A DNA stretch of 58,506 nt from Paramecium tetraurelia. Lineage: Eukaryota. The translations under genes were made by a program, and so were the position numbers. A model generated the notes under the pieces. It worked only from the letters and a program-made list of their open reading frames with translations. It did not search any database and was not told the DNA's origin. The stretch covers positions 248,001 to 306,506 of the forward strand of contig CT867990.1 in assembly GCA_000165425.1 (NCBI GenBank), read 5' to 3'. Shown piece by piece: positions 1 to 58,506 of the stretch; position 1 is the first letter of the stretch, and every line of letters begins with the position of its first letter.

Positions 1-116
1 TATATTGTATGCTCATCCCAATGCAATTCTTTCTTCCTACAATAAAATTCATTTCAATACATATCTAGATCCTGTTATGAATTCTTCTTCAAAATTCCCT
101 TTTACGATTATTTCAT
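1..116 (-). CDS. PPP1R2: Protein phosphatase 1 inhibitor-2 (IPP-2) family, 5' part; continues beyond window start
   Basis: ATG 116, code 6, intron 37-60 removed: MKQSQKGILKKNSQQDLDMKKELHWDEHTI. KGILK (SILK-type) and xWDE motifs are typical of inhibitor-2. Confidence 0.8.
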
Positions 117-361
117 TTTCCAAGATTTTAATATAAATTACAAATAATTATTTAATATCACACCCCATCATAAAAAATGATTCAAATGGAAATCTCATTT
201 ATAGATTTCGGAATAGAAATAGAAATAGATATAGGAATGTTATAAAAATAACAGAAATTATAACACATTATTTTTATTTTATTTTTATGCCAATAAAATT
301 TTATGATTATTATTTTATCTAATTTAAACAAAATGAAAATCTAGAGTAGAATTCATTGACA

Positions 362-751
362 TCACCTTGTTACTTATTTGATAATAGAATCGTTTTTACC
401 GATGTATTTAGTTTTTTGGTAGATTCTAATTTATTATAAAATGGGTCCAATGTAGTTGCGCTTAAGTTATTTCTTCGGAGAGAATTAAGCCTTCTTTATG
501 AAGTTCCCTTGCAAGTAATGCTATCTCTGAGACACCGTGTAGGCATTGTCGATGAGTAAGGAGTTCTTGACGTAGCACTAAAAAATTCGATTCTTTTTTG
601 GTGAGACCGATTAGTGCAACTTACAGTCGATGTGTGTGGGGACAGTATTGGCATAGTTGAGTGACTCACTGAGAAATTTGAGTTGGTTGGTGTACGTATT
701 TTAATAGGAGTATTCTTCCCATCCCTATAAATGTGATTGTTTTTTGTTCAT
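362..751 (-). CDS. Hypothetical protein (~129 aa)
   Basis: ATG 751 to TGA 362 is open under code 6 (MNKKQSHLQGWEEYSYQ...). A second frame is also open and no motif is recognisable. Confidence 0.35.
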
Positions 752-770
752 ATATTCTTTAAATTAAATA

Positions 771-2805
771 ATGCAACCGGTCCAACCTATTGCTGAAGGA
801 CAGCGAACAAAAATAATATACACACTTATCAAGGATCAAAAGTACAAGGAGGCTATAAATTATTTGAATTACGAGTTGCAATTCTGTCCGAAGAGCAGAG
901 CCTTATCTTTACTCGCATATTGCCATTACATGAATTAGGATTTCACTTCTGCCGTTGGCATGTACGAAATGGTCTAGATAAATTAGTTATGAACAATTGG
1001 TGAAGTACTATCCTGAGATTGATGATTATAAGATCTACTTGGCATAGTCATATTACAAGGATAGTAAGAAAGTTTTTGAAAAATAGGTCTATACGATGAG
1101 GCATTGAAAGTGTGTGCTTCAATTGAGAATCCTCAATATCAAGGCAAGATGGTGTAATTGTAAGCTCTGATTCGATATGAGAAGAGCGAATTTCAACATG
1201 CGAAGACATTATTAAAATAGAATAACATGGACGATCCAGACTCAGTCATTAATGAAGGGTGCATTTTATTCAAGGAGAATAAGTTCGATGAGGCAAGACA
1301 GCGATTTCAGGACGGAATGAATTTGACTGGTTACTCTTGTGAATTGGCCTACAACATAGCTCTGTGTTATTACAAATAAAAACAATTGGCTCAATCTCTC
1401 AAGTACATAGCCGAGATCATTGAGAGGGGAGTGAGAGAAAGACCAGATTTGGGAGTAGGTTCAAATGCAGAAGGAATCGAAGTCAAGAGTGTTGGTAATT
1501 CCTAAGCATTGAAGGAGTCTGCTTTGATTGAAGCATTCAATTTAAAGGCAGCCATCGAATACTCTATCAAAAATTTTGATGCAGCAAAAGAAGCTTTGGT
1601 TGACATGCCTCCGAGAGAAGAGGACGAATTGGATCCTGTAACTTTGATGAATCAAGCCTTGATGAACATAGAGGAGAAAACAGCGGAAGGGTTTAAAAAG
1701 TTGAATCATTTATTGCAAAATCCGCCATTCCCTCCTGAGACATTTCCGAATCTATTACTGTTGTATTGCAAATATGGCTATTATGACATGGCAGCTGATA
1801 TTCTAGCTGAAAATGCAGATCTCACTTTTAAGACCATTAGTTCAGACGACTTTGAATTTGTAGACGCATTGATTTTGAGTGCAGCGAGTCCAGAGGAATC
1901 CTTTAGAAAGTTTTAGATCTTAGCAAACAAACATATAGACACTCTACGAAGGATCACTAAATCAATTCAGGATGCAAGGTTGAACAGGGACAACGAGGGA
2001 ATCAAGAAATCGCTTAAGGAATTCGATGATTGTTTGGAGAAGTTCATTCCTGTATTGATGGCACAGGCTAAAATATATTGGGATAAGGATAATTATTCAT
2101 AGGTGGAGAAACTGTTTAGACAGTCAGCAGAATTTTGTGCTGATCACGATGTCTGGAAATTAAATGTGGCACATGTATTTTATGTGCAAGACAATAAATA
2201 TAGAGAGGCTATTCGTTATTATGAACCTATTGTTAAGAAGAATAGTGATAATCTATTGTCATTGACTGCAATAGTGATTGCAAATTTGTGTGTTAGTTAC
2301 ATTATGGTCAATCAAAATGAAGATGCTGAAGAGATGATGCGTAAATTGGAAAAGGAAGAAGAGAAATCACAGTATCAAGATCCAGAGAAATCAGTGTATC
2401 ATTTGTGCATTGTAAATTTAGTTATAGGAACACTTTATTGTTCAAAAAATAATTACGAATTTGGTATCTCTAGAGTTATCAAATCACTTGAACCATATAA
2501 CAAGAAAGTAAATTAATGAAATCTATTATGTAGATTAACACAGATACGTGGTATTATGCCAAGAGATGTTTCCTTGCTTTGATCGAAGTCTTGGCCAAAC
2601 ATATGATTATTCTTAAGGACACTTCGTATAGTGAGATCCTGGATTTCTTGGATGCAGCTGATCAATGTGGCAAGTCTATCCCCTCTGTATTTATTACCCG
2701 TATATTCTTTAGGTAATTAACCCGCTAGAATAACTTGATGAGAAACACACGATATCATATGAAGCCAGGATGATTAAGAGGATGTTTTTGAAATTAAGAA
2801 CATGA
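771..2805 (+). CDS. IFT70: Intraflagellar transport protein 70 (TTC30/DYF-1/Fleer), TPR protein
   Basis: MQPVQPIAEGQRTKIIYTLIKDQKY..., ESALIEAFNLKAAIEY, MPPREEDELDPVTL, PFPPETFPNLLLLYCKY, YHLCIVNLVIGTLYC, FGISRVIKSLEPY, TDTWYYAKRCFL. Four ~23-26 nt introns (first at 962-986). Confidence 0.96.
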
Positions 2806-2826
2806 ATTATAAATATATATATAAAT

Positions 2827-4596
2827 ATGTTACAAAAGTAATTTGAGGAGGAGGAGGAGAGGAGCAAAGAATTCTTAGCCAAGTTGAACTAAATTAAAAA
2901 GGTATCGCTATCATTTGAGGGTTTAAGGTGTCGAAGGACATGAAACATAAGAATGTTCAATCAGTTTAAAGGTAGGAATGGTCGAAAGAGTATTTGCAAT
3001 TGATGAAAGTAGAGAGAATGCTCAATATTGATTTGGAGTCGAAGTTACTACTCTTGGAGATCCAATCAGACTTACCCAAGTTTTGTTTAGCTGCCCTACT
3101 GGAGTAGGGAATTCAAAATTACAAATAAGTCAAAGATGAGTTGATTTATTAATTACAAAATCTAAAGAAGATTCAACTCTAATTGAGGAGAGAATAATTG
3201 CCTCGATTGGATAAGAAGACTAATAACGAGAGCTCTTAATTTAAGGAATTGGCATTTTCATTTAAGGATTACTTGCAATAAATGATTTCTAAATTGGAAG
3301 TAGAATATTAAAAAGAATCTACAATAGTCGATGAGGACAACGAAGAAACCTTGGATATGCAACAATGCAATGTGACTATATGCAATTCATTTCGATCCAG
3401 AATTGAGCAAGAATATTTGAATGACAGTATTGTAATGTTAATCAAAACCATTTAGAATTGATCTTATATGCCTAAAATTGTGATGATGAAGAGTTGGAGA
3501 TTCTTGAAAACTATGCCAAAGCTTTAGAGTATCTTTATGAGAGGTACCAATTGGAAATACAGAAACTGACTCCCAAAGAGAGGATCGAAGTCAGTGAGGA
3601 GATGCTATATCTGGGATCATCAAACAGTTTACACAGTATGTAAAGGTTGATGCTCCATTTCCCAAAGAAGAGTCGTCCCGAGTTGCAAGAGGCTGTCGAT
3701 TACATTAGAAAACAAAAAGATATCAATAAGAGGTTGACAATTTTATAACGCAATTGGAAGATTGAATATTCGGTAGTCTATTTATCTGAAGATATAGCAA
3801 TTATAAAATAAATCAGAACAGTTGCTGAATGATATGCAATAGAATAAAATTCAAAAAAATCAGAGATGGATGGAGTACTTGTAATTGAAGCAACAAAGAA
3901 TCAGAATAGCAGAGGAACTAGAGGAGAAGTAACACTATATCATAATGAAAATAGACGTGTTGAATACGAGAAAAAATAATTAATTTTACAATAATAGAAA
4001 GAGGAGTAGAGGGAACAATAGGAATAATTGGATTAGGTTAAGCACGATGAATGGTTGAAACACAAGGCTGAAATTGCAGAGATTGCTCTGACATATCAAG
4101 TAGAGAAGGAATAGAAGAGACAATAGTTCTTGATCTAATAGTAATAACAAGCAGAGGTGGTGAAGAAACAACAGTTACAATAAATCGAGTAGGCAAAACC
4201 ACGAGTGTAATAAAGACAGGAGAAGGAGGTAGTGAAACGGGAGGATAAGAAATTGAAGTAGGAGATCAAGAAGTTGGAACCGGAAGTGAAGGCTCAGAGA
4301 ATTGAAGATGCCATCAATAGATACAGTATCAGACCTAATGTGGATAAGGATTTTCAGAGGTTGATCAGTGAGACTGAGACGAGGCAATTGCGAAAACAAA
4401 CGAAATATGATAAGGCGGACAAAATTCCTTTAGTAATCATATTAATTATTGTGCAAAGTCCAATGTTACGGGATTTAACATCAATCAATTAATGTCGGAT
4501 ATGAGATATCGATTGCAAGTGGCTTTGAATGATGCAGGTTTGGGGTAGACTGCCTATGCTCGTGAAGTTATTTTGGGTATGAGCAAGCCATAATGA
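2827..4596 (+). CDS. CCDC148: Coiled-coil domain-containing protein 148-like
   Basis: Long E/K/Q coiled coil. C-terminus ...DFQRLISETE...QLMSDMRYRLQVALNDAGLGQTAYAREVI resembles the CCDC148 tail (SDPRLRFELALREAGLH..YAKEIL). Five tiny introns restore the frame. Confidence 0.75.
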
Positions 4597-4683
4597 AAAA
4601 TATATAATAAATAAGTGTGGTTTGGTTGCTATTTTAATATCTTATCGTTCATATTAAAATATTAATTTTTAAGTTAAACAATC

Positions 4684-5689
4684 ATGTAATCTCTTTGTCA
4701 TTACGCATTACCTTAGTTTTACACAACAACCATCCTTATTTCCCAAGTCTATCTTGTCACAAGGATATCAAGGTAATATTACCTCAAATGGTAGCATATC
4801 ATAAGAATGGTCGACTTTGATTATGGGAATCGTGCAATTCCTACTCAGTTTCGCCCTTATGGTGATGATTTTCATTCGACACAAATTTCAAATGAGAAAA
4901 CCTAATCTTTTCGGCTTGGCAAGCTGTCATACTATTTTATCAATTCTTTTGGCCATACAACAATTTGATCATTATTATCTTATGTTGATTATCCTTCAGT
5001 AGATGGCAGCTTGTTTGCTGTTGTCCCTGATAGTGTTGAACAAGAACAAGATTGCAGTTGGAATCGTGTTTTAAATATATTTGATTGGATTTTTAGTAGA
5101 TTTCCTCTCTCTTTACATTTGGTATGGATTCGCCATTTTATGGTTAGGATGTTCCAGAATCAATTCAGTCTGAGTCGAGCAATCGCCATTCTGGGTTCTG
5201 GGGGAGTTGGATTGATCACAATGATTTTATGTCTGTTATGTCAAGCTAAGCCACAAGGAAAACTTTAAAACGAATTGCACATTATAATAGGGTTCTATAT
5301 ATTTTGCGAACTGTTCATATGTTGTAACATAATCACAGAAATCATAAATGTAATAATTTGAAATTACAGTTTTATAGAGTGATTCAAGCATATACTTGAT
5401 CGACTTGATTCTGCTGAAGGTTTCCAATGTGCTTCTAGACGTGCTTATTTACCCATTTGCGAAATTTCACGAACCAACAAAAATGTAGATTTCTAAGAAT
5501 AAAATCTCATCTGAAATTATTGAGAATTGCAATACTCGACAATTCGAATGCTCCACGATACCGACCAAGGAAAGTGATTACGAATTGGATAGTGCTCTCA
5601 AGATCAAATCAGATAAACATATAGTTATGAATAAAATAGAATAATGTACTTCCAAAATGTGGATTAAGCCTCTTTTAGAAATTTATTGA
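4684..5689 (+). CDS. Hypothetical multi-pass membrane protein
   Basis: ATG 4684 to TGA 5689 with three putative introns. Several hydrophobic segments (LIMGIVQFLLSFALMVMIFI; AIAILGSGGVGLITMILCLLC) and a hydrophilic tail. Confidence 0.65.
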
Positions 5690-5845
5690 TTAATTAAATT
5701 CTCATCAATATTAAATCATTTACTTTAAGAAATATGACTATCAATTCTCATCTATTAGATGTAATAATTTTTGAAATATCAGAGAAAAAAACAAGCACAA
5801 AAAATTAAAAGAATTTTTAAATCTTGATTATTAAATCCACATAAA

Positions 5846-7755
5846 AGTATCACTATTTGTTAATTGATTTAGTGTTCAAGTTTCCCGGCTACTAGGATCA
5901 AAACAGACCATCCCAAAATGGACTTCACATTTCAGACTTGGAAGATGGAATCACAGAGGAGCAACTCTTTGTAGAGTTTAGAAAATTTGGATAGATTAGC
6001 TATGTTAAATTGCACAGGTAAAAGTGATCTCGCCATAATTAGATATCAATTCATTGGAAAGTCAAAGCATTATGCCTTCATCTATTTTTCATCGTAAGAG
6101 GAGGCAAGGAAGGCAAAAGAGGCAATGAATTACAAATAGCTTCTTAGAGATCCTATGCGTATAACCTACATTCAGGATTATGAAAAAGATGCAAACTTAT
6201 TTTTTGCAGGATTCGAGTTGAATGTATCACTCAAGCAATTGGAGGAATTCTTCACCAAATGGGGAGCAGTGGTCAGTGTCAAATTATCAGTCGATGAAAA
6301 TAAGAAGAGCAGAGGTATTTGAAAATTCTAAATCATTCAGGCTATGGATGGGTTTAATATGAAAAGAAAGACTAAGCAGATGCATTGTTGACTGAAAGTT
6401 AATAAAATGAAGGAAAAGTGTCATATAATGAAAAGACATCAATTATTGTGAAACGATTTGTTAGGAAAGGCTAAACAGAACGTGAAGACAAGAGATGTAA
6501 CTTATACATAAAGAACTTCTGGACTTCATTGGATGCTGTCGATTTAACAAACAACTAAGTTAGAGAATAATTGGTATCAATAATCAATTATCCATGAAAG
6601 GAAATTGAAATGCGTGCAAAATTGAATGAATGGTTCATCACATACGGTCCAATAATTAGTATCTTGGTCAAAATTGATCTTGAACGCAAAGCTCCATTTG
6701 CATTTGTCAGTTTCAGCAGGCATCAAGATGCAAAAGAGGCATAAAGAACATTAGGTACTACCTTAGGAGCTAATCCATCGAAGGATCCATTGAATACTGG
6801 GAGAAAGATGTATGTCGGATGGGCATAAACTAAAACAGATAGAAAACAACAAAGAGATAATAATGTCTATTAAAAATATATTTACGCTGATCATTTGAAT
6901 AGAAATGTTACAGAAGACGTGATTAGATAAACATTGAAAGATGCTGGTTATGGTGATATCTGCATGGTATTATTGAAATCTTATTCTATATTAGATTAGA
7001 TTGGAAAAGATGTAATAAGGATTTCAATAAATCATCAGAATTGGATATATTGTATTTGAATAAGGTTCAGATGCAAATAAGTTGATCAAATCCTTCAAGG
7101 AGAATGAAAAGTTCGATGAAATCAAGAGTCTATTCGATCCAAACGTAGAGTAAGCTGGTGGAAAATACTTCCAACATCTTTTCCCTCAACATTCCTAATC
7201 AAAAGGATAGAGAAGACCTAATTAAAGATAGTCTCCAAACAGAAGAATGTACTAAATGCCTTCAGGACCAGCCTAATTTGGTCCTAGAATGCCCTTCCCT
7301 TTCCCCATGTAACAATAGAGAGTTCCAGGTGGTGGAATGAGAAGACCATATCAATAGTAATTCCCCAATCCCATAAGACAAACTCCCTTCCCTCCTCCAG
7401 TTCGATAAGTTACTGACTTGGCTTCACTTTAACCTGTAGCCTTCGATAAACGATAAGATTTAGTCGATTTATTGGAGAACTTCGAGAATTTCAAGGCAAA
7501 ACCTGAAGAAGAGCAAGTCAAATAATTATAGTAATCTTTTGTAATAAAATTAATTCTAGAATGATGTTGTATTATAGAATCAAAGCAAAACTAAGCTAAG
7601 AAGCAGAATCTCATTGGAAGAAAGTAAGTGAAGTGCTTTCAGATCCTTCCAATTTCACAGTTGATGAAATCCTCGATATGATCAAGAATGAAGATCAATT
7701 TAATGAGTTAGTAGATGATGCTGTTACGTAATTAAAGGATGCAGCAAATTGGTGA
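5846..7755 (+). CDS. Divergent polyadenylate-binding protein (4 RRMs, Pro/Gln linker, degenerate MLLE/PABC domain)
   Basis: RRM motifs LHISDL..KHYAFIYF, LFFAGF..RGYGWVQY, LYIKNF..PFAFVSF; PABP-like MYVGWAQTKTDRK; P/Q/M-rich linker; C-terminus ILDMIKNEDQFNELVDDAVTQL. ATG is formed across intron 5847-5872. Confidence 0.82.
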
Positions 7756-7789
7756 TAAATTTATTGTTTTGTTCAAATATAAATATATT

Positions 7790-8221
7790 TCAACGAAATC
7801 TATTCGTATGATATTCTGAAATCCCAGGATTCGATAACCACAAATCATACTCCAAATAGTACCAACCTTGAATGCCTAAATGCAAGCTCAACAATACTCC
7901 ATACAGGATCAATCCCATTTTCAACATATGCTTTTATTGAATCTGCTTCAACTTCTGCTGATATTGGAATTATTCAATTCTTATATTTTTAACAATCTCC
8001 TAATTATCAAATTGACTCTGATTTGCAATCTTGATTGCCTGTTGAATTACATCATCATTTCTATTTCTACATTTAAAGATCTCTAAGAGGGCTCCTGGAT
8101 TTTGCTCGATCTCATAACTTAATCGGATTGCTTTCAATTGGATTGGGATGTCTTTGAAAGTCTCTTTGCTTAGTAACTATTAAATATTTGCTTATTTTAA
8201 TTGATTGATAAATGATTGCAT
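7790..8221 (-). CDS. Hypothetical protein (143 aa) with a C-terminal hydrophobic helix
   Basis: Intronless code-6 ORF: MQSFINQLKQANIQQLLSKETF...MGLILYGVLLSLHLGIQGWYYL...RFR*. Confidence 0.65.
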
Positions 8222-8267
8222 TGCAAATTATATGTATATTTATGATAAAATGTAAATGTAACAAAAA

Positions 8268-8519
8268 TCAATTGGCACTTAATATAATATTGTTTATTGG
8301 AATGAAAACCAACTTAATAAAGTATCCGACAGCTCCCATAACTGCAAAGCCAACAGCACAAGATGTTGCGATTTTAATGTACTCTATTTTGAAATTGTAC
8401 ATTCATATACCTCTTTTATCTGGTTTAGTGCATTTTCTAATAAATCTGTAACTCTCCTAACCGAAACTTTGGACATCCTACAATATTCCATTGATTCCAT
8501 TCAAGGTTTCTTAACTCAT
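8268..8519 (-). CDS. SEC61G: Protein translocon subunit Sec61 gamma
   Basis: [53 protein letters not shown]; intron 8384-8410. Confidence 0.97.
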
Positions 8520-8617
8520 TTTAAATTTAATATTGAATTCTCACTTAATCATTTCGCAATTTATATTCACACTATACGTGTTAAATTAATTTATATAATT
8601 ATTATGCAATTATATAA

Positions 8618-9718
8618 TCATTTTGGAAATATCTGATTGTCAATCATGTTTCTATTAACAAACTTTTACTCCCTATATTGAGTTGGGACTGCATCAATTG
8701 GATTCTTGTAGAACTAGCCTAAAAACAAGATCACTTCATATATCATACCATATCCCTTATACTGAGCATCGTCCATTTCTTTTCTTTTATTTAAGACTCT
8801 GCTATTTTGTCTATTGTGGTTGATGTTCTCAGTCTCCTGAATATCTGTGTTGAAGATGTTTGAAGTTTTGTTCTTCATCGAGGTTACTTTGTGTTATTGC
8901 ACTAATGAAGATGAACATTCTCAATACATTAACTAAATTAACTAAGTGCATCATCCTACTGCTATTATTGTTAGGGTTCTTGAACTCTTTGGTTAGTGTA
9001 GGCATTTTCATAAGCCTATCCTGTAATAGGATGATAAGAGGCTACTGGTGGTTTACCAGTATTCTACTGTTTACTTCCACTGTTCCCTTATTTGTACTAA
9101 TTATATTATTATATAAGATACCTTATAATAGAGCTCCTCTTCGACATTTGGCTATTGATAGTGATCATATTTGTTAGATTATTGCAACAATTATGGTTGT
9201 TCATAAGTGTTGGAAGGGTTATTATTATTTGAATATTGTTTTCCATTATTATAACTATCCAAAGCATCCTAGTAATTATACTCGGGTTGCTTATACAAGG
9301 CAGCGAGCTCTTGCTTTTTGTTCATTTCTTGAAGGTACAACTACTTCATGTAATCGTCATCTTGATTTTACTAATTATGTTAGTGAATACTTCCACAACT
9401 GGCACATAGGTTTATGTTTGATATTAGGGGATGTATGAATTTCTTTGATCTTGTCCCACTTTTCCAGCTATTTTGGTGTCTCCCTTTCTAGATTGATCAA
9501 TGTCCCATCCGATTTTGAATCCTTGTCTGGTGTTTGAGTTATCTGAAAATATTAAATTAACAATAACTACCATTGTATGTTCTGATGGAGTTCCTCTTAT
9601 CTCCGTCATAAAGCACTTAATTCTTGGGTCCTCCTCTAGACTAATAAAGACTTATAAATTTTTTAAAACCATCGCTAATTCTTCTGTATTTTTGAAATTT
9701 AATTAATTAATTTTCCAT
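8618..9718 (-). CDS. Hypothetical Q/N/Y-rich protein
   Basis: Spliced code-6 frame with about 4 tiny introns (GFKIGWDIDQSRKGD..., ...RNMIDNQIFPK*). Start codon uncertain. Confidence 0.55.
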
Positions 9719-9790
9719 TATACACATTAAAATTCAAATATATGTCGTTAATTATAAATTAATAGATTCAAATATCCCTAAGATCATTAA

Positions 9791-12414
9791 TCACTTTATT
9801 TATTAATTTATAGTTTTTAATTCAATATTAATTTTGGCATTCGATTGTATCTCCAACAGTCGGTTCTTCAAATTGATGTCGTCAGCCAAATCAGTATCAT
9901 TTCTAACGTAAATGTTATGTTATATGTACTTCATGAAATTGACATGCAATTCTCTCAATTCAGACCAAGACTTGATCGAAGACAACATCACAGTCACCGA
10001 GTTCCCAGAACTCTGAACACTCTCAAGACTCAGAAACAATCTCTGCAACTCCTTCAACTTACACAACCCCTTAAACAAAGTGTTCACACCTTCATCCCCT
10101 AATGGATTGCTAATTTCCAATTAATTCATTACTGATCAAGAATCAAGTTTACTGTTTCTAACTAAGTAGCTTAACCGAAGCCATTATACAGCAACTCCAT
10201 TCCATCCAATCCAATCTAGTTCGATCTGAAATTCAAACTGATACTCCTCAACTTCTTTTGCGATACCAAAAATCTATTGACATACCTCAATCCAAAGGAA
10301 GAACAAGACACACTATGTTTAATATATCGCACTCACTTCTCAATCCAAAATTTTAATTCTCTTAACCCTTGCTGCATCTCATGAATGGCCTTAGCCAAAA
10401 ATCTAACTCCCTCATCCTCTATACGATTTTTGGACAAGTCAATTACTAAAGTACTTAACTTCGTCAATTTCGGTAACACCAAACCCAGAGATTCGCATCC
10501 CTTCTTTGTAATTTGATTGCTCCACAAAGTCAGATTTAAATGCTTAACCTTCTCGCATTTGGACAATCCCTTAGCAAATTCCTCCACTCCCAAATCTTTG
10601 ATTTGCGAACCCCAAAGAACCAGTTCGCAATTCTCCAATTCGGATATGCTCTCTCCAAGATCAGAAAAACCCTCATTGTGCATAGGAATGCTGCTTTTAA
10701 GGCATAAGAAATACTTGGAAAAGTTAATGGTTAATTGAGTGAGGAGGGGCAATCGCTTCATTGACTACCTCAGTAATTTAGAAAGCACTTAATTCATTTA
10801 ATTACTTTCAAGACCTAAATCGAGCTTTTTTAGATTTGGCATGGCACATATAAGTTAAAAAAATGCTTCACAACAATCCATAGGTAGATGATTTCTTAAT
10901 TAATTTAGAAGAACTAATACAATCCGAAATCCAATTTTAACTCCTCCATCTGAACAAGTCCCTCTAAAAGGGGTAATGAATTATTAATGCCCTCATCAGA
11001 GATTTAATTATTAGATAGTTCCAAGGTTAATCGCTTCAATTCACTCATCTTCATTATCGCCTTGGTTAAGAACAACAATCCCAAATTCCCCAATTTATTA
11101 CTATAAATAGAAATAAGACCTTACTTCCACAGATGCAATTGCAATTCTTTCAACTTTTGAGCTCTATTCAAAATCTTTTCAACTGGTGCGATGGTTCTCA
11201 CATTCAAACAACTCATCTCCAATTTTATTTGTAACGTAATCATTTAAAAATTTTTAACTTGCTACGCTATGGTTTCTAAGAATTTAAGTAAATCGTCTTG
11301 TGATTTGTTCTGCATTCCATTTAGATCCAATTGCACATCCTCCTTATTCTTAATATCCAATTATAAATTGTCCAAATTAGAAATGGATTACAGATGTTTG
11401 TGATTGATTTTGGCAGGCTATTTAGATGATGAATGACGTACAGATTTAACTTCCAAGTAGGATCTTTCTTCAATAATTTGACTCAGTTGGGAGAAATCGT
11501 ATCTCTGATCAGGAGAGATGTCCAACATGAGCTTCAGGATTTTGGAAACTCCTTTGATTCTAGGGTATGATTCCTTGACTTGCTTTCGTTTTTCTTTTAA
11601 ATAATTGTAGAGCTTTACTTCGTCATCGAACAATTCTTCTCTTAACTAATATGAAAATTGGGGATGATACCTGTTTTGTCATATTTTGAGAGGTAGCAAA
11701 CAACAAGAAGACCAATCCAAGTGAGAAGACGTCACTCTTGTAAGGGTTGTACTTGGCTTGATGTTTCCTTCTTTTGAAAGCTCGATAGACTTCTGGAGCT
11801 TAGTATAAAACGGTGCCCCCGATGGTTCTTGATTTTGATTCCTCGTCAATAATTTCAGTGCCAAAACCAACCTGCGTTAAATGAGGAGTGTTACATCGCA
11901 AACTTTAAACAATAGATTTTCATCATTGAAAAGTATAATATTTTCTGGTTTGATATCTCTGTGTGCTATTTTGATTTCTTGGAGATGCGAGTGCGCTTTG
12001 ATCATAGTCGCAAAGAAATCAGCCACTTCATACTCTTGAAACCTGAATTCTGGATCCGATTGCTTTTTGGAGGAGATGTATTGCTATAAGTTGGTGATGC
12101 CCAATTCCATGACAATACAGCCGAAGGTGATTGCCTGCATTTAAGAGATGAATGAGTACTTTATCCTGAGTGGTCACCTTCTCATAATAGAAACTATCCT
12201 CAAAGGAAATAATATTTGGATGCGGATAAACCTTTATTTTTTGTAGGATCTAAATCTCCTACTAAAACCTCTCTCTCAATTACTCATCAATCAACACTTG
12301 CTTTATACAACACTTTTGCTTCGTCTACAGATTCTCAGCCAAATAAACTTCATTCCAAGTTTTCGCAAGAATACTGAGATACCGATATTCTGGGTTTACA
12401 TTACCAGTCATCAT
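9791..12414 (-). CDS. Protein kinase with C-terminal leucine-rich repeats (RNase-inhibitor-like)
   Basis: [45 protein letters not shown], followed by repeats such as LNLTLWSNQITKKG, LVIDLSKNRIEDEG, LEISNPLGDEG. Confidence 0.88.
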
Positions 12415-12455
12415 ATTTTTTTTATATTATTAAATATTATAACTTGTAACATTCT

Positions 12456-13211
12456 TCATAAATGACTCCTGGCCAAATCTGATATTGGTCCTTCCAATTC
12501 CAGCAATTTGGCCTGTCCTTCATCCGAATACAAAAGACACTGCTACGGCCACTCATCGAATAATTTTCCATTAAACTCTACAGTTTCTCCCCCTTGCGTA
12601 TGATTTTATAACACGTACAATTTCCCATTAAACTTGGTACACATTAAATAACATTCAGTATCAAATTTGAAATTAAATTTTAGTTTCACATCTATTTCTG
12701 CAGGAATGAGCTCAATCATTCCTAAATCATATTCGTATGAACCATAGAGATAAATGATCTGCGAATTGTTTTTGAAAGAGTCCGCAGATACTACCACCTT
12801 GGCTTAATAAACAAGCAGTTTCATTATATCAATTTGAATTGTGAATTTTCCTTTATTAATTTGATATTCTCTTTATTTCAAATTCAGTGGTTAATTTACA
12901 TTTAAAGTGAGGTTGGCTCGTTGACTTACCAATCCACCTATTTACAGGACTGCAGTTTGGTTATTATCAATGATGAATGTCTTTTACAAAGGAGTAGGAT
13001 AAAATGTCTATTTGAACAAACCAAGCACATCGACTTCAAACTTCTCCTACTTTAGCAGGAAATATCCTTGCTCATTGCAAACCACCTATTATCCATCATA
13101 CGAGATTGTCAAAATGGCTCCAACTGGCAATTTATCTCTCGTTAATAATTAACCCAATTCATTTACTCTTCTTGCAAATAGTAAGTTAATTACTAAAAAT
13201 ATATATAACAT
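12456..13211 (-). CDS. Hypothetical secreted protein (251 aa)
   Basis: Intronless code-6 ORF with signal-peptide-like start MLYIFLVINLLFA. Confidence 0.65.
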
Positions 13212-13245
13212 AAGTTTAATTTATAAATAAAATACACTCAAGATC

Positions 13246-15112
13246 TCACTTAAAATTCCACTTCATCTTGATTAAATACTTCAATCTGATCTAAGCAATG
13301 TCATAAACAATGAATTCGTTGTACAATAAAGATGTCTACATAAATACGATTTTTTACATTAGGAACACCAGAAGGAGCTCCTTTTCCAATTGGCACTTTG
13401 ACTTCTGGCATGCCTGGGAATGGAATGTTTTCAGATTGGGGAGGCATTGTCTTTCCTCTTCCCCATGTGCTGTGCTTACCTTAAGGCAATTGGTTAGCAT
13501 AATAATCTGAATAGAACTTCTCATTTGGATTTCCCAAGGCCACATCACACAATAATATCAATCCTGTGTTGTTTTCTTTTGTGACTGCGCAATAATTTGC
13601 TGATTTTGAAACCATATCTGCAAAATATACACCCTATTTTGATGAATTTAACAATTACCTTTCCAAACATATATCCAGTGACTGGAGCCTCAGGGGGGGC
13701 AATCCTTAATCCTTAACTTAGAATACCCACAAAGTTTGTAAGTCTAGATCCATGCCATAGCAACATTCTATTGCCTAATTCTTTTTTGAATCTATTATCA
13801 TCTTGATCTTTCTGCAATTCAAAAACATCCAACACTTCTAATCCATATCCTCTATGTGTTTCGCAATGTGTATTTTATACAAATTACTTAATAGTTGAGA
13901 CTTTTTCATCAGTGGGTTCTAAGAATTGCATATTGATTCCTAATTTTTTGAAATTTTCGTCAATTGCATTGGTGTCCTCTGAATTTTCTTCTAAAATCTT
14001 AGTAGCAATTTAAATATGTTGAATTGCTTCGAGCATATCTAATTTATTTTTAACCATCTAAGGAGTTTCAATAACAGGAGCTCTTAAATATCCAAAATCA
14101 TGGGGGATCTGACTATAAAACTCACTTGAGAGTCTCTATAAGATCGATTATTCGGGAGTCTTTTTTTGCAATTCCTCCGATATCTATTTTAGAACATCAA
14201 ATCCTTTTTTAATAGTGGAAACTGCCAATTTCCCCAAAGGTGTTTTTTTAGCATCATAACCAATACTAATGATAAATAGATTAACAATACTCTTTCATCT
14301 AATTATTAATCATCTTCATATCAAAAATCAATCTAACCAGATCCTTTATCTTTGCATGTAATTTGCTTTTATTGTATGATTCCTTCTCCCTTTCCTCTCT
14401 GAGATTCTCCAACTTCTCCAATTCCTTAGGATCTTGTTCTCCACTATAATCCCTTTCCAACACTCTATATTCTCCTTTAACACTTTTCTATCTCACTTTA
14501 CTCTCATAGGCTTTTTTTGCAGATTCAGGTTTCAGGAATGATTGTTTGGCTGAAGAGCCTTCAACGCCAACTCTGCCCCATCTTGTGTACAAATAAAAAA
14601 AGTCTAAATATTAAGATGATTTCTTACCCTTATCCTTCTTTTTCAATAATTGAACAACATAAAACTTATTGTTATTATTATCATCCATAATATTGGTTTG
14701 ATTCATCATGCAATCGTAAATTTTACCATTTTCTTCATACACTACAAAATTCTCTTAATCATCAAAATATTCATCAACAGGTGCACTTTTAGTACTTTTA
14801 TTGATATTTGAAGTATCATCCTTCTATTTGCCATCCTAACCATTTTTTATTGGAGATGGAGAAGTTGATTTTTTAGAATCCTTTTTTGAGTTCTTCCTTG
14901 AAGGAACCTTCTTGGGTGAAACATTGGTTTTTCCATCCTTATCTTTCGATTGTGATACGTCTTTGACAGCTTTATCGATAACTTCTCTATAATTGTTATA
15001 TATGAGAATACTATTTTTTATCCTCTGCTTTATCAGTTTTTTTAGATCTCGTTGCTCTACCGGTTGGTGGAGGTGAACTAGTGACTTTTGGAGTTGATTT
15101 CTTGGGAGGCAT
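13246..15112 (-). CDS. Poly(ADP-ribose) polymerase, PARP2/3-type (basic N-terminus, WGR, regulatory and catalytic domains)
   Basis: [85 protein letters not shown] catalytic triad intact. Confidence 0.96.
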
Positions 15113-15274
15113 TGAAAAAGTAGATATCAAAATTAATAACCCTGATTGATTATGTTTGATATTTATAGAATGAAATCAGAATTAGTTCAGAATTAAATAT
15201 ATAAATATATTCGATCAGTAATTTTGCTTCTAAAAATAAAAATATCAAAATAAAGAGATTTCATATTTTTATTC

Positions 15275-16210
15275 ATATCAGTTATATTGATAAATAGGAA
15301 TCGACAATCTGATTCCAAATCTTCGTTTGAGCATACTTCATTTGATTTTCCACTTGCCTAAAATCTGTTAGCTCTCATCTCCAATATATCACTAAATTAA
15401 CAAGCAGACCCTGAATTACCACATTTGTATCATTAATCAGGAGTAGAGAAAATTAACATAAATTAATCTGTGTAGATAATGTAATACCCGTACTTAATGA
15501 GAACTCAGAAATACTACTCAAATTTTTTGTTTACCAAAATTAAGTAAACACATCCTAACCTAATTTTTATCCACACTTCTTTAAGTTTCTCCAAATCCTT
15601 TTATATCCTATTGATTTGTTTTTTTCCAAAGTAATTCACACATCTATCTATTATTAGAGATTTTTAACAATCTATTTTTAGTGCTCTTCCATAAAATATT
15701 TTACAATAACACTGCCATACATCATCTAGTGTCTTAAGATCTTAAAGTATTCCAAAATATACGCACTACACCTTCTGATCAATTAAATCCTGATAAATAA
15801 TGGCATTCAATCACAGGATTCAATTAGATAAACCCAAATATTTAAGGAGCTAAACTTCCTCGTGGTTTCATCGTGTAATCAAATTGGAGTAAGAATTCAA
15901 GATTCTTGGTTTCCTCTTAACAATGTTATTTTTTCATCGTTCTTGATTTTTAATGCATAAAGCAAACAAATTGAATCTTTATTGTGAGATCCTCTTTTAA
16001 CATAATCCCCCAAGATCAGATAATTTTAGTCTCAAACTTCCCCTGATTGTTTGATAATCTCAAAAGAGATCATACAATCAACTGGAGGATTGATTCATGG
16101 GACATTTCCTTCTTCAATGAAGATTTCTCTTATTTTGACACACTATTGCTTTTCTTCTTTCTGGTTCAATAGTTCTCAATTTTCAATGAGATGTCTAAAT
16201 CAGTTTGCAT
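15275..16210 (-). pseudogene. Decayed PP2A/PP4-family Ser/Thr phosphatase catalytic subunit
   Basis: VKIREIFIEEGNVP*INPPV...[12 protein letters not shown]...[19 protein letters not shown]...FSTPDQ*YKCGN. Multiple in-frame TGA, a frameshift near the start, GDIHG motif missing. Confidence 0.85.
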
Positions 16211-16256
16211 AATTGTATATATATTTATTTATATATGAAATTCTCTAAATAGACAA

Positions 16257-16618
16257 TCAATTAGTTGGTTTGTCTTCTATGGCTTTCTATTAAGTTGATT
16301 CCCAGGTCAATCTTCTGATTAATAATCTTCCCTACAATGTTGCATTAAAGAGATGCATGCAAAATAGAATGTAGCTTTGGGGAGATATCCTGAGTGCCCA
16401 TCTCATAAATAATGATGAATAGCCTAATTATTTGAGAGATTCTTACAAACCAACACACATTGCATCTCCTTGCTGATTTTGGCAGGATCTCTATTCCAAT
16501 CATACAAGGCTTGAATTGGGAAAAACCAATTGCACACTGGAGCCCAAAAATGAGTAGTTTTGGGGCCAGTTGAAGAATGCACCCAAGTCCAAAACATTCC
16601 TGAAACTTTGCTAGCCAT
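16257..16618 (-). CDS. Mitochondrial pyruvate carrier (MPC family)
   Basis: GPKTTHFWAPVCNW...YSSLFMRWALRISPQSYILFCMHLFN; one 23-nt intron. Confidence 0.93.
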
Positions 16619-16959
16619 TCGATTATATTATTATTAATATTAATTTCAAATCCGAGCTCCGCTATTAATCATCGTAATATTCCAAAAATATATATATTTG
16701 AACTTACACTAATTATTAAATTGAATTCGTAGTTATTGAAAGAGTGCTAGAATTTAATTGAAGATGCGTGTATCTTGAACTTGAACCAGGGTTGAATATT
16801 AATAAATTAATTAACCAATGTTATGACATATTTAATAATTATTATTTATTGTAAACATTTCAATTGCATTTAGTGATAAATCGCACATGCACAGGTAATA
16901 TGTTTGCTTTTTATAAAAATAACAAAAATATAACATAAAAGTCATGTTCTTTTATTGGC

Positions 16960-17197
16960 TCATCCATTGAGAGGTGCTAGCATTGGGTCCACGATATTCC
17001 TTTTGTACTTAGGGGCATCTTTGATATCTCTGAAATCAATCAACTATAATTCTGAGGAGATGTTGTACTTTCTTCTTGAATTTGCGTCTTTCAATACAAT
17101 GACAGCCACAGAGGATGAATGCCAAGACTACAATTACGACTTGGGAGATAATCCAGGAGTAGAATTCGAATTTATTATTATCTTCGTTCTCAGACAT
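16960..17197 (-). CDS. Small single-pass membrane protein (~70 aa)
   Basis: MSENEDNNKFEFYSWIISQVVIVVLAFILCGCHCIERRKFKKK, then a 25-nt intron, then LIDFRDIKDAPKYKRNIVDPMLAPLNG*. Confidence 0.6.
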
Positions 17198-17222
17198 TTA
17201 TGTTAATTTAAATTATAATAAT

Positions 17223-19050
17223 ATGAATTAGGGAGAGCATCTTAACAAATATGAGGATGATCAAAAATTCACGGAAGGAGATCAAACGTTCATCAACGAG
17301 CAGACGGACGACGACAAACGATTCTCCAACACTGTGGTGGACAGACAGGAGTAGGGGGGATTGGAAGCTTTGTTGGTAAGTGTGAATGTATATTGAATTA
17401 GGAATTGGACAATCGAAATAAATAAGAGTTTTTGGGTTCGGAGGAGAGAAACATCTTCACGGAATTCATTGTTATCTGCCAGATCAGGAAGGATAAATAT
17501 CTGAGTGAACAGGATCCGCATCTTTAGTTTTTGATGGAGAAAGCAGTCTACAAGGGGGTACAAAAGATTCTCATTAAAGCCTAGAAGATCCAGGACAAGG
17601 AACAGTGGCAAGTATCATTGATTACGATATTAGAAAGAGCAATAACAATTGATGAGACTCTTCTATTCGGACATGAACATTGGTTTCATTACATCAACAG
17701 GGTAACTGAAATCAACAGTGTTCATCTATGTCCATCAATCTATAGCAAGTTGCTTGGACAATCGTCAGATAAATTTGAATTTTAATAAGGAAGATCTAAA
17801 AATCGTAGCCAACTATTTCTCAATTGATGAAAGGAACAAATCCAGCAAATCGAGTCCAGAGTTCACATCCCCTATATTGACTAAAGAGAAAACAGAAAGA
17901 GAGTAATTTAAACAAAATAGTGCAGGTTCAAAGACTATATCCCAGAATGAGGGTGAGATTGAAAATCAATTGAAAAGAAGTCTGCCTCTCTGCCATCAAA
18001 CCAATTGGCTCAAATAAGAGTTCATCAAGAAGGATTACTTTAAGAAGCAATTCCTCATCCTCCAAAAAACAAATGAAAATGAACTCAAATCTGGAGTCCA
18101 AATCTTTTTTGTTTATCGAATCAAAGATGATCAAATCTATGCAGTGAAGAAAGTATAATCAATTCAAGTCTATGTAGTCTTAATTAGCTTCAAATGTCAT
18201 ATCCTTTTTCGATGTCTTTTCAACAGTCAACCTATCAGAAATAACAAACGATCAAAGAAAAATCAGAGAAGCCAAAATTCTATCCAAACTCAACCATCCC
18301 AACGTTCTAACTCTCTACGATTGGTGGATCGAAGAAGAAGAATCAGGCTACTCCCTATTCTTGATGTCCGAATACTGCTCCTATCCTGGACTTAAACATC
18401 AAACCAACGACCTACTCAACTATGCCTATTATTATCTGAATCCCATGAACTGCAAAGAAAAGATAGAACAAATCAAAACAATCATGCTCTAAATCATGGA
18501 TGGACTAGAATACATACACAAACGAGGCATCGTTCATAGAGATCTGAAACCGGAGAACATCTTTGTCACTTACGGCATCGACTGTCAACTCCAAGTCATG
18601 TTGGCTGACTTCGATTAAGGAAAAGATGTTAGGGAATCCAAACTCTCCATCATCACAGATGAGAAACTCAACGACCAAGATCTCAATTCCATCAAATCAA
18701 GGAATACCATTAATTCTGGCACCAGCGGTTATGCTACTGTCAATTCGTAGATCAACAAGGAGTATGACAAAATGGATGAGTTCTATGCCTTAGGGGTCAC
18801 TCTTCTTCATTTGATATTGGCATTCCCTGGATAACCCAAAAATCGCAATCTATATACTAATACGTTTGCTATTAGTGACATTTCCGATGTCCTTCTCTTA
18901 TTCGACAGTTGGGCTGTAAAACTAGTTAAAAACAAACATCCAGAATTTAATTTCCAATAATATTTTCATCTTATGGAACTTGCTAAGGCACTTCTTGAAA
19001 AAAAGGTTAAGGAACATGATCACATCAGAAAAATCATTCAAAGTTGGTGA
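17223..19050 (+). CDS. Atypical eIF2-alpha-kinase-like protein kinase
   Basis: [67 protein letters not shown]; three introns. Confidence 0.82.
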
Positions 19051-19270
19051 AATGTTGGAATTCACCTTAAGATTGTTATTGGTTTATTTATATTAATTTA
19101 TTGTCCTAATTAATTATTAGTATTATTATTTCACTATTATAATCTATAAAATTGCAGTAAAAATCTACTCCGATATGTCACCATAATTTGGCTTTTCAAA
19201 TATCCTTTTTTACCAGGTTTCTTTTTATTTAAGATATTAATTATGCTGATTTCTTAAAATAATAATATTA

Positions 19271-20878
19271 ATGGGAACTTGTCAAGGAACCAAAAAATCT
19301 CAATAAGCAAAACCCGATCTTGAAATCCAAATCCCCAACAACGATCATCTTGACAATACCAAGAAATCCCAGATCTAGCAATCCAAAAGTGCTGGTTTAG
19401 AGAAAAAGACTCCCGTAACTTCATAAAGACAATCTTTAAAAAGTCAACCTTTTCAATTCAACAGTGCATCTAGCGATTAAGCTTTCAAAAGTAGATTTTC
19501 AACCCCCATGGTTGATCTAAAAAATCTTGAATAAGATCAGGTAAGATCATCTAAACATAAAACAACATTTAAAATGAATGCAACTGTAAAGAAAGCTGCT
19601 TTCTCCAAGTTTTATTCTGTTCAATAAAGCAAGAAAAATAGTTTCTCTAAAATACCTGGAGGGAGTATAGTAGTTCAACATAATATGACAGGAAAATTGC
19701 ACTATGCCGATATTTTGGAGAACACATAAGCTACCAAATTCTATGTTGATGAATTATTGAGATGTCAATTGGTAATATTATATAATAATTATGTTTTTAG
19801 CAACATCCAAATATCACGAATGTTATAGAAATTTTGGAGGACAAATCTTAATATATAGTTATCAAAGAATGTGCATAGGGAGTTCCAGTTTCATATTTTG
19901 AGCCTCCTGAGAAATAAGCTTCCATTTTAAAATAAATCATAGAGATAGTTTGTTACTTGCATAGTAAAAATTTAATACATGGAGCATTATGGCTGGGAGC
20001 TTTCGAAAGAAATAATGATTTAGTTAAATTGGTTGATATCTAGAGTATTTTCATAAGACATGATCCAACGAACCATGACGCTGAATATATGGCTCCAGAA
20101 TGCACTTTGGATTCCTCTATTTACACTAAAGAAAGAGACATCTGGGCTGTGGGAATGATAGCGCATAATCTCATGTGTGGTAGATATTTTAAAGTGTCAA
20201 ATGCTGTGGATATCTTGAAAGAGATCGAATAGATCAGAATCAAAAAGCATATACATCTTGAGAATTCCTCGATTAAAGAGTTGTTGGAAAAGTTCTTACA
20301 CATTTCTCCTGAGAAAAGAATCACTCTCTAAGAAGCATTAAAAGATTAATATCTACCTAAGACTAATGAGATGGAGGAATTTGATCAAATTTTGGAGAGA
20401 AATAAAAAATTAAAAAAAATAAGTGTTCTACAACAATGTTTATTGTTGTTATTTATAAATTAATTTGCAGAAGAATAGAAGGCCAAATTTTAGAAAGTCT
20501 TTTAGAACCTCGATGTAGATTATGATGGCAAAATTTCAAAGAATGAATGTTTAGCCTTGCATCCTGATAAAGGAGAGCAAATTAATTCTCTTTTTAATTT
20601 GCTCTCATTAAAGGATAAAATGGATTTTTAGGAGTTCTTAGTTATTTCAGTTGACAGGTCTTAGTTGCTAACTTCTCAAAACATTGAAATCATATTCAAT
20701 CTGTACGCAACAGTCAAAAAATATCTTCTTTTACAAACCTTAGTCAATATATACAAATCACGAGAAAATGAATTGCAAGAAGCCTTTAATGAATACGATC
20801 ATGCTCATGTACATTATATTCTCATTAATTTAGTTAAATTTTAAAAATTTCGAAACTCTATTGACAGATTTGTTGTGA
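19271..20878 (+). CDS. CDPK-like pseudokinase with EF-hand(s)
   Basis: MGTC acylation-type start; HPNI, YMAPE, DIWAVG, KRITLQEAL; EF-hand LDVDYDGKISKNE. Catalytic loop reads HGALWLG. Confidence 0.8.
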
Positions 20879-20957
20879 TCTTTATTAATAATAATATTTG
20901 TTTGCCTTTAAAAATAACATCAATTATCAAAATAATTATTTAATAATTAACCATCAA

Positions 20958-22954
20958 TCAACTATCAGCTACCATAAAAGAGTCCACTACTGCATAACCT
21001 GCTGCCACTCCTCCTTCATTATCTAAGTATCTTTTTGTCCTAACTAGATACCCCCCGACTTCATTCACCAATATATTCTCTCCCTCATTTATGAAATACC
21101 CAATAACACTAATTTCACTTATCACAGCTTAAATATCTAATTGACCCCTTCTCATCATGAATCCGATCCTAGGAATCGGTTTGATTCTTTCCATTACAAT
21201 AAACTCAGTTCTTTACTCAGGAGTCAATTTCAATAGTTCAGGAATGATTTAATCATCGTAATAATTGTTTCCACCTCCTTCTCTTTATGGTTTCAACACA
21301 TAATCATGAGGATTCTATTAGATCATTTCAATCAACTAATAATATTAAATGAGTCGAAATTACCTTCTCGTGTTAGTCCTCATGATCAAAACCCCAAATT
21401 TTACAATAATTCTCACTTATGAGTTTGGCTTCATCTTTGTTCAAAAACTTCTGGATTTAAGTTTCATCTAATAAAATTTGTTAAAGTTTCTTAAAATTCA
21501 CTAATTAAGTATTCAAACTTGGACATTTGAGTGCTTTGCTTAATTCAATCATTTCTCTTATACTCCAGCATTCCTGAAATGATATCAATAAATACTTCAT
21601 TTTCATATTGATCAAAAGTATATCCAGTTCTAAAATACACCAAAGCTACTTCTTATCCAAATGCTCTTAGAATTCCATTCTCTGAAGTGATGTTACCAAT
21701 TAGTCTTAAGAATGTAGTTCTTTTACTCAAAATTCCTAATTTTGCTAACCCTTTTTCAATGTATCTCTAATCATATATATTTCCTTCAAATTCTGCTGTT
21801 ATTATTAGAACAATAGCATTTTTATTATTGTACAGTTCATATGCTTTGTGTAATGCATCAACCATGATATCATGATTTAAGTCTTGTTTCACTTTAACTT
21901 TGTAGTTCTCTCTTATTTACTTATAATAAGAATCAAATAGAAGTGAATGGTACTTCTGAACTCTATCTGAAATAAACCCAAAACTTATTGCTATGCAATT
22001 ATATTCTACTTGCATCCATTGATTCAAAGAAGCATGGTGCAAAAAATCATTTCTCACGATGCAAATTGTATAAGGACATTTTGTTTGTGACTTTTCTACC
22101 TTGGCTTATATTGAAATCATTCTTCTTATGAATTCATCATGCTTTGCCAATCTTCCCAATATACCAGTGTACCATTCAAAATCCATACCCATTTTGGCAA
22201 CCACTTTTTACTATAAGATCGTTTTCTTCTTTATATCATTGATTATATCGTAGTTTATCTAATTAATAGATTAATATTATACATATAAGGGGAACAAGCT
22301 AACAGGGCAATTATCTGGAAATTATTTGCCATCCTCCTTGTATCTATACAATATTCCTTGACATTAGGCAAAATCATGGAAAGTTGGTAAGTTAGTCTAT
22401 ATGATTCCTTTCAAAATATTTTGAGCATTCTTTATATTGGGCGAAAAATCCTTCATCATAAAATCCACATTGAAGTAGTAATTCTACAAAACATTATTGG
22501 ATAAGACTTTTGCTAAGAATTAATACAAAATTTGATATTGATTATAGAGTATGTTGGGATACATATTGTTAACAATCTCCAATAGCTCTACTAATAGCAA
22601 GTCTGAGACTGATAGTAATTTCTCATGTTCTAAGTATTTGAATTGATTTTGGATAATATAATTTTAGATATTATGACAATGTTCATAGATTTCATTTTTC
22701 TTGTCAACTCCTTAATGAAAAGATGATTGAATAGTTTAATAAAATGGTTTGAGCTATTCTAATTTATTGATTGAATTTGTGAAATATTTGCTATAATTTT
22801 CAAGTTTTTCTGAAATCTCAACTAATTTTATTAATTATTCAAAAATGCAGATTTCTTGAACATATTCAAATTAAATGGGCAGATTGAGACTCTTGACGAT
22901 GCCGTGAAGAGGTTCTGATCCAAAGCGGTATTGATATGGCTAACTTTAAATCAT
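20958..22954 (-). CDS. GSS: Glutathione synthetase (eukaryotic type) with ~190-aa GST-like N-terminal extension
   Basis: CPVSLFP, IVRNDF, VEYNCIAISF, EGNIYDQRYIE, VYFRTGY, KPQREGGGNN, SEISVIG, GYLVRTK, EGGVAAGYAVVDS. The frame is open without a break from ATG 22954 into the GSS domain. Confidence 0.92.
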
Positions 22955-23227
22955 TAATTTATAAATAAAAAAATTAATATTCCTTATCATTTATTTTTAA
23001 ATCAAGAATTGAGAAGAAAAATTATAATTCTTATATTTTTATAATTAAATCTAAATTCTAAAATATCACTTAGAATTAAGTTCCTATGCGAGAAAACGAG
23101 TTGTTTCAATATTTTAATAACAAATTCTCCTATAATAAATTATAAAATTGTTAATTCAAACACAAGAGCCCTAAAATTCTCAGTAATTAAAAATATTTAA
23201 TATTATATGACGCAAAACTAATTAAAA

Positions 23228-24560
23228 ATGCTGCTCTGCGTATTTTAAGTAGCTTTTGTATCAGCTGGACTCTATTTCTATATATTCTGGAAGAAATTAG
23301 ATGATGTAAAGATTACATTGATAATATTCAGAAACCTTATTATGAATAGCTTGCTTTTGTGTATGGGCTAATTTTAGGATTCACAGAATTATTGGTTGCA
23401 ATAATTTTATTCATTCTAATGAAAACTCATGTTCAAATAACATCCCTGGGAATGATTGGTCGCTACATTCGATAGAACTGCTACAAGGAATATTACGCTC
23501 TGATAATAATTAATTTAGTATAGAATTTGATAATTTAGGCATTTCTGATATCCTTCAATATTATTTCAATAGTGGACTCAGAATCTGTTAGTTTCAACAC
23601 TATTTAATCGCTCCACTTCATAGCTGCCTACTATATTCAAGCAGTTCTCTTCACAATATTTTCAAATGACTTGCTAAAGCGAAGAGCCTTGATTCCGAAC
23701 GAGTTTATGTTCGAAAGAGAGGGAATCTTCCGATGCGCCTATGAAGTTCTCTATTACATAGTGTGTTTATTCATTGTCTTAAGTAGATATATATATATCA
23801 AAATATAGGTTACTTTTTGGTTACCCATTTCGAGAAATTGCCTGAACCAAATCAAACCTTGTGTCAATTAATCATATTCACCTTGCTCTACCAATTCTAT
23901 TCCATAACTAAGTTGGGTATTTTGATAAAAATATTTTTGATAATCACAACTACCAGGCTGCTCTACTCAGCAGCCAACTCTATTAACTAATTCAAGGATG
24001 ATTCTTAGAAAGGATATTAGATCACTTTGATAGTGATCACAATCATATTTTTAATCAGAATGGTGTAACAATGTTTAATAGGTGCAATAAGAGCAAGGGA
24101 GGAATACTTAAATTAGACTTAACATCAACCTCCCGATATTCTGAGTGCGTTGAATTTATTACCACCCAGAGACCCCTACATAAGACAATCGGCATAAGTA
24201 ATCAGTGAGGAGTAAATTGAGATGTTGCCTGTGTAAAAGTTTAAGATGGAATTTGAATTTGTGTGTTCGATATGTGACATGAATCTTCTAAAGAATGAGA
24301 TGGTGATGAAATTGAATTGCTCCCATATTTTCCATTCGGAATGTTTAAAGCCTTGGATTAGAATCAAGAACTCTTGTCCGAATTGCAGACAGCAGATACT
24401 TAGTTAATTCACTCAATAAAATTAGCACGATGAGATTCCTTAACATTTACATCAATAAATTCTACGCATTCAAGCTGAAGCTCCCCCTCCAATAAATGAA
24501 ATAAATTAACAATAACAAATAAGCGAGGTACCTCAAAGATAGATGGAAATACAAGAATGA
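23228..24560 (+). CDS. Transmembrane RING-H2 E3 ubiquitin ligase
   Basis: Hydrophobic N-terminal half; CSICDMNLLKNEMVMKLNCSHIFHSECLKPWIRIKNSCPNCR. Confidence 0.85.
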
Positions 24561-24832
24561 GTTCTTTTTATATTAATTAATTTTATTATTAATCTGAAAA
24601 GGTTGTGATAACCAAAATTACTTACCTATTTTGATTGCTATTAATATGTAATTAAAATTATTAGTCTTGAATCGTGAATAATAGCACAAAATATTGAAGT
24701 CATTTAATCATAAATTTCGCAGCCCAAGGAAATTAAATGAAGACAATGGCTTATTTAAATAAATCTCAAAAAGATATTGGGAAGCATTTAGCGATAATTA
24801 AAAATTTCATTAATTAAATTATATCCATCTCT

Positions 24833-26097
24833 ATGATTTGTGTGAGACATCACACCTTTTTAAACTAAAAATATGGAATCTTCAACTAAGACAATCTCTT
24901 AATGATTGGAAAAGTATTTGAATATTTTAAATCATAGTCTTAGATCAACCCCAAATATCGTATTCCTTATAGTATAGAGAGTATTATTACCTGGAGCTTC
25001 AATGACAGTCAATAATTGTAAGGGTTCGAGATGATTATCAATGGGAAGAAGAAATGGTTTGATATGAGTCCTCATCAGACATTTTAGTTGATGCAGATTT
25101 TGAATGGAAGATTTCTTTACAGAAATATTCAAGCCTTCTATCAATTCTTGTACATTATAGGAGTAGGAAGCTTTAGTAAAGTAATTTTGTAATGTATGTG
25201 TTAGGTAATCAAAGTATTTCACAATATTGAGAAGTAGTTCTACGCTTGCAAGATCCTTAAATTGACTTAATTTGATGTATCCTATAATTTAATATCACCC
25301 AAGGATTTTAAAAACGAATTTTCCATACTTTAATCTTTGGATCACCCAAATATCATCAAAGTGAAAGAAGTTTATTTGGAAGACAAGCAGATCTGGTTAA
25401 TAACGGATTTGGTCGAGGGAGGGACATTGAAAGAATATTTAGAAAAATTAACTGAAATTACTCAATTTGAAGTATATGTAATTATGAAAGTACTCAATTT
25501 AATTAATTTTAGCAAATATTAAATATTGTTTAATATTTACATTCGAAAGGATATGTTCATCGAGATATCAAACCAGAGAACATTTTATTAAGTCAATATC
25601 GTGACCCTTCCAAACTATACATGATAGATTTCGGATTGACAGCAAAGAAAGAAGATGTTGCCACTCGATACCCTAATTGTGGTACTCCAGGCTATATAGC
25701 ACCTGAAGTGATCAATTTTGATCCTCATCATCCGTATGATGAATTAAGTGACATATTCAGTTGTGGAGTTCTATTACATAAAATGTATTGATTATTTTGA
25801 TGGTTTAGAATTTATGGGACAGATTTATTTGATGGATCTTTTTATAGTGAGGTTTACTTTTAGAATCAATAGTTTCGTTTGGAATAAGAGTAATTCGACT
25901 ATAATGAATTCGAACCACTTCTCAAAGGAATGTTGCGAGAGAATCCGAATACCAGACTAACTGCTACTCAAGCCTTAGAGATGTTGGAATAGATTGTTGC
26001 GAACAGGAAGGATGTTTTCGAAGTAGAGGTTTCGGATTCAGAAGTGCAACAGGTTAGGACAGTTTCAATTTAAACATTGAGAAAACTAGGGTGTTGA
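24833..26097 (+). CDS. CAMK-group kinase with N-terminal PH-like domain, tandem copy 1
   Basis: MICVRHHTF..., [40 protein letters not shown]. Confidence 0.9.
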
Positions 26098-26212
26098 TGC
26101 CATTTGTGATTTCAATAAATATATGTTCTCATTATGTGTAATTGATGAATTGTAACAATTCATTACTGAATTTTCTTAAAGTTTCATGCACTTAATTAAT
26201 AAATTTGTATAA

Positions 26213-27523
<1,311 letters not shown>

Positions 27524-27766
27524 TTATTGAATTTGTTAATGTTTTATGTCTTATGACATTTAATAGTTATTATATACTCATCGAATCTATTCTCTAACTT
27601 ATTGATGTTCAAATCTAACCTCTTTCCTCAATAACTTATTAATAATGAAATTTTAATTCAAGACAAATTATGCATTTACTCTATTATTATTAACCCGTAC
27701 TATAAATTAAAAACATAAAAATTAATATACAAACTGAAAAAACGCAATCGGATATCTAATAGCTAA

Positions 27767-29061
27767 ATGATATTAAATTTCAATTTAATTATGATTTGCA
27801 TCCGTAAACACGCTATAATTGATTAACATTATCTGTTATTTATCCAAGATAGCAACATCTGCATCGGAAAGGTACTTTGAAGTGTTATTCTAGAATTATG
27901 CAAATCCGAAATATGTGTTGCCAATAAATTTACAGTCAAAACTTGAATGGAGTTTTGACAAAGAACTTTGTTAATTTGATGGGTTTACAATTGAGTGGAA
28001 ACATTAGAAAAAGCTATTTAACATGTCTGATATAGATTGCAGGAGGTTAAAATCACTTATTGATGGAAAAATACTATACAAAGAAATAAATTCATAATAT
28101 TTTCCTATTTAAATTGTGGGGGAAGGGACTTTTGGCAAAGTAAGTTTAAAATGTTATTGTTCCTAGGTCATCAAAGTGGTTAGTCTTATAGACAGAAAGG
28201 AGTATGCATGCAAAGTTATGAAACTAAATCAAAAGTTTTCGAAAAACGTAAATATGAAATATATATAATAGGATATAATCTATGAGTTGATGACGATGTA
28301 ATCATTGAACCACGAGAATATCGTCAAGATTAAGGAAGTTTATAGTTCAAAATCTCACTTCTTCATTATTATGGATTATTGTAGAGGAGGAACTCTTAGA
28401 GAATATATGGCATTTAGAACATTGAATTAGGATCAAATAGTTATCATAATGAAGGTATTATGAATTTTAATTGTCTCTAGTAAATCTTGAATGCTCTCAT
28501 TTATATGAATTCAAAAGGATACATCCATAGAGATATTAAACCTGACAATATCTTATTGAGAGAAGAGAATGATGTCTCCAGCATACAAGTGTGCGATTTT
28601 GGCTTTGCTGCAAGGGTTGAAGATATCTTTATTAAACATCCAAATTGTGGAACTCCTGGATTTATGGCCCCAGAAGTTATCAAATATGACCAGACTAACC
28701 CATATAATGAACAATGTGATGTTTTCAGTTGTGGATCTTTGCTATATTCAATGTAAATCTATTTATTTAAATTTATAGATTGACAGGATATAACCTTGAA
28801 GTGTAGAGTGAAGAAAGCGAAATTTATAATATAGAGGCTTAAGTATATGAAGAAAGACAATTCACTTCATGCAACAACTAATTCAAGAATATTTTGCTTA
28901 AGATGTTAGAAACTTGTCCTAATCAAAGAATAACTGCGAAGGACGCCCAAATATACTTTGAAAATTTTGACTTATACCTTCTAGAAGAATAGAATTCACT
29001 AGATGTAACACAAAAGATAAAGCATATTCCCATCAAAAAGAATGGCTTTAACTAGTTATGA
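27767..29061 (+). CDS. CAMK-group kinase with N-terminal PH-like domain, tandem copy 3 (alternative ATG 27791)
   Basis: MICIRKHAII..., VGEGTFGK, YACK, HRDIKPDN, CDFG, CGTPGFMAPE, DVFSCG. Confidence 0.9.
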
Positions 29062-29216
29062 TTCTCCTTTATTTATGTTTATAGAGTTATTTAGTATTAG
29101 ATTTTATTTATGGATTATAATGGGTTAGTTTTTAATCAAATCAATCACAATTTTTATACATCATTCTTTATTAGAATTTATCAACTAAATAATAATATTC
29201 CCTAATACTTATCATC

Positions 29217-30584
29217 ATGCTTTGTTATCGTAAACACTCTCTTTTCACAAAAAAGTACCATATTTTCAAAAATGAAAATGAAATTCTCTTAGGAGAAGTA
29301 AATATTCATTTTATTTTAGAACATAACTAAAATAAAATATACTATCAATCTCACTCCTTAAACTATCATTGATTGGTCAATTAATTAAAAAACCAAGTAA
29401 CTCAATGGGTTTTGGTTAATTTGGAATAACAAATAGAAGTTATTCTTGATGGATGCAATGAATTGTAATTTGTTTAAACAGTCTCTAAATGGCATAGTCA
29501 CCTACGGAAAATATTAAATTCTTTATGAGCCAATAAATTCTATATCGCACAATACTTTTGGCTAAGTAATCATCACTATATATAACAGATTTAATAACTT
29601 GTAAAAATGAGATATCTTGATTCTGGGGATTCCTACATGTGTAAAACTATTTAAAAATCTCTAAAATATACTGATGAAGTAAAATACAATTTATATCCTT
29701 AGGATTTCTATTATTAATTCGAAATCCTTAAATAATTAGATCATTCGAAAATCTTAAAATTGAAAGAAGTTTATAATACTAACAATTAGTATCATTTTGT
29801 TTTCAACTATCCAGAAGGAGGTTCCTTGGTTGATCTGATCAAGTCAAAATAATTACCATTCCAAGAAGTGAAATTAATAATTGAAGTAAATTATTATAAT
29901 TACTTTAGTAATTGATGTCAACCGTCTCCTATATTCATTCAAAAGGTTATGTTCATAGAAACTTAAAACCAGAACATATATACTTTTAGGAACCGAACAA
30001 CCTTGAAACTCTCGTCATTTCAGAGTTTGAATTGGGATGCAGATCAATAGATTTTCAGAATAAGTACTTATTTTCATCCCATATTTTTAGACGTCTAACT
30101 TACAGAGTTCATGGTTATTCTGCACCCGAAATTAAGTAGGATATAGTTACATAAAAATCTGATATTTTTAGTTGCGGTGTCATCTTATACAAAATGTATC
30201 CACATTTAATATTAATTTAGTATAACTAGAAAAGATTTATTTGATCATGAATCTAATACATATGATGAAAAAATGATGTTGCATTTGATCAATTAATCAG
30301 ACATCGATATCTAATACTAGAACTTACTTAGAATGATGCTTCAATTCAATCCTGAATTAAGGGCGACTGCAGATCAGTGTCTAAACATAATTCATCAACT
30401 ATCATAAAGAACTCCTTATTTCTCTCGTTCTCTCGATAAGACCCATATAGATACCAATAGCATTAACAATGAAATAATTTCAATTAATTTGATTGAGGAT
30501 TAAGATGAACTTTCCGAAAATCAGGAATTTATTTAAGGGTTACCCACCATTCAAATTAATAGGAGAACAGAAATGTTTTATTGA
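29217..30584 (+). CDS. CAMK-group pseudokinase with N-terminal PH-like domain, tandem copy 4
   Basis: MLCYRKHSLF...; HRNLKPEH, SEFELG in place of DFG, GYSAPE, DIFSCG. Intron pattern matches copies 1-3. Confidence 0.85.
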
Positions 30585-30613
30585 TTTTTAAGTGTTTTAT
30601 ATTTAATTCATAT

Positions 30614-31740
30614 TCAACTTGAATATTTAATTACTAAAATTAGACTACAAACTACAATAAGCCCTAAAAGGGTTATAATGCATTTATTTGCTAAAGGAGA
30701 ATTTTAATTTCTTTCACTCTTAGATATATCTATAAAATATTACTTCCTGAAGTTCATGGTTTGCTTTTTTTATATTTTTATATGATTAATCGATATTTTC
30801 ATCAATTCGATCAAGAAGATGTCCTTGTTCTAAAACTAGTTAATTGAGAGATTAAAAAACTTAGGCTAAGTCATTAATCATCTTAACCAATTTATTTATT
30901 TCTTAATCACTATTTCATTAGCAATTTCATATACTTTTCTTATTGGATTTATTCATAGACTTCTTCTTCCTACTAAGTTAAAATACTGTTCTGCTTAAAT
31001 TCTATTTACTTTTAATCATTTGAATTTAAAAAACTTTCTATTATTATAATTAATAAAATATACTATTTTGGTCTACGGAAACTGATTTTATCAAGTTTAC
31101 CATTCTTTTCTGTTAATTTCTCAATAGATATGCTGTTTCTGATATTTGCTAAGACAATGCCTTGCTGATATTTTCTCTTACTTAAATGATAATATTTTTG
31201 CTTACTTCTTCTTTCACTGTGAGATTCTAGGTTGCTTGTGTACATTTAAATTGTTTAAATTTTCTTTTCACATTCAACGATTTTCTTAAAGTTAAATAAA
31301 TTATTTACTGTTGTAGCCATTTAGTTTTTTTCATAAATTGATTTTTCTAACTGACTAGTATCGCCAAATTAAATCTTGACTCTTTTAGTACCCAAAATTT
31401 ATAATTCTTTGACTTATAAAATTTAAGAATATCAAATACTTATTTCCTTAATTTGTCTTATATATTCTATCGTACCATAATAGTGCTGGGCCCATCCAGC
31501 TGGAAGGCCAAAAGTGGAAGATTACATTTCGATTGAAATATTAGCATCTGTAGACAATGCAGAGTTGTTTTAAGAATTTAGTAATAAAGAGTTTTGCTCT
31601 TTAGTAAAATATTAAAGAATCTTACTTAATGGGTTAGATTACTTAGAACCTTTTATTTGATTAGATTTCAACCTTAGATTTTCTTTAAAAGAGTTTAAAG
31701 CATGAGTTTTATTTTTTAAGAGTCCTAAAGTCTGGTTCAT
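30614..31740 (-). CDS. Hypothetical coiled-coil protein with C-terminal membrane anchor
   Basis: MNQTLGLLKNKTH..., Q/E/K-rich middle, ends CIITLLGLIVVCSLILVIKYSS*. Internal introns not fully resolved. Confidence 0.6.
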
Positions 31741-32105
31741 TCTGATATCAAATTAATTAAATATTAATTAAAACTTAAAAATGGTATTTGCCATTAAAAA
31801 CAAAAAAAATTAATTATAAACTGTTAAAGTCTATTGAATGCCATCTATATTAAATCCTTGCCTTCATGATAAAATTTAATTTTGACATTGTAATTTGATA
31901 TTGTAAATTTGAAAGTAGAAATAAATTTCAGATAAGAAGACTACTGTGTTAATCGATAAGATGACAATAAGATCGGAAGAAAATCTCTTTGGAAGATATT
32001 AACTATAATTTCTGTTATTATTTTAAATGATTTTGATAATGATTATAGATTGTATAATTTTAATAAATTAAGTTTAAATCTAATCATATTTTTATTGTTA
32101 AATTA

Positions 32106-34129
<2,024 letters not shown>

Positions 34130-34226
34130 GCAATCTGATTTTATACTTCTTATCTATATAAAATAAAAGCTTATAAAACACAAATAATGAAAGCTTCAAG
34201 ATAATTCAAAAAGCATGATTTAAGTT

Positions 34227-37063
34227 TCAATGAGCTGATTATTCCAACACCAATTTATCCTCTTCAGCATATTCTATATCCATGAATTAAAATTGCTAGG
34301 ATATATTTGATACATAATCCAGAGATCGATATTCACTCTTACTAATGTTGCTAATGAGATCTTCAAGAGATCTGATTGTAATGGGTTTAATGTATACTTC
34401 TCTCATTCCTGAATCTAATAGCCTATTTATTTCATCCTCCCCTGAAAACCCAGTAAGTCCAAATATTGGAATTGGGAGGAATACTTTTTATCTTTACAAA
34501 TTTATGTGATATATTTAGTAGCCTCTTCGCCATTCATTATTGGCATTTAATAATCCATTATTATACCTTTGTATCCTTTACATTTATGTTCTTGAAATTG
34601 TTCAAGCATTTTTTCTAATAGTTGGATGCAATGTCTACCATTTTCTGCCTTCACTACTTAGTGTTGTAATTTTTTTAGAAGAGATTCTAACACTATTAAA
34701 TTGTAAGGCTCATCATCAACAATCATAAAGGTATTTTCACATTGACATAAGATTTTTCCATGAATTTAAGTGACTGTTGACCAAGGACTAAGTTTCTAAT
34801 TGAAATTGTGATATGAATGTACAATTCCTTCATTTTCAACACTAGATTCCTTTATTATCAACTCACTTGAGAAATTTTCACCTGAAATTAATCGTATTTT
34901 TATATGCATCTAAACAATTGTACCCTTATCTTATTCTGAATCGATAGATAAGTAATTTAGATTATCATCTTTACCTGATAAATTTTTTATTAATTAATTT
35001 GAAGCACGCAATCCTAGCATCATACCAGTAGATGCGTCATTTGAGTTTCTGTCAACCTAAAAGTCTTCCCCATTAAGTAAAGATCGAATTTACTCTAATC
35101 TGTCCGCACTCATTCCTAAACCGTTGTCTTTCACCTCAATCAGATAAACATCTGCAAGATTGGTTGACAAATTTCCAATTGAAGAAAATTAACTGGCCAT
35201 CTTGTATTTGCTATATGTTCTACGTTATTTATTATTTGATGAATCATGATTAAATTCACTTCCACTCAGTCTCTGCTATTGAGGAGATTAAGAATTGGGA
35301 ATCTACAATTTTGAATGTCGATGAATTTGTATTTTGCTATCAGGAACTTAAATGTAACTATTAGTTTAATAACTATTGTTATTGTTAATGTTATTGTTAT
35401 TGCTATTGTTGTTGTTGCTATTACTATTGTTGTAGTTATTACTAATATCTTTTAGCAGCCTAATTTAAATTAATCCATCAGACTTACTAAATCTAATGCT
35501 ATTAGAAATAATATGAACGAGGATGCTTTGAAATCTCTCTGAATTCAACAATTCATAATTATTGGTCTGTATTTTATCCTCATATTTAATCTTGATATTT
35601 TTTAGTTCCGCTTCATCTTTGAATAGGTCTATCACTTCCTATATTAATATATTAATTCTAATTTTGTCTGATTTGACAGGCAATTGTCTTTCCCTTAACA
35701 GGTTATAATCTATTATGGATCCAATAATAAAATTTTATATTCTACAATTGTTAAAGGCAGCCTTTAAATATGTCTACACCTCTCTATCAAATTTTTGGTT
35801 ATAACTTTAAACCATCTAAATCATACCTTAAATAGCATTCAATCTAGTTCTTAATTCGTGGGAGATTGATCTTATTACTTTGCTTTTAAATTAATTCAAA
35901 TTCTTATAATAAATAGACTTTAGATTAGTTGATATATCATAAAGGTTAATTAAAGTTGCATGTTTATTATCCTCATATTACAAAAGTGTTTTCATCTTTA
36001 CTTCAATTACAACTTTTTATGATTCATCATAGACTTATTCTGGACGATCAATAAATTAGCATCTTAGGGTATATATTTTACCTTAAGTCTTTTTGTCTGT
36101 CTTAATTATATATTGAATTATTTAATTTAAGTTTAATTATTCATCATCCATATTATCAAGATTGAATTTGCTTGAATCTAATGGCAATTAATTTTTGACT
36201 TCTTCCATATTTGCAAACATTTAAGAAAAAAATAAATAAATCTCATCATAATTGTTCATAATCGATGGTTGAGTCTCAAATAGATAGTCCTATTTTACAG
36301 ACTTGGTTAGAATGGTTTTTGTCTTTGTATTTGACTTGTCTATCAATTTCTTCATATACCTATTCGAAAATAGCACTTGTTAGCAATCAGAATTTAATAT
36401 ACAAACCGCTGTTGGTATGCTTCTTAGAGATTATTCAGCGAAATGTTTTATTTTACTTAATCTCATTATTTGCTAATCCCAATAATAAACTAGTAGCAAA
36501 TTCAAAAACACAACATGGTATGTGAACAAACATTAGAATATAGTGAATTCGGTTTTATAACCTAAGTAAACGAAGAATTTAACGAGAATCATTAACCTTA
36601 GTTTGAAATTATTCATTGTTGCCATCACGATTAGCATTATTGTAAATATTAACAAGATCCCAATTACTCTTTATAAACTTTAATATTCCATCAACAATTG
36701 AGATAAATATAGCTGTAAAAGTGTTTCCATTACAATAAAGATAATTTGCGTAAGTGTTACTTTCTATTTTTTAGATAATTTTTGGATTATCCATCTATCA
36801 TATACTATCATTGCTAAAGGAAGCAACATAATTAAATAAGTATAAAGAGTGATTGTCTAACTATTATAAGATGCAAAGCCTTCAATATTTTTTATCATTA
36901 TCAATACAATACTGTAAAACAAATAGATTTTCATTATTGTCACAAACAGAGGCCAGAATTGAGAAATGATTAACTCATTCTGACAATCAATATAATTAGA
37001 GTCATTATAATCTTCGTAAATTTCTAATGCTTATCTTTTTTATTTTCTTAACCATACTAACAT
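34227..37063 (-). CDS. Hybrid membrane-bound histidine kinase (TM region, HisKA, HATPase, receiver)
   Basis: N-terminal hydrophobic helices; H-box SISHELRTRLNAI; N-box HIISNSIRFS; G1 VKDNGLGM; G2 MLGL; receiver IVDDEPYN, IMDYQMPIMNG, LTG, IKP. Confidence 0.92.
35373..35442 (-). repeat. Imperfect AAY trinucleotide repeat encoding an Asn-rich tract in the histidine kinase
   Basis: Translates SNNYNNSNSNNNNSNNNNINNNNS. Confidence 0.8.
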
Positions 37064-38844
37064 TGCTATTTAATATAAAACAACTATAAAATTATATATT
37101 AAATTAAATATTCTTTTTTTTTTCTTGAAATCATTGGAGCAGCTACTATAAATTAGGCACATCCTAAAATCAAGATAAATTTGTATTCTTTACAGTGTTT
37201 TGAGTCAAAATTGTAATGCCACTACAATCAATCATTTCTCATGCAATCAATGAAACTAATATTTTGTAAAAATTCAATTTAAGCTTATACCTAGAATATA
37301 TTGGTATGAGGAAATTTCAATAAAATCCAACATTTATATAATATATTACAATATATATATGATCTTAACTTGAATAAAATAATTAAAAGTTGTTATATTC
37401 ATTAGATTTATTATAACAAGTTATAAATTGAATAGAAAATATATTTTTTCAACGCGAAATATATCACCTTCCAATAAACTTCCAAAATATATCTACAACT
37501 TAAATATTAATTTTAATTAATCTAAAATTACTTTAATTTCAAATATTTGAAATAAATAACATTAATCAAAGCATCAAAATAACGATATTTCTACTCAATT
37601 AAAAGACCTCATGTGAAAATTATACTATCCATAATTTTCAGATTAAACTAAGCCCCATTAATAAAAATTATTAGAATTTTGATAAGGGATTCAACCCCAC
37701 AAAACCAACCTAATTTTTAGTAAATAAAACTACTCAACTCAAAATATGCACTAGTAGGAAAAAAATAGAAAAAATTTCAAAGTTGCTTGTGAAGTTGAAA
37801 GAAATAAAATTGGTTCAAACAATTAACAATTCTTCTGATAACGTATTTTATGCCTTTCAAAATACAACTGATGGAAGTGTTGTTTAATAAGATTAGTGAA
37901 ATTGAGATGACATATAAAATGGTTATGCAGAAAATGGTAAGAACGTTGAATATTATTTAACTTATGTAGAAACTTGCTTATATTCGAATAGGAATTATTG
38001 TAAATATTCAATAATGGTATTTTCATAAAAAATTTCAATTTATTATTAATGAGGCGCATAAATTTTCTAATTTAATCGCTTTCTAAAATCATAAATCAAG
38101 CCTCAAATGTTATAAAATCGCGAGTACAATTTTAAGATTGGATATGAAAAAATTCTTCCTTAGTTACCAATTTGAGTGCCCATTTGAGTGAATAAATATA
38201 TTTTAGAGTTGGATCTATTTAATATTCAAAAGAAGTTTTGTGGATAAATCTCTGAACTTCTTTTAAGGTAATTCTGATTGGAAATTTATTGAATTACTTG
38301 GTTGCATCCTTGGGCTTCTTTTATTGTCAAAAACTTCAAAAAATGATGGTCTGTTTAGATTTGCTTATAATTTTCTTAACCAAACATTAAGTTTAGGATA
38401 ATATAAGAGGACAGAAAATAAATTTCTCTGAAATAGCCCAATCTAAGCCCTAATATTGCTATCTACTATGAGGACAACTTGCTTCATTAATAATTTTCCT
38501 TATTTTTTCTCCTTTTATATTCTAATTATTATCTAGAGAGTGTTATAGCTTATCTAGTCCAAAATCTAATTAGTCTATTAATTTGAAATTTTTTATCAAT
38601 TTAGTAACATCTTATATTTATAAGAAGTATCTATAGGTTAGTGAAGAGAAAGAGAAGATATCAAACATTGAGTATGTAATTTGAATGATTCACAGAAGTG
38701 ATGTCCAAATCGTTAAACTTAGAACATTTAATAAAGTGTCTTTTTATTATATTAAAGCCAAAAATTGAGATTATGTATTAAAAATATACTAATCAATGTT
38801 GATTTTTCAAATATTTCATAATTCAAATAAATGCAGTGAATAAA

Positions 38845-39620
38845 ATGATTTACTCCTCAATTTCATTATAGAGTATATAAATTTTGTGTTATTTGTCTAA
38901 CGACTATAATAATTGAATAAAACAAATGCCTCTATCCAATCAAATATGAGAGACATAAACTAGCTCTCTGTTTTCAAATTATACAAATCCTATTGGAACT
39001 GAATTAGATTTAAAATCCTCCTAAATGATGGTTAGCATAAGTAAATAACTCAAAAAGCTTGAAGGCAAATGGTAAAACTCATTTAAATTTTAATATATAC
39101 TTTCTTAGTCTAGTTTAAATTTACCATGTAGAATCCTTTGTAATTTAATTTAGGAGGTTGTTATTCAAGTTAACATGAAGTGAAGACAATTCAAATAGCA
39201 TTATAAAAAGTTACTTCTATGAGTTAATTAAAATTCAGTATCTATAATAAATAACACTTGGCTTTATTAAAAATTTTCTTATCTTATTATTTATGTCATC
39301 TTACTTGCAAAAGTTGTAATGGAGATAATTATAATTAATGCACAAAATGCTTTTAAGGTGCTGGCTTGGTTGATGGTATATGTCTATGCCCTATTAGAAC
39401 AACTTAATCTGGTGATCCACCTTCAAATTATAGATTTTTGAACTTTTGTTTACTAGGATACTCAGATAAAGAGCTAGAGCTTGTCAAGCCTCCATAATTA
39501 CTTTGGCTTTAGCTTCAAGCTTATAGTTATGCTAAATTAATTTAGTGGAATATAATTTATGATCCTGAAAATTTAAGCAACAATAAAAATAAATGTTTTG
39601 GGACTTTTGAAAAACTGAAA
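38845..39620 (+). pseudogene. Truncated, decayed paralog of the Cys-rich membrane gene at 41545
   Basis: EGKWQN..GGCYSSQHEVKTIQI..CHLTCKSCNGDNYNQCTKCF..QWNIIYDPEN parallels GIWAN..GFCDSIQYEVKQINI..CYPKCSECSGPEYNQCQKCF..LWSIIYDHQN. Contains stops and frameshifts. Confidence 0.65.
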
Positions 39621-39899
39621 TTATGATAATTAACAATTAAAAATTAATTCAAATTTATATTCAATAATTTATCAATAATAATAGACAAATCGTTATTAAG
39701 TCAAGTAGAAATGCACATGTTATAAGAGAATACAAACCAAAGACAAAGAACAAAGGAAATTTCGAATCATAAAAATTTGTGTTTAAATTATTCTTATCAT
39801 GATTAAGCAGATAAGCTTTTCATTATGAGGAGTAGTATTACAAGTCTCAAAAAGATTCAAAATCAAGTTTCTTAGTTGATGATTTTTGCTGTTTTCAAA

Positions 39900-40650
39900 T
39901 AATTTCATTAAAAATAATAATTATTATCAATTTAAATAAAATATTTGTAATGATCTTGCAGATTATCATTAATATGGGTATTGTATCTGGAAATTAAATG
40001 GAGGATGTGAAATGACACTTTAATTATGTCAAGAAATATTGGAAAAATACTTTTGTCAAATAAATTATTATAGAGAAAGGTGCATTTGGCTTGGAGGTAA
40101 GCGCGAATTGTTACAATGTAAATAATTGAAATTACAAACCTATAAAAATCATCAAATATGCTAGAAGGCATGCATGCTAATATTGCACTTTTAATGTAAA
40201 CACTTTAGGTTGCACAGATTATTTATGTGAAAATATTTTAGAAATAGAATATTGTACTATTGAATCAAATGGTACTATTTGCACTTTGAATCAAGGATGT
40301 GTCAAAAAGATTGCAATGCTGCTCCTCCATTTTATGATTCAAATTCAAAATGTGAAGAGTAGATGCCAAAATGCACAGTTAATGTATAATATATAATTTC
40401 AGGAGTGTAAATGGGATAGATATAGTAAAAAATGTATTCATCAATAATGTACAGACGCAAATACTAGCTTTTATTTTACAAATGAAGATTGCTAATCATT
40501 TAAAGTGTTTATTGGTCCTGAAATAATTGGATCTTCAGGAGTTGGATGTTAAAAATGGCAAATAGATTGGGCTCAAATGATAACTCAAATTAATGTTAAT
40601 TGAACTTAGAAGATGGAACAAATTGTTTTTGGACTGGGAATACAAAACCT
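39900..40650 (+). pseudogene. Fragment of a Paramecium surface-antigen-type Cys-periodic gene
   Basis: CTLNQGCVK, CNAAPPFYDSNSKCEEQMPKCTVN, QQCTDANTSFYFTNEDCQSF, EDGTNCFWTG, in shifting frames. Confidence 0.65.
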
Positions 40651-41544
40651 TAATTGGCTCCATCAAATTAATCTCTTCTAGTTGTATATAGTTGAATAAA
40701 TCATTAATCATTATTCATATAAATCTGGTAGATTTTAACATTGAAATTGAATTTCCAGCACTCCAATCCTTCTATTTTGAAAAATAAAACAAAGAGACCC
40801 TATTTTTTACAGAAATGGCTGCTCCTTTTGATCTATAATTAATTTAAATAATTGCAGTTGATGTTGTGATTCATCATGATTGATATTTATGGTTTTAAAT
40901 TCTTTTAAATAATATTTTAAGTTTTCATCTGGAGAATTAGGTTGTGCTCTTATAAATTGCATTCTAGAGTTTAACTCTGGAAAAGTTCATTCAAAAGTAT
41001 ATTCGGCAATTAGCTAAATCAGATTCTGACAATTAAACAAGCTATCATAAATTTTGAATAAATTCACTTACTTTTAAAAAATATTAATTAAATCATTTTT
41101 ACAATAGAGAATATACTGAATTTATTACCATATGATTTTCTATTCTTTTGAATGTATGGAAAAATTGAAAACCACAAATATAAAATGTACAAAATATCAT
41201 TTTAATATAAATTGATTCCTTAAATTAAAATAAAATAATTATCAATAATTCTTTCTAATAAAAAATAGATCTTTGGTTAGGATTATGTAATCCATAATGT
41301 TTGTCTTAAGTTTCTCAAAGCTCATAAACACACTTTAACTTATTTTAACATTAAATTGAACCTCTTTTTTTGAATCAACATATTTAATATTTATCAAATT
41401 CTGTCTTCTTCTTCACTTATTTTAGGTGATAAATTATAGATTAGAAGTAAACTAATAAAATGAGTTTAGAATAATTTTTGATATTTTATATGCAGAGGTG
41501 ATTTAAGCAGAAATATAGAAGATAATTTGTAATAATAAAAATAT

Positions 41545-44500
41545 ATGACGAACAAATTCTTCCTTCTTACTATTTTATTGAAAATAACTGATTCCCAGTG
41601 GCTTCTTTAACATAGCTATGCTTCAAAAGATACTTTACAATTTAATATGCAAATAAAAAATACTAACTGCTAGTACACAGAATATTTAACAAATCAATAT
41701 CAACCTGCTAATTATATTAATTGCACGTCCTCTCCTAAAAGCTATATAACATTAGATTAACTAAATCGAACAGTTTCAAATTGTGATTATAAAACTTAAA
41801 CAATTTATTGCGATTATATGTGTCTAATTTCATTTGATTTATATTATTAGGGTATTTGGGCGAATGAATAATTAGAATTTAAATTTTATAATCACAGCTA
41901 TACCTTCGCTCATACATCACTTCATGAATACAAGTTAAATACAGGATTTTGTGACTCGATATAATATGAAGTTAAATAAATAAACATAACTCATACGTAA
42001 AAGTCAATGTTAAACTTCACATTTTCAGCAGCATTAAGTAATGGTTAAGTATCTTTAAAAAATCTTTTTATCCTCAATTATTAATATAATTGCTATCCTA
42101 AATGTAGTGAATGCTCAGGTCCTGAATATAATTAATGTTAGAAGTGCTTTTATGGAACTCAACAAAATAACATTTGTCCTTCTTGTCCTTTTGGTTAATA
42201 CTATGTAAAATATAAAGGCTGCCAATTTAAAAAAAGTTTCATTTAGCCTTTATGCTTCAACGATTTTTGTAATGAAATTTCATGTAATTTTCAATAATAA
42301 TTTAAGTTTCCATATAATATTATACTAATTTATCATATTATCCAGAGCGAATTTTATGGTCCATAATTTATGATCATCAAAATTAGAATGTTCACCCTTC
42401 AGTATTATGGTGGAATTAATTTTTTTATGGAATATTTAAAATGGCTTTAGGAATATCAAGATATTTTGATAAAATTAAATCAAATGTTGGGTATTCCCTT
42501 GGATTTTTGATAAAAGTAATTTTTTTTAATGATTTAAAACCTGATAGTGGAATTCATTTTTAGTTCAATAAAACTTATTATGCATCAATATATAATACAA
42601 GCGAAGGAATTAAATTGCATAATTTTACTTCTATCTAATGTATTCTTTAATCTGCTTATCATGAGTATACTTCCAATTAGTTATGTGTAATTTATGGCTA
42701 CTTTGATATTCCTTAGTATCCATTTTTATTTTCAGCAATCGGAAATCTGACGTAAATTTTATTATAAATTAGGGATCCTTAATCTGGTTGGGGCATGGTT
42801 GGTGTCGAAATAACAGCAGATTATTGCACTGATAACTGTTTAGCCTGTGATATATCACAAAAATGTACAACTTGTGTGAGCCCTTACTTTTTGTATCGAA
42901 ATGGTACTTGTATCAAGGAATGCAATGATTTGTATCAATAAAATAATGGAACATATTGTAAGGATTTCGATGATGAAACACCATGTAATTATTAAAATAT
43001 ATATTCCATAGATTCTGAATTAATAATAAGAGAAAACATAAATTACACTTATTAGTACGACTCCTCATACAAACTTATCAAATAAACTGGAGATAATTTC
43101 TTGAAAGGAGAAGATTTATATTATTCATATTGGAATGGATTTCTTATTTTTGGAGGCTCTTTTATATGGGCTTAAGCATAATTTGAAAGAATTCATTCAA
43201 TTGATAGACCACATCATAGTATTTCAATAGCATTTCACATTTTGTATGGATCTGAATTTCCAGATAATAGTGAATTTATATTTACAATAGATTAAAATAG
43301 TCCAAATATTAAGAAGAGGATAAATGCAAAACAAAATAGCGATGGAACCTATTTTGATTTGGTTTCATAAAGCATAACACATTAATCTAGTACTATTAAT
43401 ATTACTTTTGAATGTAAGGGTTTAAACGAACCCATAAAAGCATTTTGTGGCTTGTATAACTTCTACTTAGCAGTTCATTATTGTAAACCTTATTGCAAAA
43501 AATGTATAGATTAAAAAGATTGTTAAGAATGGAATGGAACATATAATTTAACTTAAATTTAATTTTCTTAATAAGATTGTAGTACGAATTAATATTTTGA
43601 TGTTCATCAATCCTTATGTTTAAATTGCACTTCTTCATGTCTAACTTGTAAATCAGCTATTGTTTGCTTATCATGCAAAAGTAGGTATTAATTAACAAAC
43701 TTTGGATGTTTTTGTGCTAAAAATTAATATGAAGAAACTGATGAATGTAAAACTTGTCCACCCTAGTGCAATTAATGTTTAAGTGACACCTTTTGTATCG
43801 AATGTATCGATAGGACTAAAATGAGCCTAATAAATGGGTAATGTAATTGCATTAATGGCTACACTTTGAATGCAGCCAGTAATTTATGTGAAAATAATAC
43901 CCTTACCCTTTAATGCGGCTTATAATGTTAGAATTGTATTTCTGGAAAGTGTTTTGAATGTAGTGAAAATTGGTATGTAGATCCTATCGAGTATATTTGT
44001 AAATAAAAATGTGGGGATTTTGTTAAATTAGAGTCTGAGAAGTGTGAAAGCAGTTTTGTATTGCCTTATAGAGGATGTATTAATTGTGAACCAAATTGTC
44101 AATCATCATGTTTCAATTGTGGTACAGGTGAAAAAGGTTGTTTAGAATGTGTGAAAGGTTATTCATTAATCGACAATTTATGTTATTCTATCTGTGGCGA
44201 CTAGATTTTAACGGAAGAAGAATAATGTGATGATGGAAACCTAATATATGGTGATGGGTGTCATTTTTGTCAATACAGTTGTTCAGATTCATGTTAAAAT
44301 TGTATTGATGGAATATGTTTTAATTATAAATTAGATCATCCATTAACAAAAATCCAATGTGATCCAGTATTAGGAAAAGAAATGTTTAATAATTCATCAT
44401 TATGTTATTTAATAGACAATTTATACCTATTGAGTGAGATCTATAATTCCAATTTTGGTTGTGATTTAAATTGCCAAAATTGTTTTTTTTAAATCTGCTA

Positions 44501-47500
44501 CAGATGTGACCATGACTATATACTTTCAGTAGATTCTAGGAAATGTATTTAAAAAACTTCGCTTTTTGATTATAATTAAGAACATAGTTTAATAAAAATT
44601 GGTAATGTGTGCTTAAAATGTGCTGATTATGCTTATTTTGATGTGCTTGAATAAATTTGTAAACCGAATCTATCCAATATTAAAAAGTGTCAAATTTAGA
44701 TGTTATTATCACCAGATCAATTTTGCAACTAATGCTTCAAAAATTGTTTGAAATGTTCCTACCATAGTTGTATTTTATGCATGGAAGGATATCATACTGA
44801 TTATTAATCTAATTGTATCTCTGATTGTGAAGATGGGATTCAGACAATTAACGAAAAATGCGAAATTAATGAACAAACCTGTTTGAGTTGTGAATTCTAA
44901 ATATCAAAATATTGCTAATATTAACCTTTAGAATTATGTTTATAGTGCAAACATGGATATTATTATAATCTTCTAATCTAAGACTGTGAATCTATTTGTG
45001 GAGATGGAATTATAGCAGAAGACGAAGATTGTGAAATATAACACTAATATATGAGAAACGGATGCCAATAATGTAAATATACCTTTGATAATGGTTGTAA
45101 AGAATACAAAGATGGGCTTTGTAATTTATGCATTGAAGGTTATATATTAATTAATAGTTCATGTTACATTTATGGGTTTGATATTTCAAACAATTTATAG
45201 TATTATGACTTTGTTAGAGAGAGTAATTATGAATTAGAACAGTATTGCGCTTCTAGAAATAGTAATTATTTGGCTTTTGCATTTAACTAATGTTTACCGA
45301 TTTGTGGAGATGGTATAATAACTCATGACGAAGAATGTGAAGATGAGTATTCACAATAATCATATGGATGCTTTAATTGTAGATATTCATGTCCTATTAA
45401 TTGTTTATAATGCGAATTTGGTTAATGTAATAAATGTATTGATGGCTTCTAAATATTAGAAAATATATGTTATCCTAAATGTAGAGATTAACTTATTAAA
45501 TATGAAAAGTAATGTGACGATGGAAATATGATACCATTTGATGGATGTTATAAATGCTAAAATAGTTGTCAAATAGAGTGTCTAATCTGTTTACAAGCCA
45601 AATGTGTTTAATGTATTTCAGGATGGAATCTAATTGATGGAAAATGCTACTAGAAATGTGGTGATGGCAAATTAGCAATAATATCTGAGGAATAATGTGA
45701 CAATCCATTAGATTTAAATTGTAAAAATTGTAAATTAAATTAATGTATGCCATATTGCGATTTTTGTGATAACCTATAATAATGCTAAGCTTGCTAAGTC
45801 TCTTTCTAACTGGTTAATAATAGTTGCATAACTATATGTGGTGATGGTATTATAACTTTGGGGTATGAGTAATGTGATGATGGAAATGAAATTGAGTTTG
45901 ATGGATGCCATAATTGTGAATTTTCATGTTCGATAGGATGCATGATTTGCTAAGAAAATAATGTTTGCTTAAAATGTAATGAAGAGGAGTCTTTTACTTT
46001 GGATCACAAAACTAAAAAATGTGTATTTTTTTAAATTTAAGAAAATGAAGTTCCTAATAATAATAGTGAAGTTACAAATGAGGAAGAAGAAGATATTAAA
46101 ATTATTTAAAATGAAGAATTTGCACATGAGGAGGATGATTAAATTCCATAAGGTGATGATGATTAATTATCAGTTTAGAATTGTGGGAATGGTAAATTGT
46201 AATATAGCTTAGAAGAAGAATGTGACGATGGAAATACACTTGGATCAGATGGATGTTCTCAATTTTGTACTATTGAGTCTTCATTTAAGTGTAAGAATTT
46301 TGAAAATGAAAAGAGTGAATGCTCATTTATACAAGCTCCTGAATTTTACTTAAATTTCATATCAACTACTTTGAATTCAATTCAAATTGTAGATCTAACT
46401 TTTTCTTAAGAGATTCGATTACAACAATAGAGTATGATTGAAGATTTAGCCGATTTTTCAATTGAACCTTCTTCTAAATGTTAAATAACAGTTATTCCTC
46501 TAATTAATTTCACAACTGAATTAAATATGTCGCATTATCAATTTTCTATATAATTCTATTAAAGCATAAACCGCCCTCTATTTAAACTAAAATTTAAATA
46601 AAATTCATTAGTCAACTTAGATAATATTCCTCTCGTGAGCTTAGAAAAAAGTATTTTTATTGGGAATTCTTTTGTTTTATCAGAGTAAACGAAAAAAAAA
46701 CTAAGTTAGATCATTTTACTGAATGATATAGTTATGTACACTTTGATAAGCATTTCAGTGCTAGCGTTGCTAATAGGGAATCCAATAATGTTTTTGAATC
46801 TCTTAAATCTACTTTAATCTTTTTCTTATCTTAGATATGTATAATATCAATTTCCTCCTCATTTTTCATAATTTCTTGAAACATACTCTAAGATATCTTT
46901 ACAAATATTTTTAGACTACTTATAAATTGATTAAATATTAACTTAACTAAATGGAGGATAACTTCCTTCTTCAAACAAATCAGCTTCATAAACAAATCAA
47001 ACGGAATAGCAAAACTAAGTATTTTTAATTAATGCTAAAAGCTGTTATATTTCATTCTTCACTTCATATCTTACCTACATAATATATAAAATAATAACAT
47101 CAAAATAGATAGATAATTATCTCAAAAAGGTTTTGGAATTAAAATTTGAAAACATCAAATATTTACAAATAATAAGGTTATTCTAAAAAAAAATTCAATA
47201 GCATTGTGTCAAATTGAAACATTAGTTTTTCTCTAAAGATATTTTTCAAGTTTATCTTACAATACTTCATTAATTATTATTTAGTGCATTTATGCAATTT
47301 CCAAACTATAGTTTTCAATCATTTTTTGAAGCATTTAATTCACTCAATTCTTTATTGGCTTTGGGATTAATAATGGTGGTTAATTTTAAATCGCTTGATA
47401 TAACATCATAAAAAATAAAAAATAAAAGAAAATGGAAGTATTTTTTTGAGGAATCAAAATCAGAATTTTGGGCTGCAAATTTCAAATCATTTTCAATCTA

Positions 47501-47978
47501 TAGAATTAACGCCTATATTTTTGTAGTCGTATTTTTGATCAATTGGCCTGAAGTCTAATCTATTTTTCTCTCTATTCAATCATTAGTCTACTTGATATAT
47601 CTATGTACAGTAAAGCCATTAATATCAAATAATGAATATATTAAATTAATATTTAGAGAGTTTCTCTTTCTATCAACAGTTGGCTCATTTTTAACCTATA
47701 GTTTTAATTAAGATGAAGAACAGCTTTTAACGTGGGGTTGGATCCATATTTCAATGCTCACAACTATATTAGGGACAAGTTTATTTGTAGATATGATTGA
47801 ATTCATTGGTAAGCTTCATTCAAATTATCTGAAATAGAAAATAAAGAAGGAGATATTATAAGAGAAAAATACTTTAAGTTCTCCATTGTAGCTTATTGAT
47901 CGTTAAAATATGTAGAATCTTAACAAAGCATTGTCAGATGTTGAATTTAATCTGGATTAGATTAATTAATAAATTTGA
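41545..47978 (+). CDS. Large Cys-rich surface protein (~2,100 aa): signal peptide, furin-like CxxC repeats, Myxococcus-type CGDG..E.CDDGN repeats, C-terminal multi-pass membrane domain
   Basis: MTNKFFLLTILLKITDSQW...; ICGDQILTEEEQCDDGNLIYGDGC, ICGDGIIAEDEDCE, CGNGKLQYSLEEECDDGNTLGSDGCS; several hydrophobic helices near the end (..WGWIHISMLTTILG). Putative introns ~42284-42306, 42752-42772, 42985-43011. No TGA found in the parts translated (most of the gene). Confidence 0.85.
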
Positions 47979-48549
47979 GCAATTTCAAATTTGATTTATT
48001 TTCACTGTTTTATAATTATATGAAAAATTAATCAACATAAAAAATAAGTATTGATTTTGATATAAATTTTCTGGTTATTTTTTTAGGATGAGATCATTTA
48101 TATTTTAAAATTGCAAAAATTTTCTTTAAAATCGACCACATTATATATAGCATTTAATTTATTGTTATTGAAGAAGTTGGTTTGATTTCTTAAAAATCTT
48201 TGAGGTTTTTCTAATGCTTTTAGAAATAATTCATCAATATTTTTTGTTAATTTTTGGATTTAGAATGATTTACTCAAGATGTTATATATATTTTTATGTT
48301 ATTGATAATAAAATATACAGATATTGCTCAAGATTTCATCCATTTAAAGAAATCCTAAAATTAATTGATGCTTATTTCCTTAATGGATTTAAAAAAAAGA
48401 TTAAGAATTTTAGATAAGAAGCATTAGGATAATTTATTAGAAAGGTAGTATTAGTTATCTGAAATTTGAATAAATAATACTAGTAATACTTCCTGATCCT
48501 TAAGATATATATTTTATTAATATTAAGTGAGTTTTTTTATCTAAATTGG

Positions 48550-49270
48550 CGCTTAATAAATCACAAGTAATATAATAAACTTAAAATACTAATTTCGATA
48601 TCAGAGCTTTATTTCAAGTTGATATAAATTTAAAACTTGATTAATTGTTTAGATTACAGCTTAGGGCTCTTATAAAATTCTTTTTGCTTGTGCATATTTT
48701 TTAATTGCTAATTTTTTGAGATGTAGGGAGTAGGTTATACATAATTTCCACATTCACATTTATTGATATCAGACATAAAAATGTAAACTCTAACATTCAA
48801 AACTCTATTCTGCTTTTGTGTTTCCTGTTATATTGAAGGATTGCTTGCCTTGTGGTTACGATCAACTACTTCTCACCTAATAACAGCAATCCAAAATTTT
48901 TGTAATTATGGAATCTGAAAAAAGTAAAATATATAATCAAATTAATTGGTCATTCATTTTTGTTTATTCAGTCTGTTTCTCTCTTGATGGCACCACATTT
49001 GCATCTAGAAATTATAATCAAAAAATCTTACATTCTGATAAGTGTTAGAAAGATATTCTAGCACACTTTTAATGTTAGAATTTTAAAAATAATGTTATTT
49101 CTGAAATTGGTAATTTTTTTCCACTATCCTATGACCATCTAAAAGTTAGAATTTAGAGATTATAATGAATTTGATTTAATAAGGACATCCTACATTTCTG
49201 CTTTGTATATTTTCTGATTTCTCTTCCTTTCTTTTCTACTTCAACAATCAAAAGAGAAAAACTGATCAAT
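48550..49270 (+). pseudogene. Decayed Paramecium WD40-repeat family gene
   Basis: YFSPN..LQLWNLKKVKYIIKLIGHS / VYSVCFSLDGTTFAS and DILAHFQ resemble the KLDGH..VYSVCFSPDGTTLASGS family; frameshifted. Confidence 0.6.
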
Positions 49271-49599
49271 CGGGTCTTTACTTCTAATTTTATATCTATC
49301 AAGAAAAATACATCTATTGAATTTCAAATCATTAATTTTTAACTCTATACTTTTGAATATATCATTATATTTTTTTCTTTTTAAAATGATAATTTATATT
49401 GATATTGATATAAAAATTTATCTTAGCTTCATCAATATATCCTTCGAAATATTCATTCATATTCATAGGAATAAACATCTAAACCTGAATAATATCGCGA
49501 CTATCAAAAGAAAATTCCAAAATGGCTTGATGTTAGTTGGTTGACACCAGTAACCTGCTATAGTATGTACTATCAGTGAAGCGCAAACCATTAAACAAA

Positions 49600-52500
49600 A
49601 ACTGTGTATTATGTTTTTTTTTATTATTTTCTTAATGCAGCATCTTAATCGACTGATTGCAGTGCTAATTCTTTGATGATGATAGTAATTAATAGAGTAT
49701 AAATTTTAAATTTTGTTAAGGACCTACCTAACTCATATCATAAGCCTTTAATTAACTTAATATACTTGTACAGTGCCAAAGCATTGTTGCCAAATGCAAT
49801 GTCTGCTTTATATTTAATACATTTAATTTGTTATTGTTAGTGGAAGATAATAAATAGGACGACTACTTATTGTATCAGAATTCAATAACTATATGGTACT
49901 GTGGAGAACACTTCGATACCTTTATTCAGGCCCTACATGAACGGAAATAATTAAGACGTTTTTGATAATAGTACTAATCCTTAATAAAGAGGACAATAAT
50001 TTATAACACCCTCAATGCTTTAATTAATTCATGGAGTATGATAATGGATTAGCATGAACTTCACTTGTTAATTGTGTTAGAATTACTTCAAACATATATA
50101 TCAGTACTTTTTATATTTAAAGGTTATTATGTATTTCCCTTTGCATTAAAATTACAAAAATCCTCTGTTTCAAAGGATAAAGTTGGGATTCGTATTAAAT
50201 CTGAGAGGGTTGTATTTTGAGAGCACAACTATGCGTTTAATATTAAGAGGTTGGTTTGATTAGAGATATCTCTGCTAATATGACATATCTCATAATGCTA
50301 AACTTCTTGTATTGTTAATTATATCATTGATGATTCAACTAGTGTCTATTACCTTTATTTTGGTGGAATTGTTAGAAAATATGTAGAACATGTCTACCTC
50401 CATAAGTAATAAAGATTCTTATAAAAGTAGGAATATTGTGCGAATTATTTAGAAGTGTTCTTAATGATACTTACTTCCAAAAATCATACAGCTTGTAATT
50501 TTATTTAAGTGGTGTGAGTGTAGATGCTGTAATGATTCAGATACAGCTACCACTCCTCTTATGTGCTTAATGAACTGATCTTTGAAAAACATAATGACAA
50601 ATGCTCTATATTTATATTCCCATAATCTGATAAAATAAATATCTATCATATCCAAGCCCTAATCTTTAAAATAATTTATGTAAAACTTCTTACTGCTTAA
50701 ACATACTCACTTACACTGATTGAATTTAAAGTATAGATTTATGATAGAACTAAAAATGCTAAGGTTTTTGTGGTTTCACAATTTGTAAGATAGAGCAACT
50801 CCAAATTGTTATAAAAACTTTCTTTTAAAATAATTGATGATCCTATATAACCTTCTTGAAAATATGAATAAAAATTCTACTAAATGTTCATCATGCTCAG
50901 TGGAACCCATAAGAGTTAAAGGAGAACTAGTGTTAGTTGATTATCTGTGATAATTAAATCACATATAATAGTTGAGCAATGCTAGCCAATTACTTGTCTT
51001 AAAATAATGCTTGCCTTTTATGTTTGTCTTCAGTTAGTTTATATCTGGGTAGAGCAAACTATTTCTAAAGCAAATTCAGTCACTCTGCTTACAGATTGAC
51101 GCGATGCCTAAGATTGAGAAAAACCATGAATACAATATTTGTATGCATTTTTTATTGCACGAATTATACAAGTTTTCGAAATTGATTTAATGTATTGTTG
51201 TAAGAATAGCGTCAGATGGGCAACTATCAATACATTAAATGTGTGCTTTTAAAATATAAGTATGGGAATGGAGTTTCAAGTTGAGTCTGCAAGTATTATC
51301 TAACTTTAAGACAAAGCTATTCAAGATGAACACTCTTAATTATTTTTTAGAGGTTTAATTAAGATATCCAGATATATTGAGAAGCTATGGATGGTGCAGT
51401 TATTGAAAATTTAGCATGCAGTAGTTGGACATTGTTCATGCTCAACAGTAGTTAGCAAATTAAAATAAGCAAGTAGTTGCAAATCTTATTCCATGATTTA
51501 AACACATAATAAATGGGCCAATAATAAAAAGAATTAATACATTAGGTACAACAGATGTAGCAAATTAAGTAGATGTGCATGCAATTTGATCACTTACTAT
51601 GTACAATACGAACTTCTAGTGCTAAATTCATGCAATCCTATCCTGAATTGAGATATCACCTTAACTCGATTAATCGGTGCATTTTGCCTTTATTGAAAAA
51701 TAACAAGTAGAGCTTGATACATTTTGTAAATGTAAAAGTAGAATTGATATTTACTAATTATAATAAATCTACAACAACTTCCTAACACTCTAATTGCTAT
51801 TGTAAAACTTCAAAAAGTAGGAGGTTGATGTTATTCCTAGTGCAAAGTGTACTGATTTATAACACTGCATCTTGATGATATTGTTATAAGGTCAACAAAA
51901 TAACTTGGAGTGTATAATATAATTCCAATTTTAAGATAAGTGGGAATCTAAGCTTACAAATGTCATGTATTTCATCAAAATATATTAGAAGCTTAATTAA
52001 TTAGTATTCACTGTTGTAGCGAAAATTAGTAAATATTTTTGCTCTTTTTTTTGTTTCGCTCTCGAAATTCTCTCAGAAGTAGTTACTGATCATTGTATAA
52101 AGTGTAAAATTGATAACATTTAATGTTTCTCAATACTACGTCATCCCTTCTCAAGAATATTTTACTTTTCCGACATATCAGATACATTTAGATCAATTAT
52201 AATTTTGATAGTAACTACTAAGACAAGCGCTATAAGTAATTTACATCATCATTGCCAAAAAAGGATACTCACAAGGAATAAACATGAGATATCCTTCGTA
52301 TAAATGTTTGAATTGCTTTTATTATATTTATATTACATGTAGTTCCGGATATGAAGTCAAGCATGATGTACAAAAACTGCACAATTTATAGAGATGTAAT
52401 AGCAATCTTCATAACAATGTCTAAAGCGCCAGCCAAATGTTGATATGTTAACCATGTTGATGTGCATTTTATAAATGGCGGAGAATTTTAAGATGAATAT

Positions 52501-55500
52501 TACAAACTTAGTGACCAATTATATTTGCATCACCTGCGAAATCATAAGCCGTAAATAGAAAGTTGCATTAATCGCAACTATCATAGAAATATCTTCTTTT
52601 TCAAGGTAACTAAATTTCAACTGTACATTAAGGGGATCAAGTATTAAGTATACTTCTTACAAGTAGAATTTCGAACTATAGTGAGCATTCATAAAATTCT
52701 CCATTATATCCCTCAGATTTAAGGTTTTTTGATTGCAATATACACTGAATACGTTTGTAGCTGGGATTGCTGCATCGTTTAGCAACTGGATCTGAAATTC
52801 AATTTTGAGCTACGAAATTTACAGTTTAATTTCCTACAAGTTGCAAATACAAAGGTTTAATAAAAAAGTGCATTAATTAGGGAAGATATTGTGATTGGAA
52901 TTTACAAATTAGATAAAAATGTAGGTGGGCAGGTGATACATAATTTCAATTTCCTGCTATGTAATCTATTGGACCACCCAGTTACGATTATTATGAAACT
53001 TGACACGACTAATATTCATTTATGCACTATTTATTGAATTCGTACAACAGCAATGAGCAATGGAAAAACTAAGAGTGCTGAAATTACTATGACAAGGGAG
53101 TATTCTATTACATTTTATTATTATAAACGAGATGCAATATATAATTTTCACCATTACTGGTTTTGTGGCACATATATAAATCCAATTAGTTAGAATCTGA
53201 TTTCAAGGCTGACAAATGTGCTGACGTGAATACATCTCAAACATTATCTTAAATTTTTGAAGCAATTTAGACTTCTATCAAGAGTTTCTATAATACTGTT
53301 ATCGTAGCATATGTTATTCATAAATCAATAGTATCATGATTAGATTTGGTACACTTAATTCCATTCGTATGGTATCCATGAAAATAAGGAGAACTTCTTA
53401 ATATAGATTGCACTAGAATTAAAAGCATAATAAGCATAATTTTTGGAATGGTAGTTAAACGCATTAACAAGATTCACTATAATAGGCAAAATATTGGGCA
53501 AGCAACTAGATGAGATTGTATCAAAATACACAGCTTGTATAAGACTTTTTGATCCTCTAATATAAGAATGATTAAGGAAATACTTATAACATGCGCAGTA
53601 AGAGGCAAGTATAGTCTGTTACAAAAAAAGATAAATTTTTCGAGGTGCAAATAAATTTTTGATGAATTACAAAAGCCTCAACAAATTTATAATATATGAT
53701 ATGGCATAGCATTAAATTGATTGGACTTGATTTCAGCAAAGATTCTTTATATACTTGCAGAGAATCTAACATTATTAAAATAATTAATAAGATCAAATTT
53801 AGGGAGCAATTATCTAAAAAAGTATCAGTATTATATGAAATTATTACATAAAGCTTGATTATAAGCAGTATGTAAATAATCCAAGAAAAAGTTAATTCAT
53901 TGTATTTTTATCTGTCAACACTAATTTTATGGTAAAGTATAAGCTGCAGTTTAATAATAATAATTTGAACGGAACAGAGGAATCCTTTCTGTTAGTAATT
54001 GAAATTAATTTCTTAAAAAGTGCCTTTAAAAAGTATGCTGCATACCACTTCAAATTAAAATGTAGCAACTAACAACAATTAATTACTATTGTCCTTCATA
54101 ATTAATGAAAGGATTCTTGCAATTTAGCTAATTATGTCATTATACCAAACGATTACATTGAAAACTTCAAGTAACTATTTCGCCTTAAATTCAATAATAT
54201 CTACAAGTATACATATGCTATAATTGGAAAGAGTTTAAAAATATTATTGCCTAGAGTCTTACTTAGGCAGTCACATGCAAGTAACATAACACGTGAAGGG
54301 CAGACATCGTTATGTACAAACAATTATTATTTGAAACAAGCAAATCAACTTTGGATGTTCAATTTTAAAAAAGTGTTTCAATTTAAATACGTATTAATTT
54401 TTTGAATAAACTAAGTTGCTCTATAAGCAAATGTGACATAATTGTAGTAACGCTTTGCTAAAACTAGTCATAATACGCTCTTTCTTAATACTACGCTGTG
54501 TAAATAGTATACATTCAAACCTCATACTAAATGTTTACAAGCTAAGTAGTTAATAATTTTCATACATATGCCAGTTCAATTAAGTCTACTTTCTTTACGA
54601 TAATTGTGTATATTACTAAAGGCTCAAAGGAAGTGCTGTGTGCTACAGCAAAACTGATTTCACACAATATATATATTTCATTCTCTTGATGTGTTTTAAG
54701 AAATGTGCTCACTATGTCTAAAATATTAGGACATTTTTCATGTTCATTTTGCATTGAATAGTAATGTTTTTATAGAATGGGATTCCTTTAAGCACTTGCT
54801 ATTGAGATGGTTATGTGATTGTGATCAGGCAATCAAATTCAAACAAGAGTTTATCAATAATGTGCAATATCTAGGTTTTTTCAATTATAATGTTGCTTCG
54901 ATATTATTTATCAAGTCATCCCTAACATTTTCTTTTGGCAATCATAACGATAATATAACTTGTTATTGTTGAACTATTTAAAGTGTTTTTGCACCTACTC
55001 TTAATTCGAAAAATCTTTGTAAATCATCTTATATTTTATATAGAGAACTCATGTGCATTCTAAATTTTTTTAATATCCTTCAATTTTAACTGCATAATCA
55101 ACTCATATGGGATATTGTAATTGTTAATATTTAGAGAATTAATCTAATAATAATCTTAACATTAGTGGTTGTAAAGTAGAATAAAAGTTGCTGTAAGAAA
55201 ACTTGCAAATGGTTCAGCAAGACTAATTCATGTGGCTTTTTTAATAAGTGCCTATAGACAATTGCAAATTACTTAGATATATTCACTCAAATATTTTAAA
55301 TAACAGTGGTCAGCTGTATGAGTAAGACCAGCACCATTTCTCAGCAATAGCACAATCTCCAAAAGTAGAAGTGTATTATATTGAATTGCGAATTTTATCT
55401 GAGGTCCAATTTATCCAACTAATAATTAATGTACTTGATACAAAGTGGATTTCAATGGAGGAATTATAGATTGCAATGATCTATCTAAATAATCACTTCA

Positions 55501-55715
55501 TTACTCTTCAGGTGAACGCTTAAGACAATGAAACATACTTACTATAAACATTAGTATTTACAAGAATCGATTAGGACATAATTGTGAGACAGTAGATCAA
55601 TGTAAATTAATAATAACAAACGCCATAGCTTTCAAGATAAAAGATATTAACATTTAAACCAATAGCTTTTCGCTTTGAATTATTGCTAGTTGCTATATGT
55701 ATAATGTTAAATAAA
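49600..55715 (+). pseudogene. Heavily decayed surface antigen (i-antigen-like) gene
   Basis: Remnants YCDWN..KCRWAGD..PPSYDYYET*, FWNGS, ITCAVRG, KPHTKCLQA, IEWDS, TCKWFSKTNSCGFFNKC, ending in a GPI-signal-like LLLVAICIML. Many stops and frameshifts; 5' boundary approximate. Confidence 0.6.
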
Positions 55716-55759
55716 TTTCAATAGGCCACCATGCCAATTGTTATGTCATCGTTTGAAGA

Positions 55760-58506
55760 TAATTGATACAATTTTGAATTACCATCTCCTCTAAAACTAA
55801 ATATAAAACTTGGAGACGCCATAATCATAATTAAACAAGATGATGTCACAATTTCAATTCGCTCAAGGCATAAGACTGTATTAATTAATTCATATCAAAT
55901 GAAGCTCTATTATTCAAACAACAATATAATTAATTTTGAGATTACTTTGTTGTTATAAAATACAAATAAAATAAAAGTCAAACATCTTAAAGTGAATTAC
56001 AGCAATACTTGCACAAAATTGTATTAATTCTTAATTACAACTAGCATCAAAGCATAGCCCTCACATTTTGCAACTTATTTGGAAGAAATCAAAACATCTT
56101 TTCACCTAAATTCAGCGTAACAACAAGTGTTGCAAAATCATACAGACTTGGTGGAATCGAGGTCGATGCGGTACAAATTTGCTAAGCTTTAGTACATTGA
56201 CAATCAACTTGTATCTCTCTTGGTCACAAATTTTTGCTTAATCTTTGGAATAAAATCTTTATTTATCAGAAGCATATTGAAACTTTGTGATTAAGATTCG
56301 AGTACTTCCAATGCTTTGCTATCAAATCTGATGCATATGCTTTATGGGATGTCTTGTAAACAAAATTAGAAAATTTTGTAAACTATTAATAATGGGGGGA
56401 AACCATCTTAAATATGTTCTCAAGCTCACTTTGGTTCTTACAGCTTGATAATCATTCAAATGCTTCCTTTTTAGTGATTAGATTCTTGAGAACCATGCAA
56501 AGCATGAGAAGATGCTGTGACTAATGCATATCTTTTTAGATGAACTCAATCTCTAGCAATCTTAAATTTTGGGCTCTTTGCTTTCCTTGTGTTAACATGC
56601 AACAATTTCCTTGTAAGACTATGCACGTCTAATAGTATTGAAGTGTTGATCCTACTAATTCATTGAAATCTGATCCTACTGAATTTACGTTACATCTTGC
56701 TTTCGAGCTACTGCTTTCCAAGGGATTTGACTGGATTACATCACCATACCCTGCTTGAGTATAATAATTAATAGCTACTATTTAATGCGGTCAATGTTTT
56801 CCCTAGGCTTTACATTTTTATAAACATTAAATAAATATAGCACAAGAAACCTTTTAGACTTAAGATTTTTAAACAATATCATTATGCATGTAAGAGGCTT
56901 AACATGTCTGTTTAGTGTAAATATTGTGCTAATGATGCTGGTATGAAAACTATGAGCTACAAATATTAATCATTCTATAGATATTTATTTATTATTATTG
57001 TTTTTATCGTAAAATTTTATTAACAATAGCTCTTTGTTCTAATCTATATTTCATTATTTGTATGTCCTCTTTCTCCTAATAAAGTGAAAAATAAAGTATA
57101 TAATACTATAGTTGTTAATATTATATGGCTTTACCCGTGGCTTTGAATAAGTTTCTCCATTTCCTATTTGTTTGGTATGATCTGTAAATAATAGCTTTCT
57201 ACTCGTTGTGCTTATTAAATCCTCTTAACAAATATGTAGAAAATTACTTTGTAGCTTATGCTGAAACAGTTAAAAGCAAATATCCTTCTTTCATTGTAAA
57301 AAGAAATTTTTTATTTGAAGAATTTTTTCAAAATTTGTACTACTGCTTCGAATGGGAACACCCTTTCTTTAATGTTCTTTGTTAGCTGTGTATTTTATGG
57401 CAGCTAAAACTTGAAAGTCTGAGTTTACTGGATATCCTTATTGTTTACTTGTTTTTTTTAATGTTCTGATGATCATTCAAAGTTCATAAACTCCTAATGA
57501 TTAGTAATACTTTTGTACTAGCAACTATATCATATGATAAATAACTTTACGTATATTACTTTTAAAACGCAAGCATAAAATGCTTGAATTTCTGGATTGC
57601 ATTAATGTTAATATTTTCATATCTTGGTTGTATAAGTTCCTGAAGACGACTGTGATATAATTATCCTTCGTCACTACTATTACAAAGGACGTGTTCTAAT
57701 TGAGTGGCGTCAACACTTACACAGGATTTGTATGTAAATTAAATTTGGCACTTCTCTTCTTCAATGAATGTGATGTACGAGCACTGCGCATCAACAATAA
57801 ATACTATCTAATTCCCAAATGCAAAACTAATAAGACATCAATTATTACCTATCTCCTTTAAGTTCTTCAAGTTCGCTTGCTACTTGTTTTTATTGGCAGT
57901 CCCAATGTTACTATCAAATTGCATGCGTAACTAGCCGTAATTAACTATTGAAAGTGACTTTCGTAAGTTACTATTAGTGAACGTTGTTCCTTTTTAGTGG
58001 TCAAGTCTCACATTCTGTCTTGGAGAAATGCTCGATTTATTGCTTATATATAGTGATATTAAAAAGTATTTCTAAACTCCTAAATATTAAGTCCTTCATG
58101 CACATAAACTTATACAGATTAAAATAGTGGGATCTTTTGCCTCACGCTTTTTATACTATGTATGTTTCATGATATACTGGTTGCCGTCATTTTTATAAAT
58201 TGTTGTTCTAGCTAGTCTCCATACATTAATATTTAATACAAAAGCTGCATGTTCCAATTCTTAAAGAGTAAATCTCCAAGCTAATACCCTTATAAAATGT
58301 TTAGCTCTAGTTATTCTATGTGTTAAATAATGCTCCATAAAAGTTTATGTCCCAACTGTTTAGCCTACAATTATAATTATGGAGCAAAAACAATGCGGTT
58401 TTGTTTCAGATTGCAAATTTTATCGATATTTAGGCCTTGTACTAATATTCGTAATGATTGGAACCTTGTAGCTCAGTCTAAAAAATCTAACATTCTCTTT
58501 AAATTT
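55760..58506 (-). pseudogene. 3' part of a second decayed surface-antigen-like gene, extending beyond window end
   Basis: Minus-strand remnants KSCVSVDATQLEHVLCNS, NYYTQAG, SDFNELVGST (compare recalled i-antigen CSSYTVQAG / DQSCADLTGTT). Very degenerate. Confidence 0.45.

What the first reader, a model, noticed from the sequence alone, without database searches (positions are those of the whole stretch)
22430..22954. Glutathione synthetase fused to a degenerate GST-like N-terminal domain
Seen: about 190 codons read in frame, with no intron or TGA, ahead of the normal GSS start region. Seen: the segment begins YQYRFGSEPLHGIVKSLNLPIQFEYV and ends KYLEHEKLLSVSDLLLVELLEIVNNMYPNILYNQYQILYQFLAKVLSNNVLQNYY. 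Known: cytosolic GSTs start Y..RG.AEPIRLLL...EFE and end YL.G..LT/SxxD.LL.ELL...FPLL..F..RI...I..YL, where S/TxxD is the N-capping box. Inference: a GST-fold module on the enzyme that makes GSH could serve product sensing, feedback, channelling or dimerisation. I do not know of this architecture being described.
Basis: partly seen in the sequence, partly recalled or inferred. Interest (0 to 1): 0.8.

Follow-up and report, generated by a model that had tools for sequence, protein, structure and literature searches.

The report
Paramecium glutathione synthetase with GST-like head
The glutathione-making enzyme of Paramecium carries, on the same spliced messenger RNA, a shrunken and probably inactive copy of a glutathione-transferase fold at its front end, an arrangement I could not find described and whose job is still unknown.

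Summary
The window is Paramecium tetraurelia macronuclear DNA read with TAA/TAG = Gln. On the minus strand, 22954..20958 encodes a 640-aa glutathione synthetase (GSS) in four exons. It is identical to the public protein GSPATT00028262001. Residues 1-165 (22954..22460) lie ahead of a normal-length GSS core.

Two assembled RNA contigs span the whole gene with the three tiny introns removed and none inside the extension. They stop before the upstream ATG, so it is one transcript.

The extension is most likely a degenerate GST fold:
- Pfam GST_C_3 is hit below threshold by 4 of 4 full-length Paramecium N-termini.
- AlphaFold models, including one built from Paramecium sequences only, match almost only GSTs (VIA-align top Z 11.8 and 9.4).
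- A sister ciliate-like clade of about 660-aa GSS proteins has an N-terminal extension whose profile hits mu-class GSTs at E = 2.8e-6.

The beta3-beta4-alpha3 glutathione-binding region is missing and no catalytic residue is conserved, so I read it as non-catalytic, perhaps an assembly or ligand-binding module. That function is inferred only.

RNA depth drops 3-7 fold at the domain boundary, so a short isoform is possible. This is a new variant of a known kind, of moderate interest.

The parts
20958..22954 (-). Glutathione synthetase gene, start ATG to stop TGA. Four exons, 640 aa, ciliate code.
   Evidence: The spliced translation is identical to P0129 = P. tetraurelia GSPATT00028262001. RNA contigs X3 (20904-22974) and X12 (20926-22971) span it.
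22460..22954 (-). N-terminal extension, residues 1-165: degenerate GST-fold domain.
   Evidence: Pfam GST_C_3 E = 0.0032, 18.1 bits against a cut-off of 21.6. AlphaFold models have pLDDT about 72 and pTM 0.72. VIA-align top hits are GSTs, Z up to 11.8 and 9.4. Foldseek top rows are all GSTs, E 0.015-0.16.
22910..22930 (-). Conserved N-terminal motif Y-R-x-G-S-E-P (residues 9-15), leading into predicted helix alpha1 (residues 14-22).
   Evidence: R10, E14 and P15 are invariant across all 9 rows of alignment A4. In the combined profile this stretch aligns to residues 11-32 of the mu-class GST 4q5n.
22478..22699 (-). Helical GST C-domain-like part (residues 86-159) that matches Pfam GST_C_3 profile positions 28-100 of 104.
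   Evidence: Predicted helices 86-102, 116-131, 135-139, 141-151 and 153-168.
22601..22612 (-). S-V-S-D (residues 115-118), placed immediately at the start of predicted helix 116-131.
   Evidence: Invariant in the 5 Paramecium species. Helix boundaries. The motif's meaning is recalled, not tested.
22454..22459 (-). In-frame Met pair M166-M167 at the domain boundary. This is a possible start of a 475-aa short isoform.
   Evidence: Sequence. RNA depth steps down 3-7 fold just upstream of it. Not shown to be used.
22259..22282 (-). Intron 1, 24 nt, GT..AG, in frame and without a stop.
   Evidence: Left out in RNA contigs X3 and X12. Absent from the orthologous proteins.
21574..21595 (-). Intron 2, 22 nt.
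21336..21363 (-). Intron 3, 28 nt.
   Evidence: My first guess (21315-21336) was wrong.
20958..22459 (-). GSS core, residues 166-640 (introns included in the span): ATP-grasp glutathione synthetase.
   Evidence: For the 98%-identical P0003, Pfam gives PF03917 E = 8.8e-82 and PF03199 E = 8.9e-24. The window exons score 8.5e-25, 2.3e-06 and 4.2e-38.

Best explanation
This is the Paramecium tetraurelia glutathione synthetase gene. Its product is a normal eukaryotic ATP-grasp GSS (residues 166-640) preceded by a 165-residue domain. That domain descends from a cytosolic GST, most like the mu, sigma and alpha classes, and has been cut down. The helical C-domain (alpha4-alpha8, with the S-x-x-D cap before alpha6) is kept. 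Of the thioredoxin-like N-domain only alpha1, a vestigial beta2 and alpha2 remain. The beta3-beta4-alpha3 segment that holds glutathione in real GSTs is gone. The fusion is old: a sister clade of GSS proteins of about 660 aa carries a more GST-like extension at the same place.

Shown: the gene model, the single spliced transcript, conservation across at least 5 Paramecium species, and the GST-like predicted fold.

Inferred: the domain is not a transferase. I propose it works as the non-catalytic GST-like domains of eEF1B-gamma and of aminoacyl-tRNA synthetases do, as a protein-protein assembly or ligand-holding module. It could hold the two N-termini of the GSS dimer together, or tether GSS to a GST-fold partner. 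My odds are about 0.85 that it is a GST-derived fold on one polypeptide with GSS, about 0.8 that it is catalytically dead, and about 0.4 for the assembly-module mechanism specifically.
For: Gene and transcript:
- The spliced translation is identical to P0129.
- RNA contigs of 1997 and 1972 nt cover 20904-22974 and 20926-22971 with exactly the three introns removed.
- Stranded reads lie on one strand only, up to 22951.

Conservation:
- There are 640-aa orthologues in P. octaurelia, primaurelia, pentaurelia and sonneborni.
- The N-domain is 98.2, 88.5, 87.3 and 74.5% identical; the core is 98.3, 96.6, 96.4 and 92.6% identical.
- The fragments P0006 (71% identity) and P0007/P0128 (40%) show that the N-terminus persists in more distant relatives.

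GST signal in Paramecium itself:
- GST_C_3 is hit by 4 of 6 members of A3, that is all 4 full-length ones, with best E = 0.0018.
- The model from the Paramecium-only alignment (pLDDT 71.7, pTM 0.72) gives VIA-align Z 6.8-9.4 over 132-151 aligned residues. 48 of the 50 listed entries are titled GST or GST-like. All listed Foldseek rows are GSTs.
- The model from A4 gives Z 8.8-11.8, with 73 chains at Z >= 8.

Sister clade:
- P0010, P0125 and P0126 (661, 661 and 658 aa) fall with Paramecium, Ichthyophthirius and P0008 in an 11-row clade with SH-aLRT 100 on the GSS-core tree.
- Their N-terminal profile hits 21 PDB sequences, all GSTs. The best is 4q5q_A, E = 2.8e-6, query 7-180 against chain 10-202 of 219.
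- GST_C_3 is hit by 3 of 3 members (best E = 4.3e-5) and GST_C by 3 of 3.

Link between the two groups:
- MAFFT and hhalign alignments are colinear (6-159 against 5-176).
- The combined profile hits 116 PDB sequences. The 60 shown are GSTs, GST fusions or the GST-like eEF1-epsilon-1, with best E = 9.3e-5.

Degeneracy:
- The domain is 165 aa, against the 196-243-residue free-standing GST chains matched.
- DSSP of both models shows almost no strands.
- Residues 6-8 vary among Paramecium sequences.
Against: No single test reaches a conventional significance threshold for the Paramecium domain alone.
- Pfam scores of 17.8-18.1 bits are below the 21.6-bit cut-off.
- phmmer and the A3 profile against the PDB found no GST: 3 unrelated hits each, E 0.26-1.5.
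- Foldseek found 0 matches at E <= 0.001.
- VIA-align Z of 9.4-11.8 is under the tool's own caution mark of about 13 for helical proteins.
- The ESM Atlas model of the protein gave no GST neighbour (TM <= 0.35).
- Single-sequence phmmer over 1.84 billion representatives found only two short fragments and no GST.

Direct comparison of the Paramecium and P0010-group extensions is weak.
- BLASTP best E = 0.12.
- hhalign local E = 0.049 with probability 1%, and global alignment gave nothing.
- In HMM-against-shuffle controls, 3 to 147 of 2000 shuffles reached the real score in one direction and 65 to 507 of 2000 in the other.

Other weaknesses:
- Model confidence is only moderate, and residues 1-12 are below pLDDT 50.
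- RNA depth over the extension is 3.4-6.6 times lower than over the core, so the long form may be the minor product.
- Nothing here tests binding or activity.
Confidence: 0.6

Rival explanations
1. The extension is a lineage-specific helical domain with no descent from GSTs. On this view the GST likeness comes from a common helical arrangement, a few chance motifs and AlphaFold's memory of a very abundant fold.
For: All Paramecium-only sequence tests are sub-threshold or negative. Foldseek E-values are 0.015-0.16. VIA-align Z is below the tool's helical caution mark. The ESM Atlas gave no GST neighbour. Paramecium against P0010-group comparisons are not significant.
Against: The top 50 fold matches are almost exclusively GST-family in two separate models, covering residues about 6-165. 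The only Pfam family hit by more than one member is a GST C-domain, in the right register (profile positions 28-100 of 104). The equivalent extension of the sister clade is a significant GST match. Adding the Paramecium rows to that profile widens the GST hit list from 21 to 116.
Confidence: 0.12
2. The domain is an active, if unusual, GST or thiol transferase. The protein would then be a bifunctional enzyme that makes glutathione and uses it on the spot.
For: The fold is GST-like. A tyrosine (Y9) next to invariant R10 is kept in all 6 Paramecium-type rows and in 2 of 3 P0010-group rows. In the P0010 group, Ser/Cys/Cys occupy position 5, which by my recalled register of the mu-class catalytic tyrosine is the catalytic column.
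Against: About 35-50 residues of the GSH-binding half are missing, and both models lack the beta-sheet. Residues 6-8 are variable within Paramecium. The domain evolves about 3 times faster than the core. No GST_N-type Pfam hit appeared at E <= 10.
Confidence: 0.07
3. The main product is a 475-aa canonical GSS translated from M166 on a shorter mRNA with an internal start site. On this view the long GST-like form is a minor or conditional isoform, and the extension is a regulated add-on rather than a fixed part of the enzyme.
For: In two stranded oligo-dT runs, mean depth is 18.6 and 11.2 over the core bins (21280-22419) against 2.8 and 3.3 over 22496-22951. The step falls at 22420-22500, just upstream of the ATG pair at 22454-22459. 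GC content explains little of it (Spearman 0.38 and 0.45).
Against: Oligo-dT libraries have 3' bias, and depth already halves at 21280. No pile-up of read ends was listed near 22480 (table 6, with one row not shown). Full-length spliced contigs were assembled in two other runs. The extension stays an open frame and is 75-98% identical across species. All 5 public gene models are 640 aa.
Confidence: 0.25

Closest known systems
Eukaryotic glutathione synthetase (Pfam PF03917 GSH_synth_ATP + PF03199 GSH_synthase; for example the 466-aa Blepharisma stoltei protein P0011)
   Same: Residues 166-640 match both Pfam families end to end. On the tree they group with other ciliate GSS proteins. The length of the core is canonical.
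   Different: It carries 165 extra N-terminal residues. Most of the 120 listed relatives are 385-580 aa and have no such domain, and the heterotrich Blepharisma protein has none.
Cytosolic GSTs of the mu, sigma and alpha classes (PDB 4q5q, 4q5n, 2wb9, 3fr3, 1tdi)
   Same: The overall predicted fold matches over about 135-150 residues. The helical C-domain matches Pfam GST_C_3 in register. The alpha1 motif and the S-x-x-D cap are placed as in GSTs.
   Different: It is about 35-50 residues shorter. The beta3-beta4-alpha3 glutathione-binding segment and the beta-sheet are missing from the models. No conserved catalytic residue is seen. Scores are below the Pfam cut-off. It is fused to another enzyme instead of standing free.
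Non-catalytic GST-like domains of eEF1B-gamma, EPRS/AIMP2/AIMP3 and yeast GluRS-Arc1p (PDB 1nhy, 5dqs, 5a1n, 2hra, 4bl7)
   Same: It is a GST fold without evident catalytic residues, attached to an enzyme of another family. These entries appear among the fold and profile hits: Z 9.3-10.0 for model 1 and 7.0-7.6 for model 2, and eEF1-epsilon-1 at E = 0.05.
   Different: They do not score better than enzymatic GSTs, so no specific kinship is shown. The partner enzyme here is GSS, not a translation component. Partner binding was not tested here.
GSS proteins of 658-661 aa from unnamed environmental assemblies (P0010, P0125, P0126)
   Same: They have the same architecture and length. Their GSS cores fall in the same SH-aLRT-100 clade. 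Their N-terminal extension is at the same position and aligns colinearly with the Paramecium one.
   Different: Their extension is 200 aa and recognisably GST (E = 2.8e-6 against 4q5q). It is only 14-17% identical to the Paramecium domain, and the direct comparison is not significant.
Bifunctional GshF (gamma-glutamylcysteine ligase fused to glutathione synthetase) of some bacteria
   Same: It is another fusion that adds a glutathione-related module to a glutathione synthetase. It is named in the abstract of PMC4574134, seen only in the search listing.
   Different: The fused module there is the preceding pathway enzyme and is catalytic. Here it is a GST-fold remnant. There is no sequence relation between the two, and this comparison was not tested here.

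Membership tests
Eukaryotic glutathione synthetase (PF03917 / PF03199) | Matches to both Pfam models above their gathering scores | tested here: met
   For P0003 (98% identical), PF03917 scores 275 bits against a cut-off of 25, and PF03199 scores 84.5 bits against 20.9. The window exons score 87.8, 27.1 and 131.5 bits for PF03917.
Eukaryotic glutathione synthetase (PF03917 / PF03199) | ATP-dependent ligation of glycine to gamma-glutamylcysteine | not testable with these tools
   This needs an enzyme assay. Only homology is shown.
Cytosolic GST superfamily | Sequence match to a Pfam GST domain above the gathering score | tested here: not met
   GST_C_3 scores 17.8-18.1 bits against a cut-off of 21.6, E = 0.0018-0.0039. 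No GST_N-type family appeared at E <= 10.
Cytosolic GST superfamily | All-helical C-domain (alpha4-alpha8) of the GST fold | tested here: met
   This holds in predicted models only. Helices 61-81, 86-102, 116-131, 135-151 and 153-168 are predicted. VIA-align Z is 9.4 and 11.8 to GSTs over about 140 residues, and nearly all of the top 50 entries are GST-family. The Pfam alignment is in register.
Cytosolic GST superfamily | Complete thioredoxin-like N-domain (beta-alpha-beta-alpha-beta-beta-alpha) | tested here: not met
   DSSP of both models shows helices 14-22 and 38-49 and only 2-residue strand traces. There is no beta1, beta3 or beta4. The domain is 165 aa, against the 196-243-residue free-standing GST chains matched.
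Cytosolic GST superfamily | Conserved catalytic Tyr, Ser or Cys ahead of alpha1 | tested here: inconclusive
   Residues 6-8 vary among Paramecium-type rows, while Y9 is conserved but lies in a different register. The register of the catalytic column is recalled, not given by a tool, and residues 1-12 are below pLDDT 50.
Cytosolic GST superfamily | Glutathione binding and transferase activity | not testable with these tools
   This needs GSH-affinity and CDNB assays.
Non-catalytic GST-like assembly domains (eEF1B-gamma, aaRS/AIMP type) | GST fold lacking catalytic residues, fused to another protein | tested here: inconclusive
   The fold and the fusion are met. Loss of catalysis is inferred from the missing segment, not measured.
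Non-catalytic GST-like assembly domains (eEF1B-gamma, aaRS/AIMP type) | Mediates specific protein-protein assembly through the GST-like domain | not testable with these tools
   No partner is known. This needs AP-MS, SEC-MALS or pull-downs.

The most novel reading that the evidence does not exclude
The GST-fold head could be a regulatory glutathione or glutathione-conjugate sensor, or a dock for GSTs. It would have been kept for a long time in oligohymenophorean-type ciliates. It would couple GSS output to glutathione demand, by allosteric feedback or by channelling to transferases. Paramecium might switch it on or off by choosing between two transcription starts, giving a 640-aa and a 475-aa isoform.
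Probability: 0.12. Interest if true: 0.7.

Novelty: new variant of a known kind. Interest (0 to 1): 0.45.

Why it matters
GST-fold domains are known as add-ons to translation factors and tRNA synthetases, where they build complexes. Finding one on the enzyme that makes glutathione would add a new partner class. It also raises a testable idea: glutathione synthesis in ciliates may be physically or allosterically tied to glutathione use.

It also matters for annotation. The public Paramecium proteins are labelled only as glutathione synthase, with 165 residues unexplained. A related unnamed clade shows the less decayed state of the same fusion, so the decay of a GST into a scaffold can be followed along a lineage. 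Paramecium allows RNAi by feeding and GFP tagging, so the question is experimentally reachable.

Tried and rejected
- Intron 3: my first guess (21315-21336) was wrong. Comparison with orthologues and RNA gave 21336-21363.
- Upstream ATG at 22990 as the start: rejected, because the RNA contigs end at 22971-22974.
- phmmer of the N-domain against the PDB and the Paramecium-only profile against the PDB: only unrelated hits, E 0.26-1.5.
- Exhaustive phmmer over 1.84 billion representatives: 2 short fragments and no full-length or GST hit.
- ESM Atlas: no usable feature hit, and structure neighbours at TM <= 0.35 with no GST among them.
- Two metagenome scans meant to extend the distant fragments P0007/P0128: 587 and 506 pattern matches, none confirmed.
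- The genome search 'own': no genome is held for this window. Paralogues, stand-alone Paramecium GSTs and a whole-genome-duplication twin of the gene could therefore not be looked for.
- The look-up of sequencing runs: no RNA holder is listed on record. The runs X3 and X12 are RNA only by the tool's guess. Their contigs lack the three introns, which is why I treat them as transcripts.
- Complex prediction, homodimer of the N-domain: no verdict (score 0.00 against a mark of 0.32, and the alignment was not used). It says nothing either way.
- N-terminal 169 aa of P0122, a 612-aa relative with a different extension: no Pfam hit at E <= 1 and no PDB hit at E <= 1.
- Literature: six searches found no paper on a GST-like domain on GSS, nor any paper naming the gene id. 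For PMC7232342 I read only four matched passages, which were irrelevant. Subscription journals and bioRxiv supplements were not searchable.
- Earlier scan notes: nothing on this locus.
- Antisense gene under the extension: rejected. Read pairs with the first mate on the minus strand reach at most depth 1.
Full report
**What is there.** The window has about 30% G+C. It reads as long open frames only when TAA and TAG are taken as glutamine (NCBI table 6). On the minus strand a 506-codon frame runs 23065..21545.

Homology search with the first 185 residues found 640-aa proteins named glutathione synthase in P. octaurelia, P. pentaurelia and P. sonneborni (98, 88 and 76% identity). A cluster look-up added P. 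primaurelia and the P. tetraurelia protein GSPATT00028262001 / XP_001424625.1 (P0129).

Using these proteins as a guide I built the following gene model:
- exons 22954-22283, 22258-21596, 21573-21364 and 21335-20958;
- introns of 24, 22 and 28 nt.

Its translation is identical to P0129. The window is therefore P. tetraurelia macronuclear DNA, and the gene is already in public databases.

**One transcript.** I laid four runs on 20900-23150.
- Two runs kept as assembled contigs (X3, X12; RNA by the tool's guess) each give one contig, of 1997 and 1972 nt. They cover 20904-22974 and 20926-22971 and have exactly three gaps, of 28, 22 and 24 nt, at the intron positions. I therefore read them as spliced mRNA. 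There is no gap inside 22283-22954.
- These contigs end 17-20 nt upstream of the ATG at 22954 and short of the further in-frame ATG at 22990. The start is therefore 22954.
- Two raw, stranded, oligo-dT RNA runs (X21, X22; 688 and 448 reads laid) cover the gene on one strand only, up to 22951 and not beyond.

**The core is an ordinary GSS.** Pfam PF03917 and PF03199 match strongly. On a maximum-likelihood tree of 40 GSS cores (466 columns, quick search, SH-aLRT only) an 11-row clade has support 100. It holds the five Paramecium proteins, Ichthyophthirius, the environmental proteins P0008, P0010, P0125 and P0126, and the long-branch P0122. The heterotrich Blepharisma protein (466 aa, no extension) falls elsewhere.

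**Is the extension GST-like?** Evidence from Paramecium alone is consistent but individually weak.
- Pfam GST_C_3 is the best family for the window's N-domain: E = 0.0032, 18.1 bits against a cut-off of 21.6, residues 86-159 on profile positions 28-100 of 104.
- It is hit by 4 of the 6 members of alignment A3, which are the four full-length ones. The two fragments are too short to reach that region.
- phmmer and the A3 profile against PDB sequences found no GST.
- An exhaustive phmmer over 1.84 billion representatives found only two short fragments.
- The ESM Atlas gave nothing useful.

Structure prediction is more telling.
- The model from alignment A4 (9 rows; pLDDT 72.2, pTM 0.72) gave Foldseek rows that are all GSTs or Ure2, though at E 0.015-0.07, with none at E <= 0.001.
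- For the same model, VIA-align against 48,161 representative chains gave 73 chains at Z >= 8. The top 50 entries have Z 8.8-11.8, 136-152 aligned residues and rmsd 3.4-4.5 A.
- All of those 50 are titled GST or GST-like, except the dynein entry 4ai6. It aligned over chain residues 6-198, which I recall to be a GST tag.

A4 contains three outside sequences that are themselves GST-like, so I repeated the fold with the Paramecium-only alignment A3 (pLDDT 71.7, pTM 0.72).
- VIA-align again listed almost only GST-family entries: Z 6.8-9.4, 10 chains at Z >= 8, with the exceptions 4ai6 and the trypanosome mitoribosome chain 6yxx_EO.
- Foldseek again listed only GSTs, at E 0.019-0.16.
- These Z values are below the tool's caution mark for helical proteins. 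The weight therefore lies in the exclusiveness of the hit list and the coverage of the whole domain.

**The sister clade.** P0010, P0125 and P0126 (661, 661 and 658 aa) have a 200-residue N-terminal extension.
- Its three-sequence profile hits 21 PDB sequences at E <= 10, all GSTs and mostly mu class. The best is 4q5q_A: E = 2.8e-6, query 7-180 on chain 10-202 of 219.
- All three members hit Pfam GST_C_3 (best E = 4.3e-5) and GST_C.
- P0008 is cut by its contig end, but it begins with a stretch resembling the tail of that extension (by eye).

**Are the two extensions the same domain?** Direct tests are weak.
- BLASTP gives E = 0.12.
- hhalign local gives E = 0.049 at 1% probability, though colinear over 148 columns; global alignment gives nothing.
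- In HMM-against-shuffle controls, 3 to 147 of 2000 shuffles equal the real score for the Paramecium rows, and 65 to 507 of 2000 in the reverse direction.

In favour of one domain:
- Both extensions occupy the same position on orthologous enzymes.
- MAFFT aligns them colinearly, with R10, E14 and P15 invariant.
- The combined profile hits 116 PDB sequences, against 21 for the sister clade alone. The 60 shown are GSTs, GST fusion constructs or the GST-like eEF1-epsilon-1, with best E = 9.3e-5.
- That profile matches in two stretches, the alpha1 motif and the C-domain.

I put the odds that the Paramecium head is a GST derivative at about 0.85.

**How degenerate it is.**
- The domain has 165 residues, against the 196-243-residue free-standing GST chains among the matches.
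- Both models have helices at 14-22 and 38-49, then helices from 61 onward, and only traces of strand.
- The conserved S-V-S-D (115-118) sits at the start of helix 116-131.
- By elimination, beta1 is disordered (pLDDT < 50 for residues 1-12) and the beta3-beta4-alpha3 segment is missing. From general knowledge of GSTs, that segment carries the cis-proline loop and the gamma-glutamyl binding site.
- Residues 6-8, where a catalytic residue would be expected, vary within Paramecium.
- The P0010 group is also about 19 residues short in this region in the HMMER alignment.
- The head evolves faster than the core but is clearly conserved. Against P. sonneborni it is 74.5% identical (123 of 165), and the core is 92.6% identical (440 of 475).

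**Mechanism.** This part is inferred, not shown. With the glutathione site gone and the domain still conserved, I take it to be a non-catalytic GST-fold module. The known precedents are the GST-like domains of eEF1B-gamma, EPRS/AIMP2/AIMP3 and GluRS-Arc1p, which build complexes. They appear in my hit lists but score no better than enzymes do. The module could pair the two N-termini of the GSS dimer, tether GSS to a GST-fold partner, or hold a hydrophobic ligand. Nothing here discriminates among these.

**An open point.** In both raw RNA runs, depth over 22496-22951 averages 2.8 and 3.3, against 18.6 and 11.2 over 21280-22419. The step falls at the domain boundary, just upstream of the in-frame Met pair M166-M167 (22454-22459), which would start a 475-aa enzyme. 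GC content explains little of it. It may be 3' bias, or it may be an internal start site. No pile-up of read ends was listed there. I give a short isoform about 0.25.

**Context and novelty.** The neighbouring genes are a kinase with EF-hands (plus strand, ending near the GSS 3' end) and a membrane RING-H2 protein upstream. No GST gene lies among the 18 long frames I scanned, out of 53 frames of at least 200 codons.

Six literature searches found no description of a GST-like domain on GSS. The precomputed Pfam labels of the public proteins list only the two GSS families. It is an analogous case that I did not check.

**Verdict.** The feature is real. It is a new variant of a known kind, a non-catalytic GST-fold add-on with a new partner enzyme. 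It is of moderate interest.

Noticed in passing
window 22420-22951 (minus strand): RNA depth falls 3.4-6.6 fold at the boundary between the GST-like head and the GSS core. The drop is next to an in-frame Met pair (22454-22459) that would give a 475-aa enzyme. This may be an internal transcription start or 3' bias.
   Followed up: partly
window 22259-22282 (minus strand): A 24-nt intron is in frame and has no TGA. Unspliced reading adds 8 residues without breaking the frame. This is easy to miss when reading sequence alone.
   Followed up: yes
window 21008: C>G is seen in 7 of 44 reads of RNA run X21 and in 1 of 31 reads of X22. It could be a strain or allele difference, a paralogue, or an error.
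   Followed up: no
P0122 (612 aa, unnamed assembly), residues 1-169: A long-branch member of the same GSS clade carries a different N-terminal extension of about 170 aa. It has no Pfam hit (E <= 1) and no PDB hit (E <= 1).
   Followed up: partly
P0012 (Rozella, 659 aa), P0080 (1090 aa), P0112 (851 aa), P0057 (925 aa): Other long GSS entries carry unrelated extra Pfam domains: ribosomal S17e, actin and PF17003, and COQ6-type monooxygenase. P0057 has 925 aa with no extra family found. They may be merged gene models rather than true fusions.
   Followed up: no
window 19753-21144 (+) and 18148-19050 (+): There are protein kinase frames here, the first with EF-hand motifs (CDPK-like). Its stop-to-stop frame overlaps the last GSS exon on the other strand, and the true 3' end was not resolved.
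   Followed up: no
window 23745-24560 (+): A RING-H2 zinc-finger protein with hydrophobic N-terminal stretches lies divergent from the GSS gene. The intergenic space is about 250-300 nt if its start is near 23230.
   Followed up: no
window 13301-15126 (-), 34403-37204 (-), 42276-47978 (+): Three other genes were seen: a PARP-like gene (WGR, regulatory and catalytic domains), a hybrid histidine kinase with a receiver domain, and a 1900-codon frame with 8 DUF4215 cysteine-rich repeats.
   Followed up: no
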